Shown: positions 1-64,000 of the stretch, piece by piece
How positions within the stretch are numbered: the stretch's first letter is position 1
Layout of the letters: every line of letters begins with the position of its first letter
Origin: an uncultured virus (IMG/VR IMGVR_UViG_3300049733_000582)
Lineage: Duplodnaviria; Heunggongvirae; Uroviricota; Caudoviricetes
Length of the DNA: 64,000 nucleotides
IMG/VR virus record: IMGVR_UViG_3300049733_000582
Direction: 5' to 3' (one strand)
Translations under genes and position numbers: made by a program
The notes under the pieces: model-generated
Seen by the model: the letters and a program-made list of their open reading frames with translations, nothing else
Told to the model about the DNA's origin: nothing
The model's database searches: none

Positions 1-158
1 GGAACCCGCAGGTGCGGGAGGGGGTGGCCCGGTTCCTGGGGTCGCTGGGTCCCGCGGCGCGGGAAGCCGCGGTTCCGTTGGAGCGGGCCTGCTCCGATCC
101 GAACTGGCGCGTCCGCGCCGCCGCCCGGGAGGCTCTCCCGCGGGTGCAGGCCAAATAG
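1..158 (+). CDS. HEAT-repeat protein, 3' end (partial, host)
   Basis: Frame 3 reads NPQVREGVARFLGSLGPAAREAAVPLERACSDPNWRVRAAAREAL..., a HEAT_2-like pattern, ending at TAG 156-158. Confidence 0.65.
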   Translation, partial: NPQVREGVARFLGSLGPAAREAAVPLERACSDPNWRVRAAAREALPRVQAK

Positions 159-275
159 CGGAGCCGGCCGCCGCGGCCGTTTCAGAACGAGCCCGGCGAT
201 CCGTCCGGAGCGAGCCGCCTGTCGTACCTTTCCGGTGAGGAAGAAAGGTCGTGCGCTGATGGGGGTGAACTTCCG

Positions 276-611
276 ATGCAGCACGCGAGCACGACGAATC
301 GCATCGTCCGAGGGCTGGTCCAGGCGAACCTCGAGATGCTGGAGCGGCAAGGGCGCCTGGAGGGGCTGCGAGGGCGGATCCTGCACGTCCTCGGCGTCTT
401 CGGAGCCCAGTACCTCAACGACCTCCGCTTTCTCCTCGACGGCCCGACGATGGAGGAGGTGTACGCCGTGGTCTTCGATCTCGAGGACCAGGGCCGGATC
501 GAAGCCGTCGGGTCCGCGGCCCGGCACCACGGGAACGACGAGCCGTGCGCCCGGTACGCCCTGAAGTCCCCTCCGGAGGACGAGGAGCAGGAGGCGTTCG
601 CGGCGGGCTGA
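276..611 (+). CDS. hypothetical protein (possible winged-helix)
   Basis: 111-aa ORF with GC3-biased codons and protein-like composition. Confidence 0.55.
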   Translation: MQHASTTNRIVRGLVQANLEMLERQGRLEGLRGRILHVLGVFGAQYLNDLRFLLDGPTMEEVYAVVFDLEDQGRIEAVGSAARHHGNDEPCARYALKSPPEDEEQEAFAAG

Positions 612-678
612 CGGGACCGCGCGTCGAGGAGCCCGCGGCGGCCCAGGCGTGACCGGGCCGCCGCGGGGTTCGGGATCG

Positions 679-2916
679 TCAGGGGATCGTGAACGGCGCG
701 GCGGGCGAGATCGTCGAGAACGGGCAGCCGCCGCCGCCGGGGAGCGTCACGAACGCGAGGTACACCGTGATCGCGCTGCCTCCGAGCCCGGACGGCACCA
801 CCACGGCCAGCGGCGAGTTGTTCGTCGCCGGCCAGCCCTCGATCTGGCCGAAGCCGTCGAGCGGGCCGGAGTTGCCGGGAGTGATGATCCCCGCGCCGTT
901 CAGCTGGAGGACCAGCACCATCAGCGGGTCGAGGTTGAGCGGGATCGTGCCGCAGGCGCCGAGCGGGATCCCCGGGATGCTTCCCAGCGCCATCGCGAGC
1001 ACGTAGAGCCGGTTGGCGTCCGGGAGCCCGCCGCCGAGGCAGACCGGCACGACGGACGGACTGGCCGGGGCGGCCTGGTAGAGGATCGGGCCCGCGCCCG
1101 CGAAGGTGCGCGTGGTGTTCGCGAGGTCGAAGGGCGACGCGGTCGTGAACAGCTCGAAGATCGCCCGTTCGGTCCCCGTGCCCCAGCTCATCTGGTTGGA
1201 CAGGTTCGACTGGATCTCGGCGCCGGTGGTCTTGTCCCCTCCGGCGGAGTAGCCGACCAGGCAGTCCCGCACGCTCATCGCCCCGTAGGTCAGCGAGAAG
1301 CTCCCGTTGAAGTACAGGGTGATCGAGAAGGTGTTCAGGACGCTCTGGCCGGACTCGTACACGTTGTAGGCGGCGGTGACGCTGTTCGCGCTCGAGGAAA
1401 CGCTGATCGAGCCCTCCGGCGTATAGGAGGGCCGGTAGGCGGCGGCGGTCAGATCGTCCCAGGCGCCGCAGATCCGGGGGAACAGGCTCAGGTGCTCCAT
1501 CGTCGCCTCGGTGAGGTCGAGGTCCACGCCCCCGAGAGAGAGATGACCGTCGGACCGGACGAAGACCGAGCCGTACTTCCCGCCGGCGAACTGGATCGAG
1601 CCGCTGGGCAGCAGGTACTCGTACGCATCGTCGTCGCCGAGCGGGATCGGCGAGCTGTTCGCGGTGTGGTTCGCGTTCCAGTTGATCGTTCCCGTGTAGG
1701 GGAAGCCCATGATCAGCGGGTAGTCGAACACCGCGACCGGAGCCGTGTTGATGGGGGAGGCGGGGAGCGGGGCCGCGGGCTCAGTCCCGGTGGTCACCGG
1801 GTAGCCGCCCGTCTGGCCGACGACGATGTTGGTGACGGTTCCGGGCGGGTTGGGTGCGATCACGCCGTAGTTGTAGGAGAACGTGCCGTCGCTGTTGAAG
1901 GTCACGCTGAAGCTGTTGAGCGAGCCCGGCAGGGCGAAGTACGGCACGTTGGTCCAGGCCACGGTCGTGGACGAGGCGGTCTGCGACACGACGATCGTGC
2001 CGTCGGAGCCCGGGTACCCGCTGAGGTCCGGCTGGAGGTCGCTCCAGGCGACCGACAGGGAACCCGCCAGGCTCAGGAAATCGAGCGGAGTCGGGGCGTA
2101 CGTGTAGTCCGTGTACGCAAAGTTGATTACGCCGTTGGATTGCACGTGGAACGAGGTGTAGCGGTTCCCATGGAAGGGGAAGGTCCAGCCCGGGAGGCTG
2201 ATCTCCACCTCGTCGTCGTCATAGAAGGTGAGCCGGCCCGACGTGGGGAGCGTGGGGGCGAAGCGCAGGCAGCGGTTCGCGAGCGCGCCCGCCGTGGAGG
2301 CCGGCGAGAAGAACTGGTACATCCCGGCCTCGGTCCCCGTGCCGATGAGGGCCGGGCACTGGGGGGCCGTCGTGAAGTCGGTCACGGTCCCGACGCCCGC
2401 CGTGTTGGCGTTGCCCGTGCTGAAGCCGACGAAGGCGGCCGCGGTGGCGCTGAGCGGGGTCGGGTTCAGGTTCCCGTACACGAAGTCGAAGGTCCCGTCC
2501 GTGCGCAGGATGCAGCTCACGGTGTTGAGGTTGGCCGGGTTGCCCGCGGCCGGGACGTTGCTCCAGCGGAACTCGAACTCGGTCGCGCTGATCCGTCCCG
2601 CGGTCACGCGTCCGCCGAGGCTCGGGTCGAGGTCGACCCAGAGCGGAGCGATCCTTGGCACGTCGGCGAGGAGGTCCGCGGGGGGGCTCGTGGCGTTCGG
2701 GGCCGACGTGGTCGTGTACTGGAAGCACAGGAGCCCGTTCGCGGTGATGAAGCAGCTCTTGTAGCGGACTCCGCCGACCGGGAATCCGAAGTCCTCCGGA
2801 AAGACCACCTGGCGCGAGCCGAAGTTCGTGAAGGGAAGGTTCGAAGGCAAGCGGGCGCGACCGGCCTCCGCAGGAAGCGCGATGCCCCCCAGCAGCAGTG
2901 CAATCCAGGGTCTCAT
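679..2916 (-). CDS. secreted protein with three nidogen/NIDO-like repeats, paralog 1
   Basis: Signal peptide MRPWIALLLGGIALPAEA; three repeats of F-P-F-x-G-x-x-Y...NG...(A/P)xWxDL; C-terminal IPLNLDPL domain; GGAGG RBS. Confidence 0.8.
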   Translation of the reverse strand: MRPWIALLLGGIALPAEAGRARLPSNLPFTNFGSRQVVFPEDFGFPVGGVRYKSCFITANGLLCFQYTTTSAPNATSPPADLLADVPRIAPLWVDLDPSLGGRVTAGRISATEFEFRWSNVPAAGNPANLNTVSCILRTDGTFDFVYGNLNPTPLSATAAAFVGFSTGNANTAGVGTVTDFTTAPQCPALIGTGTEAGMYQFFSPASTAGALANRCLRFAPTLPTSGRLTFYDDDEVEISLPGWTFPFHGNRYTSFHVQSNGVINFAYTDYTYAPTPLDFLSLAGSLSVAWSDLQPDLSGYPGSDGTIVVSQTASSTTVAWTNVPYFALPGSLNSFSVTFNSDGTFSYNYGVIAPNPPGTVTNIVVGQTGGYPVTTGTEPAAPLPASPINTAPVAVFDYPLIMGFPYTGTINWNANHTANSSPIPLGDDDAYEYLLPSGSIQFAGGKYGSVFVRSDGHLSLGGVDLDLTEATMEHLSLFPRICGAWDDLTAAAYRPSYTPEGSISVSSSANSVTAAYNVYESGQSVLNTFSITLYFNGSFSLTYGAMSVRDCLVGYSAGGDKTTGAEIQSNLSNQMSWGTGTERAIFELFTTASPFDLANTTRTFAGAGPILYQAAPASPSVVPVCLGGGLPDANRLYVLAMALGSIPGIPLGACGTIPLNLDPLMVLVLQLNGAGIITPGNSGPLDGFGQIEGWPATNNSPLAVVVPSGLGGSAITVYLAFVTLPGGGGCPFSTISPAAPFTIP

Positions 2917-3037
2917 CCTGGCACCTCCAGATTCCTTTGGTGTGGAAAGGCTCGTCCTCTCGTCGTGTCCCTGTTCCGGTCAGCGAGGACCCCGCGGCGG
3001 CGCACAGGGGACGCGCGCCGCCGCGGGGTCGGGATCG

Positions 3038-5281
3038 TCAGGGGATCGTGAACGGCGCGGCGGGCGAGATCGTCGAGAACGGGCAGCCGCCGCCGCCGGG
3101 GAGCGTCACGAAGGCCAGGTAGAGGGTGATCGCGCTGCCTCCGAGCCCGGACGGCACCACCACGGCCAGCGGCGAGTTGTTCGTCGCCGGCCAGCCCTCG
3201 ATCTGGCCGAACCCGTCGAGCGGGCCGGAGATGCCGGGCGTGATGATCCCCGCGCCGTTCAGCTGGAGGACCAGCACCATCAGCGGGTCGAGGTTGAGCG
3301 GGATCGTGCCGCAGGCGCCGAGCGGGATCCCCGGGATGCTCCCCAGCGCCATCGCGAGCACGTAGAGCCGGTTGGCGTCCGGCAGCCCGCCGCCGAGGCA
3401 GACCGGCACCGTGGAGGGGCTCGCCGGCACGCCCTGGTAGATGATCGGACCCGCGCCCGCGAACGTGCGCGTGGTGTTCGCGAGGTCGAAGGGCAACGCG
3501 GTCGTGAACAGCTCGAAGAGCGCGCGTTCCGTCCCGGTCCCCCAGCTCGACTGGTTGGACAGGTTCGACTGGGTCTCGGTCCCGGTGGTCTTGTCGCCTC
3601 CGGCGGAGTAGCCGACCAGGCAGTCCCGCACGCTCATCGCGCCGTAGGTCAGCGAGAAGCTCCCGTTGAAGTTCAGCGTGATCGAGAAGCTGTTCGGGGG
3701 GGTGGTGAGGCCGCTCTCGAAGACGTTGTAGGTGGCGGTGACGCTGCTCGCGGTCGAGGAGACGGCGATCGAGCCTTCCGGCATGTACGAAGGGCCGTAG
3801 GCGGCGGCGGTCAGGTCGTCCCAGGCGCCGCAGATCCGGGGGAACAGGCTCAGGTGCTCCTGGACCGCCTCGGAGAGGTCGATGTCGACGCCTCCGAGCG
3901 ACAGGTAGCCGTCGGACCGCACGAAGACCGAGCCGTACCTCCCGCCCGCGAACTGGATCGTGCCGCTGGGCAGCGGGTACTCGTACGAGTCGTCGTCGCC
4001 GAGCGGGATCGCCGAGCTGTTCGCGGTGTGGTTCGCGTTCCAGTTGATCGTTCCCGTGTAGGGGAAGCTGCCGATCAGCGGGTAGTCGTACACCGCGACC
4101 GGCGCGGTGTTGATGGGGGAGGCGGGGAGCGGAGCCGGGGGCTCGCCCCCCGAGGTCACGGGGTAGCCGCCGGTCTGGCCGACGACGATGTTGGTGGCGG
4201 TGCCGGGCGGGGTCGTCCCGATCACGCCGTAGTTGTAGGAGAACGTGCCGTCGCTGTTGAAGGTCACGCTGAAGGTGTTCGTGGAGCCGGTCACGCCGTA
4301 GTACGGCACGTTGGTCCAGGCCACGGTCGCGGACGTGCCGGTCTGCGACACGGCGATCGTGCCGGCGGAGCCCGGCGGCCCGTTGAGATCCGGCTGGAGG
4401 TCGCTCCAGGCGACCGACAGCGAGCCAGCCAGGCTCAGGAAGTCGACCGGAGCCGGACCGTAGGTGTAGTCCGTGTAGGCGAAGTTGATGACGCCGTTGG
4501 TGTGGACGTGGAAGGAGGTGTAGCGGTTCCCGTGGAACGGGAAGGTCCAGCCCGGGAGGCTGATCTCCACCTCGTCGTCGTCGTAGAAGGTGAGCCGGCC
4601 CGACGTCGGGAGCGTGGGAGCGAAGCGCAGGCAGCGGTTCGCGAGCGCGCCCGCGGCGGAGGCCGGGGAGAAGAACTGGTACATCCCGGCCTCGGTCCCC
4701 GTGCCGATGAGGGCCGGGCACTGGGGGGCCATCGTGAAGTCGGTCACGGTCCCGACGCCGGCCGTGTTGGCGTTGCCCGTGCTGAAGCCGACGTAGGCGG
4801 CCGCGGTGGCGCTGAGCGGGGTCGGGTTCAGGTTCCCGTAGACGAAGTCGAAGGTCCCGTCGGTGCGCAGGATGCAGCTCACCGTGTTGAGGTTCGCCGG
4901 GTTGCCCGCGGCGGGGACGTTGCCCCAGCGGAACTCGAACTCGGTCGCGCTGATCCGTCCCGCGGTCACGCGGCCGCCCAGAGTCGGGTCGAGATCGACC
5001 CAGAGCGGCGCGATGCGCGGCATGTCGGCGAGGAGCTGCGAGGGCGGGGTCGTGGCGGTCGGGGCCGACGTGGTCGTGTACTGGAAGCACAGGAGCCCGT
5101 TCGCGGTGATGAAGCAGCTCTTGTAGTGCACGCCGCCGAACGGAAAGCTGAAGTCCTGCGGGAAGACCACCTGGCGCGAGCCGGAGGTCCCGAAGGTGAG
5201 GTTCGACGGCAGCCGGATGCGACCCGCCTCGGCCGTCGAAAGCGCGATTCCCGTGAGGAGAACGGCAACCCGGAATCTCAT
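3038..5281 (-). CDS. secreted protein with three nidogen/NIDO-like repeats, paralog 2
   Basis: Highly similar to paralog 1; ATG at 5281 (MRFRVAVLL) preceded by GGAGGTG. Confidence 0.8.
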   Translation of the reverse strand: MRFRVAVLLTGIALSTAEAGRIRLPSNLTFGTSGSRQVVFPQDFSFPFGGVHYKSCFITANGLLCFQYTTTSAPTATTPPSQLLADMPRIAPLWVDLDPTLGGRVTAGRISATEFEFRWGNVPAAGNPANLNTVSCILRTDGTFDFVYGNLNPTPLSATAAAYVGFSTGNANTAGVGTVTDFTMAPQCPALIGTGTEAGMYQFFSPASAAGALANRCLRFAPTLPTSGRLTFYDDDEVEISLPGWTFPFHGNRYTSFHVHTNGVINFAYTDYTYGPAPVDFLSLAGSLSVAWSDLQPDLNGPPGSAGTIAVSQTGTSATVAWTNVPYYGVTGSTNTFSVTFNSDGTFSYNYGVIGTTPPGTATNIVVGQTGGYPVTSGGEPPAPLPASPINTAPVAVYDYPLIGSFPYTGTINWNANHTANSSAIPLGDDDSYEYPLPSGTIQFAGGRYGSVFVRSDGYLSLGGVDIDLSEAVQEHLSLFPRICGAWDDLTAAAYGPSYMPEGSIAVSSTASSVTATYNVFESGLTTPPNSFSITLNFNGSFSLTYGAMSVRDCLVGYSAGGDKTTGTETQSNLSNQSSWGTGTERALFELFTTALPFDLANTTRTFAGAGPIIYQGVPASPSTVPVCLGGGLPDANRLYVLAMALGSIPGIPLGACGTIPLNLDPLMVLVLQLNGAGIITPGISGPLDGFGQIEGWPATNNSPLAVVVPSGLGGSAITLYLAFVTLPGGGGCPFSTISPAAPFTIP

Positions 5282-5342
5282 GCTGGGCACCTCCAGAGGG
5301 CGGCGGCCGCGTGCGAGCGGGCCGCCGCGGGAAACGGGAACA

Positions 5343-7580
5343 TCAGGGGATCGTGAACGGCGCGGCGGGCGAGATCGTCGAGAACGGGCAGCCGCCGCCG
5401 CCGGGGAGCGTCACGAACGCGAGGTACACCGTGATCGCGCTGCCTCCGAGCCCGGACGGCACCACGACGGCCAGCGGCGAGTTGTTCGTCGCCGGCCAGC
5501 CCTCGATCTGGCCGAACCCGTCGAGCGGGCCGGAGATGCCGGGCGTGATGATCCCCGCGCCGCTCAGCTGGAGGATCAGCACCATCAGCGGGTCGAGGTT
5601 GAGCGGGATCGTGCCGCAGGCGCCGAGCGGGAGGCCCGGCACGCTCCCCAGGGACATCGCGAGCACGTAGAGCTTGTTGGCGTCCGGCAGCCCGCCGCCC
5701 AGGCAGACCGGCACGACGGACGGGCTGGCCGGCGCGGCCTGGTAGAGGATCGGGCCCGCGCCCGCGAACGTGCGCGTGGTGTTGGCGAGATCGAAGGTCG
5801 ACGCGATCGTGAACTGCTCGAAGACCGCGCGTTCGGTCCCGGTCCCCCAGCTCATCTGGCTGGACAGGTTCGAGGAGGTCTCGGCGCCGGTGGTCTTGTC
5901 CCCTCCGGCGGAGTAGCCGACCAGGCAGTCCCGCACGCCCATCGCTCCATAGGTCAGCGAGAAGCTCCCGTTGAAGCTCAGCGTGATCGAGAAGGTGTTC
6001 AGCACGCTCTGGCCGGTCTCGAAGACGTTGTAGGTGGCGGTGACGCTGCTCGGGGTCGAGGTGACGCTGATCGAGCCTTCCGGCGTATAGGAGGGCCCGA
6101 AGGCGGCGGCGGTCAGGTCGTCCCAGGCGCCGCAGATCCGGGGGAACAGGCTCAGGTGCTCGGGCGTGGATTCGATGATGTCGATGTCCGCGCCCCCGAG
6201 CGACAGGTAGCCGTCGGACCGGACGAACACCGAGGCATACTTCCCGCCGGCGAACTGGATCGTGCCGCTCGGCAGCAGGTACTCGTACGAATCGTCGTCG
6301 CCGAGCGGGATCGGCGAGCTGTTCGCGGTGTGGTTCGCGTTCCAGTGGATCGTTCCCGTGTAGGGGAAGCTGGTGATCAGCGGGTAATCGAACACCGCGA
6401 CCGGCGCCGTGTTGATGGGGGAGGTGGGGAGCGGGGCCGCGAGCTCGGTCCCCGTGGTCACCGGGTAGCCGCCGGTCTGGCCGACGACGATGTTGGTGGC
6501 GGTGGTGGGCGGTGTGTTCGAGATCACGCCGTAGTTGTAGGAGAACGTGCCGTCGCTGTTGAACGTCACGCTGAACGTGCTGGTGGAGCCGGTCACGCCG
6601 TAGTAGGGCACGTTGGTCCAGGCCACGGTCGTGGACGTGGAGGTCTGCGACACGGCGATCGTGCCGGCGGAGCCCGCCCGTCCGTTGAGATCCGGCTGGA
6701 GGTCGCTCCAGGCGACCGACAGGCCGCCCCCGTGACCGAGGAAGTCCGCCGGGAAGGGGCCGTAGGTGAAGTCCGAGTAGGCGAAGTTCACGCTGCCGTT
6801 GGAGTGCACGTGGAAGGACGTGTAGCGGTTCCCGTGGAACGGGAAGGTCCAGCCCGGGAGGGCGACCTCCACGTCGTCGTCGTCGAAGAGGGTGAGCCGG
6901 CCCGAGGCGGGCAGGGCGGGGGCGAAGCGCAGGCACCGGTTCGCGAGCGCGCCCGCGCCGGAGGCCGGGGAGAAGAACTGGTACATCGCGGCTTCCGTCC
7001 CGGTGCCGATGAGAGCGGGGCACTGGGGGGCCATCGTGAAGTTGGTCACGGTCCCGATGCCGGCGGTGTTGGCGTTGCCCGTGCTGAAGCCGACGAAGGC
7101 GGCCGCCTGGGCGCTCTGCGGGGTCGGGTTCAGGTTCCCGTAGACGAAGTCGAAGGTCCCGTCCGTGCGCAGGATGCAGCTCACGGTGTTGAGGTTCGCC
7201 GGGTTGCCCGCGGCCGGGACGTTGCTCCAGCGGAACTCGAACTCGGTCGCGCTGATCCGCCCCGCGGTCACGCGGCCGCCGAGGCTCGGGTCGAGATCGA
7301 CCCAGAGCGGCGCAATGCGCGGCATCTCGGCGATGAGCAGCGCGGGAGGGCTCGTTGCGCTCGGGGCGGACGTGCTCGTGTACTGGAAGCACAGGAGCCC
7401 GTTCGCGGTGATGAAGCAGCTCTTGTAGCGGACTCCGCCGAACGGGAAGCTGAAGTCCTCCGGGAAGACGACCTGGCGCTCGTCGAAGTTCCCGAAGGGG
7501 AGGTTCGCCGGCAGACGGGTGCGACCGGCCTCGGCCGGAATCGCGAGTCCGGCGAGAAGCACGGCAATCCAGGGTCTCAT
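5343..7580 (-). CDS. secreted protein with three nidogen/NIDO-like repeats, paralog 3
   Basis: Highly similar to paralogs 1 and 2; ATG at 7580 (MRPWIAVLL) preceded by GGAGGTG. Confidence 0.8.
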   Translation of the reverse strand: MRPWIAVLLAGLAIPAEAGRTRLPANLPFGNFDERQVVFPEDFSFPFGGVRYKSCFITANGLLCFQYTSTSAPSATSPPALLIAEMPRIAPLWVDLDPSLGGRVTAGRISATEFEFRWSNVPAAGNPANLNTVSCILRTDGTFDFVYGNLNPTPQSAQAAAFVGFSTGNANTAGIGTVTNFTMAPQCPALIGTGTEAAMYQFFSPASGAGALANRCLRFAPALPASGRLTLFDDDDVEVALPGWTFPFHGNRYTSFHVHSNGSVNFAYSDFTYGPFPADFLGHGGGLSVAWSDLQPDLNGRAGSAGTIAVSQTSTSTTVAWTNVPYYGVTGSTSTFSVTFNSDGTFSYNYGVISNTPPTTATNIVVGQTGGYPVTTGTELAAPLPTSPINTAPVAVFDYPLITSFPYTGTIHWNANHTANSSPIPLGDDDSYEYLLPSGTIQFAGGKYASVFVRSDGYLSLGGADIDIIESTPEHLSLFPRICGAWDDLTAAAFGPSYTPEGSISVTSTPSSVTATYNVFETGQSVLNTFSITLSFNGSFSLTYGAMGVRDCLVGYSAGGDKTTGAETSSNLSSQMSWGTGTERAVFEQFTIASTFDLANTTRTFAGAGPILYQAAPASPSVVPVCLGGGLPDANKLYVLAMSLGSVPGLPLGACGTIPLNLDPLMVLILQLSGAGIITPGISGPLDGFGQIEGWPATNNSPLAVVVPSGLGGSAITVYLAFVTLPGGGGCPFSTISPAAPFTIP

Positions 7581-7770
7581 GGTGGCACCTCCGGAGTCGG
7601 TTCGTCCCGAGAGAGGGGGCCTCTCGCTGTCCCGAGTCCTGCGTGCCCGGTGTCCTGCGCCCGGGCGTCCTGGAAGCTGTCCCACATCCAGGCGCCGCCG
7701 ATGATCGTTCGGAGCCGGGGCCGAGTCAAGCGGCGGGGAGGGACCGCGACGCTCGCTCGTGGGAGAGGAG

Positions 7771-7814
7771 TGGTACCGGGGGACGGACTTGAACCGTCGA
7801 CCTTGGGGTTATGA
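7771..7814 (-). other. prophage attachment site: displaced 3' half of a tRNA with CAT anticodon (Met or Ile2)
   Basis: Minus strand TCATAA-CCCCA-AGGTC-GACGG-TTCAAGT-CCGTC-CCCCGGT-A-CCA gives anticodon loop, T arm, acceptor 3' strand and CCA; no D arm or 5' acceptor strand upstream; adjacent to integrase. Confidence 0.85.
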
Positions 7815-7952
7815 AGCCAACGTGATTGGGCCCTGAGGTGTCGCAGAGCTAGACACCGCTCCGGTCTACGGAGAGTTCCGTGGACCGAGCCGAAGGACGC
7901 GCCCCCGCCGTAGCCGATAGATCGGTTGTCGGCATGGGATTCCGGGGGAGTC

Positions 7953-8819
7953 ATGTCGGCAGTGACCATCCGCGACTTCCACGCCGAGTGGGAGACCGCG
8001 ACCTACGCCCGGCGACGAGGCCGCTGGGTCAAGCACGACCTCACCAGACTCCGGGCTTTCCTGGACTGGATTCCCCCCAACGTCGTCTACATCCCGGAGG
8101 TGACGGCGCGCCTCGTCTCCGCGTTCCTGGCGGAGGGCAGGCTCCAGAAGGGCTGGTCACCGACGACGGTCATCCGATACCGGCAGGAGATCCACGCCTT
8201 CCTCGAGCAGGCGGTCCGGTTCGAGCTGATCGATCGGAACCCGGCCAAGCTGGTCCCGCGGCCGAAGCTGCCGCGCCGGCAGATCACCTTTCTGACGGTG
8301 CAACAGATCGGGCAGCTCCTCGAGGTCCTCGAGGGCGATCCGCTCCGTCCGCTGGTGGCGACCTGTCTCTATGCGGGACTCCGTCGCTCGGAAGCGGTCT
8401 GGCTCACGTGGGCGGACCTCGAGCTCGGCGACGAGCCGAGGCTGCACGTCCGGGCCAAGACGGTCGAGGGCGAGAGCTGGGTGCCCAAGACAGGCGACGA
8501 TCGCACCGTTCCGATCTCCCAGCGCCTCATGGCCCTCCTCCTGCAAGTCCCCCGAGTCAATCAGACCTGGGTCTTTGCATCTCCTCGGGGCGGTCGCTGG
8601 CACGAGGACTCGATCACCCATCGACTGAGGCGCGTCCTTCGCGCGGCGAAGCTCCCGTGGCGGCTCATGGACTGCCGGCATACCGCCGGGTCACAGTGGG
8701 TGCAGAGGGGGGTCCCCCTGCTCTCCGTGTCGAAGCTACTGGGGAACAGCTACCAGGTAGCCGAGCGGTTCTACTGCCACCTGCAGCCGAACCGGATGCG
8801 CTCCGAGGTCGAGTATTAG
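7953..8819 (+). CDS. tyrosine recombinase/integrase
   Basis: YAGLRRSE (catalytic R), DCRHT, LLGN, FY near C-terminus; SAM-like N-terminal part; RBS GGGGGAG before ATG 7953. Confidence 0.9.
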   Translation: MSAVTIRDFHAEWETATYARRRGRWVKHDLTRLRAFLDWIPPNVVYIPEVTARLVSAFLAEGRLQKGWSPTTVIRYRQEIHAFLEQAVRFELIDRNPAKLVPRPKLPRRQITFLTVQQIGQLLEVLEGDPLRPLVATCLYAGLRRSEAVWLTWADLELGDEPRLHVRAKTVEGESWVPKTGDDRTVPISQRLMALLLQVPRVNQTWVFASPRGGRWHEDSITHRLRRVLRAAKLPWRLMDCRHTAGSQWVQRGVPLLSVSKLLGNSYQVAERFYCHLQPNRMRSEVEY

Positions 8820-9173
8820 AAACGACCCCGCCCCGCTTGGGCGCGGGTCTCTCTATCCGATCCCCCGAGGGCGCGGGCCGAGCAGCTCTACGTGACACCC
8901 CGAGCGGCTCTCGCGTAACGTTCCCTCATTCTGGGCCCGGTCCTCGGGGGCTTTCCCTCGCCACCCACCACAAAGAATCCCGCCCGCGTCGGGCCGACCT
9001 CCCCGCCGGGGCCGTCTCTCCCCCCGGCAACCGCCTTCGCCATACGTCAACGATCGGGACACCCCGACGCGGGCGGTCCTTGCAGACCCGGGGAGGGGCG
9101 CCGCTTAAGGGACGGGGGGAGTCCACCCTTCGGACTGATCTTTCTTCGGCGCTCCTCCCCATTTCAGTTGCAT

Positions 9174-9202
9174 TTGACATACGTATATACGTAGAGTATA
9201 CT
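9174..9202 (+). promoter_or_regulatory. sigma70-type promoter for early operon
   Basis: TTGACA (9174-9179), 17 nt, TATACT (9197-9202); palindrome ACGTATATACGT in the spacer. Confidence 0.75.
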
Positions 9203-9235
9203 TCACACGGGTTACGGAGCATAGGAGTGTGAAGT

Positions 9236-9481
9236 ATGGCTGCACGAAAGCTGGACCGGCCGACGCCCGCGAGCCTGCGCCCGTTCTTGGCGATGACGCA
9301 CTCGATGCGGAACGACGGGGAGCGGGGCGGCCCGCGACACCTCTGCGACCGCTGCTCCTACGAGGAGCGGGTCGATTCCGCCTGGACGGGCGCCTCGGTG
9401 GCGCAGGACTTTCGCGGCTACGGGCAGGCCGGGATCGTGCCGGCCTACGTGCGGGAGGAGGAGGGGTGCGCCCGTGATTGA
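9236..9481 (+). CDS. phage hypothetical protein
   Basis: AGGAG RBS, first of an overlapping gene series. Confidence 0.55.
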   Translation: MAARKLDRPTPASLRPFLAMTHSMRNDGERGGPRHLCDRCSYEERVDSAWTGASVAQDFRGYGQAGIVPAYVREEEGCARD

Positions 9482-9722
9482 GCAGGAGTTGGCCGAGTTC
9501 CGCCGCATCCTCCGGGCGTTCCGGTCCGCGCGGACACCGAGAGGCGTCCACTACGCGATCGAGGCCAGCAACTACGACGACGCCTGCACGGTCCACCGGG
9601 ATGGGGCGCTGGTTCAGAGCGACGGGTCGCCGCTCGTCTTCGAGACCGAGGTCGATGCGCGCGAGTGGTGCGCGCGTGATGCCGTGAGTGCGGCGCTCGC
9701 GTCGGGAGGCGCCCGTGAGTAA
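9474..9722 (+). CDS. phage hypothetical protein
   Basis: Overlap-coupled ORF with GGAGG RBS. Confidence 0.6.
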   Translation: MIEQELAEFRRILRAFRSARTPRGVHYAIEASNYDDACTVHRDGALVQSDGSPLVFETEVDAREWCARDAVSAALASGGARE

Positions 9723-10125
9723 CCGCGCGCGCAACCTGGAGCATGCGGACTTCCTTCTCCAGCGGGCCGAGCGGGCCTTGGAGGAGGCGATCACACCCGA
9801 CGAGAAGCGCGAGGCAGCGGCGCAGCTCCTCGGCCTCATCGGGTCCGAACGGAGCGAGCTGGTTCTCCGACAGATCCTCCGTGAGATGGGGGAGGTCCAG
9901 CTCCTCGCGCTCCTGGGCGGCTACTTCACCGCGGCGAGCGCCTGGAAGCTGGAGTGGCGGCACGACGTGGCCGTCGCGCTCACGGGCGAGCCGGAGCGAC
10001 GGGAAGAGGCGCGCTGCCCGGATTGCGGGCGGGTCCTCTTCGGCTGCTACCCGTGCGACAGCGCGCGGTGCAGCCTGCTCCGGGAAGAACGACAGATCCG
10101 AGCCGCGAGGAGGGCGCGCGCATGA
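9715..10125 (+). CDS. phage hypothetical protein with C-terminal Zn-finger (CPDC...CYPC)
   Basis: GTG at 9715 overlapping the previous gene; Cys motifs. Confidence 0.55.
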   Translation: MSNRARNLEHADFLLQRAERALEEAITPDEKREAAAQLLGLIGSERSELVLRQILREMGEVQLLALLGGYFTAASAWKLEWRHDVAVALTGEPERREEARCPDCGRVLFGCYPCDSARCSLLREERQIRAARRARA

Positions 10126-10290
10126 GGCCCACGGCTGCCCCTTTCGAACAACGGTGCCTGGACTGCCGGCGTCCGGTTCGTGGCGTGGCCGGCGATCGCT
10201 ACCAGGCGGCGCGCCGCTGCGCGCAGTGCGAGCCGGCCTACATGGCGAGTCTGAACTGGCGGCAAGTCCGGCGGGCGGAGGAGGTGACGC

Positions 10291-10695
10291 GTGCCTGAGA
10301 TCACGATCAACCGCCACCCGTGCCCGGAGAAGTACCCGGACGACTTCCGGCTCGCGTTCCGCGGAACGGTCGCCGCCTGGTTCCACACTCACAGGCCGGA
10401 GCATGGCGGCGGGGGCTCCGTCGAGCTCTACCTCAATCCGGCCGAGCTCCGGACCCTCATTCGAGAGGCTCGGCGCGAGCTCGAGCAGGCTGGACTCCCG
10501 ATCGAGGACTCTACGCAGGAGGCGCCGAGCGGCGGCGGAACGGCCGTCGCCTTGGCGAGTGGAGAGCCCGTGGACGATCCGCGGAGGTGCGCAGCCGCAA
10601 CCACGGGGGGCGTTGCCGGAGAGGTCGGGCCGGCAGCCTCGGTGCCTCCTGTTCTGGAAACGACCACGACTGAAAAGGAGATCGACCATGTCTGA
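10291..10695 (+). CDS. phage hypothetical protein
   Basis: GGAGG RBS, overlap coupling. Confidence 0.5.
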   Translation: MPEITINRHPCPEKYPDDFRLAFRGTVAAWFHTHRPEHGGGGSVELYLNPAELRTLIREARRELEQAGLPIEDSTQEAPSGGGTAVALASGEPVDDPRRCAAATTGGVAGEVGPAASVPPVLETTTTEKEIDHV

Positions 10696-11755
10696 GCACG
10701 AAACCTCTCTAGCCCCATCGGAGCCGCAGCCTCCGACGGCCGAGCTCATGCGCCCCTATCACGAGGAGGACCTGATCCCGCGAATGATCTCGGACGTGAA
10801 GGCCACGAAGCTCCGGCTCCAGGAGCTCAAGCTCTTCATCGCCGAGATCATGGAGGACGGTCTCGACTACGGGAAAGTCCCCGGGATTCCGCGGCCGTTC
10901 CTCTGGCTGCCGGGTGCTGAGAAGCTCCTCGAGGTCTACGGCTATGCGCCGGTCACAACCTGCACGCGCATGGTCGAGGATTGGGAAAAGGGCTTCTTCT
11001 TCTACGAGTTCCGCTGTGACGCGGTCAGCAAGCGCACCGGCAAGGTGGTCGCGAACGCACACGGGTGCTGCTCCAGCCTCGAGTCGAAGTACCGCTACCG
11101 CGACGCGCAGCGGGTCTGCCCTGAGTGCGGCGAAGAGGCCATCATCAAATCGAAGTTCGAGGACGGCGGCTGGTACTGCTTCCCCAAGAAGGACGGGTGC
11201 GGGGCCAAGTTCCAGAAGGGGGACCCCAAGATCGAGCAGCAGGACCTCGGGAAGGTCCTCAACGACGACACCTACTCCCTCCAGAACACGATCCTCAAGA
11301 TGGCCGAGAAGCGCGCGGTTGTCGGTGTCGCCAAGCGCGCGACCAGGTCCTCCGGCCTCTTCCAGCCTTCCGAGGAGGAAGAGAACATCCGGGACGTCAA
11401 GGCCGAGGACATCACGAAGGGCCGCAACCGTGGGAAGCTCGCGCCTCCGGCGCGGAAGAGCCAGCAGGCCGACGCCCCGCCGACCGATGCACCTCACACC
11501 CTGAACCAGGCCTTCGAGGGCGTTGTCGTCGCGGTCGAGGAGAAGCGGGACCTGAGCGGCACGCGGTTTTGGGGCGTCCGGATCGGCGAGGGACCCACTG
11601 CCGCGGTGGTCGTCACAATGGACGAACTGCTCGCGGAGATGGCCGACAACGCGCGGAAGGAAGGGACCCGCCTGCGCATCCGCGTGAAGGGGAAGAACGC
11701 CATTGACAAGATCGAGGCGCTCGACCCGCGGCCCGAGGCGGCGGTCGGAACCTAG
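10688..11755 (+). CDS. putative single-strand annealing/recombination protein with Zn-ribbon insert
   Basis: DYGKVPG...GAEKL, G.CSS.ESKY, NTILKMAEKRA motifs typical of phage Rad52/Erf-like SSAPs; AAGGAG RBS before ATG 10688. Confidence 0.65.
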   Translation: MSEHETSLAPSEPQPPTAELMRPYHEEDLIPRMISDVKATKLRLQELKLFIAEIMEDGLDYGKVPGIPRPFLWLPGAEKLLEVYGYAPVTTCTRMVEDWEKGFFFYEFRCDAVSKRTGKVVANAHGCCSSLESKYRYRDAQRVCPECGEEAIIKSKFEDGGWYCFPKKDGCGAKFQKGDPKIEQQDLGKVLNDDTYSLQNTILKMAEKRAVVGVAKRATRSSGLFQPSEEEENIRDVKAEDITKGRNRGKLAPPARKSQQADAPPTDAPHTLNQAFEGVVVAVEEKRDLSGTRFWGVRIGEGPTAAVVVTMDELLAEMADNARKEGTRLRIRVKGKNAIDKIEALDPRPEAAVGT

Positions 11756-11955
11756 GCCGTGACCCGCGAAGCCTTCCTCCAGAGCCTGGGGTCCCCCTGC
11801 CCCGGGCACCAACTGCGGGACGGGTCGCGGCTTCAGCCGCCGCTCGCTCGGGACTGCGAGGAGTGCCTCTGGAAGCTCGCGCAGCAGCACGCGGTGGATG
11901 CGTTCAACGAAACGGTCGGTGAGGCGCTGAACAGCGGGAGAGGAGCCTACGTTCC

Positions 11956-12456
11956 ATGAGCCCAACCTTTGTCGTCGCCTTGCTCGCGGTGGCCCAGCCC
12001 GTCGTCACACACGACGTCCGTCGGCAGTCCCCGACGGACGCGATGGCCTTCGTCCACGTGGACGCGGGCCCGAACGGTCTCCGGGACCTGGTGCTCTGCT
12101 CGGGCGTGGGCCCTCCGGCTTCGTTCGTAGATCTCGCCCACACGCCCGCGCAGGTGGAGACGGTGCGTGGACCCGACGGGATCGCGCATGTCCTCCGGTT
12201 CGGCGACCTCGCGCCCGGAGGCTCGGCCGCGTTCGCGGTGAGGGTCGCGCTCCCCGCTGGCGCCGGCTGGGCGCACGTGCTTGTCGTGGACGCCACGGAC
12301 GCCCGGACGGGCGCGCGCACCTGCTACCTGCGCTCGGCCGGGACGGAGGACCCGATCGCGATCCCGACCGTGGGTTGGCCCGCGGGCGCGGCACTCGTGG
12401 TGGCACTCGGCGTTGGGCTCTTCCTCAAGATGAGGAACACGAGGGGGGAGGCGTAG
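11956..12456 (+). CDS. secreted protein with IPTL-CTERM-like C-terminal sorting signal
   Basis: N-terminal hydrophobic signal; C-terminus AIPTVGWPAGAALVVALGVGLFLKMRNTR. Confidence 0.6.
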   Translation: MSPTFVVALLAVAQPVVTHDVRRQSPTDAMAFVHVDAGPNGLRDLVLCSGVGPPASFVDLAHTPAQVETVRGPDGIAHVLRFGDLAPGGSAAFAVRVALPAGAGWAHVLVVDATDARTGARTCYLRSAGTEDPIAIPTVGWPAGAALVVALGVGLFLKMRNTRGEA

Positions 12457-12459
12457 GCC

Positions 12460-12768
12460 ATGACCGCCGCCGAGCTCCGCGCCATCCTTGCGGCCGCCTC
12501 TGAGCGACCCTGGAAGCAATCGCCGAAGTCGAGCGACGCGATCGTCGCCGCCGGACAGGCTCGTGAGCACGACGAGCACTACTACGGGGGTCGATTCGTC
12601 GGTGAGTCGATCGACGGGCCCGACCAGCGTTTGATCGTGGCGCTCGCGAACCACGCGGACCTGTTCGTCGAGCTCTACACGGCGCTCGAAGAAATGAAGG
12701 AGCTGGTCCCAGGTCCCAGCCTTTTGGGCGACCTGCTAATAAAGCTCCGAGAGGTCCCCCGTGCCTGA
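12460..12768 (+). CDS. phage hypothetical protein (Ead/Ea22-like)
   Basis: LRAILAAASERPW...DQRLIVALAN pattern. Confidence 0.55.
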   Translation: MTAAELRAILAAASERPWKQSPKSSDAIVAAGQAREHDEHYYGGRFVGESIDGPDQRLIVALANHADLFVELYTALEEMKELVPGPSLLGDLLIKLREVPRA

Positions 12769-13417
12769 CGTCCAGACCAACGGCCACGTCACCCTGGACG
12801 AGCGGCGGAACGTCTACGTCTCCGCCTCGGGGCAGGAGTACCTCCGGGTCACGCGCATCCTGGAGATGGTCGGACTCCGGAAGCTCCCGAGCGTCTCGGA
12901 GGCGGTGCTCGCCTACGCGGCCGAGCGGGGGCAGGTGGCGCACGACGCGATCGCGCTCGATCTCGAGGGGGACCTGGTCGAGTCCTCGGTGCACGACGAA
13001 GTCCGGCCCTACCTGGAGGCGGCGCGGGCCTGGATCGCGGCCAACGGGTTCCGCCCGGAGCCGGGCTGGATCGAGCGGCGGCTCGCGCACGCGGAGCTCC
13101 GGTTCGCCGGCAAGCTCGACCTCCTGGGCCGGATCGGGGACGACCTCTGGATCGTGGACTGGAAGACGGTGGGCGGCGCGATCGAGGACGACGTCGGCGT
13201 GCAGCTCGCGGCCTACGAGCTCCTCGCGCGCGCGCAAGGGCGCAAAGGACGGATTCGACGGGTGGCGGTCCGACTGGGGAAGGACGGGACCCCGCGGCCC
13301 CGCATCTTTGATCACCCGGGCGATCTCGCCGACTTCATGGCGGCGCTCCGGATCGCCTGGCGGATCGCGGCGCGCGAGGGCGAGGGGGGGAGTAGAGGAG
13401 GAACCGAACGTGGGTGA
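12761..13417 (+). CDS. PD-(D/E)XK exonuclease
   Basis: RGQVAH, E..L...FAGKLDL, IVDWKT, QLAAY. Confidence 0.85.
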   Translation: MPDVQTNGHVTLDERRNVYVSASGQEYLRVTRILEMVGLRKLPSVSEAVLAYAAERGQVAHDAIALDLEGDLVESSVHDEVRPYLEAARAWIAANGFRPEPGWIERRLAHAELRFAGKLDLLGRIGDDLWIVDWKTVGGAIEDDVGVQLAAYELLARAQGRKGRIRRVAVRLGKDGTPRPRIFDHPGDLADFMAALRIAWRIAAREGEGGSRGGTERG

Positions 13418-14159
13418 GGTGGTGACCCTGCAACCGGTGGGGCTCCCCGAGCGGGACTTCGCACCGGCGGTCGATCAGTGGACGAAGACGATCAAGAGCC
13501 TCCCGACCGCCGAGGGCTACGCCAAGCTCTCGGACGAGGAACGGCGAGAGGCCAACGAGCGGCTCGGCGCGCACCTCCTCGAGATCAAGGCGCTCCGAGG
13601 GGAGATCGAGGACACCTTCCGTCCCACGATCACCGCGGCGCACAAGACCTGGCAGGAAGCCTTGAAGGCCCGGGCGCGCCACGACGATCCGCTGGAGAAG
13701 ACCGAGGCCCTGGGGAAGGGGCTCCAGAAGGCCTATCTGAACCACGAGGATGCGGTTCAGCGGGAGGCCGAACGTCAGGCCTCACTCGCGGCGAAGAAAG
13801 CCGAGGAGGACATCCTGCTCGAGCAGGCCCAGGCCTTCGAGGACGCCGGCGACCCGGCTACGGCCGCGGCGATCGTGGCCGCGGCTCCGGTGGCGCCGCC
13901 CCCGCCTCCCCCGGTCCCGCGGACCGTCCCCCAGGTGACGGGTGTCACGTCCGCGCTGGTGTGGAAAGGGCGGGTGACAGACCTCATGGCGCTGGTCAAG
14001 GCCATCGCTGCGGGCGCGCCGGGGGTCTCCCTCGCGCTCCTCCAGCCCGCTGGCCAGGCGACGCTCGATGCCTGGGCCAAGAGCACCAAGGGCGCCGTCC
14101 AGTCCCCTGGCATCGTCGCCTACCAGGAGCGTCAGGTGAGCCTCAGGAGCGCACGATGA
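13410..14159 (+). CDS. phage coiled-coil protein (DUF1351/Gp157-like neighbourhood)
   Basis: Coiled coil, then WKGRVTDL...PGI.AY C-terminus common next to phage exonucleases. Confidence 0.6.
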   Translation: MGEVVTLQPVGLPERDFAPAVDQWTKTIKSLPTAEGYAKLSDEERREANERLGAHLLEIKALRGEIEDTFRPTITAAHKTWQEALKARARHDDPLEKTEALGKGLQKAYLNHEDAVQREAERQASLAAKKAEEDILLEQAQAFEDAGDPATAAAIVAAAPVAPPPPPPVPRTVPQVTGVTSALVWKGRVTDLMALVKAIAAGAPGVSLALLQPAGQATLDAWAKSTKGAVQSPGIVAYQERQVSLRSAR

Positions 14160-14569
14160 CCCGGCTCGCCATTCTCCTCGAGGTCCGCCGCCTCCTCGGC
14201 AACCCGGCCCGCTTCTGCCTGGGCGCCTCTGCCCAAGACGCGGAGCGCAGCGTGGTCCCGCCCGACGATCCCCGCGCGGTCCGCTGGTGCCTGACCGGAG
14301 CGCTCAGCCGGTTCGCGAAGAGCGCCCGTCAGCTGGAGCTGCTCCTGGCCTTCCTGAAGGGGATCGCCTTCCCGGGGAAGGAGGGATCGCTGGCCGGTTG
14401 GAGTGATCAAAACCGCTGGCGGGAGGTCCTCGTGCTCCTTGATCGAGGGATCACGGCGGAGCAGGAACGGTTGGCCGAGCGCCGCGCCGTGGCCTCTAGA
14501 AGGCTGGCCTCGGTCTGGCGGAGTCGATCGCGGCCTACCCAGCGGAAAGCGAACAGGTCCCGCACATGA
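14156..14569 (+). CDS. DUF6197-like phage protein
   Basis: FCLGASAQD...AVRWCLTGAL motif. Confidence 0.5.
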   Translation: MTRLAILLEVRRLLGNPARFCLGASAQDAERSVVPPDDPRAVRWCLTGALSRFAKSARQLELLLAFLKGIAFPGKEGSLAGWSDQNRWREVLVLLDRGITAEQERLAERRAVASRRLASVWRSRSRPTQRKANRSRT

Positions 14570-14735
14570 GAGAACCGACCGCGCCCCTCGCCGCGCTGAA
14601 TGGAAAGAGCTCGCGCGGTGCTCTGGGTGGTTGGGCCCAGGCGAGGGGGCGGTCATTCATCCAAGGAAGGCCGGAATGGAATCGACGCCGGGTGTGCCGG
14701 CGTAGGTGTCCTGCCAGAAACAGGAGGTTCGCACC

Positions 14736-15548
14736 ATGAAGACAGCAGCGGTCGTGCTCCTCGCCTTCCTCGGCCACGTCGCGCTCGCGCAGGCCCCTGC
14801 GCTCGGCGACCCGGACCGTGACGGACTGCCGACCTGCGCCGAACTGGCCCTCGGCACGGATCCGACCCGGCCCGATGGCGACGGTGACGGGATCACCGAC
14901 GGAACCGAGGCCTGCTGTCCCAAAGGGGACGCCCGGGATCCGAACGTCACCGAAGCCGGCCGAGGCGCTCGGATCGTCTGTTGGAGGGAGGGGCTCGACG
15001 CCTGGATCGTGCTGCTCGCCCGCCCGGAGAACGTCTCAGGCTTTCGCTTCCAGGCCTATGCCACCGGACTCGGTCGCGTGGAGCTCTCCGGGCTCGCGCA
15101 GGAGGTCGCCCGCGGAACGGACGGGACCACCGCTTGGGCGGTTCGCTTCCCGCCCGACGTCTTCCCGCTCCTGGGCGGCAGCCTCGCCGTCATTGCGGAG
15201 GGGCGCGACGGAGGGAAGCGGCTCCGCGCCGAGGGTTCGCTCGTCGCGCGCCCGTCCGGCCACTGGGCTTTCCTGGAGTTGCTTCCGGATGAGGGCGGGC
15301 TCCGGACCCGCGCGATCGCCGCGGAGGCGGCGGCGACCCGCCCTTTCCCGGTGCCGGCGACAAGCATCCTCCACACAAGAACGTGCGCCCAGAGGTACCG
15401 CCTCGTCCGCGTGATTCCCGATGATTGGGAGTACGGCGAGTTCGAGATCGTCCGGGAGGACTGCCTCGAGCGAGGACCCTGGTGCGTCTGGGATTGTGGA
15501 GAGATGGTCGGGGCGCGGTCCATCTTCCTGAGGGGCGGCCGGTCATGA
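14736..15548 (+). CDS. secreted protein with thrombospondin type-3-like Ca-binding (DxDxDG) repeats
   Basis: Signal peptide MKTAAVVLLAFLGHVALA; DPDRDGL...LGTDPTRPDGDGDGITDG; Cys-rich C-terminus. Confidence 0.7.
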   Translation: MKTAAVVLLAFLGHVALAQAPALGDPDRDGLPTCAELALGTDPTRPDGDGDGITDGTEACCPKGDARDPNVTEAGRGARIVCWREGLDAWIVLLARPENVSGFRFQAYATGLGRVELSGLAQEVARGTDGTTAWAVRFPPDVFPLLGGSLAVIAEGRDGGKRLRAEGSLVARPSGHWAFLELLPDEGGLRTRAIAAEAAATRPFPVPATSILHTRTCAQRYRLVRVIPDDWEYGEFEIVREDCLERGPWCVWDCGEMVGARSIFLRGGRS

Positions 15549-16213
15549 AGTCCCTCATCGCCCTGTTCCTGGCAGCCGGTCCCCTCCTGGCGCAACCGCC
15601 ACTCTCGGACCTCGACGGGGACGGCGTGCCCTACGCGGTCGAGCGGATCCTCGCCCTGAACCCGGACCATCCGGACAGCGACAAGGACGGGACGCCCGAC
15701 GGGGAGGAGGTCGGCTTCCGGGTGCTCGTCTGGCGCGACGCCGGCGCCGCGTGGTTGATCGTCATGGGGCGGACTCCTGACCGCTGCTGGGCAACGATCC
15801 CGGACCTGCCCCATTTCGACCTCTTGCCCCTCCTGGCGCCGGTGACCCCCATCGCCCGGGCGGTAGCGGTTCCAGCTGAGCTAACGCGGATCTTCGAGCA
15901 CGTGGCCTTCGGCGCAGCTTCCGGGCCTCTGCGGGCCGCGGCGACGCTCATCGATCGCCCGACAGGCTGGGCCACGGTCGAGCGGCGCTCCATCAACGCC
16001 GCGGTCCTGCCGGCTGAGGCAGGAACAATCCCGGGGGTGGCTCATGCCGGACCCAGGTTCTGTCAGCAGGTGCTCGAGCCGATGGGTGGGGGACCACTCG
16101 GATACCAGTTCTGCATGGTGGTGGACGAGGGTTGCAAGGGTGGTCCGCCGGTATGCGTCCTCGATTGCTCAATCATGATCGGCCGCATCGTTCTATTGCC
16201 AACGATTGAATAG
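15545..16213 (+). CDS. paralogous secreted DxDxDG-repeat protein
   Basis: Signal peptide MKSLIALFLAAGPLLA; DLDGDGVP...LNPDHPDSDKDGTPDG; same C-terminal Cys spacing. Confidence 0.7.
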   Translation: MKSLIALFLAAGPLLAQPPLSDLDGDGVPYAVERILALNPDHPDSDKDGTPDGEEVGFRVLVWRDAGAAWLIVMGRTPDRCWATIPDLPHFDLLPLLAPVTPIARAVAVPAELTRIFEHVAFGAASGPLRAAATLIDRPTGWATVERRSINAAVLPAEAGTIPGVAHAGPRFCQQVLEPMGGGPLGYQFCMVVDEGCKGGPPVCVLDCSIMIGRIVLLPTIE

Positions 16214-16315
16214 GCATATGCGAATCGACTTGCGTCCTGACCGACCATCGGTGGGACGCCCACTCTCGCCCGGGGCGATCTTGGGGTCGCTCCGGGCCTT
16301 CAACCAGGAGGGGTA

Positions 16316-16921
16316 ATGCCCGCGATCCACAAGGTCAACGAGCACCTCCGGAAGGCGCTCAACACCGCTCAGGATGCCAAGGGCCCGCTGGGTGGGACGC
16401 CCTCGGATTTCGCCTACATGGCGAGCATGTTCCACCAGACCTTCCGCGAAGCGTTCAAGCTGGAGTCCTACCCGCTCTACCCGGAGGCGGTTCGGGAGGA
16501 GATGGTGCGGGCGGACGCACTCCTCGAGCGAATCGCGCTGCAGGCTCAGCACACCGCGGCGCAGGTGCGCATGCCGGCGCTCCAGGCCTCGGTCCGTCCC
16601 TTCGTCCCTGGAGACGTCGTTCGGCACGTGAATGAGGACCACACGCTCACGGTCGGCGGGGCCTCGCCCGACGGGGTCAAGGTCGTGTTCATCGACGGCG
16701 CCTACGCTCAGGTCCGCGAGATCGAGCTCGTGGAACCCGCCACGGTCGAGAAGCAGCGGCTCGTCATCGCCGAGATGCTGAAGCTGCCGGAGAACCAGGC
16801 CCGGCACTCCTGGGCCAAGGCGGCGCTGGAGAAGCTCGAGGCGGACGACCGGGCCGCGGCCGACAAGCCCGAGGAATCCGCCGGGGAGGGGGGGAAGCGG
16901 CGGCGCAAGGCGGCGGGGTAG
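16316..16921 (+). CDS. phage hypothetical protein (possible SH3-like domain, PGDVVRH)
   Basis: AGGAGG RBS; 201-aa ORF. Confidence 0.6.
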   Translation: MPAIHKVNEHLRKALNTAQDAKGPLGGTPSDFAYMASMFHQTFREAFKLESYPLYPEAVREEMVRADALLERIALQAQHTAAQVRMPALQASVRPFVPGDVVRHVNEDHTLTVGGASPDGVKVVFIDGAYAQVREIELVEPATVEKQRLVIAEMLKLPENQARHSWAKAALEKLEADDRAAADKPEESAGEGGKRRRKAAG

Positions 16922-16989
16922 TTCTACCGAACCAGCGGACTCGGGAGGTCGGCGGTGGTGTGGTTGCCCCCGCCAGGCGGTTGGGAACG

Positions 16990-17886
16990 ATGCCGGACCG
17001 AATCATTCGTGAGCGCGCGAGGAGCAGTCAGACCTTGGCCAGTCTGTCCAGGGGTGCCGAGAGCATGTTCTGGCGCCTGACGACGGTAGCCGACGACTAC
17101 GGGCGCTTCAACGCGGACCCTGAGGTCCTCCGTTCGAAGTGCTTCGAGGTCACCCCCAAGGACCTTGGGGAGGATGACGTCCTCCGGTGGCGAGACGAGA
17201 TGGTCAGCGTCGGGCTCATCGCCCTCTATCGGGCCCCCGAGGAGCCGGACAGGGAGTTCGGGGTCTTCCTCCGGTGGGGGAAGTACCAGCGCGAGAGGGG
17301 ATCGCGACCGAAGTTCCCGGACCCGCCAGAGGACATAAGTTGTTTGATGGCCCAAGCCGCAACTTGCGGCGACTCGCGGCAACCTGCGGCGACTGGCGGC
17401 GACTCGCGGCAGGTCGCGGCGACTCGCGGCTCGCGCGCGCGCGCGTTCGGGATCCGAGATCCGGGGGTCGAGATCCGAGATCCGAGGGACGAAGGGGCGC
17501 CGCCGCCGCCTGCGGCGACTGGCGGCGACTCGCGGCAACCCGCCGCTTTCGACGTCGGTGTCGGACGGGTCAGGGACTACTTCCTGGCCAGCTACCGGGC
17601 ACGGATGGGAACCGACCCGGAATGGGGGGACCGTGAGGCTGCTCGAGCTCGAGCGCTCGTGGAGCGGGCCACCTCCGAGGCGGTCCTGGGGGCCCTGCAA
17701 GTCTTCTTCGGCACGGACGAGGCGTGGATCAGGGACGGCGGGTACGGGTTCCTGCGGTTCTCGGGCCAGTCGGTCTTCGAGGCCTGCCTTCGGCTCGCGA
17801 AGACCTCGCCCTCCAAGGGCGGGGTAAACGAGCAGTGGGCGCGGTACTTCGCCGAGCACCCCGAGCTCAAGGGTGGTGCGCCGTGA
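16990..17886 (+). CDS. phage replication initiator (replisome organizer)
   Basis: MPDRIIRERARSS...FWRLTTVADDYGRF...W.KYQR...KFPDP; internal repeats. Confidence 0.8.
   Translation: MPDRIIRERARSSQTLASLSRGAESMFWRLTTVADDYGRFNADPEVLRSKCFEVTPKDLGEDDVLRWRDEMVSVGLIALYRAPEEPDREFGVFLRWGKYQRERGSRPKFPDPPEDISCLMAQAATCGDSRQPAATGGDSRQVAATRGSRARAFGIRDPGVEIRDPRDEGAPPPPAATGGDSRQPAAFDVGVGRVRDYFLASYRARMGTDPEWGDREAARARALVERATSEAVLGALQVFFGTDEAWIRDGGYGFLRFSGQSVFEACLRLAKTSPSKGGVNEQWARYFAEHPELKGGAP
17356..17541 (+). repeat. 10-bp tandem repeats (GCGGCGACTC consensus), putative ori iterons
   Basis: About 7.5 copies at 17356-17430 and 3 copies at 17512-17541; GAGATCC repeats between. Confidence 0.75.
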
Positions 17887-18566
17887 ACCCGTTCGATAAG
17901 TACCTCCAGACCGCGCGTACGGTCAGCGAGGCCGAGTCGAAGGCGGCCGACGCCCGGCACCGCCGCCTGACCCGACCGCCTCGCGAGCCGAGCCTCCCCC
18001 TGATCTACCGGTCCGCGACCGTGAAGAGTGCCCTCCGAACCCAGGCGCTTGAGGTCGTGCGTCGCTGGCTAGATCTCCCCGAACAGCAGGACCTCCCCGC
18101 AGACGTCTCGAAGCGCCTGGCCGGCGGCTACCGCCGCGGCTCCTGCCTCGTGCTCTGCGGACCGCCCGGGGTCGGGAAGACCTACGCCGCGGCGGCGGCC
18201 GAGAACCACGTCCAGGACCAGGATCGGGAGTGGTTCACGACTCCCGTGCTGCTCCAGGACGCATTCGGGAAGGGCGGCGACGCCGTGCGGGAGGCGGTCC
18301 AGACCGTGCACTTGGTCGTGCTGGACGACCTCGGGTCGGAATATGTCAAGGCGGGCGGCGCGCGGGAGGAGCTGCTCAAGACCGTGTTCGTCGTTCGGGA
18401 GCAGAGCCGCCGGCCGACCATCGCGACCCTGAACAAACGCCCGGATCAGCTCGGCGACTTCTGCGACCCGATCCGGAGCCGGATCGAGGGCACCTGGGGG
18501 ATCGTTGTCCCGTGCTGGGGGCCCGATCTCCGGCTTGAGGAGCGGCGCCGGAGGGACCTGGAATGA
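17883..18566 (+). CDS. DnaC/IstB-like AAA+ helicase loader
   Basis: Walker A GPPGVGKT, Walker B VLDDLG, RPTIATLN, IRSRI. Confidence 0.85.
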   Translation: MNPFDKYLQTARTVSEAESKAADARHRRLTRPPREPSLPLIYRSATVKSALRTQALEVVRRWLDLPEQQDLPADVSKRLAGGYRRGSCLVLCGPPGVGKTYAAAAAENHVQDQDREWFTTPVLLQDAFGKGGDAVREAVQTVHLVVLDDLGSEYVKAGGAREELLKTVFVVREQSRRPTIATLNKRPDQLGDFCDPIRSRIEGTWGIVVPCWGPDLRLEERRRRDLE

Positions 18567-18758
18567 GCGCCGCCGGAATGCCGTCTTTGTGCCGCCGCTG
18601 GGAAGACGCCTTCTACAGGCGGGGGGTCGCGTGAGCTTCTGGTGGTGGGTCTTCGGCGGCCTTGGCGTGATCGCTGCCGCGGTGGTCGTCTTCCTGGTCC
18701 TGGACCGCATCGATCGCTGGCGCACCTGGCGTGCGGTCAAGAAAGCTCGGCGGCTCCG

Positions 18759-19079
18759 ATGATCGACTTCCGCGTCCCGAACACCGCGCGCTTGACCCGC
18801 ACGGAACCGTGCGATCACGTGGCCGCCTCGGTCCCGCGTTCCCGACGTATCTGGCTCGAAGAACTTCAGCGGGATCTCCGCGCCTGCGGGGTCCGGGTCA
18901 CGTTGAGTGGGCTGGTCCGGATCGGCGTCGAGCTGCTCGTGGACGCTCTCGGAGCGAGCACGGGCAAGGATCGGGCGCAGGTCATCGCCAACCTGTTCCG
19001 GCGCCTAGAGCCTCCGGACGCGAGCAATCGCAAGGTCACGTCCTGGGCAGCGCGCAGGCGTTGGGAGACGCGCCCATGA
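18759..19079 (+). CDS. phage hypothetical protein (possible DNA-binding)
   Basis: ATGA-coupled ORF. Confidence 0.5.
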   Translation: MIDFRVPNTARLTRTEPCDHVAASVPRSRRIWLEELQRDLRACGVRVTLSGLVRIGVELLVDALGASTGKDRAQVIANLFRRLEPPDASNRKVTSWAARRRWETRP

Positions 19080-19399
19080 GCTTCGCGACCGTGATCTGCG
19101 CCGCGAAGCAGTTCCCGGGCGCCCAGCGCCAGCGGTGCCGGACCTGCCGCGGGCCAGCGTGGTGCTCGATCCCCACGCTCCAGGTCCTGGGGTCCGATCG
19201 AGCGGACTTCTACTGCCGGACCTGCGCGGACGAGGGGCGGATTCCCAACCTCCATCGGGTCCAGCTCAGCGTGATGAGCCCGCGCGCCATGAGGGAGCTC
19301 GCGAAGGCGCTTGGCTCTCCGGTGACGCCGATCGAAGCCCACGCCTACGCCGCCGCGGTGATCCAGACCAGCGCGCGCAAACACTTGGAGCGGAACTGA
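19076..19399 (+). CDS. phage Zn-finger protein
   Basis: CRTC...CRTC pairs, ATGA coupling. Confidence 0.55.
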   Translation: MSFATVICAAKQFPGAQRQRCRTCRGPAWCSIPTLQVLGSDRADFYCRTCADEGRIPNLHRVQLSVMSPRAMRELAKALGSPVTPIEAHAYAAAVIQTSARKHLERN

Positions 19400-19571
19400 T
19401 GGGCTCGATCAGTGACGCGAAGCCATGCCCGGCTCGACTGGTGAAGCATCGGCCCACGGACTCGATGCCCCCGACCAACGGCGAACGCAGCCTGGAAGCG
19501 CTGGATCGGATCGAGGTCCTCCTGACCCACATCCTGGGCGAGTTGCGGGGGCTCAGGGAGGAGCGCCGACC

Positions 19572-20072
19572 ATGAGCGAATCGATCGCGTTCACCGTCTT
19601 CGGCCAGGCGCAGCCGGCAGGAAGCAAGACCGCAGGCCTCACGAAAGACGGCCGCCGTTTCTATCGCGACGCGAACCCGGCCGCGTCCGAATGGAAGCGC
19701 CAGGTGGCGCAGGTCGCCGGCCAGGCAATGGTGGGGCGCCCGATCCTGGACGGTGCGGTCCGACTCTCGGTCCGGTTCTTCCGCGTCCGCCCCGCCGGAC
19801 ACTACGGGAAGAACGGCTTGCGCGGTTCCGCTCCGGCGTTCCCGACCGGGAAGCCGGACACGACGAAGCTCGTGCGCGGGACCGAGGACGCACTCCGCGG
19901 AACCGTGGTGCGCGACGACGCGCAAGTCGTCGAGCTCCACGCCTTCAAGCTCTACGGCGAGCCCGCGCGCGCGGAGATCGTGGTCACGCCGATGGCGGCC
20001 GAGCGTCCACCGGAATCAGCCCCTGCGCGAGCACTTACCCCCGCGGGCCTCTTCGCGGAGTCCCCCTCGTGA
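19572..20072 (+). CDS. rusA: RusA-family Holliday junction resolvase
   Basis: FTVFGQAQPAGSK, KPDTTKLVRGTEDAL, DDAQVV. Confidence 0.85.
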   Translation: MSESIAFTVFGQAQPAGSKTAGLTKDGRRFYRDANPAASEWKRQVAQVAGQAMVGRPILDGAVRLSVRFFRVRPAGHYGKNGLRGSAPAFPTGKPDTTKLVRGTEDALRGTVVRDDAQVVELHAFKLYGEPARAEIVVTPMAAERPPESAPARALTPAGLFAESPS

Positions 20073-20256
20073 ATCCTTTCACCCACGGCGCCGGCGTGGC
20101 GGCGGCGTTTCCTCGCCGCGCACGCGATCGGTCCGCGGCCTCTGACCCGCGGCTGAGCGTCGGCCCAGAGCATCCCGGAACCCAGCGGGGTGCTCCTCAC
20201 TCCGGGGACCGCGGACCCGACCCGGCCGCGGTCCCCTCTCTCTCGACAGGAGCCGC

Positions 20257-20688
20257 ATGAGAATCTACGTGGCCTCTTCCTGGCGGAACCAGCACCAGCC
20301 CGACGTCGTGCAGTGCCTCCGTGAGCGCGGCCACCTGGTCTACGACTTCAGGAACCCGCGCCCGGGCGACAACGGGTTTCACTGGTCCGAGATCGACCCG
20401 AACTGGAAGACCTGGTCCCCCGAGCAATACCGGGCAGCCCTGGAACACCCGATCGCTGCCTCCGGCTTCTCGTCCGACATGAAGGCCCTCGACACCTCCG
20501 CCGCGACCGTTCTCGTTCTTCCGTGCGGACGCAGTGCGCACCTGGAGCTGGGCTGGGCGGTGGGCAAGGGGCAGAAGACCGCGATCCTGATGCGACCCGA
20601 GGGCTTCGAGCCCGAGCTCATGTATTCGATGGTCGGGATGGTGTCGTCCGACCTGAACGAGATCGCGGCCTTCTTGGAGCGCGCGTGA
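20257..20688 (+). CDS. nucleoside 2-deoxyribosyltransferase-like protein
   Basis: IYVASSWRN, VYDF, D..AL, GRSAHLELGWA. Confidence 0.75.
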   Translation: MRIYVASSWRNQHQPDVVQCLRERGHLVYDFRNPRPGDNGFHWSEIDPNWKTWSPEQYRAALEHPIAASGFSSDMKALDTSAATVLVLPCGRSAHLELGWAVGKGQKTAILMRPEGFEPELMYSMVGMVSSDLNEIAAFLERA

Positions 20689-20689
20689 C

Positions 20690-20926
20690 ATGAGCGACCT
20701 CGATTGGGCGCCGGAGCTCGAAGCATTGAACCGGAACCTCGCTGCGGCGATCACGCCGCTCCTGCCGGAAGGCGTGGGGTTCTCGCTCCAGACCTTCACG
20801 ATGACAGGAGGACCCAGGCACATCGCGTACATCAGCAACGCGAGGCGCGAGGACATGGTGCTAGCGCTCCGTGAGCTGCTGAACAAGTGGGAATCGACCG
20901 GCATCGACCGGAGCGCACGGTCGTGA
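20690..20926 (+). CDS. phage hypothetical protein
   Basis: YISNARREDM...L.ELL motif of a common small phage family. Confidence 0.6.
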   Translation: MSDLDWAPELEALNRNLAAAITPLLPEGVGFSLQTFTMTGGPRHIAYISNARREDMVLALRELLNKWESTGIDRSARS

Positions 20927-21540
20927 CGCGTCCGCTACGAGTGGCCGACCTGTTCTGCGGCGCCGCTCTACAGGAGAGGACGAGCTGCGGGCGTTTTCCG
21001 GCAGAGGATCCGCGACACGTTCGTCCTCGTCATCCCAAGGCGCGTGGCGATCGCGTACTGGGACAACCCCTCAGCCCGCATCTGGCGAATAATCTTCTCT
21101 CGTTCGGCGAGATCGAGCTGACGCTTCACGCTCTCAACAATCCGTCGAATGGCTCGATCAGCACGGGTCGCCTTCACCGTCAGGTAGGGCCGGACCATGA
21201 TGAGGAACTTGCGGACCTCGTGCATCTTCCGGGCGCGCCAGTAAATGGACTTCTTGTTCCTGGGCCCAGCCTCTCGCTGCACCTCGACCTCGCCGAAGCC
21301 GAGGCGCTTGTGGATCGCGTGGATGGCGTCGAGGTCCGTGTTCACGATCGAGACCTCGATCCCGATCTGGCCGGGCTTCATGTAGACGCAGCCTTCGCCA
21401 TCGAAAAAGCCGGCCAGCCACGGGAGAAAGTGCCGGTCCGGCCAGTCCCAGAAGTAATCAACACCTTCGTACTTCTCCATGCCTTGATTATCGGCGTCTC
21501 GACAGCCCTCTGCCGCGCCGCGCTGGAGGCCTGCGCGTGA
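20923..21540 (+). pseudogene. remnant C5 cytosine DNA methyltransferase (only N- and C-terminal ends retained)
   Basis: Starts MTRPLRVADLFCGA (motif I-like), ends ALCRAALEACA; middle is antisense of a LAGLIDADG gene. Confidence 0.55.
20968..21480 (-). CDS. LAGLIDADG homing endonuclease with C-terminal HTH
   Basis: WLAGFFDGEGCV, VSIVNTD, VRPYLTVK; C-terminal GLSQYAIATRLGMTRTNVSRIL. Confidence 0.85.
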   Translation of the reverse strand: MEKYEGVDYFWDWPDRHFLPWLAGFFDGEGCVYMKPGQIGIEVSIVNTDLDAIHAIHKRLGFGEVEVQREAGPRNKKSIYWRARKMHEVRKFLIMVRPYLTVKATRADRAIRRIVESVKRQLDLAEREKIIRQMRAEGLSQYAIATRLGMTRTNVSRILCRKTPAARPLL

Positions 21541-21803
21541 GCGAACGCCGATTCAGGCTGCTCCACCACTCGCAGGACGTGCGCAGGAATCCCAGCCTGC
21601 CCAGGTCGGTGCCCTGGTCTCTCGTGGCGCCCCATGAGGCGCAGGCCCAGTTCAACCATGGCGGCCAGACGCTCGAGCGACTGAACGAGCGGGGTGGCCT
21701 CAGCCCATACGAACTCTACGCGGTCGTTCACGGCCTGAGGTACGACAAGGTGCGCGGGCTGAGTAGCGAGCTCGTTCTCCAGTGGCTGAGAGGCGTTGCA
21801 TGA
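21537..21803 (+). CDS. phage hypothetical protein
   Basis: VPWSLVAPHEAQAQFNHGGQTLERLNERGGLS motif family. Confidence 0.65.
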   Translation: MSERRFRLLHHSQDVRRNPSLPRSVPWSLVAPHEAQAQFNHGGQTLERLNERGGLSPYELYAVVHGLRYDKVRGLSSELVLQWLRGVA

Positions 21804-23542
21804 AGGCCAACACGATCTCGCTCGGCGTGATCGAAAAGGGCCCGAGCCTCGACGTCAACCTCCCGGTCCTCGTGGACACGCGCGCGCTCATCACCGGGAA
21901 CAGCGGCGCCGGGAAGAGCCGACTCCTGCGTCGGCTGGCCGAGCAGGCCTTCGGGAAGGTCCAGATCATCGTGCTCGATCCCGAGGGCGAGTTCGTGACC
22001 CTCCGGGAGCGGCACGCCTTCCTCCTGGCCGGCCGCGGCGGCGAGGTGCCGGCGGAACCGCGCGCCGCCGCGCTCCTCGCGCGCCGCCTCATGGAGCTCA
22101 ACGTCTCGGCGGTCCTCGACCTCTACGACCTGAAGCTCCACGAGCGGCGCTCGTTCGCGCGCCTCTTCCTCGAGGCCCTGGTCGATCTGCCCAAGGACCT
22201 CTACGCGCCGGTCCTGGTTATGGTGGACGAGGCGCACCTCTTCTGCCCGGAGAAGAGCGCAGGGGAATCCGAGAGCACGAGCGCGGTCATCGAACTCATG
22301 ACGCGCGGGCGGAAGCGCGGGCTCTGCGGGATCCTGGCGACGCAGCGCCTCTCGAAGCTCCACAAGGACGCGGCCGCCGAGGCGAAGAACGTGTTCATCG
22401 GGGGGATCACGCTCGACGTCGACCAGAAGCGGGCCGCGGACACGCTCGGGATCGCCGGCCGCGAGGGCCGCCTCGGCCTCCGCCAGCTCGAGCCCGGGAC
22501 GTTCCTGGCGTTCGGGCCCGCGCTCGGGCACCGGGACGTCCTCCCGTTCCGGGTGGGGGAGACGCGCACGACGCACCCCAAGGCCGGGGAACGCCACGAG
22601 CAGAAGCCGCCACCCCCGCCCGAGGCGATCCAGAAGGTCGCGTCAGAGCTCAAGGACCTCCCCCAGCAGGCCGCGGACGAGATCCGCACGCTGCAGGCAG
22701 CGCAGGCCCGGGTGCGCGAGCTCGAACGCGAGCTCAAGGCCGCGCGCACCGCGACTCCGGCGCCGGCGCCACCGAAGCGGGTCGAAGTGCCGGTGCTTCG
22801 CGAGCCCCAGCTCACCCGCCTCGAGAGAGCCCTGGGATCGCTAGTGGACGCGATCGACCACGAGGCCGAGCTCAAGGCGAAGCGCACGGAGCGCATCCGG
22901 GAGGTCCTGGTCCCGATCCAGGAAGCGGTGACGAGCCTTCGCGGACACGCAGGCCGTACCTACGAAACGCTTCTCGGTCCGGTGCACGTGGCGAAACCCC
23001 TGAAGGCGATGAGGTTCCACGCCGATTCACGAATTCATGAATCCCTGAATCGGAAGGGTGCCCAACCTGCACAACCGACCGGCGCGCTCGGCAAGGGCGA
23101 GGCTCGCATCCTGACCGCGATCGCCCAGCACAGCACACAGGGTGGGGTCACCCGCGAGCAGCTCTCGGTCCTGACCGGCTACAAGCGCTCGAGCCGAGAC
23201 GCCTACCTGCAGCGCCTCTCGGCCGCGGGCCTAGTGGGCACGGTCGGGGACCGGATCAACGTGACCGATTCTGGGATGGATGCGCTGCCCTCGGACTTCC
23301 GCCCGCTCCCGACCGGCGACGAGCTGCGGAGGCACTGGCTCGAGCGCCTCCCCGAAGGGGAGCGGCGGATCCTCGCGCTCCTGATCGAGCGCTACCCCGA
23401 GGCCGTGGCGCGCGAGGAGCTGGGTGACCCGATCGGTTACAAGCGGTCCTCGCGGGATGCTTTCATCCAGCGGCTCGCCGCGCGTCGGCTTGTGCAGACC
23501 GAGCGGGGGACCGTGCGCGCGTCGGGGGTCCTCTTCTCGTGA
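21800..23542 (+). CDS. HerA/DUF87-like ATPase with two C-terminal winged-helix repeats
   Basis: GNSGAGKS, LDPEGEF, VDEAH, RGRKRG, ATQR; duplicated GYKRSSRDA. Confidence 0.85.
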   Translation: MKANTISLGVIEKGPSLDVNLPVLVDTRALITGNSGAGKSRLLRRLAEQAFGKVQIIVLDPEGEFVTLRERHAFLLAGRGGEVPAEPRAAALLARRLMELNVSAVLDLYDLKLHERRSFARLFLEALVDLPKDLYAPVLVMVDEAHLFCPEKSAGESESTSAVIELMTRGRKRGLCGILATQRLSKLHKDAAAEAKNVFIGGITLDVDQKRAADTLGIAGREGRLGLRQLEPGTFLAFGPALGHRDVLPFRVGETRTTHPKAGERHEQKPPPPPEAIQKVASELKDLPQQAADEIRTLQAAQARVRELERELKAARTATPAPAPPKRVEVPVLREPQLTRLERALGSLVDAIDHEAELKAKRTERIREVLVPIQEAVTSLRGHAGRTYETLLGPVHVAKPLKAMRFHADSRIHESLNRKGAQPAQPTGALGKGEARILTAIAQHSTQGGVTREQLSVLTGYKRSSRDAYLQRLSAAGLVGTVGDRINVTDSGMDALPSDFRPLPTGDELRRHWLERLPEGERRILALLIERYPEAVAREELGDPIGYKRSSRDAFIQRLAARRLVQTERGTVRASGVLFS

Positions 23543-24744
23543 CCGGGCCCACCTGGTGCCTCCTCCAGGGCGACGCCCGCGAGCAGCTCCGGACCCTGCC
23601 CGAGGAGTCGGTGCACTGCGTGGTGACCTCACCGCCCTACCTGGGCCTTCGGCGCTACGGCGGAGGTCCTGGGGAGATTGGGATGGAGGAGACCCTAGAG
23701 GAGCACCTCGCGGCTCTCGTGGAGTCCTTCCGCGAAGTGCGGCGCGTCCTCCGGCGGGACGGCTCCCTCTTCGTCTGGATGGGGGACATCTTCAACGAAT
23801 CGGGCCGGGGGGGCGGCGAGGGCGGCACGTGGACCTACCGCGGCCGCGCCAAGGGGCGCATCCGTCTCCCAGGCTTCCGGCGGAAGGAGCTGATCGGACT
23901 CCCTTGGCGGGTGACGTTCGCGCTCCAGGCCGACGGGTGGCTCCTCCGACGGGACATCATCTGGTTCAAGAAGAACCCCCGACCTGAGCCCGCACGCGAT
24001 CGACCCGCGAGCGCTCACGACTTCGGCTTCCTCCTCACCCGTCGCAGCAGCTACTACTACGACGGCGAGGACTTCCGGGAGCCGCATCAGACCCCGTTCA
24101 AGCACCGCCGGCGCAAGCAGGGGAAGCGGCAGTTCCGCGGGAATGAATCGCTCCGCCCGCGCGGCAACCTGGACCACGACGAGAACCCGGAGGATCGGTA
24201 CTGGAACCGGAGCGGCCGCGCGCTCCGGGACGTCTGGGAGATCGCGACCCACGCCTTCCGCGGGGCGCATACCGCGACCTTCCCGCCGGAGCTCGCGCGC
24301 CGGTGCATCCTCCTCGGGACGTCCGATGGTGGGGCGTGCGCCGAATGCGGGAAGCAGCTCGCGCGGGTCCTCGAGCTCGGGCCTCACGATGTCGAGCATC
24401 AGCGGGCCTGCGGCGCGGACGAGAACAGGACCTACGCAGGACGGTCGCTCAAGGACTACGGGGCGGCCGGCTCGACACAGGCGCCGAACTCGATCAAGCG
24501 GCGGGTCCTGAACAGCCTCCGGAAGCGGCGCACGGCCGGTTGGGCGCCTGTCTGCAAGTGCGAGGCTCCGTCCGCACCCGCCGTCGTTCTGGACCCCTTC
24601 GCGGGATCCGGGACAACGGGCGTGGTCGCGCTCGAGCAGGGCCGGTCCTTCGTCGGGATCGACCTCAACCCCCGCTACGTGGCGATGGCCCGCCGGCGGA
24701 TCAACCTCGAGGTCCCGTTCCTGGGCCAGGAGCTCCGCCCATGA
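23539..24744 (+). CDS. N4/N6 DNA methyltransferase (beta class)
   Basis: VTSPPY, HTATFP, VLDPFAGSGTTG. Confidence 0.9.
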   Translation: MTGPTWCLLQGDAREQLRTLPEESVHCVVTSPPYLGLRRYGGGPGEIGMEETLEEHLAALVESFREVRRVLRRDGSLFVWMGDIFNESGRGGGEGGTWTYRGRAKGRIRLPGFRRKELIGLPWRVTFALQADGWLLRRDIIWFKKNPRPEPARDRPASAHDFGFLLTRRSSYYYDGEDFREPHQTPFKHRRRKQGKRQFRGNESLRPRGNLDHDENPEDRYWNRSGRALRDVWEIATHAFRGAHTATFPPELARRCILLGTSDGGACAECGKQLARVLELGPHDVEHQRACGADENRTYAGRSLKDYGAAGSTQAPNSIKRRVLNSLRKRRTAGWAPVCKCEAPSAPAVVLDPFAGSGTTGVVALEQGRSFVGIDLNPRYVAMARRRINLEVPFLGQELRP

Positions 24745-25070
24745 AGCCCTACGACTTCGCGCAGGCCATCCGGCGCTGCCTGCGCCTCCGGCACCTCGTG
24801 GTCACGGTCAGCGTGGATCTCCTTTCGCCCGCCGAGCGCTACCGCGGGCGGATGAAGAAGCGCCGCTCCGTCGCCTCCATGCAGATCGGGCGGGTGGACG
24901 TGCGGGCCCGTGCGGACCGCTACCTCGCGCTCTTCTTCACGGGCGCGGGCGCCCTCGCCGGAGGTCTGGACGGCCGATGCGCCACGCGCGGGTTCTGGCA
25001 CGCTCGGTCCCGGCCGGTCTGGGACCTGGTCGAACGGGCGCTCAGGGAAGGGAGGAGACGGAGAGCGTGA
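24741..25070 (+). CDS. phage hypothetical protein
   Basis: ATGA-coupled ORF. Confidence 0.45.
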   Translation: MKPYDFAQAIRRCLRLRHLVVTVSVDLLSPAERYRGRMKKRRSVASMQIGRVDVRARADRYLALFFTGAGALAGGLDGRCATRGFWHARSRPVWDLVERALREGRRRRA

Positions 25071-25324
25071 GCACCGGCCCACGACCCGCGTGCATCTGCG
25101 AGTTCCCGCCCGATTGCGGCGGGCTGGGGGTGCTGGTCTGCGAAGGCTGCGGCGGAGACTTCTGTGTCTGCGGCGCCTGCCTGGGGCACGGGGAGATCGA
25201 GTGTGAGGGGTGCGAATACTGCACGGGAGACGACGAGGATCCGTGCACCGGCGCTGGGCAGAGCGCGACGCAGCCCTCTTGGCGGATAGCCCTCAACAGA
25301 CCCAAGGAGCCCCGGAAGCCGTGA
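25067..25324 (+). CDS. small Cys-rich metal-binding protein
   Basis: 12 Cys within about 60 aa; GTGA coupling. Confidence 0.55.
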   Translation: MSTGPRPACICEFPPDCGGLGVLVCEGCGGDFCVCGACLGHGEIECEGCEYCTGDDEDPCTGAGQSATQPSWRIALNRPKEPRKP

Positions 25325-25746
25325 CCCCGGACGACGTCTACGCCCGCCTCCCCGCGCTGTACTGCAAGGGGCTCTGCCATGCCTCCTGCGGGCCGGTCCC
25401 CATGACCCAGATCGAGGAGGAGCGGGTATGCGAGCTCCTTGCACCGGAGGACGCGGCGCGCATCCGAGAATCCGCTTCCACGGGCCGCCTACGCGGTCGG
25501 GCCTTCCTGAGCGCGCTCAGCGTCGAGCTGAACCGAGCGGTCGAGGCCGGCCGGGATCCTCGGTGCGCCGCGCTGGACCTTGAGACGAAGCGCTGCCGCG
25601 TCTACGACCGCCGGCCGCTGATCTGCCGGCTGTTCGGGATGGTGAAGGCGATGCGGTGCCCGCATGGATGTCGCCCGGTCGCTTGGGTTCCGCATCGGGC
25701 AGCCTCGCGCTACTTACAAGAGTTGGATCAGATGCAACTGCGATAA
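25321..25746 (+). CDS. YkgJ-family (CxxCxxCC-like) Zn/Fe-S protein
   Basis: CKGLCHASCG...C..LD...RCRVYDRRPLICRLFG. Confidence 0.8.
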   Translation: MTPDDVYARLPALYCKGLCHASCGPVPMTQIEEERVCELLAPEDAARIRESASTGRLRGRAFLSALSVELNRAVEAGRDPRCAALDLETKRCRVYDRRPLICRLFGMVKAMRCPHGCRPVAWVPHRAASRYLQELDQMQLR

Positions 25747-26167
25747 GGATGTGGAAGGCCCCGACCGGCCGCGCAAACCGTTTGTATGGCGAGGTGCAAG
25801 ATGTTAGCGGCTTCACGGCTTTTGGGGATGGACAAAGATCGTTCGGGACCAACAGTGAGGACCCCGTTGGAATTGTCCCAGTTAATCCTGAATGGCCAGT
25901 TCCCATTCTTCTTCTGATCGTCCCCATTCCCTTGATCATAGTCGTCGAAGTGCTCTAGGGCATTGCGGACTATCTCAAGAGCAGGGATAGCCTTCTTGAA
26001 ATCGTTGATCGCTTGGGTGAGTCGAGCAGAGTGCTCACGCTCTACGTTCATGCTTGCATAGCTGGCGGCGCGCAACAACCCGCGAAGGGAAAAGGTAAAG
26101 AGCGTGGCGTGGATGAATCTATCCGGATGGGAATTGCTCTGTTCGATGATCTTGGCTTCATTCTCTA

Positions 26168-27090
26168 GAAGCGGTTTCATAACCGGTTGAGCGTGATGAG
26201 GACGCAGGCAACGTGGAGGAAGGCGAGAAACATCTGGGGCGAGCGATCATGGCGCACCAGGAGACGACGATAGGAGCCCAACCAGGCAATCGTTCGCTCC
26301 ACGATCCATCGTCGGCGGTAGCGTCGAAGCACGCGCCGGTCTTCGAATCGGCGGACGCGGCGGTTCTTCCGGTAGGGGCAGATCAGCTGGATCCCGCGCT
26401 GGGCGAGGGAGCGCCGGAGTGGATCGCTGTCGTAGCCGCGATCAGCGATCAAACGCGTGGGCTTCGGTCGAGGGTGTCCGTGGCCTCCAAGGGGAACGGA
26501 AATGGTCTTCAGCGTGCTGTGGACGAGCGTCGTTTCCGCCGGTGAGGCGGAGGCAACTGATACTCCCAGAGGAAGACCCTGGCCGTCGACCACCACCATG
26601 CACTTTGAGCCTTTCCCCCTCTTAGTTTTCCCGACTGCGGACCCCCTTTTTTCGCAGGCATGAACGTGGCATCGATGAAGGACTCTCCCCACTCGAGCCG
26701 CCCGCGCTCGTTGAGCTGTCCCAGGAAGGCCCTCCAGATCGCCAGCCAGGTTCCGTCTTCCTCCCAGCGCGCGAGCCGTCGCCAGCAGGTGGACGGGCTC
26801 GGGTACCCCTCGGGTAAGTCTCGCCAGCGCGCTCCCGTCTTCAGAACCCAGAGAATCCCGTCCAACACCGCCCGATGAGAAATCCACGGTCGGCCACCTT
26901 GCCGCCCCCTCTTGGTTCGGGGCAGGAGTGGCTCGATCTTGGCCCACTGCTTGTCGGTCAACCGTACGCCGCCTCTTGCCATGCAGAAATCCCTCCGCAT
27001 GACAATTAGCAGAGAGAGGCGTCGCGTACAAGGCCCTTCTAAGTCTCCTTCAGATCCGGACTTGCGACCGACCGGTTATGAAACCGCTTC
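26168..27090 (-). mobile_element. IS5-family (IS427-like) insertion sequence, 923 bp
   Basis: Perfect 20-bp terminal IRs GAAGCGGTTTCATAACCGGT; TA target duplication at 26166-67 and 27091-92. Confidence 0.92.
26177..27000 (-). CDS. IS5-family transposase, two ORFs joined by -1 frameshift
   Basis: ORF A LTDKQW...ILWVLKTGARWRDLP...IDAT; ORF B GKTKRGKG, ADRGYD, RWIVERTIAWL; A6G slippery run at 26646-26652. Confidence 0.9.
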
Positions 27091-27194
27091 TACAGACCAA
27101 GCCCACTGGAGAGCGTAAGAGGCGCACCGATCCCTGACGTCTTTCATTCTGAACCTTATCGGCGAAGCTCGGTCCTCTTCATGAGACGCTCTCG

Positions 27195-27491
27195 ATGATC
27201 CTCGCCTCTCGCGTCCTCTCGGACGGGCGCCAGATCGACGTGGACGCGCTGCTCTACGGGCGGGCGCGCCTCTGCGTGGGCACCGACCCGATCAAACACA
27301 GCTACGACGACTGCTGGTGATACGAGACGCCCGAAGCTGCGGTCGCGGCGATGAACGAATGGGATGCGAGCGGCGAGCCGAAGGGTTGGATGAGTCATCT
27401 GAGCAGCGGACGGCGGCGACCGATAGTGGACGCCAAGAGGGAGTATCCCGAAGTTAACCTAGGCGTAGGTCCTTACGACCTAGCTCTGTGA
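27195..27491 (+). CDS. small phage protein with in-frame TGA (candidate selenoprotein, or pseudogene)
   Basis: MILASRVLSDGRQIDVDALLYGRARLCVG...YDDCW*YETPEAAVAAMNEWDASGEPKGWMSHLSSGRRRP; TGA at 27318-27320. Confidence 0.5.
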
Positions 27492-28249
27492 AAACGGATC
27501 GTTCTCACGTTCTTGTCATCCTTCGTTGTAACTGAAGCTGACACCGAGAATGTGAACTCACCATATGGATCACTTGGCCAGATATCTTCGATGAATGACA
27601 ATGGCAGATTGGCGTGATGCCCGAGCTTGTCCTTGATTTCGATAACGTGGTTGTGGACCTTGACTATAGACCATTTGTCGTCATGGTTATAGGCATTCGG
27701 TCGCGAATCACGTGCGCAATCAAGTACTATCTTGTTAGACCAACTTGTATGAGGCACAGACATTAGCATAACTGTCGCTCGACGTTCGCGCGAATCCAAA
27801 GCAATGTACTCCGAAAGAGTGTAGTACTTTCTCCGATTCAGGTATCTATAAGGGAAGGTGTACGCAGGGATATCGCCAATGCTGCGCACACCAAGCAGAA
27901 CGAGTGATGGAGCAACAGCAATGGCCAGTACCGCCCCATCTTCGGGAGTTGTGAGTCGCACACTGGTGAATCGCGGGCTAGGCTCTATTCGTTCCAGTGC
28001 TGTATCCCTGATTCGCTTTTCCTGATCCGCGGCATCAGGTATTCCTTGATATGAGGCAACGCGGCCATCAGCATCCTCGGAAATACCGAGGTAGAGGACG
28101 CCTCCACGATGATTGCTGAACTGAACTATGTCAGTAGCCAATTCGTGACGCTGCTTATCGGTCGCTGCGTAGCCGGTTCCCTTTATCTCAAGAACTTCAG
28201 ACTCCGGTGTTCCTATCCGTGGCAACGTTGATGGAATAGAGAAGTCCAT
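27473..28249 (-). CDS. AlbA_2/Schlafen-like domain protein
   Basis: ESEVLEIK...DIVQFSNHRGGVLYLGISED; low GC. Confidence 0.8.
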   Translation of the reverse strand: MDFSIPSTLPRIGTPESEVLEIKGTGYAATDKQRHELATDIVQFSNHRGGVLYLGISEDADGRVASYQGIPDAADQEKRIRDTALERIEPSPRFTSVRLTTPEDGAVLAIAVAPSLVLLGVRSIGDIPAYTFPYRYLNRRKYYTLSEYIALDSRERRATVMLMSVPHTSWSNKIVLDCARDSRPNAYNHDDKWSIVKVHNHVIEIKDKLGHHANLPLSFIEDIWPSDPYGEFTFSVSASVTTKDDKNVRTIRFHRARS

Positions 28250-28290
28250 ATTGCACTCGCTTCTGCAGGGAGGCTGGCCCTATGTATGCC

Positions 28291-28923
28291 CTACTTGGGC
28301 CCCTTGTCGAGGAGTCGAAGCGCGGCGTGGTTCATCTCCCGCACTGCCAGGGCTGCCTCATACAGGAAGATCAGAACGCTCACTAGGGTTCCTTCGTAGA
28401 GCGCCGTGAACGGTCCGAAACTCATGAGACGTTGGAATGTCTTGCGCTTGCTCTGCTCGACGTGAATCACCTCGCCGTACTGGAAGGACTCCAAGAGCTC
28501 CTTCAAGGTCAACTTGGTGAAGTTGAACTCGAATGGGACGTAGCTCGCCATGGTCTTCTGAACGGCGGCCCTGGCGCCACGGAAGCCTTCCAAGAGTGCC
28601 TCGTCCTTGACGAAGGTCTCGTAGATCTCGGCGAGGCAACCAAAGGAGATGCCGTCCCCGTCATGGACGAACGCCCTGAGTGTGGTGGTGGCGTTCTCGA
28701 TCGCTTCCCAATCAGGCCCGGTCCTCTCTCCGTGTACGACTCCTTCCGCATCGGTCCATACGCGCGCCTTGGCGTTACCGGCTCGCAGGATTTGGATGAA
28801 CCGCGACCCGTCGATCTTCGAGACTCGTTCATTGAACAGGCTCAAGGCGTCCTTGGCCGTCTCGACGGTCAAGGCGTCTTGCTTCTGCTTTCTCTTCTGC
28901 GCGCTCTCTCTCTTTCCAGCCAT
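28291..28923 (-). CDS. hypothetical protein (possible HEPN/Abi-like)
   Basis: 210-aa helical ORF; LRAF...ISF and YGEVIH motifs. Confidence 0.6.
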   Translation of the reverse strand: MAGKRESAQKRKQKQDALTVETAKDALSLFNERVSKIDGSRFIQILRAGNAKARVWTDAEGVVHGERTGPDWEAIENATTTLRAFVHDGDGISFGCLAEIYETFVKDEALLEGFRGARAAVQKTMASYVPFEFNFTKLTLKELLESFQYGEVIHVEQSKRKTFQRLMSFGPFTALYEGTLVSVLIFLYEAALAVREMNHAALRLLDKGPK

Positions 28924-28979
28924 TGCGTCACGTACCTATCTTCCAGAGTTCCATTAGCACCGGTCAGGTAACCCCAGAG

Positions 28980-29189
28980 CTACTTTGGTTGAGGGAATTT
29001 CACGTCCTGAATTCCCGATTCGGTTCTGGATCCACTGAGCTGCACTCGCACGACGGTGAGGAGGGTGCCCAGAGCATCTTCACGACGGAACCATATCTCT
29101 CGCATCTGGCCGCCCATGTCTAGGACGGCGACCGGCGTGCCGTAATTTCTGGCTTTCATCATGAGTTCTTCGAGGTCTTTCGTGTTCAT
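28980..29189 (-). CDS. small hypothetical protein
   Basis: GGAGG RBS before ATG 29189. Confidence 0.5.
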   Translation of the reverse strand: MNTKDLEELMMKARNYGTPVAVLDMGGQMREIWFRREDALGTLLTVVRVQLSGSRTESGIQDVKFPQPK

Positions 29190-29220
29190 GGCTTCCTCCA
29201 AAAACCGTGGGCTTTCCCAC

Positions 29221-29652
29221 TCATCCAACCGCCATCCCCTTCAGCACCCGCTCCCTGATGAACTCGCTCACCCCTACGCCCTTGCCCTCCGCCTGTTCCT
29301 GCAGCCAGCCCCATTCGCCATCGCTGAACCGGATCGCGCGAAGCCGCCGCACGTTCCCGTCGCGGCTCCGGATCGGAGGTCCACTTCCTCGGAGCTCGAG
29401 GTGGTGGGGGTTATAGCAGGCGCGCTTCCCGCAGGAATGGGTCACGACCTGGTTCTTCGGAATCCGGCCCTTGAGCCGCTGGTAGACCAGGCGGTGGACC
29501 TTCCGGCCCTTCTCGCCCAAGACGAGGACCCCATAGCCGCCCGGTTCGATCTGCCAGGGCCAGATCAGGCACGGACCGAGCTTCGCCGCGCGGGCCTGAT
29601 CGATCGCCGCCTCGATCCGTTCCTTGGCTGGGGGTGTGTCGGAGTAGCGCAT
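29221..29652 (-). CDS. HNH endonuclease fused to ribbon-helix-helix-like domain
   Basis: CLIW...GYG...VHRLVY...HSCGKRACYNPHHL; C-terminal IRFSDGEW...GVSEFIR. Confidence 0.75.
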   Translation of the reverse strand: MRYSDTPPAKERIEAAIDQARAAKLGPCLIWPWQIEPGGYGVLVLGEKGRKVHRLVYQRLKGRIPKNQVVTHSCGKRACYNPHHLELRGSGPPIRSRDGNVRRLRAIRFSDGEWGWLQEQAEGKGVGVSEFIRERVLKGMAVG

Positions 29653-29746
29653 GGTGTGGGTATCGACCTCCAGGGACTTTCCGCCTAAACGTGGTTGGCT
29701 ATGTAGTAACGTGGAGTATACTTCATAGGTGAAGTGAAAGGCCAGT

Positions 29747-30886
29747 ATGAAGACGACCTCTATCCGCCGGGTCACCCTCAAGGACCTCAAGTACGACCAG
29801 CGCAACCCTCGGTCGCACTCCCGGCAGAACCTCCGACACATCGAGGAGAGCCTGAAACGTTTCGGCCAGGTTGAGCCGCTCGTCGTCCAGAAGGGGACCG
29901 GTCGGGTGATCGGCGGGAACGGGCGACTCGCGGTGATGGCGCGGCTGGGGTGGACCGACTGCAACGTCGTCGAGGTCGAGCTCGACGACCTCCAGGCCAG
30001 CGCACTCGCGGTCGCGCTCAACCGGGCCTCAGAGGATGGGGACTGGGACCTATCCGCCCTGGAGGCGATCCTCTCCGAGCTCGAGGCCAGCCAATCGCTG
30101 GAGGGGGTCGGGTTCTCCACGGAGGAGTTCGAGCGCCTGAAGGGCGAGGTGGAAGCGCTCGCAGGCCCGGCCCCGGAGGAGGCGGCTTCCGAGCCGACTT
30201 CCGACCCGCGCACGAAACCGGGTGACCTCTGGGAGCTGGGCGAGCACCGCCTCCTCTGTGGCGATTCGACGGAACCGGGGGACGTAGACCGCCTCCTGAC
30301 GATCCCGCCCGCGGCGATCTATTTCGACCCGCCCTTCGAGGAGGAGTACGACCGCTGGCCGCTCCCGACGGTTCCCGCGCGCGTGATCGCCCTCTTCGGA
30401 CGTCAGACCTCGCGCATCGTTTTCGGCGCGAAGCTCGCCCGGAGCTTCCCGGTGCTCCACGAGTTCGTGGTCACGGGCAACGCCCGACAGGGCCAGGGCC
30501 TCCTCTGCCAGATGCACGACTCGGTCTGGCTCCTCTGCAAGGGTGCCATGAACCCGACCGTCGATCCGGTGCCGCTGGTTCGTTCCCGAGTGAAGCTCGC
30601 GAGCAACGGCCGACCGCACAGCGTGATCCAGTCGATTGGGGGCGTGGTGGACCTCTTCCACTCGAAGCCGGTCGAGACCGCGTTGCTCCTGGCCTCGCTG
30701 ATCGATCAGGGGGAAATCATCTACGATCCCTGCTGCGGGAGCGGGACCACGATCGTCGCCGGCGAGCAGTCGCGGCGTCGCGTCTTCGCGATGGAGTCGG
30801 ACCCGGCCCGGTGCGACGGGATCGTTCGTCGCTGGGAGCAGGCCGCCCGGAAAACGGCGTCCCTGGAGGCGCGCGCCGATGGCTGA
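29747..30886 (+). CDS. ParB-like domain fused to DNA methyltransferase
   Basis: RNPRSH...SLKRFGQVEPL...GNGRL; GDLWELGEHRLLCGDS, DPPF, YDPCCGSGTT. Confidence 0.85.
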   Translation: MKTTSIRRVTLKDLKYDQRNPRSHSRQNLRHIEESLKRFGQVEPLVVQKGTGRVIGGNGRLAVMARLGWTDCNVVEVELDDLQASALAVALNRASEDGDWDLSALEAILSELEASQSLEGVGFSTEEFERLKGEVEALAGPAPEEAASEPTSDPRTKPGDLWELGEHRLLCGDSTEPGDVDRLLTIPPAAIYFDPPFEEEYDRWPLPTVPARVIALFGRQTSRIVFGAKLARSFPVLHEFVVTGNARQGQGLLCQMHDSVWLLCKGAMNPTVDPVPLVRSRVKLASNGRPHSVIQSIGGVVDLFHSKPVETALLLASLIDQGEIIYDPCCGSGTTIVAGEQSRRRVFAMESDPARCDGIVRRWEQAARKTASLEARADG

Positions 30887-31649
30887 GGAGACGCGGATCG
30901 CTTGGACCGACGCCACGCTGAACCCGTGGATGGGGTGCGAGAAGGTCTCGGCTGGGTGCGCCAACTGCTACGCCGAGACGCTTACGACGAACCGCATGGG
31001 CCTCTCGGTCTGGGGCCGAAACGGACGGCGCCAGAGGACCTCTCCCCAGAACTGGAAGAAGCCCTTGAAGTGGAACCGCGACGCGGAGCGCGCGGGCCAT
31101 TCTCTCCGCGTCTTCTGCGCCTCGCTCTGCGACGTGTTCGAGGATCATCCCCAGGCCAACGCCTGGCGCCCGGACCTCTGGGACCTGATCCGCCGCACGC
31201 CGAATCTCGATTGGCAGCTCCTGACGAAACGGCCCGAGCGGATCGAGGACAACCTGCCTCCCGACTGGGGTGCGGGCTGGCCGCACGTCTGGCTGGGCAC
31301 GTCGATCGAGGACGAGCGCGTCATCGCGCGAGCGGATCATCTCCGGAGCATTCCGGCTGTGGTGCACTTCGTCAGCTACGAACCCGCGTTGGGCCCGCTC
31401 GCGCATGCGCTGGACCTCTCTGGGCTGCAGTGGGTGATCTACGGGGGTGAGTCGGGCCCGGGCTTCCGCGCCGAGGACAAGCAGTGGGCGCGCGACATCC
31501 GCTCCGCGTGCGCGCTCGCCGACGTGGCCTTCTTCCACAAGCAGAGCGCGGCGATTCGGACCGAGATGGGAATAGAGCTCGATGGCGAGATCGCACGGGC
31601 GTGGCCTCTGGACCGCAGGAAGCTCGCACCGGCCGGGGTGCTGGTCTGA
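30879..31649 (+). CDS. DUF5131 (phage Gp37/Gp68) radical-SAM-like protein
   Basis: IAWTDATLNPWMGCEKVSAGCANCYA, LLTKRPER, GGESG. Confidence 0.9.
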   Translation: MAEETRIAWTDATLNPWMGCEKVSAGCANCYAETLTTNRMGLSVWGRNGRRQRTSPQNWKKPLKWNRDAERAGHSLRVFCASLCDVFEDHPQANAWRPDLWDLIRRTPNLDWQLLTKRPERIEDNLPPDWGAGWPHVWLGTSIEDERVIARADHLRSIPAVVHFVSYEPALGPLAHALDLSGLQWVIYGGESGPGFRAEDKQWARDIRSACALADVAFFHKQSAAIRTEMGIELDGEIARAWPLDRRKLAPAGVLV

Positions 31650-31650
31650 G

Positions 31651-32070
31651 ATGGCGGTCATCTACCACTTTGGCTACCGAGGCCGGGCTCTGTCGGAGGT
31701 GACGGTGGCTTTGTGGGCGCTCCGAAACGGAATCCTCGTCGATGTCCGCATGCAGCCGCACACCCGCCAGTGGGGGAAGGAGGAGCTCGTCCGTACGCTC
31801 GGCAGCCTCTATGTGCACGTCCCGGAACTCGGGAACGTGAATTACCGCGGCGGTCCGATCCAGCTCCTGGACCCAGGAGTCGGAGTCGCGCGCGTACTCA
31901 GCATGATGGATTCCCAAGAGGTGGTCCTCATGTGCGCGTGCGAGGACTACGATCGGTGCCATCGGAAGGTGGTGGTGCAGGAGTTGGTGGCCGCCGCGCC
32001 CTTCTTGATCGAGCCACGGGCCCTCTTTCCTGCCCAGCGGAAAGCACAGCCGGAGCTACCATTCAGGTAG
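31651..32070 (+). CDS. DUF488-family protein
   Basis: FGY, LVDVR, Y.HVPELGN, LMCACED..CHR. Confidence 0.8.
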   Translation: MAVIYHFGYRGRALSEVTVALWALRNGILVDVRMQPHTRQWGKEELVRTLGSLYVHVPELGNVNYRGGPIQLLDPGVGVARVLSMMDSQEVVLMCACEDYDRCHRKVVVQELVAAAPFLIEPRALFPAQRKAQPELPFR

Positions 32071-32080
32071 GTCAAACCCC

Positions 32081-32614
32081 GTGGGCCAGTCCCGCCGGAT
32101 TCCCTGGCACGAGCTCCAGCTCCGTTACGTCACCGACCCCATGGTGACGCAGCGAGGACTCGCCCGGGAGTACCGGAAGCTGGGCTTCCGCATCCACGCA
32201 CGCGACGTCTGGAAGCGGGCACAGCGGGAGAAATGGGACGCGGCGCGGCAGGCCGGGATCGACGAGGCGGCGAAGGCGGCGCGGGCCCGGCTCACCGACG
32301 AGCTGGTCACGCTCGCCAAGCAGGAGGTCCTTGAGCAGCTCAAGGCCCTCCGCTCGGCCCGGAAGCGCCTGATGAAGAAGGTCGAGCAGGCCACCGAGCC
32401 CGGCGCCGAGCCGCAGCGCTTCGAGGACAGCGTCGAGTCGATCGAACGCCGGGCGGACGGCAAGGTGATCCGCTCGACCGTGCGACGCCGCGGCGTACCT
32501 GCCGATAGCCCCTTGACCGGTCAGGTCCTGAGGCTCCAGCAGGAGCTGATCCGGGATGTGCTGAAGCTCACGGGTGCCGAAACCGAGGCGGAAGTGGAGA
32601 TCACGATCGACTGA
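32081..32614 (+). CDS. putative small terminase subunit
   Basis: N-terminal HTH W..L..RY...RGLAREY...KRAQREKW followed by helices; upstream of TerL. Confidence 0.55.
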   Translation: MGQSRRIPWHELQLRYVTDPMVTQRGLAREYRKLGFRIHARDVWKRAQREKWDAARQAGIDEAAKAARARLTDELVTLAKQEVLEQLKALRSARKRLMKKVEQATEPGAEPQRFEDSVESIERRADGKVIRSTVRRRGVPADSPLTGQVLRLQQELIRDVLKLTGAETEAEVEITID

Positions 32615-32618
32615 CCTC

Positions 32619-32646
32619 TTGACACCTTCCGGGTTGTCAATACCCT
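32619..32646 (+). promoter_or_regulatory. putative promoter/operator
   Basis: TTGACA-N10-TGTCAA inverted repeat; TACCCT 16 nt after the first TTGACA. Confidence 0.45.
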
Positions 32647-32838
32647 CCGAAGTTACAGAGCTGGGCTACACGATCTGGAGCACCTGCGGCCCCGGCTCGC
32701 GATCGGTGGTGCTCGCCCGATCGCACACAGCATGAGGCGGCGTGCCCCCCACTCCCGGGGGGCGCTGGAGCGGCTCGCAAGAGCCCCTCGTCCTGCCGGT
32801 CCGATGCGGAACCGGCCCCACCTACGGATCGCGCCGCC

Positions 32839-33951
32839 ATGCGCCACACCCCTCTCCTGTTCACCCTCCTCTTCCTCGTGGGCCTCCTCCATGGGGCTCC
32901 TCGACTAGGCGAGCACCCGCCGGTCCTCGTCGTCCTGAACCCACGTCACTTCCCGGAGCCCGCCCGCGCGGTCGCGCTAGACGCCGAGACCATGCAGCTC
33001 CAGGACCTCCCCATCCCGATCACGCCCTATCCGGCGATTTGGGCCCTGCCCGGGAGCCGAGTGGCCTTCGCGAACGGGGTGCCGCACCGATTCTCCGTCC
33101 GCGTCCTCGAGGACCTCCTCCCGGGAGGCGGTGGCTCGGGCGGTGATCCTATCCTCGAGGTGGAAGCCCCCGACTCGGGGCTCGGGTTCCTCCCCGTGGC
33201 GGACGGCTGCGGCTGGCTGGACGGGATCGGCCTCGTGCTCACGACCGCGTTTCAGGATCAGGCAGGGAAGCACGGGCGGGTGACCGTCTGGGACGGGCAG
33301 TCGCCGACCGCGCCCGTCCACCTCCTCGAAGGCATCCTGCCCGGGGCGGTCGCGCGCGCCGGCCATCTGATCGCGTTCCTGGACCTGGAACTCGAGCCCG
33401 TGGGCGGAGTGCTCGCGCTCCTCGACCCCGCGACCGGGGCCTGGTGGCGCAGCGACGGCGATGGCGCCGCGCTCGGCTGGGGACGCTGCCTCGCCTCGGT
33501 CCAGACGCCGCAGGGCCCGGAGGTCTGGATCGGGGCCGGGAAGGTGGGCCCCCGCTACGGCCCGCCCGCGCAGCGGTATCGGGTCATCCCGGGCGGGCTC
33601 GAGTACGCGGGGCAGGTGGCCGACGAGGTCTGCCCGCCAGAGCCTCAGGCCATTCGCCGGCGCGAGGGCCATTTCCCGGTCTACGTCCGGGCCCTCAACG
33701 AGCTCGTGGCCTACAGCCCGATCGATGGGGTGGCGCTCGGGCGGATCGGCCTCGGCTTGCCCTGCAATGAGTGGTACTGGGGCCCCTTCGACCTTGCCTG
33801 GGATCCCCGGTCCTGGACGTGGCTCGCGCCCGCCGCGCGCGCGACGGAAGCGGGTCCCTGGTACCTCGCGCGCGTGAACGAGGACCTCTCGGCCGTGACG
33901 CTCGCGACCGTTCCCTGGCGGATGGGGCTCCTGACCTTGGTCGGTCCTTGA
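32839..33951 (+). CDS. secreted beta-rich (propeller-like) protein
   Basis: Signal peptide MRHTPLLFTLLFLVGLLHG; blade-like strands (LALLDPATG, LVAYSPIDG, LAWDP). Confidence 0.6.
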   Translation: MRHTPLLFTLLFLVGLLHGAPRLGEHPPVLVVLNPRHFPEPARAVALDAETMQLQDLPIPITPYPAIWALPGSRVAFANGVPHRFSVRVLEDLLPGGGGSGGDPILEVEAPDSGLGFLPVADGCGWLDGIGLVLTTAFQDQAGKHGRVTVWDGQSPTAPVHLLEGILPGAVARAGHLIAFLDLELEPVGGVLALLDPATGAWWRSDGDGAALGWGRCLASVQTPQGPEVWIGAGKVGPRYGPPAQRYRVIPGGLEYAGQVADEVCPPEPQAIRRREGHFPVYVRALNELVAYSPIDGVALGRIGLGLPCNEWYWGPFDLAWDPRSWTWLAPAARATEAGPWYLARVNEDLSAVTLATVPWRMGLLTLVGP

Positions 33952-34246
33952 GGACATGCCCCATGCTTGGCGAGCCCCGCTCTCCCGCGCGTCAGTGCGG
34001 CGCCGCCGGTCCCCTCGGCCCTCGGACGAGGACACGGAGGGACCGTTGCGGCTCCTGATCGACGGGCGGCCAATCGGCGCGACCGAGGTTGCCGAAATCG
34101 TCGCGGCGCTGCGTGCGCTGCTCAGCCGTTGCGATCCAGAGTGGCCTGAGACCCGGCGGGCGCAGGCCGCCCTTCGCGGCATGGGCGGCGGGCCAGACAG
34201 TGGACCCAGGACCGTCCTCAAGGGCGGTCGGTGACCTGGAGGTGAG

Positions 34247-34717
34247 ATGAGATTCAACGAGAGCGGACTCAAGGCGGCGGTGCTGCAGGCAATTGCGTGG
34301 ACATGCGGCGCGGGGTTCGAGGGCGTCGCGAACGTGCTCGCCTGCAAGCTCCTCGCGGGCGACGCGCCTACGCCGGAGACGGTCGCGCACTGCTTCGAGG
34401 CCCAGCACCAGCCCTATGACCGCGGCGGCGTCCGCGCGATCGCGCGCGCCTGTCAGATCGCGGTCCTGGCGGCCGAGCTGCCCGAGCCGGTGCTCCTCAA
34501 GAAAGACAGCCCGCCGCCGCAGGCCACGCCTCCCGCACAGCTCTTCAAGCCGGGCGAGACATGTCCGGTCTCGGGCCAATACGAGCTCGTGGACGAGACC
34601 GGCCAGGGCACCGAGATCGAGCGCACGGTGACCGCGGGCGAGCCGTTCCCGCCCACCGAGGAGGCCGGTTGGACCTTCCGCCTCATCGATATCACTCAAC
34701 ACCGGAACCCGGTGTGA
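34247..34717 (+). CDS. protein with C-terminal YjzC-like domain
   Basis: FKPGETCPVSGQY...RTVTAGEPFPPT. Confidence 0.7.
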   Translation: MRFNESGLKAAVLQAIAWTCGAGFEGVANVLACKLLAGDAPTPETVAHCFEAQHQPYDRGGVRAIARACQIAVLAAELPEPVLLKKDSPPPQATPPAQLFKPGETCPVSGQYELVDETGQGTEIERTVTAGEPFPPTEEAGWTFRLIDITQHRNPV

Positions 34718-34737
34718 AACCCTTGGAGGAATCGCTC

Positions 34738-35142
34738 GTGAAGAAGCTCCGCTGGACGTTCTCGCTCGTCCTGATCTGCCTCCTCGCCTGCGGTCTCGGG
34801 ACCGGTTGCGCCAGCCTTCTCGGTGGTGCTCGGGAGGCCGCGGCCCCGGCCGATCCCAACCGGCCGGTGTCGATCGAGAACCCCTCCCCGCTCCTGCAGA
34901 CGGCCCTGGAGCTGAAGGCCGCCGCCGAAGCTCTGAAACAGGCTCAGAAGGAGAAGACCCCGGAATCCCAGACCGGCGCGACCGTCGCGATCGCGGGCGC
35001 CGCCACGTCCCTCATCGGACTGATCGGGATGTTCTTCAAGCAGCGCGCCACCGACGCCAAGGTGGCCGAGGTCAAGGCCGAGACGAACGAGCTCTACGAC
35101 AAGACCCACGCTGCCGTTCCGATCGCTGCGAAGGCGGCCTGA
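34738..35142 (+). CDS. membrane lipoprotein (possible lysis accessory)
   Basis: GTG start with GGAGG RBS; lipobox-like LGTGC; second hydrophobic segment. Confidence 0.6.
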   Translation: MKKLRWTFSLVLICLLACGLGTGCASLLGGAREAAAPADPNRPVSIENPSPLLQTALELKAAAEALKQAQKEKTPESQTGATVAIAGAATSLIGLIGMFFKQRATDAKVAEVKAETNELYDKTHAAVPIAAKAA

Positions 35143-35147
35143 GCGGC

Positions 35148-37256
35148 GTGAAGCTCCGGATCCCGGCGCTCTATCGTGATGCGGTGCCCCGAAACTGGGG
35201 CACCGCCCGCCGGATCGCCGTCTCCCATCCCGCTCTCGATTGCCGGGCCCTCGAGGTCTTGCTCGCCTTCGCCCTCTTCGCCGTCGCGGGCGAGGCCGCG
35301 GTCATCACGGCCACGCCCGGACGCGCGGTGCTCCTCGCCGAGCAGTGGGCGCACCCCAAGACGCGCCGGGTCGAGGGCGTGACGAGACTCCGGCTCCGGA
35401 CGAGGACGGTCTGGATCGCAGAGACGCCGGCGGCCATCCCATCCCGCTCGATCGAGCACCTCTTCGTCGATGGGGCGCAGGCTTTGGGCCGAGATCCAGC
35501 CCACGAGGTGGTCGGGAGCTTCGCGGGGACCTGCCTCTGCGCCGGCCAGCGAGCGCGTGGGCATTGGTTCGACGGCTTCTGCGCTGGCGCGGATCGGCTG
35601 GTCACCCTGGAGCCGGCCGCCGTGGCCGCGGCCTTCCCAGACCAGGCGCAGCGAATCGGCAAGCGGGATGTCCCCTTCGTAACCTTCGCGCGCCGGCGCT
35701 TGAAGGTCCGCTCCGACAAGCGGGACGAGTTCCTGGGGCCGGAGCAGATCGCCGAGGCGAGGGATCAGCTCGGCACTGGCTGGGCTTCGGGCCGGATGGG
35801 CACCCCGGTCCTGAGCTTCCACCTGACGCCGATGCAGAAGCGCTATCTCGCGATCAAGCGGATGGCGATACGGAAGGGGTTCAACAAGTTCCTGCTCCTC
35901 AAGTACCGCCGCGGCGGGTTCACGACGCTCGAGCAGGCGCTCTCGTACCGGATGGTCGCGACGCGGCCGGCGTGCCACGTCACCACCCTTGCGCACACCG
36001 ACGACAACACCCGCCGCATCTTCCGGATCGCGTCCCTCTTCCACGCCCGAGATTCCGAGGCGCCGCGCGCCATCACCGACTCGCGCACCGCACTCGAGCT
36101 CGAGAACGGGTCCTACTTCTTCATCGGAACCGCCGGCGGGAAGGGTTCCTCCCGCGGCGACACGCTGCAGCGGGTTCACGGGTCGGAATGCGCGCGCTGG
36201 TGCAAGACCAACCACGAGCAGGTCCGCGTCGAGGACCTCATCGCAGGCCTCGTGGGCGCCGCCAGCCACGGGGAGATCGTCCTCGAGACGACCCCGAACG
36301 GGCGCGAGTGGTTCTGCCAGACCTACACCGAGGCGAAGCAGGGCCAGAACGACTGGTACCCGATCTTCCTTCCGTGGTTCCGCGACCCGGGGAATGTCGC
36401 GCGCCCTGGCACGTACTCTGAGGAGGAGATCCGGGACACCCTCACCGAGGAGGAGCGGAACCTCAAGCTCTCCATCCCCCAGATCGCCTTCCGCCGCGCG
36501 ATCCGGAAGGCCTACAAGAAGCTCACCCCGCAGGAGTACCCCGAGGACGACGTGAGCTGCTTCCTCACGTCCGGGGTCTGCTACTTCGACACGGAGCGAC
36601 TCCTCTGGCTGGTCGCGAAACTCCCGGAGTACGAGCGGAAGCACCTCCCCGGCGGCTACGAGGTCGTCTGGGAGGAGCCCAAGGCCGGCCTCGAGTACTG
36701 CGCGGGCTGCGACACCTCGGAGGGGATTCCAGGCTGTGACCCCAACGGGGTCGGCGTCGTCCGGCGGGACAACGGCGCACAGGTGGCCGCCGTGCACGGG
36801 CTCTTCAACCCGCGCACTCTGGCTGAGCACGCCATCCGGCTCAGTAAGCGCTACAACGAGGCGCTGCTGGGGATCGAACGCCAGAACCACGGGCACGCGG
36901 TTCTCCAGAAGGTGGAGGAGTTGGGCTACGCGCGGCCGCACTTCCGCGGCGGGCCGCTCTTCTATTGCCACGAGGGCGCGGACCTCCGCAGCTCCCGGCC
37001 CGGCTGGGACACGAGCGCCATCACGCGCCCGCAGCTCCTCGACACCCTCTCGGACATGCTCGACGCGGACACGTCCTGGGTCCGCGATCGTGACTTCGTG
37101 GACGAGTGCCTGACCTTCCGGAAGCAGACGACCGGAGATTTCGAGGCGGACCCGGGTTCGCACGACGATCGGGTGATCCTTTGGGGGATCGCGCAGCAGA
37201 TGCGAAAGCAGCGACGGCACCGTGGGCGCCTCACCATCTTGCCCGGGGAGCTCTGA
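35148..37256 (+). CDS. terminase large subunit with N-terminal extension
   Basis: LTPMQ, KYRRGGFTT (Walker A-like), HGSE, ETTPNG, QEYP, GCDTSEG, HDDRVI nuclease motifs. Confidence 0.9.
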   Translation: MKLRIPALYRDAVPRNWGTARRIAVSHPALDCRALEVLLAFALFAVAGEAAVITATPGRAVLLAEQWAHPKTRRVEGVTRLRLRTRTVWIAETPAAIPSRSIEHLFVDGAQALGRDPAHEVVGSFAGTCLCAGQRARGHWFDGFCAGADRLVTLEPAAVAAAFPDQAQRIGKRDVPFVTFARRRLKVRSDKRDEFLGPEQIAEARDQLGTGWASGRMGTPVLSFHLTPMQKRYLAIKRMAIRKGFNKFLLLKYRRGGFTTLEQALSYRMVATRPACHVTTLAHTDDNTRRIFRIASLFHARDSEAPRAITDSRTALELENGSYFFIGTAGGKGSSRGDTLQRVHGSECARWCKTNHEQVRVEDLIAGLVGAASHGEIVLETTPNGREWFCQTYTEAKQGQNDWYPIFLPWFRDPGNVARPGTYSEEEIRDTLTEEERNLKLSIPQIAFRRAIRKAYKKLTPQEYPEDDVSCFLTSGVCYFDTERLLWLVAKLPEYERKHLPGGYEVVWEEPKAGLEYCAGCDTSEGIPGCDPNGVGVVRRDNGAQVAAVHGLFNPRTLAEHAIRLSKRYNEALLGIERQNHGHAVLQKVEELGYARPHFRGGPLFYCHEGADLRSSRPGWDTSAITRPQLLDTLSDMLDADTSWVRDRDFVDECLTFRKQTTGDFEADPGSHDDRVILWGIAQQMRKQRRHRGRLTILPGEL

Positions 37257-37609
37257 TGCTGCCCACTGCCCAGACCGACCTCACCCCCTGGATGCAGCTC
37301 GGGGCCATGGGGCTCCTGGGAGCATTGCTCCTGGTCGTGGGTCCAAAGCTCCTGGACCGGATGTTCCTCGCGCATCGGAAGGCGCTCGAGGACGTCATGA
37401 CAGCCAACCGTGCGGCGAACCTGGAGGTCGTCTCCGAGCTCAAGTGCATCTCCGGGGAGCTCCGGAATGTCTGGGAGCGCCTGAACACCAACAACAACGC
37501 GGTCACGCGGATCGCCGTTGCCCTGGTGAGCCGTCACCCGGAGCTCGCACGCGAGATCCAGAAGGCGCTCGACCCCCAAGACCAGAAGTCAGAGGTCATC
37601 AAGCCGTGA
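37256..37609 (+). CDS. holin-like membrane protein
   Basis: Single N-terminal TM (WMQLGAMGLLGALLLVVG) plus coiled coil. Confidence 0.5.
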   Translation: MLPTAQTDLTPWMQLGAMGLLGALLLVVGPKLLDRMFLAHRKALEDVMTANRAANLEVVSELKCISGELRNVWERLNTNNNAVTRIAVALVSRHPELAREIQKALDPQDQKSEVIKP

Positions 37610-37798
37610 GCCGGAAGAAGAAGACCGCTGGGGAGCCCGCGGCGGCGCCGCCCGCACCGAAGGCCCACGGGCCAATCATCGGCGTGACCAAGACGCTGCC
37701 CCCCGAGCCGCCGCCCACGCTCGTGATCGCGGACGAGGAGCTCGTGCTCGATCTGATTCTGGGCCGCTGACGCTGGCCCCTTGAAGTGAGGTGACCGC

Positions 37799-38359
37799 AT
37801 GGAGTTCGACAAGGTTCCGCCGGTAGGGACGTTCGGCATCGGGTTCGACATCGCCCCGGCGACGACCCTCGTGAACGACAGCATCTTCCTGATCCTCAGG
37901 AACGATCACGCGTCGAAACGTATGGTGATGCGCCGCCTCTACCTCGAGCTCTGGGGCGCATCGACCTCGCTTTCGACCGTCGGTCTGTTCCGCGCTTCGG
38001 GCACGGAGGCCGGCGCCACCATGACGGCGATCGTGCCGACCGCCCGCAACAAGCGGCACGCTGCGGCGACGATCGCGGTGGCCAAGGCGGTGCCCGACCC
38101 GGCCTCCATGTCGGGCATCACGATCGCGGGCGACCCGCTCTACGCCTGGCTCTTCCCGGTCAAGGACGGCACCGCGGCGGGCATCTACCAGCCCAAGGTC
38201 GTCGATCTGCGGTTCTCGAACGAGAGGGACGTGGAATCGGTCGGCGAAATGCTCGACATCCACGGCGAGGACACCAGCCTGGTCATCGCGGCAGTCGGGA
38301 CGATCCAGGCCAGCCTGCGCATGGTCGGCCACATGAGCTGGGACGAGGAAGACGACTAG
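37799..38359 (+). CDS. phage hypothetical (possibly structural) protein
   Basis: GAGGTG RBS; beta-rich; ends SWDEEDD. Confidence 0.6.
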   Translation: MEFDKVPPVGTFGIGFDIAPATTLVNDSIFLILRNDHASKRMVMRRLYLELWGASTSLSTVGLFRASGTEAGATMTAIVPTARNKRHAAATIAVAKAVPDPASMSGITIAGDPLYAWLFPVKDGTAAGIYQPKVVDLRFSNERDVESVGEMLDIHGEDTSLVIAAVGTIQASLRMVGHMSWDEEDD

Positions 38360-38372
38360 TCACCTCCGCGAC

Positions 38373-40583
38373 ATGGTCGATCGGCTGAGCACGATCCTCG
38401 ACGCGAACGCGCGCCCGTTCTCGCTCCCCGAGCGGAATGGGAACGGGCGCGCTCGGCCTCGCATCAGCGAAAAGGACCTGCTCGGCTACCTCAACTCCTA
38501 CCTGGACTCACTCGCGTCCATCCAGCTCCCAGCGATCACGCGCGCGCGCGACCCCTTCCGGAATCACGCGTGGGTGTTCGCCGCGGCCGTCCTCATCGCC
38601 AGCGTCGCCTCCCAGGCGCCGTTCCTGGTGTTCCACGAGCGGGGGACGCCCGATGGCCGGCGCTACCGCGCGGGGAAGCGCCGGACCGCGATCCTTCGCC
38701 GGCACCGGCTCCCGGCCCTCTTCCGCCAGCGCGGCGCCGAGCCGGACTTTGATCACCCCATCTCTCAGCTCCTCAATCAGCCGAACCCATACCAGCGCGG
38801 GAACCAGCTCATCCAGACGACGCACCTGTGGATGGCGCTTCGCGGGGAAGCCTTCTGGGTGCTCGAGCGGGGCCCGAATGGACTTCCCGTCCGCATCTGG
38901 CCCATCTCGCCGGACTGCTTCGAGCCGATCCTCACCGGCGTCAGCCGTGGGGAGCTGATCGGGTGGTGGTACCTGCCGCCCGAGTTCGTGCCGGAGGCCG
39001 CCAGCTCGCGCCGAATCCGGCTCGACCTGGACGATGTGATCCAGTTCAAGCGGGCCAATCCGCGCACGCTCGTTCGCGGGCAGAGCCGCCTGGACGCGGT
39101 CGCGGAATCGGTCCTCGCCGACCTGAAGATCCGCTCCTCCGAGTCCCGCCTCCTGGACCGCCAGGCCGTGCCCAAGGGTGTCATCGAATCGGACGCCTAC
39201 GTGAAGAAGGAAGAGCGCGAGGCCTTCCTCCAGGAATGGCAGGAGCAGTTCGGCGGGTCAGACAACCAGGGCGGCACGGCGTTTCTGCCCGCCGGCTTCG
39301 TCTTCAAGCCGTTGAGCCTGTCCCCGAAGGACATGCAGCACCTCCAGCAGCTCAAGTGGGATCGCGAGGAAATCCTGGCGGTGATGGGGGTCCCTCAGTC
39401 GGTGCTCGGGATCACCGACTTCGTGAACTACGCGACCCAGCTCGGGCAGGACAAGAACCTCTGGGACAAGACCATCCTCCCCATGTTCCGGGACGAGGAG
39501 ACGACCCTGGAATGGTCACCGCTCTTCGCGCCCGAGACCGACGACACCTTCGGCATGTTTGAGCTCAAGGACATCGAGGCGCTCCGCGCGGGGGTGGACG
39601 AGAAGATCAAGATGGCGGACCAGCTCGCCGGCGAGCGGCTCCACTGTCCGCCGCGGGTCGCCTATCAGGTGGTCGGCCTAGAGGTCCCCGAGTACGAAGG
39701 CGACGAGGTCTGCCTCGTCGGGAGCCTGGCGACCCCGCTGGACGTGGCGCTCTCGTCCGAGCTGCCCGAAGAAGAGGATCCTCCCGAGGACCCGCCGGAG
39801 CCGGTCGAGCCTCCCGCCGAAGCCGCGAGCCGCGCCAAGGCCCCGAAGCGCCGCAGGACCTGGAAGGAATTCGTCAAGGTCCAGTCGAAGCTCGAAGGCT
39901 CCATGCGGCGCGCCTACCGCGCCTGGATTGATCGGGTCCAGAAGGAGACGCTCCGCCGCTTCGATCGGGAGACGAAACAGCTCGACCTTGAGGCCGTGCT
40001 GCCGGATCCCGCCGCGATCCGGGAGCAGCTCAAGGGGGTCGCGCGCCCGGTCTATTCCCGCTCCCTGCAGCAGGCCTATGCGCTCACGCTCGAGGAGATC
40101 GGCATCCCGACCTTCGAGATCGACGACGAGCGCCTCATGGCGTTCTTCGACGTCCGGGAGCGACGCTTCCTGAGCACGACCCCTGAGAGGCTCCTCAAGA
40201 ACCTGCGGAACCAGCTCACCGAGGGCCTCCGGCTCTCCGAGACGGTCCAGGAGCTCCGGGTCCGGGTCGCCCGCGTCTTCGAGATCAGCGCCTCCTCGGC
40301 CAAGGCGCTCGCGGTGGCGCGGACAGAGACCGCTGGTTTCGTCAATGGAGCCCGGGACGTGATGTTCCGCGCCCAGGGCTTCGGGAAACACGAGTGGGTG
40401 TCCGCCGGGGACGAGAACGTCCGGGACTCGCACGTGACCTACGGCGCGGCGGGCCCTCAGGACATCGGCTTCAACTTCATGACGCTCACGGGGGGCGGCG
40501 GCGTGCTGCGTCACCCCGGAGATGTCGAGGCGCCTGTCGGCGAGACCGTGAACTGTCGGTGTCTCGCGGTGCCCATCGAGTAG
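38373..40583 (+). CDS. HK97-type portal protein fused to MuF-like minor head domain
   Basis: WVFAA...LLNQPNPY...GEAFW...G.S.L; C-terminal ARTET, EWVSAGDENVRDSH, HPGD, NCRC. Confidence 0.88.
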   Translation: MVDRLSTILDANARPFSLPERNGNGRARPRISEKDLLGYLNSYLDSLASIQLPAITRARDPFRNHAWVFAAAVLIASVASQAPFLVFHERGTPDGRRYRAGKRRTAILRRHRLPALFRQRGAEPDFDHPISQLLNQPNPYQRGNQLIQTTHLWMALRGEAFWVLERGPNGLPVRIWPISPDCFEPILTGVSRGELIGWWYLPPEFVPEAASSRRIRLDLDDVIQFKRANPRTLVRGQSRLDAVAESVLADLKIRSSESRLLDRQAVPKGVIESDAYVKKEEREAFLQEWQEQFGGSDNQGGTAFLPAGFVFKPLSLSPKDMQHLQQLKWDREEILAVMGVPQSVLGITDFVNYATQLGQDKNLWDKTILPMFRDEETTLEWSPLFAPETDDTFGMFELKDIEALRAGVDEKIKMADQLAGERLHCPPRVAYQVVGLEVPEYEGDEVCLVGSLATPLDVALSSELPEEEDPPEDPPEPVEPPAEAASRAKAPKRRRTWKEFVKVQSKLEGSMRRAYRAWIDRVQKETLRRFDRETKQLDLEAVLPDPAAIREQLKGVARPVYSRSLQQAYALTLEEIGIPTFEIDDERLMAFFDVRERRFLSTTPERLLKNLRNQLTEGLRLSETVQELRVRVARVFEISASSAKALAVARTETAGFVNGARDVMFRAQGFGKHEWVSAGDENVRDSHVTYGAAGPQDIGFNFMTLTGGGGVLRHPGDVEAPVGETVNCRCLAVPIE

Positions 40584-40591
40584 GAGGACGC

Positions 40592-41815
40592 ATGTCACGA
40601 GTAAGGGAACTGCTCGCGGGCTTCAAGTCCGCGGTCGTGGTCGAGCTGACGCCCGAGCTCGCGCGGGAGCGGGGGCTCCGGCATCGCGTCTCCAAGAGCG
40701 GCCAGATCATCATCGAAAAGGACGCGGGCAGCCGGGCCCTTCTTCTGGAGGGGCGGGAGAACGAGGGGCCTGGCGTGCCCTCGCTCGAGGAGCTCCGCGC
40801 GTTGGCCGCGGCCCGCGGGATCGAATGGAACGACGGGTGGGGGGATCCCAAGACCGGCCGGGTCATCCCCTACTGGTACTCGGACGAGAGCGTGGACGCC
40901 CACGGCGACATCGTCCTCCAGAACTGGCGGTTCGAGACCTTCGCGAAGAACCCCGCGATGCCCTTCTCGCACAACTGGGGGGGGAACCCGATCGGCGGGC
41001 ACATGGACTGGAAGGTCCTGGACCGCAAGGATGGCCCCGCCCTCTGGCTCCTCTCCCTCTTCGCGACCGCGGAGGTCTCGATGGAGGGGGACTCGGTGCT
41101 GCGTCAGGTCCGCGCCGGCTTCCTCCGCGGGAGCTCGGTCGGGTTCATCAGCCACAAGGTCATCGACGTCAAGGACGAGGAGGAGCGCGCGCAGCTCGGC
41201 CTGGGCCGCTGGGGCTTCGTGCTCGACGAGAACGAGCTTCTCGAGGGCTCGCCCACGCTCCTCCCGGCCAACACGAACGCGGGCGCGATTCTCGCCCTCG
41301 GGAAGAAACAGGGCCTGATCCAGCCGCTCGACCTCGAGGTCATCCGCGAGTTGAGCCGCCTAGCCTTCGTGAACGAGCGCGCCGAGGTCCCCCAGGGGAA
41401 AACCGCGCAACAGGCCTGGAAGGAGCAGGACGATACCTGGCTCGCGATCGCGCGCCTGCTCTTCCCCAGCGACCACTGGCTCAGGGCTCGGACCCTGTCC
41501 GAGCCCATCCTCCGCCACGAGGACGAGGAGCCGAAGCCCCCCGCGGAGGAGCCGAAGGCTTCCAGCCTCGAGGAGAAAGTGGATCGGGTCCTAGCGCTCG
41601 TCGAGACGATTGGCGTCAGCCTCAGCCAACGGCTGGAGGACATTCGGGGGCTCCTCGAGGACCGTGAGGCAGAAACCCCCGCGAACGAGAACGGACGCGC
41701 CGCGGCCCATGCGGAGAGGACGCCGGCGCCGAACCCGCTCCAGGAAGTGGATGAGCGGATGGAGCGCATGCTCCGCACGATCGACCAAGGTCGCGCTGCC
41801 GCGGCCGCGAAGTGA
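40592..41815 (+). CDS. prohead protease with C-terminal extension
   Basis: SDESVDAHGDIV, NP..FSH, PIG, SSVGF, LLEGS...PAN. Confidence 0.85.
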   Translation: MSRVRELLAGFKSAVVVELTPELARERGLRHRVSKSGQIIIEKDAGSRALLLEGRENEGPGVPSLEELRALAAARGIEWNDGWGDPKTGRVIPYWYSDESVDAHGDIVLQNWRFETFAKNPAMPFSHNWGGNPIGGHMDWKVLDRKDGPALWLLSLFATAEVSMEGDSVLRQVRAGFLRGSSVGFISHKVIDVKDEEERAQLGLGRWGFVLDENELLEGSPTLLPANTNAGAILALGKKQGLIQPLDLEVIRELSRLAFVNERAEVPQGKTAQQAWKEQDDTWLAIARLLFPSDHWLRARTLSEPILRHEDEEPKPPAEEPKASSLEEKVDRVLALVETIGVSLSQRLEDIRGLLEDREAETPANENGRAAAHAERTPAPNPLQEVDERMERMLRTIDQGRAAAAAK

Positions 41816-43233
41816 TGGGAGGGTCCATGGAACCGAACGGCGCGAAAGAGCAGGTGGCGGCGAAGCTGCTCCTCAAGATGGAGCAGGTCGGCGACCTCCT
41901 CGGGCAGCTCCCGAGCTTCTCGGACCGCATCAAGGCGGTCGAGGAGAACCTGGGGAAGCTGAACGTGAAGGCAGTCCTCGACGAGTTCGAGAAGCTGAAG
42001 GCCGGCCACGAGGCGATCGTGGAGCAGCTCCGCCGGAGCCGCCAGGGCCTCTACTTCCCGGGCCTCGAGGACGCGAAGTTCTCCCTCTCGAACGGCATCG
42101 CCATTCTGGCCTTCGGCTACGAGTGGCTGAAGTCCCAGGGCTACAAGGTGGACCGCGAGTACGAGGTGATGCGAAACGCCACCGCGGTCTACAAGGCGCA
42201 GCAGGGCGGGGACGACGCCAAGGGCGGGCTCTTCATCCCGGACCAGGCGCTCGCGGGCTACAACGCCGCGCTCTACGCCGAGAGCGAGTTCATCGCCCTC
42301 GACGGCGCGACCGGCCGAACCCGCGTCACGGTCCTGCCCAACCTGACCGGCGGCAGCGTCTCCCTCAACCGCTTCCTCGGTGGGGTCAAGACCTACTGGG
42401 TCGGCGAGAAGCAGGCCCCGCCCGAGTCCGAGGCCCTCGACGACCAGATCGTCCTCAAGCCGCACAAGATGGCCCAGCTCGTCATCGTCACCGACTTCCT
42501 GAAGCGGATGGGCGATCCGGGCTACGACGCGTTCCTCCAGCAGGACATGACGGGGAGCGCGGCGGAGATGCTCGACTTCGTGGTCCCCTACGGCGCCGGA
42601 AGCGCCCACCAGCCGCGCGGGATCATGAAGACCGACGGGATCAAGGTCTACAGCGCCCAGTCGAAGAAGACGGGCGTCAAGGGCGTGGACGCGCTCGACG
42701 GCGCGAAGTTCCAGGCCAACTGGATCGGCGGCGAGTTCGGCTTCGACAACATGTCGGACATGAAGCTCGCGCTCGTGAACGACAAGGTGAAGCCCAACGC
42801 CGCCTCGGCCTGGGTCTCTTCTCCCGCGCTCTTCGACCGGCTGAAGCGGCTCAAGGTCGAGCAGTACCCGGCGCAGCCGGCCAGCGACGGGCGCATCTAC
42901 GTCCTCGGGGACCCGATGCTCTCCGACGCTCGGCTGGCGGAGCGGATCGGGCCCTACGGCGAGACGCCGCAGATCCCGTTCGCGAACAAGCCCGGCGCGT
43001 CGATCAGCGCGCCCACCACGAGCACGGAGACCAAGTTCACGGACGTGATCTACGGCCGCCTGAACGAGGTGATCGTCGGGACCTGGGCGGGCATGACGAT
43101 CGAGAACGACAACGGGAAGGGCGTCTACTTCGCCAACGACCAGACCCAGATCAAGCTCCGGCGCGAGATCGACATTCAGGTCCGCCAGCCGCGAGCCATC
43201 ATCGTCTGCCCGGACGCTCGGGCGGCGTCGTAG
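41812..43233 (+). CDS. major capsid protein (HK97 fold)
   Basis: Coiled-coil delta domain, GGLFIP, WVGE, LKPHK, PRGI, FANDQTQI...R.D. Confidence 0.88.
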   Translation: MMGGSMEPNGAKEQVAAKLLLKMEQVGDLLGQLPSFSDRIKAVEENLGKLNVKAVLDEFEKLKAGHEAIVEQLRRSRQGLYFPGLEDAKFSLSNGIAILAFGYEWLKSQGYKVDREYEVMRNATAVYKAQQGGDDAKGGLFIPDQALAGYNAALYAESEFIALDGATGRTRVTVLPNLTGGSVSLNRFLGGVKTYWVGEKQAPPESEALDDQIVLKPHKMAQLVIVTDFLKRMGDPGYDAFLQQDMTGSAAEMLDFVVPYGAGSAHQPRGIMKTDGIKVYSAQSKKTGVKGVDALDGAKFQANWIGGEFGFDNMSDMKLALVNDKVKPNAASAWVSSPALFDRLKRLKVEQYPAQPASDGRIYVLGDPMLSDARLAERIGPYGETPQIPFANKPGASISAPTTSTETKFTDVIYGRLNEVIVGTWAGMTIENDNGKGVYFANDQTQIKLRREIDIQVRQPRAIIVCPDARAAS

Positions 43234-43301
43234 TCGAGGGAAGCGGAAACCAGGGCCGCGCCCTTGGCGGCCCTTCAAGAAAGCGAGACCGGAGAGGACC
43301 G

Positions 43302-43778
43302 ATGAAGGGCAACAACTTCTTCCATCACAACATCGTCGGGAGGGCCCTGGCTCCCGAAGCGATCAACAACGAGACGATCGACGGAGACATCATCGTCGAG
43401 CCCTGGACCAAGGGGCGGCAGCTCTCGTTCATCGCCATCGGCGGGGCGTTCGCGGCGACCACCGACGGGACCTTCGGCGTCAAGGGCCGTCTCCGGGGCA
43501 CCAACACCTGGGAGAAGGTCAAGGACAAGAACAACGCCGACCTCGAGGTCACCGGTGCCAAAGTGGACGATGGGGGTGAGCTCGAAGCCGGGCGTCTGCT
43601 CGGGACGATCGCGCTCGAGGACTTCGACGGGGTCAAGTACGACGCCGTTCGGTGCTTCTTCACGAACGGCGCGGCGGTGGACGCCTTCATGGGGGTCGCG
43701 TACGTGATCTCCGACCTCTACCAGGCACCGCCGGTGGCCGCTCAGACCGAGGAGTTCTGGGCTCGGATGCACCCGTAG
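43302..43778 (+). CDS. putative head decoration protein
   Basis: Beta-rich gene immediately after the capsid gene; GAGG RBS. Confidence 0.55.
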   Translation: MKGNNFFHHNIVGRALAPEAINNETIDGDIIVEPWTKGRQLSFIAIGGAFAATTDGTFGVKGRLRGTNTWEKVKDKNNADLEVTGAKVDDGGELEAGRLLGTIALEDFDGVKYDAVRCFFTNGAAVDAFMGVAYVISDLYQAPPVAAQTEEFWARMHP

Positions 43779-43940
43779 ACCATGGGCGATTCGCCCCGGG
43801 ATCGGGTGTACGGAGACGGACCGAGGCCGCCGGTGGTCACCCCACCGGCGGTCCCGCCGTCGGTCCGTTTCCTCTTCCAGCGCCCCCAGGTCCGCTGGCG
43901 GTTCATCCACCGGGTGCTCGAGAAGCAGGGGGACTGACCG

Positions 43941-44303
43941 ATGAGCACGCTCCCCCCCGAAGAGCTCAAGATCATCAAGGGCTCGACCCTCTCCCTCCTC
44001 CTCCTGGGGTTCGACGAGAACAACCAGGCGGAGTCGCTCGCCGGGGCCGATGCCGCCACCTTCGCCGTGAAGAAAGACCAGGGGCAGGCGACCTCCGTCC
44101 TATTGCGGCGGACTGCGGACGCGAATCTCTCAATCGACATCCCCGGATCCAAGCTGACCGCGACGCTCAGCCAGGCCGAGGCCGACGGGCTCACAGTGGG
44201 GGTCTACGTTGGAGAGGTGGCCGTTCGCTTCGGCGGTTCCGGTTGGTTCCACTCGCGACCCTTCCGGGTCCTGATCCGCGCGGCGGCAGCGCCGCACTCC
44301 TAG
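43941..44303 (+). CDS. BppU-like/Ig-like structural protein
   Basis: IIKGST...LAGA..TFAVK...L...T..L.VG.Y. Confidence 0.55.
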   Translation: MSTLPPEELKIIKGSTLSLLLLGFDENNQAESLAGADAATFAVKKDQGQATSVLLRRTADANLSIDIPGSKLTATLSQAEADGLTVGVYVGEVAVRFGGSGWFHSRPFRVLIRAAAAPHS

Positions 44304-44307
44304 CGCC

Positions 44308-44859
44308 ATGACCATCCTCTCGATCTCTCAGCTCCGGGAGCGTGTGACTCTGGAGGAGCCGCGCTACGTGCCCCTCCGGGACGGAGTCGTGGCGCTCTGG
44401 GAAGGCGTCACGGACCTGAAGTGGGTCCTGAATGCCGCGGAGATCGAGACCCTCACCCCGCGGGGTGCGACCATCCGGACGATCGCGCTTCGGCGCCGGC
44501 CGGTGAACTCCATCACCAAGGTCGAGGAGCGGACGGCCAGCCAAGCGGAATGGGATGAGCTTGAGGCCTCAAACTACGAGCTGCTCGAGGGGGGCCGGAT
44601 CGAGCGCATCGGGTGCTACTGGCCGGACCGGGTCCGCGTCACGTACTCCGGCGGCTACCCGGAGGGCGGGGCGCCCGCGGACATCCTCGAGGCCCTCCTC
44701 CTCCAGTGCGAGTTCAACGTCCGGAGGATCGGGGGCGACAAGGTCGGGATCCGCAGCCAGGGCTCCGGCGTGCCCGGCGGCGGATTCACGTCCTTCGACG
44801 AGGCCTACCTCCATCCGACCTTCGCGAAGCTCGCGCGGCAGTACCGGAGGGTCGTCTAG
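44308..44859 (+). CDS. head-tail adaptor
   Basis: RPVNSITKV...VRVTYSGGY...PADI; L..YRR end. Confidence 0.75.
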   Translation: MTILSISQLRERVTLEEPRYVPLRDGVVALWEGVTDLKWVLNAAEIETLTPRGATIRTIALRRRPVNSITKVEERTASQAEWDELEASNYELLEGGRIERIGCYWPDRVRVTYSGGYPEGGAPADILEALLLQCEFNVRRIGGDKVGIRSQGSGVPGGGFTSFDEAYLHPTFAKLARQYRRVV

Positions 44860-45572
44860 TGGCCATCTCGCTGCGGCTCGGGCGGGACACCATCGAACTG
44901 ATCCGCCACCTCGAGCGGGAGCTCGGCAAGACGCGCTTCGCCAAGGCCCTGCTTCTCTTCTTCAACCGCCAAGCTCTGCTGGTGGCCGGGCGCATCTCGA
45001 AACGGTTCCTCTCGGGGCAGAGGGTCAAGCGCCGTACCGGCTCGCTCGCCCGCTCGATCACGGGCTCAGGCGTGCTCGTGAAGGGCGTGCCGGGGATGCG
45101 GGTCGGCGTCTTCCGCGGTCCGGCCCTCCAATACGCTGGCGTCCAGGAGTACGGCACCCGTGGGAAGAGCCCCGAGAGCCCCTACCCGACCATCGTGCCG
45201 AAGAAGGCCAAGGCGCTCGCGGTGCCGGTCAATCCGGGCGGGTCCTCCCTGACCTTCGCGGGGGTGCCCCGCTACACGGGGCCCCGGCAGTTCCCGGGGA
45301 AGCTCCGGTTCGTCCCGTTCCGCCGCGGCATGGCGATCGGCGCGCTCTATCCCGAGGCCGCCCTCAAGAACGCGCCCAAGAGCCCGGACGGGAAGCTCAC
45401 GCTCCCCCGCGGCAAGGCCGCCTACCTCCTGCTCCGCAAGGTCGATCTCCCCGCGCGCCACTACCTCCGGGACGGGTTCCGACAGTACCTGCCGGAGCTC
45501 GCTGAAAGCCTCGCCCGCTACATCCGGGACCTCGTGGTCCTTCGCGGGCGGCTCCGGGGAGGGACCACGTGA
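44859..45572 (+). CDS. neck/morphogenesis (HK97 gp10-like) protein
   Basis: RRTGSLARSI, YAGVQEYG, PKKAKAL, PARHYL. Confidence 0.75.
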   Translation: MAISLRLGRDTIELIRHLERELGKTRFAKALLLFFNRQALLVAGRISKRFLSGQRVKRRTGSLARSITGSGVLVKGVPGMRVGVFRGPALQYAGVQEYGTRGKSPESPYPTIVPKKAKALAVPVNPGGSSLTFAGVPRYTGPRQFPGKLRFVPFRRGMAIGALYPEAALKNAPKSPDGKLTLPRGKAAYLLLRKVDLPARHYLRDGFRQYLPELAESLARYIRDLVVLRGRLRGGTT

Positions 45573-46009
45573 GCCTCCCGACCAGCTCGTGGGAAGTGCT
45601 CATGGAGCGCCTCGTGGACCTCTGCCGGAAGGTCCGCTCGGGCGCCTACCACGTGAAACGGGGCGCGATCGATTGGGCCGAGTTCCCCTTCGACCAGATA
45701 CCGCGCGCGATCGCGGTCATCACGGACGAGGAGAACCTGCTCGAGAAGCAGATGGGGAACGACGCCTCGATCTCGCTCGAACTCTTCGCCAAGCGCCAGG
45801 AAGGCGACGCGAAGGAGCTGAGCGACGCGCTCCAGGAGGAGCTACGGAAGGACGCCAAAGAGGTCGTGCTCCAGCTCCTGACCGAGCAGGATCGCTCCGG
45901 CGACTCGGTGATCTTCCACATTCCGCCCGCGACGGCTCGCCTCGTCCACGTGCACGACGACGGGCTCAAAGTTCAGGGCATCTACGCTCAGTTCGACGTG
46001 TCGTTCTGA
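45569..46009 (+). CDS. putative tail terminator
   Basis: Position and size before the tail tube gene. Confidence 0.55.
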   Translation: MSLPTSSWEVLMERLVDLCRKVRSGAYHVKRGAIDWAEFPFDQIPRAIAVITDEENLLEKQMGNDASISLELFAKRQEGDAKELSDALQEELRKDAKEVVLQLLTEQDRSGDSVIFHIPPATARLVHVHDDGLKVQGIYAQFDVSF

Positions 46010-46023
46010 GAGGAGGTTAGGCG

Positions 46024-47094
46024 ATGTCGATCGTGGGGTTCCAAGAGTTCTGGACGGTGGGCTCGCGCCTGCTCTTCAAACGCGATGACGTAGACGGCGC
46101 TCAGCAGCCCTGGATCGACCTGGGCGTCATGCAGTCCGTGGCACCCGCGGTCACCCCTGAACGGATCACGCTCTTCGACCCGGAGGGGGGCGTGCGGCGG
46201 CTCGTGGACGAGGCGCTGACCTCGATCGAGGAGGTCTACGAGTTCGTCTGCTCCAACTTCAACGAGGACAACCTGAGCCTGATCTTCCTCGGGAAGCCGC
46301 CCCAGACGTACACCCAGACGGCGTCCGAGAAGGTCGGGGTCACCCACCGCGGGTTCCCGGGGCGACTCATCAAGCTCACGGATAGCGACACAGCGAAGAC
46401 GCCGGTGGCCGCACTCGCCGCGGTCGCGGGCATCTACACCGGTGCGGTGGCTACCAAGACACTCACGACCATCGTCGCGGCCACCAAGACCATTACCCTC
46501 TCGGGCGACCAGACCGCGGTCGCGGGCCTCGCCCCGGGCAAGGTGATGATGGTGAACCGGCTCGGGCTGACCAACATCCTGAACAGCCGGTCCTACACGA
46601 TCGTCACCCGCACGCTGAACGGCGGGAACACCGATTTCGTCGTGGATGCGACCCCCGCGGCGAACGAGACCGCGATCACGGGCCAGGCCACGCACGAGAA
46701 CGGCGGAACGGTCTACAAGCAGGACACCGACTGGGAGCTCGTTTCGCTCGATCGCGGCGTCGTGCGGATGATGGCCGCGGGCGCCTTCGTGACGGAGGCG
46801 GATCTCCTCGTCACCTACTCGCTCGCCGCGCTCTCCGGAAAGCGGCTCATCAATCCCCAGGACTTCAAGGGGATCGTCCGCGGGAAGGGGCTCATCTACC
46901 TCGCCCGGAACAACTACGCGGACCAGCACGAGCGGTACATCCCGATCCTGTCGCTCACGCCGGCGGGGGTGGCGCCCTCGGCCGAGGAGTTCTCGAACTG
47001 GACGCTCCGCGCCACGGTCATCAATGACCTGAGCGCGAGCGTGCCCGCCGGAACTCTCAAGCACATCAAGGGCAACCTGCCCTCGGTCTCGTGA
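46024..47094 (+). CDS. major tail (tube) protein with inserted beta domain
   Basis: IDLG...NEDNLSLIFLG...LTPAG pattern; position. Confidence 0.7.
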   Translation: MSIVGFQEFWTVGSRLLFKRDDVDGAQQPWIDLGVMQSVAPAVTPERITLFDPEGGVRRLVDEALTSIEEVYEFVCSNFNEDNLSLIFLGKPPQTYTQTASEKVGVTHRGFPGRLIKLTDSDTAKTPVAALAAVAGIYTGAVATKTLTTIVAATKTITLSGDQTAVAGLAPGKVMMVNRLGLTNILNSRSYTIVTRTLNGGNTDFVVDATPAANETAITGQATHENGGTVYKQDTDWELVSLDRGVVRMMAAGAFVTEADLLVTYSLAALSGKRLINPQDFKGIVRGKGLIYLARNNYADQHERYIPILSLTPAGVAPSAEEFSNWTLRATVINDLSASVPAGTLKHIKGNLPSVS

Positions 47095-47222
47095 TGAACC
47101 ACGCTCGGAGTCGCCCGGGAACTTACCGGAGCTCGGCGCGGGGGTCATGGACCGCGGCGAGCGAAAAGCCGCGCCGCCCGCGACTCGGCGGCGCGTCGTT
47201 CCACCATCTCCGGAGGTGAATC

Positions 47223-47807
47223 GTGGACTCATTGACCGCCCGGGTGCTCTTCCCGGGCACCGAGGTCCCATTTGGGGAGGGGCGCGCGCGCGCCACCGTC
47301 TACCCGTTTGGGCTCCGACACGCCCAGCGCTTCTCCCGGGAGGTCGCTTCGCTCCTCGAGGTGGTGCTGGAGGCCACCCCCGCGGGTCGCACCGACGCGG
47401 AGACCGCGCTGGCCGTGCTCCGGAGCGCGGCGCCGATCCTGGTCGGGAACTGCCTGGACCTGATTGCCGATTGCGTGGTGATCGAGCCCAAGACCGTGAT
47501 CTTCCATGAGCTCCCGCACTTCGTTCAGGCGCAACTCTTCGGAGCCTGGCTCGAAGAGTCGTTCGGGAATGAGGACAAGATCCGCCCTTGGAGGGAGGCG
47601 GTGCGGGGGGTCCTGCAGCGCCTCGCCGGAGGAAATGGGACGTTGGGGACCATCTTCAGCAGCTTCTGGCAGCGGGTCACCGCCGCGCCGACCTCCTCGA
47701 TCGGCGGCAACCAGGCTTCCCCTACCGCGGCTGGAGCTATCCCCAGTTCTGGTACTGGTGTGAGCGAGCCATCCGTCAGCTCGCCCGGGACCGCGCCGAC
47801 ACCCTGA
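47223..47807 (+). CDS. tail assembly chaperone
   Basis: Between tail tube and tape measure; GGAGG RBS. Confidence 0.65.
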   Translation: MDSLTARVLFPGTEVPFGEGRARATVYPFGLRHAQRFSREVASLLEVVLEATPAGRTDAETALAVLRSAAPILVGNCLDLIADCVVIEPKTVIFHELPHFVQAQLFGAWLEESFGNEDKIRPWREAVRGVLQRLAGGNGTLGTIFSSFWQRVTAAPTSSIGGNQASPTAAGAIPSSGTGVSEPSVSSPGTAPTP

Positions 47808-47959
47808 CGGCACTGCAGGCAGCGGTTCATGCGGGCCTCTCGACCGAAGGCGATCGGCATCTCCAGAAGGAGCTGACGCGACTCCATGCCCGAGCAGACG
47901 GTATCCCTCCTCGCGCTCCTGACGGATCGGGTGACCCCTGGTCTGCAAAAGATCCGTAG
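47588..47959 (+). CDS. tail assembly chaperone GT-like extension (-1 frame)
   Basis: WDVGDHLQQLLAAGH...SYPQF pattern; overlaps the chaperone in the -1 frame. Confidence 0.55.
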   Translation: MEGGGAGGPAAPRRRKWDVGDHLQQLLAAGHRRADLLDRRQPGFPYRGWSYPQFWYWCERAIRQLARDRADTLTALQAAVHAGLSTEGDRHLQKELTRLHARADGIPPRAPDGSGDPWSAKDP

Positions 47960-49538
47960 CGGGATCCTGGGGCTGGGAGACGCTCGGACCAGTCGCACCG
48001 TCGGGTTCATCGCCAATCGGATCCTCGGGATTGGGGCCGCGGCCGCCATCATCGGACGCTCGATCGAGGCGGCGCGGAGGTCGGGGCTCGATCCCCAGAC
48101 CTTCCAGAAGCTGGACGCGGCGACCGACCGGTTCAACACGAACCTCGGGAAGATGGGGATCCTGTTCGCCCGGATCAAGACCGGCGCGCTTCAGGCCCAC
48201 GATGCACTCGCGAGTTTCGTCGAGACCACTTCCCAGGCGGGCAACGACCGCCGGTTCCTCGAGCGGTTCAACCAGCTCCTGAACCTCCGCGGCCGGGAAT
48301 CGGTCCTCCGTCGTCAGATCGAGCTGGGCGAACCGATCGGCGACGCTGGAATCCGCGGCGAGAAGCAGGAGCTCAAGCGCCAGACCGAGGAGATCCTCAA
48401 GCAGCTCGACATCAACGAGCGGGACCTGAAGGTCGCGCGCGAGAAGCACGCGGTCCGGAAGGAGATGCTCGAGTTCACCGAGAACGAGCTGAAGCTCATG
48501 GCCCAGGAGGGGGCCGAGCAGTTCGAGATCATCGGGCAGCAGAAGGAGCGGGAGGCGCGCGCCCTTGAGGAAGAGAAAGCGATCAAGCGGGTGATCGATC
48601 TCGAGGAGCAGAGGGTCGCGCTCCTGACTCGGAGGGACGATCTGCTCCAGGCGGTCCTCGAGAAGATTCGGAAAGAGAACGAAATCAAGGAGCGGAAGGC
48701 CAAGGACGAGCGTGCCCAGGAGGAGGGACTCCGCCGGCTGATCCAGCTCCAGGAAGACGCGGCCCGCGAAGAGGCGAAACTGGCGGAGGACCGCCGGCGC
48801 GCATTCACATTCGAGGGCGGGGTCGGGACCGCTCTGGACGAGGCGACGGAGCGCGCCCAGCGCCTTGGAGACGTCGGCCACGACGCTGCAGGCCGGATCA
48901 TCGAAGGCTTCGCGGAGGTCGGGCCGGTGATCCTGGATGCCCTGACCACGGGGGAAAACGCGGGCAAGGCGCTCCTCCGCCTCCTGGGAACCATCGTGCA
49001 GGACCTAGCCGTCCTGTTCCTTCGCTTGGCAGCGCTCCGCCTCGTGGGAGGCGCGACGGTTGGCTTCGGCGGGCTGGCCGGGAGCTTCCTGGCCGGGAAC
49101 CGCGGGGGTCGCGTTCGGCGGTTCAACGCGGGCGGTCCGGTTGATGGGTCGGGGCCAAACATGGACAGCATCCCGGCGCTGCTCGCGCCAAACGAGCACG
49201 TGATCCAGAGCCCATCCGTGGACTTCTACGGGGGGCATGGGGTCATGGAGCTCATCAATCGGAGGCTCCTCCCGCGCGGGTTTTTCGACGGAGTCCGACC
49301 GGCGGCCTCCATCACGGACGTCTCGCGCCGGCGCTTCGCGACCGGTGGTGCGGTCGGCGGTAGCGCGTCGGTGGGCGCGGACGTGTCGGCGCCGGGGCGG
49401 GCCTTCGTGCTGCCGGACGAGCAGTCCGTCTACCGGATGCTGGCCGCGGGTCGGGCGGGGTTCCTCCGGTTCTACCGGGAGAACGCCCACGTGCTCGCCA
49501 CGACCAATGAGCGCCGACCGGGCCGGAGGGCGCCCTGA
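47886..49538 (+). CDS. tail tape measure protein (short)
   Basis: Long helical region; FNAGGPVDG...DSIPALL...EHVI and FATGG C-terminal motifs. Confidence 0.8.
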   Translation: MPEQTVSLLALLTDRVTPGLQKIRSGILGLGDARTSRTVGFIANRILGIGAAAAIIGRSIEAARRSGLDPQTFQKLDAATDRFNTNLGKMGILFARIKTGALQAHDALASFVETTSQAGNDRRFLERFNQLLNLRGRESVLRRQIELGEPIGDAGIRGEKQELKRQTEEILKQLDINERDLKVAREKHAVRKEMLEFTENELKLMAQEGAEQFEIIGQQKEREARALEEEKAIKRVIDLEEQRVALLTRRDDLLQAVLEKIRKENEIKERKAKDERAQEEGLRRLIQLQEDAAREEAKLAEDRRRAFTFEGGVGTALDEATERAQRLGDVGHDAAGRIIEGFAEVGPVILDALTTGENAGKALLRLLGTIVQDLAVLFLRLAALRLVGGATVGFGGLAGSFLAGNRGGRVRRFNAGGPVDGSGPNMDSIPALLAPNEHVIQSPSVDFYGGHGVMELINRRLLPRGFFDGVRPAASITDVSRRRFATGGAVGGSASVGADVSAPGRAFVLPDEQSVYRMLAAGRAGFLRFYRENAHVLATTNERRPGRRAP

Positions 49539-50575
49539 TGCTCCTCTGGTTGGAGGGCTTCGAGGTGAGCCGACACCAGGCTCACTTCACGGACCGATAC
49601 GCGCCGGCGAGCTTCTCGAACACGCCTAGCTTCCCGGCGGGCCGCATCTTCGGGAACGCGCTCCAGGCCCCGAGCGGTGCGGGCGTCACGCTCCGAACGC
49701 CGGTCCTCCCTGCGGGGACCTTCTGGGTCCTGGGCGCGATGTTCCACATGGACGGGCCGGACGACGAGAAGGACCTCTTCGCGATCCTGACCGGGACGAC
49801 CGAGCAGCTCGCGCTCCGGGTCCGGGCCTTCGGGGCCAACGACTGGCGCCTCGACGTGGTCCGCGGCTCCGAGGTGCTCGCCACGACCGAGGTCTTCCCG
49901 GCGGACGGGTGGAAGCTGATCGAGCTGAAGGCCCGGATCGACCCCTCGAGCGGGTTCTTCGAGGTGCGGGTGGACGAGCGGGTCGTGATCCAGGTGGCCG
50001 GAATCAACACCGCAAACGCGGGGACCGCGCACGCGGACCGGATCGAGTTCGGGGTCGCGGTGGACGGCGCCGGCGCCCACGCGCGGATCGACGACGTCTA
50101 CATCCTGGACGCCACGGGCATTCACAAGGACTACTTGGGCGAGGTCTACGTCGAGGGGCTCCTGCCGGTCGCCGACGGTGCGCTCACGGAATGGAGCGCC
50201 ACGCCGGGCCCGGCGCACGCGGTCCAAGTGGACGATCCTGCCACCGCGGCCTCGGACGACGACACCACGTACGTCCGGAAGACGGCGTCGGGCCAGCGGG
50301 AGCTCTTCCAGTTCGGGCGCCTCTCCCAGCTCGGCGGCGAGATCGTCGGAGTCGCGGTGATCGCGCGGGGCCGCTGCGAGGGGGCCGGCTCCTCGAGGTC
50401 GGTCTTCACGGTCCGGGACCGGAGCGGCGCGCTCCGGGAGGGAGCGGACCTCGTCTTCTCCTCGACCTCCTACGCGGACAAGGAGGCGATCCACGAGCCG
50501 AGCAACGCGCGCCCCCGGCGCTGGACGCTCCACGAGCTGAACGAGATCCAGATGGGTCTGAGGAGCGAAACCTGA
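49538..50575 (+). CDS. tail-associated protein (lectin-like beta sandwich)
   Basis: LLWLEGFE start; W.LIE...EVRVD...IDDVYI. Confidence 0.65.
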   Translation: MLLWLEGFEVSRHQAHFTDRYAPASFSNTPSFPAGRIFGNALQAPSGAGVTLRTPVLPAGTFWVLGAMFHMDGPDDEKDLFAILTGTTEQLALRVRAFGANDWRLDVVRGSEVLATTEVFPADGWKLIELKARIDPSSGFFEVRVDERVVIQVAGINTANAGTAHADRIEFGVAVDGAGAHARIDDVYILDATGIHKDYLGEVYVEGLLPVADGALTEWSATPGPAHAVQVDDPATAASDDDTTYVRKTASGQRELFQFGRLSQLGGEIVGVAVIARGRCEGAGSSRSVFTVRDRSGALREGADLVFSSTSYADKEAIHEPSNARPRRWTLHELNEIQMGLRSET

Positions 50576-51592
50576 GTGGGCTCGGGTTCGGTCATCATCC
50601 GCCCGAACGCGGACATCGCCTTCGCCCCGAGCGGGACGACCGGGGTCTGGACGCCGATCCCAGCGGGGGCGCATTGGTCCACGATCGACGACGCGGTCAT
50701 CTTCCCGGCGACCCCGAGCACCGCGGATGTCATCACGGCCGCGGCCAACGGGCGCTACGACCGCGTCGGCTTCACCGCCCATGGTCTGAGCCCGAACCCC
50801 GCTCGGCGGTGGAAGAGCTACACGCTCTGGCTCTACGCGCGCAGGACCTCCGCGGTGCCCAACACGAGCACGTTGATCCTCGAGGCCTTCTGCCCGGGGA
50901 GCGCGCCCGTCGTGCCTGGGGTGAGTCGCGGCGTTGGGGTCGGCGGCAAAGTGTTCTCGGGCGTGGACGCCTTGCCGACCAGCTTCGCCTGGGTCTCGAT
51001 GCAGTTCACCGGATTCACGAAGTCCGACGCCGACGTGGACGACTTCGAGTGCAGCTTCCGCTACAGCCAGACGCCCGGAAGCATCGTCATCGCCGCCGCC
51101 TATGCGGAATGGCTCTACGAGGAGGGCCCGAGCGCTATGGTCACGAATAGGGGCAAGAAGCTCCTGATGGACTGGGGCTTCCGGAACGCGACCGAGCCCG
51201 CCAATTTCTTCCTGGCGCTCGTCACCAGCGCGGTCGCGCCCACGCCAGATACCAACGTCTTCAGCGAGCTCACCGAGATCGCCGCGGGCAACGGCTACGT
51301 GAGCGGCGGCCAATCGGTCGCCCGGAACAGCACGGACTTCGATGTCCTCACCGAGGACGACACGAACGATCTCGCCCAGCTTCAGCTCAAGGACTTTGAC
51401 TGGACCGCCTCGGGCGGGAGCATCCCGGCCTCCGGCGCCGGCGCCCGCTACGCGGTCCTCCTGACCGACGAGGGAACCGTCGGGAATCGTCAGGTGGTTG
51501 CCGCCTGGGATCTCCAGAGCGACCGGACCGCGTCCAATGGGCAGGTACTGCGCCTGCAGAACACCGAGATTCGGGCCGAGGAGGCCGCATAA
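50576..51592 (+). CDS. two-domain tail-associated protein
   Basis: C-terminal domain VTNRGK...FFLAL...EIAAGNGY..GG...WTASGGSI. Confidence 0.6.
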   Translation: MGSGSVIIRPNADIAFAPSGTTGVWTPIPAGAHWSTIDDAVIFPATPSTADVITAAANGRYDRVGFTAHGLSPNPARRWKSYTLWLYARRTSAVPNTSTLILEAFCPGSAPVVPGVSRGVGVGGKVFSGVDALPTSFAWVSMQFTGFTKSDADVDDFECSFRYSQTPGSIVIAAAYAEWLYEEGPSAMVTNRGKKLLMDWGFRNATEPANFFLALVTSAVAPTPDTNVFSELTEIAAGNGYVSGGQSVARNSTDFDVLTEDDTNDLAQLQLKDFDWTASGGSIPASGAGARYAVLLTDEGTVGNRQVVAAWDLQSDRTASNGQVLRLQNTEIRAEEAA

Positions 51593-51605
51593 GGAGGGCA
51601 TACTT

Positions 51606-51950
51606 ATGCCACTCACGCTTCCGCAGATCCACACCTACGCGCGCGACAGCGTGTTCCTCAACCGCGTCGAGGCGGCGATCGTCAACAAGGCGGCCGCGGT
51701 CCTGACCGAGGTCAATCCGAACGCCCCGAACCCCGAGCCGGAGGACTTCAAGTACCGGAAGGATTTCGCTGCGGCGATCGTCGCCAACCCTCCCGCCTAT
51801 GCGCAGCGGTTCGCCTATACGCTCTTGGCGGTGGTGACCGGACAGATCGACCCACCCAACACGGACGACGCGACGATCCAGACCCGGGTCAACCAGCACT
51901 ACGACAACCACGCGCGCGCCGAGAGCCGACGCCAGCGCACCGGAGCCTGA
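51606..51950 (+). CDS. phage hypothetical protein
   Basis: AAGGAGG RBS; F..RV.AA...DATIQ..V pattern. Confidence 0.6.
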   Translation: MPLTLPQIHTYARDSVFLNRVEAAIVNKAAAVLTEVNPNAPNPEPEDFKYRKDFAAAIVANPPAYAQRFAYTLLAVVTGQIDPPNTDDATIQTRVNQHYDNHARAESRRQRTGA

Positions 51951-51956
51951 TCTCCC

Positions 51957-52415
51957 ATGCCGAGCGAGATTCGGACCAAGCTCGATTCGCGAGCGACCTT
52001 CACGATCACGCTGGCCTCGCTAGCGAATGCGGCCGCACGCCAGAGCGACATGATCTCCAACACGAACCTGCGACCTGCGGCGCTGGTCCACCTGAAGATC
52101 ACGAGCGGCGGCGCCGCACCAACCGCGGGGACGGTCTACGAGGTCTATCTGCTACGGGGGGATGGAACCATCCGGGATGATGGGGCGGGCGCGAGCGACG
52201 CGGCGATCACAATCGAGAACGCCATGCTGCTCGGAACCATCGTCGTGACCGCGAACACCGCCAAGGCCTTCTACGGAGTGTTCGACACGGCCCCGCTCGG
52301 ACCGCTCGGACTGAGCTGGGGGATCGCCGTCAAGAACAGTTCCGGCCAGGCCCTCTCTTCGACCGAGGGGGACCACGTGAAGGGCTACACGTACTACGTT
52401 CCCGAAATCCAGTAG
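51957..52415 (+). CDS. phage structural (jelly-roll-like) protein
   Basis: ITLASLAN...VKNSSGQAL pattern. Confidence 0.6.
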   Translation: MPSEIRTKLDSRATFTITLASLANAAARQSDMISNTNLRPAALVHLKITSGGAAPTAGTVYEVYLLRGDGTIRDDGAGASDAAITIENAMLLGTIVVTANTAKAFYGVFDTAPLGPLGLSWGIAVKNSSGQALSSTEGDHVKGYTYYVPEIQ

Positions 52416-52424
52416 CGGCCGCCG

Positions 52425-55400
52425 ATGTTCCGACCGTCCTTTCGCCACGTCGAGCTCAACCGCAGCCACCCGCTGGCCCGCGGGCTCAAAGGTGCGTGGA
52501 CGCTTCACGACCTGGCGAACGTCAGCAGCAGCCCCGTCGCGCGCAACCTGGTCTCGCGCGACGGCTACAACCACGCGACGCTAGGCCTGTCGGTCAATCA
52601 CGGGAACGGCGTCCCGCTCTTCCGGGCGCCCTCGGACCGCTCCTACCACTTCGAGGACCAGTCCGGCGACGACGCCCGAGGCTCCATGCGGGTCGTCTCG
52701 CCCCAGGGGATGGACGTGGAGCGCCTGACCTACGCCTTCTGGCTGAAACCCCTCTCGGCCACGGGTTCCTCGATCTTCGCCGGCCGCTACCCGACCGCCT
52801 TCTTCCTCTACACCGCGAGTACAAACAAGCTCACCTTCGCCGACCTCTGGCGCGGCCTGGAGCCAGGCGAGCATGGGACCGCGCTGACGCTCGGCAAGTG
52901 GCACTTCGTCGTCGGCGTCACTGCCCCCGAGCGGTCCACGATCTGGATCAACGGCATCCGCGGACCCGTCGGCACGACCAACGCCGCGAACGTCTGGGGG
53001 CCCGAGCCGCTGCTGATGGGCTACAACATCATCGGGGATTACCTGGACGGTGAAATCGCCCTGTTCATGGCCTGGAACCGAGCGCTCAACGACAAGGAGT
53101 GCCTGGACCTCTACGCGGAGCAGTGGCGGCGCACCCTCTTCCGCCGCCTGCCGAAGGAATCCATCCCGTCGATCTTCTACTTCAACCCGAGTCGGTTCGC
53201 GCTCCGCACAGTAGACCCCACGGTGCAGCTCATCACTCCGGGCGGGATCACGCCCGACGTCGCCCGCTTCCGGCTCCGTGCGGTCGATCCCGCAGTCCAG
53301 ACCGGCGTGCTGGTCGTCACCCCGACCCCCACTATCTTCGTGCTCGACACTGCCGACCCGACGGTGTCGATCGACACGCTGGGCCCGAACGCCCGCGTGA
53401 CCCGGCTGGCGATCGAGGTCGCCGCCCGCCGCCTCGCCCTGGTGCGGCCGCTCACGCTCCCCTCGGTCCATCCCGCGCTGCTCCTCCACAACTGGAACCA
53501 GCCGGTCCAGATCACGACGACCTACCTGACCGACGTGGTGGACTCCTCGGCCACGGTCAGCGAGGAGCGCCGCGGGCTCCTCGGGCGCCCCTTCCGCACC
53601 GTAACCGCCGAGCTCAGCGGGCTCTCCCGAGCGGCCGCCGCGAAGCTCCTGCTCGGGCTCGCGCGCCGGGGCGCGGCGCGCTCCCTCTTCCCGCTCTACA
53701 GCGACTTCTCTCGGATCACGGCCTCCAGCTCAGGGACGACGGTCCTATGCGACACCCGCTGGCGCCGGTTCTTCGTCGGGCAGCGGGTCGCGGTCTGCCT
53801 GATGACCACGGGCGGGGTCTCCTCCCACGAGGTCCGCCAGGTCCTGTCGCGCGCCGACGACCGACTCGAGCTGACCTCGGGGCTCGCGGGCACGTACCCA
53901 GCGGGCTCCAGGGTCTACCCGCTGATCGACGCCGAGCTCAGCCTGGACGCCGCGCAGGGCACGGTGACCGATGAGGTGGCGAGCGCGAACTTCACGGCGA
54001 CCGAGGTCGCCGGCCCCTCGTCGCTCCCCCAGACCACCTGGGACACGCCCCACGAGCTCACGACGCGGAACGGGATCCCGATCCTGGACCTCGCCCTGGA
54101 CTGGGGCGGGGAGATCGAGAGTCGGATCGTCCGGTCCGGGACGCTCTACGCGCGCGGTCGCTCGGAGGTGGTCTTCGCCCGCGGCGCGCGCCCCCAGCTC
54201 GAGCACGAGCTCCGGTTCACCGAGCTCACGCGGGAGCGGCTCTGGCTGCTACTCCGGCTCTTCGACTCGCTGCGCGGGCGCCAGCTCACGTTCTATGCTC
54301 TCACCCCTCAGACCCTGTTCAAGTTCTCCGCGGTCTCCGGGACCAGCCTCGACGTCCTCCCGGACCCAGGGAACCTGGCCGACGTGACGAGCTTCCTGGA
54401 CCACGTGGTCGTCCGGCAGCGGAACGGCACGATCCTGCTCCGGAAGATCCTCTCCGTCGTGGACATGACCACGTTCTGGCGGGTGACCGTGGACGAGGCG
54501 CTTCCGACTCTCGTGGCGGCGGATGTGCGCGCGGTCACGGGCGCGCACCTCGTCCGCCTGACCGAAGACGGGATGACCGAGGAGTGGATCACCGACGAGG
54601 CGTGCTCGGTCACGCTGCCGGCGCGCGACGTCCTCGAGGAGAAGGACGTCGTGATCGTCAACCTCGCACCTCAAAAGCCCGCCCCGGTGCCGCAGCGGAT
54701 CAACGACCTCTACCTCTGGCTCGACGCGGGGAGCCGGAACCTCTGGGCCTACCAGAATCAGACGGCGCCGCTCGGCTTCGAGCGGGACCATCGGCCGGCC
54801 CTCCTGGACCCAGGCCTCAGCGGGGACAAGATCTCCCACTGGGAAGACGCGCGCCTCATCGACCCGACCGAGGCGCCCCAGGCGCGCCTGGATGCGACCG
54901 CGAACGCCGCGCTCCCGCACGCGCTGCCGCGGCTCTACCGGGACCGCTCGCCCAGCTTCGCGAACGGCCGGAAGGTCGTGACGGTTGCGGACGCGGCCGA
55001 GCTCGGGCTCTGGCGCCTGAAGCCGAGTGGGCCGGACTTCTTCAGCAACCAGAAGGGCCTGACCATCTTTGCCGTCCTCCGGAAGAACGCCTTCACGCCT
55101 CCGGGCGCGACGCCGAATGTCAACTCGGCGGAAGGGACGGGCATCCTCTACCGCGCCGGCGTCATCTACCTTTGGACCAACCACGCGCGCCTGTACGAGA
55201 CGCTGGGCGGCGGCGCCCAGGACATCACCTACCCCACGATCGACGACAAGGGGTTCCTGATCTACGTTCTGACCTGGAAGCCGGCGACCTACGGGAAGGT
55301 CTGGTTCAACGGCGGGACGCCCAAGGGGACCCTGAGCTCGCAGATCAACGACCTGCCGACCGACACGGTTGCGGACGGGACGCGAATCCTGAACCTGAAG

Positions 55401-55553
55401 GGGGATACCTCGCCGAACCCGACCGACTGGCACCTCCGCCAGGCCTTCGCGTCGCTGCTCATCTACCGGCGGGCGCTGAACGACACCGAGATCAACACGA
55501 TCGGCGCGCACCTCGGGAAGGCGCACGGCCTGCCCTGGAGCCCGCTCGCATGA
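52425..55553 (+). CDS. large tail protein: LamG - distal-tail-like core - LamG
   Basis: N-terminal HPLARGL...WHFVVG...GEIA...WNRAL; central HNW...EERR.L..RP.R, LRGRQ..FY; C-terminal LYLWLDA...YRRAL. Confidence 0.75.
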   Translation: MFRPSFRHVELNRSHPLARGLKGAWTLHDLANVSSSPVARNLVSRDGYNHATLGLSVNHGNGVPLFRAPSDRSYHFEDQSGDDARGSMRVVSPQGMDVERLTYAFWLKPLSATGSSIFAGRYPTAFFLYTASTNKLTFADLWRGLEPGEHGTALTLGKWHFVVGVTAPERSTIWINGIRGPVGTTNAANVWGPEPLLMGYNIIGDYLDGEIALFMAWNRALNDKECLDLYAEQWRRTLFRRLPKESIPSIFYFNPSRFALRTVDPTVQLITPGGITPDVARFRLRAVDPAVQTGVLVVTPTPTIFVLDTADPTVSIDTLGPNARVTRLAIEVAARRLALVRPLTLPSVHPALLLHNWNQPVQITTTYLTDVVDSSATVSEERRGLLGRPFRTVTAELSGLSRAAAAKLLLGLARRGAARSLFPLYSDFSRITASSSGTTVLCDTRWRRFFVGQRVAVCLMTTGGVSSHEVRQVLSRADDRLELTSGLAGTYPAGSRVYPLIDAELSLDAAQGTVTDEVASANFTATEVAGPSSLPQTTWDTPHELTTRNGIPILDLALDWGGEIESRIVRSGTLYARGRSEVVFARGARPQLEHELRFTELTRERLWLLLRLFDSLRGRQLTFYALTPQTLFKFSAVSGTSLDVLPDPGNLADVTSFLDHVVVRQRNGTILLRKILSVVDMTTFWRVTVDEALPTLVAADVRAVTGAHLVRLTEDGMTEEWITDEACSVTLPARDVLEEKDVVIVNLAPQKPAPVPQRINDLYLWLDAGSRNLWAYQNQTAPLGFERDHRPALLDPGLSGDKISHWEDARLIDPTEAPQARLDATANAALPHALPRLYRDRSPSFANGRKVVTVADAAELGLWRLKPSGPDFFSNQKGLTIFAVLRKNAFTPPGATPNVNSAEGTGILYRAGVIYLWTNHARLYETLGGGAQDITYPTIDDKGFLIYVLTWKPATYGKVWFNGGTPKGTLSSQINDLPTDTVADGTRILNLKGDTSPNPTDWHLRQAFASLLIYRRALNDTEINTIGAHLGKAHGLPWSPLA

Positions 55554-56392
55554 CGCAGCAGCTCGAGAGCCCGCAGAAGAACACGTACTGCCTCGTGCAG
55601 TTCCGCTACGGCGACCCGAACGACCCGATCTATGCGCTCTACACCGACTGGACCGAGGACACGTTGGGCCCGCAAGGGACTTACCTATCGGTTCCGACGA
55701 TGGAGGTGAAGCTCCCGCCCATGACCTCGGGCATCGTGGAGGGGGACGAACCGCTCGAGATTCTGCTCCCGGTAGACGCCTTCACGACCCCGCTCGCCTC
55801 GGGCATGCCCCACTCGCCGGTGGAGGTGACCGTCTGGGAGCGGGTGGACCCACGGACCGAGCGCGCGGCTGCGACCCACACGCTCTTCGTCGGGCGGGTG
55901 CACCGGACGCGCCGGAATCACGAGGGGCGCACGGACACCATCGTCGTCCAGGCCCAGAACTTGAAAGCGCAGCTGGAGAAGGCCCTCGGCTTGCCGGCGA
56001 CCTACCACTGCATCTGGACCTTCGGCGGGCGCGGCTGCGGGATCGATCTCGGGCCGCTCCGGAAGACCGGGACGCTCGACTCCGCGAAGGGGAAGGTCGC
56101 GCAGATCACGGGTCTGCCGCCGCAGGCGGACCCGCGGTACTGGCACCGGGGCTACGTGGAGCGCCTCGGGCTCCGGCTCCTCATCCGGGACTGGGACGGG
56201 GACGCCTCACCTGGTTCCTTCCGCCTGGTCCGGGAGCCGCCCAGTTCATGGGTCGGCCAGACGGTGACGCTGACGCCCGGCTGCGACAAGACGATCGAGG
56301 TCTGCCGCGCGCGCTGGAACCGGGAGGAGGTCTTCGCCGGCATCGGCTACGCGCTGCCCCCGTACAACCCCGTGATCGAGAGCCCCACGTGA
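55550..56392 (+). CDS. DUF2163/BR0599-family baseplate hub protein
   Basis: YTD, LF.G.V, C.WTFGGRGCG, PGCDKT..C..RWN...F.G. Confidence 0.85.
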   Translation: MTQQLESPQKNTYCLVQFRYGDPNDPIYALYTDWTEDTLGPQGTYLSVPTMEVKLPPMTSGIVEGDEPLEILLPVDAFTTPLASGMPHSPVEVTVWERVDPRTERAAATHTLFVGRVHRTRRNHEGRTDTIVVQAQNLKAQLEKALGLPATYHCIWTFGGRGCGIDLGPLRKTGTLDSAKGKVAQITGLPPQADPRYWHRGYVERLGLRLLIRDWDGDASPGSFRLVREPPSSWVGQTVTLTPGCDKTIEVCRARWNREEVFAGIGYALPPYNPVIESPT

Positions 56393-56940
56393 TCCAGAGC
56401 TTCAAGATGCAGCTCCGCTGGCGGCTCCCGACCTGGGACGCGGAGTGGCGAGGTGACTGGGCCCGGGAGGTCGCCGAGCACGTCGAGGAGGTCTTGAGCG
56501 CCTGGCTGGGGACTCCCTACGCTTCCGGCCAGCAGGTCCGCGGGGGCGGGGTGGACTGCATACGCTTCGTGCTCGCCGCCTTGGACGAGCTCTACGGCTT
56601 CCCCCGGGACTGGCAGGGGGTCGAGGTGCCGAGCGACATCGCCTTCCACAACCGGGAGCGGGCGATGGCGAGCATGAAGGCCATCCTCGCCGCGTACGAG
56701 CCGTGCGAGCTGGTCGCCAACGGCTTCCTCGAGCCTGGCGACGTAATCGCCATCGGGCCGGAAAACGGTGGGCCGGGGCACGTGCTGATCGCGGGCGGCT
56801 GTGGGAACCTCACCCCGGGGAAGCTCTACCACGCGACCCCGCCAGCGGTGGAGACCGCGGGCACGGTCACCCTGACCGGGATGCCCCGCATCTTCGGCAT
56901 CATGCGGGTCAAGAACAAGTTCCGCTGGAGACGCTCGTGA
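56389..56940 (+). CDS. NlpC/P60-family tail peptidase
   Basis: WLGTPY...GVDC, PGDV, GH, H. Confidence 0.85.
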   Translation: MIQSFKMQLRWRLPTWDAEWRGDWAREVAEHVEEVLSAWLGTPYASGQQVRGGGVDCIRFVLAALDELYGFPRDWQGVEVPSDIAFHNRERAMASMKAILAAYEPCELVANGFLEPGDVIAIGPENGGPGHVLIAGGCGNLTPGKLYHATPPAVETAGTVTLTGMPRIFGIMRVKNKFRWRRS

Positions 56941-59700
56941 GCGCACGGCTCAAGGCCCACGTGGCCGGCGGGCTCCTCCTGGCCGCCCTGCTCCACGGCG
57001 CGCTCGAGCGCGCACCGGACGACGGGATCGTCCGGGCCGAGGCCAGCACGCTCCTCATCCTCGCCGTGAGCGCGGCGCTCAGCGTCGCCAGCTACTACCT
57101 GAACCGGCAGAAGCAAAAGAACCCGATCAACGACGAGCACCCGCCGACGCTGGCCTCGCGCGGCGACTTCGTGAACTACGTGGTCGGCCGCCGGCGCGTA
57201 GGGCCGGTGATCTGCTGGGTGGGGGGGCGGAGCTCCGATCGGGAGGGCGGCGGGAAGGGGAAGGGTCTGGGGGCGGGGCGGGGGGGGGGGGGCGGGTTCG
57301 GGCGAGAAGGTCTGGTTCGAGGACGCCTGGCACGTGATCTGCCTCGGGCCCGCGGCGCGCCTCTGGGCCATCTGGCAGAACGGGAAGCGCATCTTCGTCG
57401 GCCCGATCGACCCGGACTCGCACCCCTCGGGCACGACGCTGAACATGGGGCGCGAGGGCAGCGCGGACCTCTACTGGGGTCAACACGACCAGCCGGTGAA
57501 CAGTTATCTGGGTGGCGCCGGCCGGGTGGGCATCTCGAGCCGCTGGCCCTTCTTCTGCTACGTGGTCTGGCGCCGGAAGCGCCTCGGGCCCGTCCCCCAG
57601 TGGCCACTCCTCGAGTACGAGATCGAGGTGCGGCCGCACGGGTCGATCCTGCACTCGACCGCTCCCTGGATCGAAGGGGACCAAGCCCTGACCGGGGCCT
57701 CGTTCGCGGTCCAGGCGGCGACCAACGGGATTCCGGGCGTGGGCACGATCGAGGTGGCCGGGGACCAGCGGCGGAAGATCAAGCCCGGGGTGCTCCTCCG
57801 CCTGACCGGGAACGCCGCGCCCGCGGCGGACTACACCGTGCTCCGCACGAGTTTCACGAGCTCGCTCGTGAGCTTCGCGGACGACCGGACGCTCCTCTAC
57901 TTCCGGGAGCCGCTGATCGGCCTGGACGCGACCGGCTCGGTGCAGCTCTACGTCGAGAGCGCGGACGAGGGGGCCAACGGCGCGCACCTCCTCTCCCACG
58001 TGCTCCACGGGCCCTTCCCGAACGGGCTGGGCCTGGACCCGGACGAGTTCAACCTGGACAGCCTCGAGGACGTCGGGGAGACCATGCTGGCCGAGCGGAT
58101 CCCAACCACGCTCTGGGGCCGGGACGGCGACGAGGCGGTCTCGCTCCTGGCGGGCCTGATGCAGGACCTCGGGGTGGTAATTGGGTGGGAGATCGCGACG
58201 GGGCGGTGGCGCTTCACCGCCGTCCGGAAGGTCGCGGACAGCGACCGCGCGGTCATCGGCGCCGACGTGCTCCTGCCGCCGCTGCCCGTCCTCGAGGCAC
58301 AGCACGGGGACCGGCCCTCGGACCGAATCGTCTTCCTCTTCCTGAACAAGGAGCGCAACTTCCGGAACGACGCGGTCCCGCTGGACGACGACGGCCAAGC
58401 CGAGGCGCGCGGGAACCTCGCCATCCGCCGCGTCCAGCTCCCGACCATCACGGACCTGCCCACGGCGTCCCGGGTCGCCGGCCGGCGGGAGCAGGAGGAG
58501 CTTGCCCACGGCAACACCCTCACGGTCATCGCGAACCGGAGCGCACGCCTGATCGTCCCAGGTCATGCGATCGACGTGACCGGGATCGAGTTCCCCCTCC
58601 GGGTCCTCTCGATTCGGCTCGACGCCCTGACCGGCAAGGTGACCCTGGACTGCATCGGCGACGTCTTCGGCGCGGACGTCTCCGAATACGAGGCGCCGCC
58701 GGGCGCGGCGCTCCCTCCGCCCGAGGAGCCCGAGCTCGACCTCGCACAGCAGATCGTCGAGGTCCCGAGCTACTTGAGTCCAGGGGTCCAGACCCTCGTC
58801 GTGCCGCGCATCCGGGCCCACGCCTCGATCGTCTCGGCCGCCATGCACCTCAGCCGCGACGACCTGAGCTACACGGTGGTCGGGTTCGAGGATTCGCTCC
58901 AGTCCGGCGGCCTCCTCATCGACGCGCTCCCCGCAGGCGGCTACTACGAGATCGAGGACGGCCCGACCTTCTCGCTGCTCGGGCCGGACGCGAGCGTGTT
59001 CCAGGATCTCGACGACCGGGAGGCCGATTGGCGCGCCGGCCGGCAGGTCGTGGTGCTCGAGGACGAGCTGCTCTTCGTCCGGAAGATGACACTGATGGGC
59101 GGGAACGTCTACAGGATGACCGGGGTCATCCGCGCGCGCTACGACACCGAGGCGCTCGCGCACGCGCCTGGGGTCCACGTCTTCGTCCTGGACATCCGGC
59201 AGATCCTCCGGATCCAAGACATCCTGCTCGAGCCGGGCGCCCTGATCTACCTCAAGGTCCAGCCGCGCTCCTCGGTGAGCTTCGACCTCGCCGAGGTTCC
59301 GGCGCTCACGAAGACGCTGCACGGGAAAGGCGTGGCGCCCATGCCCATGCCGATCGCCTGGGTCAACTTCGGGCGGAGCTCCTGGGCCGCGGGCGCGAAT
59401 GTGGTGATCGAGTGGAGCTACCGGTCGAGCCTCGTCGCGCGCACGGGCGCCGGCATGCAAGGCGCCGGTCGAGCGGTCAGCTTCTCTCCCCCCGAGGGTG
59501 AGATCATCCTCGATATCCTGAAAAACGACTTCACGCTGGTCCGAACCGTCGTGGGCCAGACGGGGTTCAGCTACACGTACACCAACGCGCAGATGGTGAC
59601 CGACTTCGGGAGCGAGCCGACGATCTTCCGCGTGCGCGTGCGAAACGTGAACGCCGGCCGCAGCTCCGGGGACCGCGAGCTCCAGCTCTTCCGCTACTGA
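56937..59700 (+). CDS. central tail/host-specificity protein, frameshifted at a poly-G tract
   Basis: N-part (RGDFVNYVVGRRRVGP...GGKGKG) and C-part (EKVWFEDAWHVICLGP...IW.NGK...) are in different frames, joined at G13 57280-57292. Confidence 0.75.
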
Positions 59701-59710
59701 GGAGGGAACG

Positions 59711-60091
59711 ATGTCGCGACCGCGCCTCTTGCCGATCGAATCCGGGACCGAGGGCTGGGACTCGGTGCTCCGGACCAACCTCCTCATCCTGGGCGGCTTC
59801 AGCGATGCCGATGGGGAGCCATTCCCGATCAAGACCTATCCCGGCTTCGCCAACCTGCCGACCGCCAGCCAGAACGACCAGTGCGTTGCGGCGTTCGACA
59901 GCGGGTCCGGGCAGTTCCGGCTCGTGCTGTCGCTTGGCACGGTCACTGCGCCCGCGGGCGGGAACTGGGCGAAGATCCCCGTACAGGCCGCCGCCCAGGC
60001 CGATTTCGCCGGTGCGGACCTTGCCGCCCTGAAGGTCGAGCTCAATACCTTCCTGGCGAAGCTCAGGACGGCCGGCACCATCGCGCCCTAA
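59711..60091 (+). CDS. small tail fibre/decoration protein
   Basis: GGAGG RBS; C-terminal LNTFLAKLRTAGTI motif. Confidence 0.65.
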   Translation: MSRPRLLPIESGTEGWDSVLRTNLLILGGFSDADGEPFPIKTYPGFANLPTASQNDQCVAAFDSGSGQFRLVLSLGTVTAPAGGNWAKIPVQAAAQADFAGADLAALKVELNTFLAKLRTAGTIAP

Positions 60092-60804
60092 GGGGGCGTC
60101 ATTCTTCGATAGGTCTTCTTGGACAAGACTTCGTCGATTGCTTGAGTTGGCAGCGGACCGTGGAACTTGCTCGGGTCAAGGCCTTCTCCCCGAAGAACCG
60201 TGAGATAGCTGCGGAATAGGAGTGTGTTTGTCAGTTTCTCTGCAAGCTCCCATGGCAGCAATTCACCATCTTTGATTGTGTCGCTCTCGCAGATAAGGCG
60301 TGCGAGTTCCCTTGACTCAGGCACCTCCCAAATCAGCACTGGTCTCGTGTGAACGAATCCCCCTATGAATGATGGATAGCAGGCCAAGAGGCTTCCCCAG
60401 TACGGCTCCTTATGAGGGAGATCACCACACGTCACGCCTATCCATTTCTGTTGGCTCTCGAGTAGATGGGCTTCAATGACGGCCTGACCATAGGTAAGTC
60501 GTCCCCAGGTCGAACCGCCATGTGCAAGCCCACCTCTCACCGGAAAAGAAGAGCGGAGGCCCTCCGTCAGGAGAGCCCTGGCGAACCGCAAGATGGAGCC
60601 CAAGGAACTCTCGGTAGATGGGACTGATGCGAAGACGGTATCAGAGAACACTTGCAGCCGATCAATCCCATTCTCGGTTCGTGCTCTCTCAACGATGTCT
60701 ATCCATTGGTTGATCCTCTGATCGATCTTAGACTCTCCGAGGTTTGCGACCATCCTCGAGAACCCGAGGATGTCGGCCACCAGGAAATAGTTGTTCTCGG
60801 CCAT
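60088..60804 (-). CDS. class III nucleotidyl cyclase-like protein
   Basis: ADILGF, FSDT, VRGGLAHG, GQAVIEAH.LE; lower GC; antisense to operon. Confidence 0.75.
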   Translation of the reverse strand: MAENNYFLVADILGFSRMVANLGESKIDQRINQWIDIVERARTENGIDRLQVFSDTVFASVPSTESSLGSILRFARALLTEGLRSSFPVRGGLAHGGSTWGRLTYGQAVIEAHLLESQQKWIGVTCGDLPHKEPYWGSLLACYPSFIGGFVHTRPVLIWEVPESRELARLICESDTIKDGELLPWELAEKLTNTLLFRSYLTVLRGEGLDPSKFHGPLPTQAIDEVLSKKTYRRMTPP

Positions 60805-60990
60805 GTGCCTGCTCCATCAGGTCAGAAGTACTACGGAATGGTGATCCTACCTCGCGCACGCATGACGACGGCGTGCTTCATGTGGCCTCTTGACCTGGCC
60901 GATCCATCCTGTAGGGAAGTATGCGGGTGGTTTGCCGATCGAGTCCCCTCGGTTTGAGGGAGCTGCGGGGCTCGCGTTCCGGACGCTCCC

Positions 60991-61398
60991 ATGCCCCGCG
61001 TTTTCCTGCCGTGCCGGGCGATTCGTTTCGACCTCCGGCCGGCGGCTCACTTCGGCGACGTCACGTACCTCCTCGAGACCGAGGAGGTGAACCCCTTCGA
61101 CCCAGGGGGGAGCTTCGCGCGCACGCGCGAAGCTCTGGACCGTAACGCCTTCAACCCCGACCAGGACTACCTCTGCCTGGCGGGGCCCACGGTCTGCGTG
61201 ACGCTCGTCTTCGCGCTTGCGCTGCAGCGCTACCAGCGCATCCGCGTCCTCCTCTTCGACGGGAAGTATGGGACGTACCAGCCGCGCCTGGTCGCGCTCA
61301 GCGATCTCGCGCCGGTTGGGCTCGAGGACGTCCGGGTCACGACGATCCCCCGGCGTATGGCCACGTTGGAGCCGCCGGCAGCGATGGGAGGGCAGTGA
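60991..61398 (+). CDS. small Rossmann-like phage protein
   Basis: FDL.PA..FG...F.P..DYL.LAG....LLFD...Y pattern. Confidence 0.6.
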   Translation: MPRVFLPCRAIRFDLRPAAHFGDVTYLLETEEVNPFDPGGSFARTREALDRNAFNPDQDYLCLAGPTVCVTLVFALALQRYQRIRVLLFDGKYGTYQPRLVALSDLAPVGLEDVRVTTIPRRMATLEPPAAMGGQ

Positions 61399-61401
61399 AC
61401 C

Positions 61402-63141
61402 ATGACGCTTGGAACTGAGGGTATCGCCACCATGATCCTCGCGTTCCTGGGGTTCCTCTGGAACGTGGGCCGGAAGGTGAAGCACGTCGCGGCCGTGCTC
61501 CTGGTCTTCGCGTGCGCGCGAGAACCGATCGGCCCGGAGCCCACCACGACGCCGGACGAACAGGCGCCGCCCCCAATCCAGCTCGAGCTGCCGAGCGACG
61601 ACGCCCGCGCAATGGCGCGCGTTGCCGCTAGACGATTGCGGCAAGGTCTGGCCCCGACTTCGTCCACTCGCTCCGCCGCCGCCGCCGCGACCGATGGCCC
61701 GGGGGCACTTCTGGACTGGAGCTGGCTCCGGGCCCAGAAGGCCGTCGCCTGGAAGGCCTTCCTGGACGACGTGACCGGACCCACGTTCGCGGCCCCCGAG
61801 CTCAAGGGGTGCGTCCGCGGCTACAAGGTGACGTTCGGCGGCAGCACCGCCTATGGGATAGCGGGACGGCTCCTGGACTGGGCGCGGACTCTCCCGACTG
61901 GACAGGACCGCGAGAGGGCCCTGGCCTGGGTCCGGGAGCACGTCCTGCATGTGATGCGGTTCGAGACTTTTCGCGACGCGAACGGGTTCAGCCAGGTTGC
62001 TGGCGAAGGCGGAGTCGCGGAGCACGTGAGCCCGCAGCTCTCCGATCCGAAGGCTCGCGACACGGACTATCTCCGGCATCTCTGTCTCGAGCCCTATGCG
62101 CAGGCCGTCCTCGATGAGGCGGTGCCCTTCACCGAGGAGGAGCGCGACGAGGCGACCCGCTGGCTGCTCGGCGCCGGCAAGATGCTCCAGGCGCTGACCC
62201 AGGGCCCGTCGATGGCGGTGACGAACACCTTCTACGAGGGGGCGCATGCGCGCCTATTCTTCACCCTCGACAACCTCACATGGTGCTACCTCGCCACGGG
62301 CGAGCGCGGGTTCGTCGAGCACGCCGAGCGGCTCGCGGTCCAATGCCTGGGCTGGACCATCCGCGGCCCGGACACGATGCTGCCGGCTCCGTTCCCGCTC
62401 TGGGCCGGCTCCGATCCCGTTGAATGCGGCGGCCGCGCCCTGGGGAACCCCAACGCTCCGCATAGAGGCGCCGCCTGGTGGCACCTCGCGGACTCGGGCC
62501 GGCGCCTGGCGAGTTTGGCCTTCGTGACCGACCGTCCCGACGTCCGGTCGCTCCTCGTCCGCTGGGTCCTGGTCCAGACCGAGCTCGCGCTCCGCCCTGG
62601 GAACCCCATCTGCCGGGGCGGCTCGGTGCGGCTGAGCGGCGGCGCGCTGCGACCGACGGAGAACGACCCCGTCCCGTGGGCCCTCCTGAATCCGAAGGAC
62701 GCGCTCACGATCTCGCCGACGACGCCCTATCAGTTCCTGACCGGCGTCCAGAACTGGGTCTGGGACGGCGACTATCACTCGAAACTGTTGCCCGACGGGC
62801 GGACTCCACGGATGCGGTACAACGACGGCACCACCGATCGGCTCGGAGTCCTGATCGACTTCCCGAACGGGTTCGGCGCCGCCGACCTCTGGTGGTGCCG
62901 CTTCCTTATCACGGGCAAGGAAGAGGACCGGCTTCGCGCGCTGGTCGCGCTCCGAGACCGCCTCTTCTGGGGGAACGCTCCAGGCCCGCTCGTCCTCGTC
63001 ACGACCGGGAACCGCTCGGGCTTCCCCTACAACGGGGGGAACGTCGGGCGGGCGCGGACCTTCGCCTGGGCGATGGAGTGCGGAGGCCTACTGCCATGGG
63101 ACGGCTCGGCCGAGGCCTCCAGCTTCACGGCGCTCCGATGA
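61402..63141 (+). CDS. putative lipoprotein with alpha/alpha-toroid-like domain
   Basis: Lipobox-like VLLVFAC; YLATGE and FLITGK helix-turn motifs. Confidence 0.6.
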   Translation: MTLGTEGIATMILAFLGFLWNVGRKVKHVAAVLLVFACAREPIGPEPTTTPDEQAPPPIQLELPSDDARAMARVAARRLRQGLAPTSSTRSAAAAATDGPGALLDWSWLRAQKAVAWKAFLDDVTGPTFAAPELKGCVRGYKVTFGGSTAYGIAGRLLDWARTLPTGQDRERALAWVREHVLHVMRFETFRDANGFSQVAGEGGVAEHVSPQLSDPKARDTDYLRHLCLEPYAQAVLDEAVPFTEEERDEATRWLLGAGKMLQALTQGPSMAVTNTFYEGAHARLFFTLDNLTWCYLATGERGFVEHAERLAVQCLGWTIRGPDTMLPAPFPLWAGSDPVECGGRALGNPNAPHRGAAWWHLADSGRRLASLAFVTDRPDVRSLLVRWVLVQTELALRPGNPICRGGSVRLSGGALRPTENDPVPWALLNPKDALTISPTTPYQFLTGVQNWVWDGDYHSKLLPDGRTPRMRYNDGTTDRLGVLIDFPNGFGAADLWWCRFLITGKEEDRLRALVALRDRLFWGNAPGPLVLVTTGNRSGFPYNGGNVGRARTFAWAMECGGLLPWDGSAEASSFTALR

Positions 63142-63365
63142 GCGATACAGCCCCGAAGCCGGAGGGAGCCGCGCCGCCCCTCAATGCGCGAGTGGCCTAC
63201 TACCGCACGCTCGTCTCCGACTCCAAGCGTCTCTGCTCCGTGATCTTGGCCGACGTAGCGAGCGATTTGGAGGGGGAGCACATGCTGAAGTTGGACAAGG
63301 TCGCCGATCACCGCCGCGCGATCGTCAAGCGACTCCGGTCTCGCTCCGCGGAACTGATCGCATGA
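63138..63365 (+). CDS. small hypothetical protein
   Basis: ATGA-coupled on both sides. Confidence 0.5.
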   Translation: MSDTAPKPEGAAPPLNARVAYYRTLVSDSKRLCSVILADVASDLEGEHMLKLDKVADHRRAIVKRLRSRSAELIA

Positions 63366-63913
63366 CCTGTATCGCCGCGATCGCCACTCGCTCTGAGGTC
63401 TGGATGGGCGCAGATTCCTGCGGGGCGAACGGCTGGAGCTACATGATCCGCCGGGATCCCAAGCTCTTCCGGACTGGCCCCTTCCTGCTCGGGTTCACCA
63501 GCTCGTTCCGGATGGGACAGCTCCTTCGATTCGGAGCCGAGGCCGAGAAGCTCTCCGCGCTCGCTCCGTCGGGCGACCCGTTCGCCTTCATGGTGGAGAA
63601 GTTCATCCCATCGGTCCGGAAGATCCTCAAGGCCGGCGGCTTCATGACCACCAAGGACGGGGTCGAATCGGGCGGGAGCTTCCTGGTCGCGTTCGGCCGG
63701 CACCTCTTTGAGATCGACCCCGACTTCCAGGTTGCTCAGGACCGCCGCGGCCTGCACTCCATAGGAAGCGGATACACGTTCGCGCTGGGCGCGATGGCGC
63801 TCGCGCGCGGAGAGCCCAGGGCCCGAATCCTCCAGGCGCTGCGGATCGTCACGCAGTTCCAGCACCACGTCCGCGGACCGTTCCAGGTCCTGAGCACGAG
63901 AGGTGCGGCCTGA
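63362..63913 (+). CDS. HslV/proteasome-beta-like Ntn hydrolase
   Basis: MTCIAA...MGADS...K; SIGSG..FALGA. Confidence 0.8.
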   Translation: MTCIAAIATRSEVWMGADSCGANGWSYMIRRDPKLFRTGPFLLGFTSSFRMGQLLRFGAEAEKLSALAPSGDPFAFMVEKFIPSVRKILKAGGFMTTKDGVESGGSFLVAFGRHLFEIDPDFQVAQDRRGLHSIGSGYTFALGAMALARGEPRARILQALRIVTQFQHHVRGPFQVLSTRGAA

Positions 63914-64000
63914 GAGAGCGGACGCCCGATCCTGAGCGGATGATCGGCCGCACGCCGTTCCAACTGGAACGCGTGGACCGCGTCGGGGAGGCGCCGCTCT

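Follow-up and report, generated by a model that had tools for sequence, protein, structure and literature searches.

The window analysed here, a 64,000-nt stretch of viral DNA, contains an ORF that belongs to a family of small phage proteins, itself uncharacterised, and is probably intact. Its codon 42 is an in-frame TGA that would encode selenocysteine (Sec) by means of SelB and a SECIS element. From sequence comparison, we put the probability of this reading at roughly 0.8. For the family as a whole, the case for a Sec codon read by SelB and a SECIS is strong. A selenoprotein had been proposed in a first-pass annotation made from the letters of the window alone. The proposal is now supported by a Sec/Cys pair among the homologues, a recurrent TGA, a hairpin linked to the TGA and the presence of Sec machinery in two hosts.

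Table 1 Features at the proposed selenoprotein locus of the window.
Feature	Position	Strand	Basis or context
IS5-family element (26-nt inverted repeats)	26162-26187 and 27071-27096		5' of ORF 27195-27491
Small phage protein gene, 98 residues, proposed Sec at codon 42	27195..27491	+	ORF and read-through translation
In-frame UGA, proposed Sec codon (residue 42)	27318..27320	+	Same column in homologues is TGA or TGC/TGT
SECIS-like hairpin (putative)	27336..27349	+	Fit to the bSECIS model and family covariation
Atypical C-terminal tail PEVNLGVGPYDLAL	27447..27488	+	Alignment, open length, GC3
Schlafen/AlbA_2-domain gene	27476-28249	-	Low-GC stretch

The ORF begins with the ATG at 27195 and runs on the + strand for 41 codons, ending in ...HSYDDCW directly ahead of the TGA (27318-27320). 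The same frame continues as YETPEAAVAAMNEWDASGEPKGWMSHLSSGRRRP... over 56 further codons up to a second TGA, the stop at 27489-27491; the complete read-through segment 3' of the first TGA is YETPEAAVAAMNEWDASGEPKGWMSHLSSGRRRPIVDAKREYPEVNLGVGPYDLAL. Both the HSYDDCW-TGA junction and the protein-like continuation in frame had been described in the first-pass annotation, and the sequence is as it was given there. The window protein matches the family profile over its full length, including the motifs W-x-Y, W-D-G-x-G-E-P-x-G-W and G-R-R-R-P. An AF2 model of the protein (pLDDT 86.5) consists of four strands and one helix, and residue 42 is placed in a predicted strand (39-43), directly ahead of helix 46-55. 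Reinitiation after the TGA was considered and ruled out, because the in-frame Met at 27351 is a Leu in most of the homologues that share the TGA (TGA forms).

The window contains a prophage, with an integrase (7914-8816), a HerA-like ATPase, two DNA methylases, a DUF5131 protein, a portal, a capsid and a GTA-like tail protein. The ORF stands alone amid genes of the opposite strand. On its 5' side, an IS5-family element, whose transposase is split over two frames (DUF4096 and DDE), ends about 100 nt ahead of the start codon. On its 3' side lies a low-GC (0.55) stretch that holds the Schlafen/AlbA_2-domain gene and a 210-aa gene; PADLOC returned no match for these adjoining low-GC genes. It is possible that the Sec reading is true of the family and that the window copy itself is silent or decaying, inactivated by the IS upstream and the island junction at its 3' end. 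We regard this as unlikely, though it is the most serious of the alternatives. Besides the position of the IS, it would account for the atypical tail. Relatives terminate 2-4 codons past a conserved E-Y, and the window copy is about 10 residues longer, with 56 open codons after the TGA compared with 45-56 (median 46) among 48 TGA forms. The convergent low-GC gene (27473-28249) runs with its 3' end into the tail. In the ORF frame, GC3 declines from 0.95 ahead of the TGA to 0.73 between the TGA and the RRRP motif and to 0.57 over the last 23 codons, in a genome with a mean GC of about 69%.

Decay would also fit four substitutions at conserved positions of the window copy. Among 150 aligned rows, R is found in 126 where the window has S67, G in 132 where it has V78, P in 87 where it has L69 and G in 108 where it has A58 (R67S, G78V, P69L and G58A). 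A promoter and terminator scan at the locus found neither, and no sigma-70-like promoter was detected. Against inactivation, the TGA, the hairpin and the entire domain are intact, the GC3 over the first 41 codons is high, and the window copy scores 118.4 bits (rank 17 of 90) with a family HMM built without it. The segment 27035-27860 is present in an independent soil DNA run and is identical there, including the TGA. Contigs from two metatranscriptome libraries cover 27098-27248 and 27313-27562 with no differences, a weak indication that speaks to presence only, since the strand is undefined and DNA carry-over is possible. The nearest record (G001) is identical to the window across 1,001 aligned bases (26700-27700) and is not counted as independent because of this identity. 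The window copy is likely expressed and functional in its host, as a putative selenoprotein.

We searched for relatives with the read-through protein, in which Cys was set in place of the TGA. An exhaustive phmmer search returned 717 cluster representatives at E<=1e-3, of which 62 reach <=1e-10. The alignments cover query residues 5-84 and cross the TGA, with 52% identity in the top match. The family comprises small proteins of about 90-110 aa from phage early regions, with the motif [YF]-D-D-x-W-[C/U]-Y ... W-D-G-x-G-E-P-x-G-W-x-R-H ... G-R-R-R-P-x-G-D. Its annotated Cys-form members, each entered as a 'hypothetical protein', come from Sinorhizobium phage Phosso and from jumbo phages of Brevundimonas (Bambus) and Caulobacter (CcrBL9 and C2), and all four carry Cys at the TGA column. 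A phage family with Cys at this column, which the first-pass annotation had mentioned, does exist: Cys occupies the column in 89 of 149 protein representatives and in 33 of 42 DNA homologues that lack the TGA. The remaining representatives (one 1296-aa match was omitted from this protein-level alignment) have D (24), E (8), Q (5), H (4), R (3) or other residues (16). Judged by the alignment, this variety (D, E, Q, H, R and others) is unlike a catalytic Sec/Cys site.

The CxU arrangement suggested at first is literally present in the window copy (C40-W41-U42) and does not extend to the family as a motif, as Cys at position -2 occurs in three of the 48 TGA forms (the window, L020 and L028) and in nine of the 149 protein representatives. 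Family members have no conserved partner Cys near the Sec of the CxxU, CxU or UxxC thiol-oxidoreductase type. Domain and fold searches give little indication of function. Pfam contains no match for the read-through protein, and across 52 family members it returned two chance-level matches only. The PHROGs matches of the window protein are weak; that to phrog_24748 (E = 0.015) falls short of E<=0.001, and the same family is matched by 10 of the 52 members with a best E of 3.5e-9. The read-through protein had no match among 5.8 billion proteins in a word-based search, and Foldseek with the AF2 model found nothing in the PDB at E<=1e-3. The best structural match in BFVD is an uncharacterised phage protein (E = 2.9e-3). 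The best Z in VIA is 4.7, which is not a convincing match, and a distant relation to the thioredoxin-like fold may exist. Weak AcrF1-like rows also appeared in the fold searches and are not counted as evidence. The neighbours in relatives (150 flanking ORFs) are mixed early-region genes without a constant partner.

To determine the codon at the column, loci were retrieved from IMG/VR and from one-genome-per-species contigs by the peptide patterns WDGxGEPxG(W) and [ST]GRRRPxGD, which were designed from a 20-row subset of the alignment. Because both patterns lie downstream of the column, the retrieval is not biased towards TGA. A six-frame HMM alignment was made of 80 viral loci (the best 80 of 160 confirmed) and four phage records. 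In these 84 rows, the column codon is TGA in 46, TGC in 22, TGT in nine, GAC in five, TAG in one and ATG in one. Eleven loci from genomes add two TGA (L088, from a Planctomycetota MAG, and L091, from a Bryobacteraceae MAG), five TGC, one GAC and one ATG (L092, derived from G010, a genome flagged as unpublished); another has a gap at the column and the last is without an HMM match. After four duplicates were dropped, the final set contains 90 distinct sequences (the window, IMG/VR contigs, the four phage records and nine genomes).

The set divides into 48 TGA and 42 non-TGA sequences, a share that does not give the frequency in the family at large, since only the loci nearest to the query were retained. 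TGC or TGT stands at the column in 33 of the non-TGA sequences, and the TGA recurs in 47 distinct sequences besides the window, which answers the question of whether relatives have Cys or TGA at this position. The two findings that the first-pass annotation would have held against its own reading, a TGA confined to this genome and homologues devoid of Cys at the column, do not apply. In a quick tree for which the column was masked, the TGA label requires five changes, compared with 30.2 in shuffles (0 of 500 as few). All Pseudomonadota-linked rows fall into a clade of 23 (21 Cys, 2 Met). The TGA forms lie within the remaining 67 rows, which comprise 48 TGA, 12 Cys and seven others.

The hairpin of the window is present just as first noted, 15 nt 3' of the TGA, and is formed by GCTGC (27336-27340), GGTC (27341-27344) and GCGGC (27345-27349). 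Its 5-bp stem includes one G.U pair, the apical loop is GGUC, and the distance from the UGA to the loop is 20 nt. For the 45-nt fold from the window TGA, z is 0.58 and 143 of 200 shuffles equal or surpass it; the observation on this single sequence alone is therefore not above chance. The MFE structure of the window pairs 27328-27334 with 27343-27350 and differs from the arms given above. Given the 47 other TGA sequences, in which a hairpin that covaries lies equally far from the TGA, the combination of TGA and hairpin is, by comparison among homologues, more than chance. The bSECIS model has a loop of 3-9 nt with a G among its first two nucleotides, a stem of 4-16 bp, 16-37 nt between UGA and loop and an MFE of <= -7.5 kcal/mol (PMC13188914). 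The window hairpin falls within these bounds, with an MFE of -7.6 kcal/mol (+10..+36) at the limit of the model. Rfam contains no relevant family for five TGA-form loci.

Across the family, the hairpin follows the TGA. We counted a hairpin where a contiguous stem of at least 5 bp closes a GU-containing loop of 4-6 nt that begins at +18..+27 after the codon. By this definition it is present in 43 of the 48 TGA forms compared with four of the 42 non-TGA sequences (Fisher p = 2.7e-15). TGA-bearing homologues without the hairpin, which would have weakened the case, are thus few. Of the loops, 35 read GGTC and 41 begin at +21. Among the four non-TGA carriers are L014, a TAG form, and L086, an Asp form whose GAC codon is followed by the same perfect hairpin; the annotated Cys-form members (Phosso, Bambus, CcrBL9 and C2) have TGC at the column and no hairpin. 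In an ungapped 48-row alignment (A5), 80.7% of the cells in the helix columns 25-32/37-44 are paired. The covariation of this helix is 0.416, a score that none of 500 shuffles reached (0.197); controls with slid partners give at most 0.157. For the same helix in 41 non-TGA rows, 50.3% of the cells are paired and the covariation is 0.174 vs 0.152 in shuffles (52 of 500). The covariation analysis suggested at the outset therefore yields compensatory changes in the TGA forms and values near the shuffle level in the non-TGA rows. RNAalifold recovers the same stem unaided.

Part of this pairing follows from the protein. The peptide A-A-V-A-A (GCN GCN GUN GCN GCN) alone dictates four of the five base pairs, and selection was therefore tested at synonymous sites only. 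Among 23 Ala/Ala rows, the two wobble positions that pair with each other are complementary in 22, and six types of pair occur (permutation p = 5e-5). The Val codon of the loop is GTC in 38 of 45 sequences, compared with 34.5% elsewhere in the same genes (p = 7e-12), and the Ala codon before it is GCG in 40 of 47, compared with 39% (p = 1e-10). Across the hairpin codons, pS falls to 0.594. The synonymous positions indicate that the hairpin is selected as RNA, beyond the requirement of the peptide.

Insertion of Sec requires a competent host. The first-pass annotation had advised looking for selA, selB, selC and selD, and the set is complete in both genomes that carry a TGA form, neither of which is the host of the window. 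In the Planctomycetota MAG (G002) and the Bryobacteraceae MAG (G003), SelA, SelB and SelD score above the NCBIfam cut-offs, and a tRNA-Sec is found with 71 and 67.5 bits, respectively. The SelD of G002 has its own in-frame TGA at a G-G-U-A-R-K site, with a hairpin after it. All four Sec components are also present in the host of the Asp form (G004). Of six hosts that carry Cys or Met forms, one has SelB (G009; the negatives include the unpublished G010), a comparison in which the TGA forms are represented by two genomes only.

The host of the window itself can be placed only loosely. For a protein flanking the ORF, the nearest Atlas clusters are mostly Planctomycetota, a phylum with SelB in 145 of the 201 genomes sampled. 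The same protein has no match in 401 Planctomycetota genomes, searched with a stricter filter, or in five genomes searched besides. The portal protein of the window was not found in G002 and G003. Host genomes seldom carry the family, which was found in one of the 401 Planctomycetota genomes, namely the centre genome of the search itself.

It is conceivable that the TGA is recoded without Sec. The hairpin would then help a suppressor or near-cognate tRNA, inserting Trp, Cys, Arg or Gly, to read through the UGA, or it would pause the ribosome, and the full-length product would be free of selenium. All the evidence for translation past the TGA and for selection on the hairpin would fit this model equally well, and the column accepts many residues in relatives. 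Three observations make it quite improbable. The hairpin has the particular features of the bSECIS model, with a GG/GU loop start and a fixed spacing of 20 nt. In the DNA set, Cys codons are by far the main alternative to TGA at the column (33 of 42), and both TGA-form hosts have a complete Sec system, in contrast to the single SelB among the six Cys/Met-form hosts. SelB-dependent insertion of Sec is the reading that we prefer.

The region behind the TGA evolves as protein, under purifying selection. Each of the 48 TGA forms has a single internal stop and then 45-56 open codons (median 46) to the usual end of the family. The terminal stop is TGA in 34, TAG in 11 and TAA in three; since 34 of the 48 end at TGA, TGA remains a stop codon in these phages. 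Past the hairpin, in the 28 of 48 TGA forms with canonical spacing, pN is 0.283 and the saturated pS is 0.753 (pN/pS 0.38). In 21 Cys forms pN is 0.330, and the TGA forms are at least as constrained. Together, the open frames, the TGA stops and the low pN exclude both a shared dead gene and a global change of the code.

A nonsense mutation from TGC or TGT (or CGA) to TGA, which would leave a pseudogene making only a 41-aa fragment, was named as a real alternative in the first-pass annotation. A single step does separate TGA from the Cys codons; at the column, Arg is found in the close relative P0005 and TAG in L014. Decay does not fit 48 distinct sequences, saturated at synonymous sites, that share the TGA at one column and each have one internal stop, a frame open to the normal end and downstream constraint. 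Nor are the TGA forms near-identical copies, as their terminal branches have a median of 0.59. The pseudogene can be rejected for the family and, with an HMM rank of 17 among 90, is unlikely for the window copy; overall, we consider it highly improbable. Phages with recoded stop codons exist, and an alternative code in which TGA is sense (table 4 or 25) can be safely dismissed here, given the 34 TGA forms that end at a TGA behind a conserved C-terminus, the portal, capsid, methylase and tail genes of the window that are open under table 11 and the limitation of the recoding to one column.

In the mechanism that we propose, a Cys codon would have become UGA in one large branch of the family. 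The mRNA of that branch would carry a bacterial-type SECIS inside the coding sequence, with the GGUC loop from 21 nt after the UGA. In a Sec-competent host, SelB-GTP-Sec-tRNA(Sec) would bind the hairpin and deliver selenocysteine upon arrival of the ribosome at the UGA, resulting in a 98-residue protein with Sec42. Where SelB or selenium is lacking, translation would end after 41 residues.

A more speculative candidate role, which we hold to be doubtful, is that the UGA and the hairpin also act as a gate on the state of the host. The full-length early protein would be made only in selenium-replete, Sec-competent cells, with a 41-residue stub made in all others, and repeated switches between Sec, Cys and Asp on the tree would track host jumps. 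Under such a gate, the family would be pre-adapted, because coding for the A-A-V-A-A peptide already brings with it a GGUC-loop hairpin, and the Asp form with the same hairpin would fit this pre-adaptation. The jumps would take place between soil lineages that use Sec (Planctomycetota, Acidobacteriota) and the Sec-poor Pseudomonadota. If this is true, the codon at the column would be a readable marker of host range in viromes.

In full-text searches of the literature, we found no report of a phage-encoded selenoprotein. The words 'phage', 'viral' and 'virus' have no occurrence in a 2026 review of the prokaryotic selenoproteome (PMC13188914) and none in the BSepDB paper (PMC13326102), and two further reports refer to phage only in passing (PMC5029168 and 10.1101/2022.07.06.499078). 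If confirmed, the genes described here would constitute a bacteriophage-encoded selenoprotein family with clear comparative support, and would indicate that phages can come to depend on the SelB, SelA, SelD and tRNA-Sec system of the host. They would also offer a natural case of a SECIS evolving out of a peptide-encoded hairpin. Standard gene callers break such genes in two, and the TGA or Cys state of the column could mark Sec-competent hosts in viromes.

The closest parallel is found in the bacterial selenoprotein genes that use SelB and SECIS, with E. coli fdhF as the prototype, whose SECIS loop is also GGUC. Shared features are the pairing of UGA and Cys among homologues, a hairpin inside the ORF 3' of the UGA and hosts with selA, selB, selC and selD, here in two TGA-form genomes. 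The small GG/GU loop, the spacing of 16-37 nt and the stem of at least 4 bp agree as well. Major differences can be observed. Here, the gene resides on phages and prophages, belongs to an unnamed family and has a Sec column that is not strictly Cys; a redox motif is absent, and fold searches gave no convincing thioredoxin-like match. With phrog_24748, the family has the domain and motifs in common, and the annotated members have TGC without the hairpin.

Selenoproteins of eukaryotic viruses are represented by the glutathione peroxidase homologues of poxviruses. Both systems borrow the Sec-insertion machinery of the host. Those of eukaryotic viruses rely on a SECIS in the 3'-UTR and SBP2 and belong to a known enzyme family, whereas the element proposed here would be of the bacterial type and lies within the ORF. 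Predicted tRNA-Sec genes have been described in huge phages, for which Sec-containing proteins were speculated upon (PMC10747093). Both cases suggest that phages may make Sec-containing proteins. The available text on huge phages names no selenoprotein gene or SECIS (PMC10747093), whereas candidates for both are identified here, and the 64,000-nt window contains no tRNA gene. New, compared with these systems, are the carriage by phages, the protein family and the hairpin's peptide-encoded origin; the mechanism is known.

Variants of the family differ at the Sec column. The viral homologue L014 (positions 1103-1165 of the locus) carries TAG rather than TGA at this column, while its 7-bp hairpin with the GGTC loop is intact. 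Either this gene was broken recently, or the TAG is a sequence variant. At L086:1118-1180, a homologous locus in the Thermoanaerobaculia MAG G004, the column is occupied by the Asp codon GAC. No TGA is present, yet the locus contains a perfect GCCGC-GGTC-GCGGC hairpin, the same as in the TGA forms, which suggests that the peptide A-A-V-A-A pre-encodes the hairpin. The host of this Asp form has a full Sec system. The family domain also exists in a repeated form: in P0085, a 1296-aa protein found by phmmer with the read-through protein as the query, six separate stretches match query residues 7-50, the family's N-terminal half.

Downstream of the probable selenoprotein gene of the window, the GC content falls to 0.55 at 27450-29100, a stretch that contains two minus-strand genes and looks like an inserted accessory module. 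Its edge takes the place of the C-terminus that the selenoprotein gene usually has. PADLOC returned zero matches on this stretch. Upstream of the gene, an IS5-family element is flanked on both sides by CTA, likely a 3-bp target duplication. One of its terminal repeats contains an outward-facing ATG, at which the minus-strand ORF 25728-26180 now starts.

Selected features of the window
Feature	Position	Strand	Remarks
Three paralogues in tandem	682-7808	minus	766-821 aa; outside the prophage, adjoining the integrase
HerA-like ATPase, N6/N4 DNA methylase directly downstream	21782-24741		prophage early region
IS5-family insertion sequence	26162-27096		26-nt terminal inverted repeats, 96% complementary
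IS5-family transposase, split over two frames	DUF4096 26512-27000; DDE 26180-26560	minus	
Schlafen/AlbA_2-domain protein gene	27476-28249	minus	in low-GC stretch
Gene of a 210-aa protein	within 27450-29100	minus	without family

Elsewhere in the window, the HerA-like ATPase matches the PADLOC models HerA and mad8 (best E = 1.5e-15). A weak Nidogen-like (NIDO) domain is present in two of the three tandem paralogues, whose closest Atlas clusters are mainly from Planctomycetota.

Selenocysteine decoding seems to be typical of this phylum, since SelB scores above the curated cut-off in 145 of the 201 sampled Planctomycetota genomes. In G002, a Planctomycetota genome with a TGA-form prophage, SelD itself has a TGA in frame at its G-G-U-A-R-K site (L101, G002:C1:124500-125700). 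This codon is followed by an 8-bp hairpin with the loop CGUGC, a loop type shared by a minority of the phage genes.
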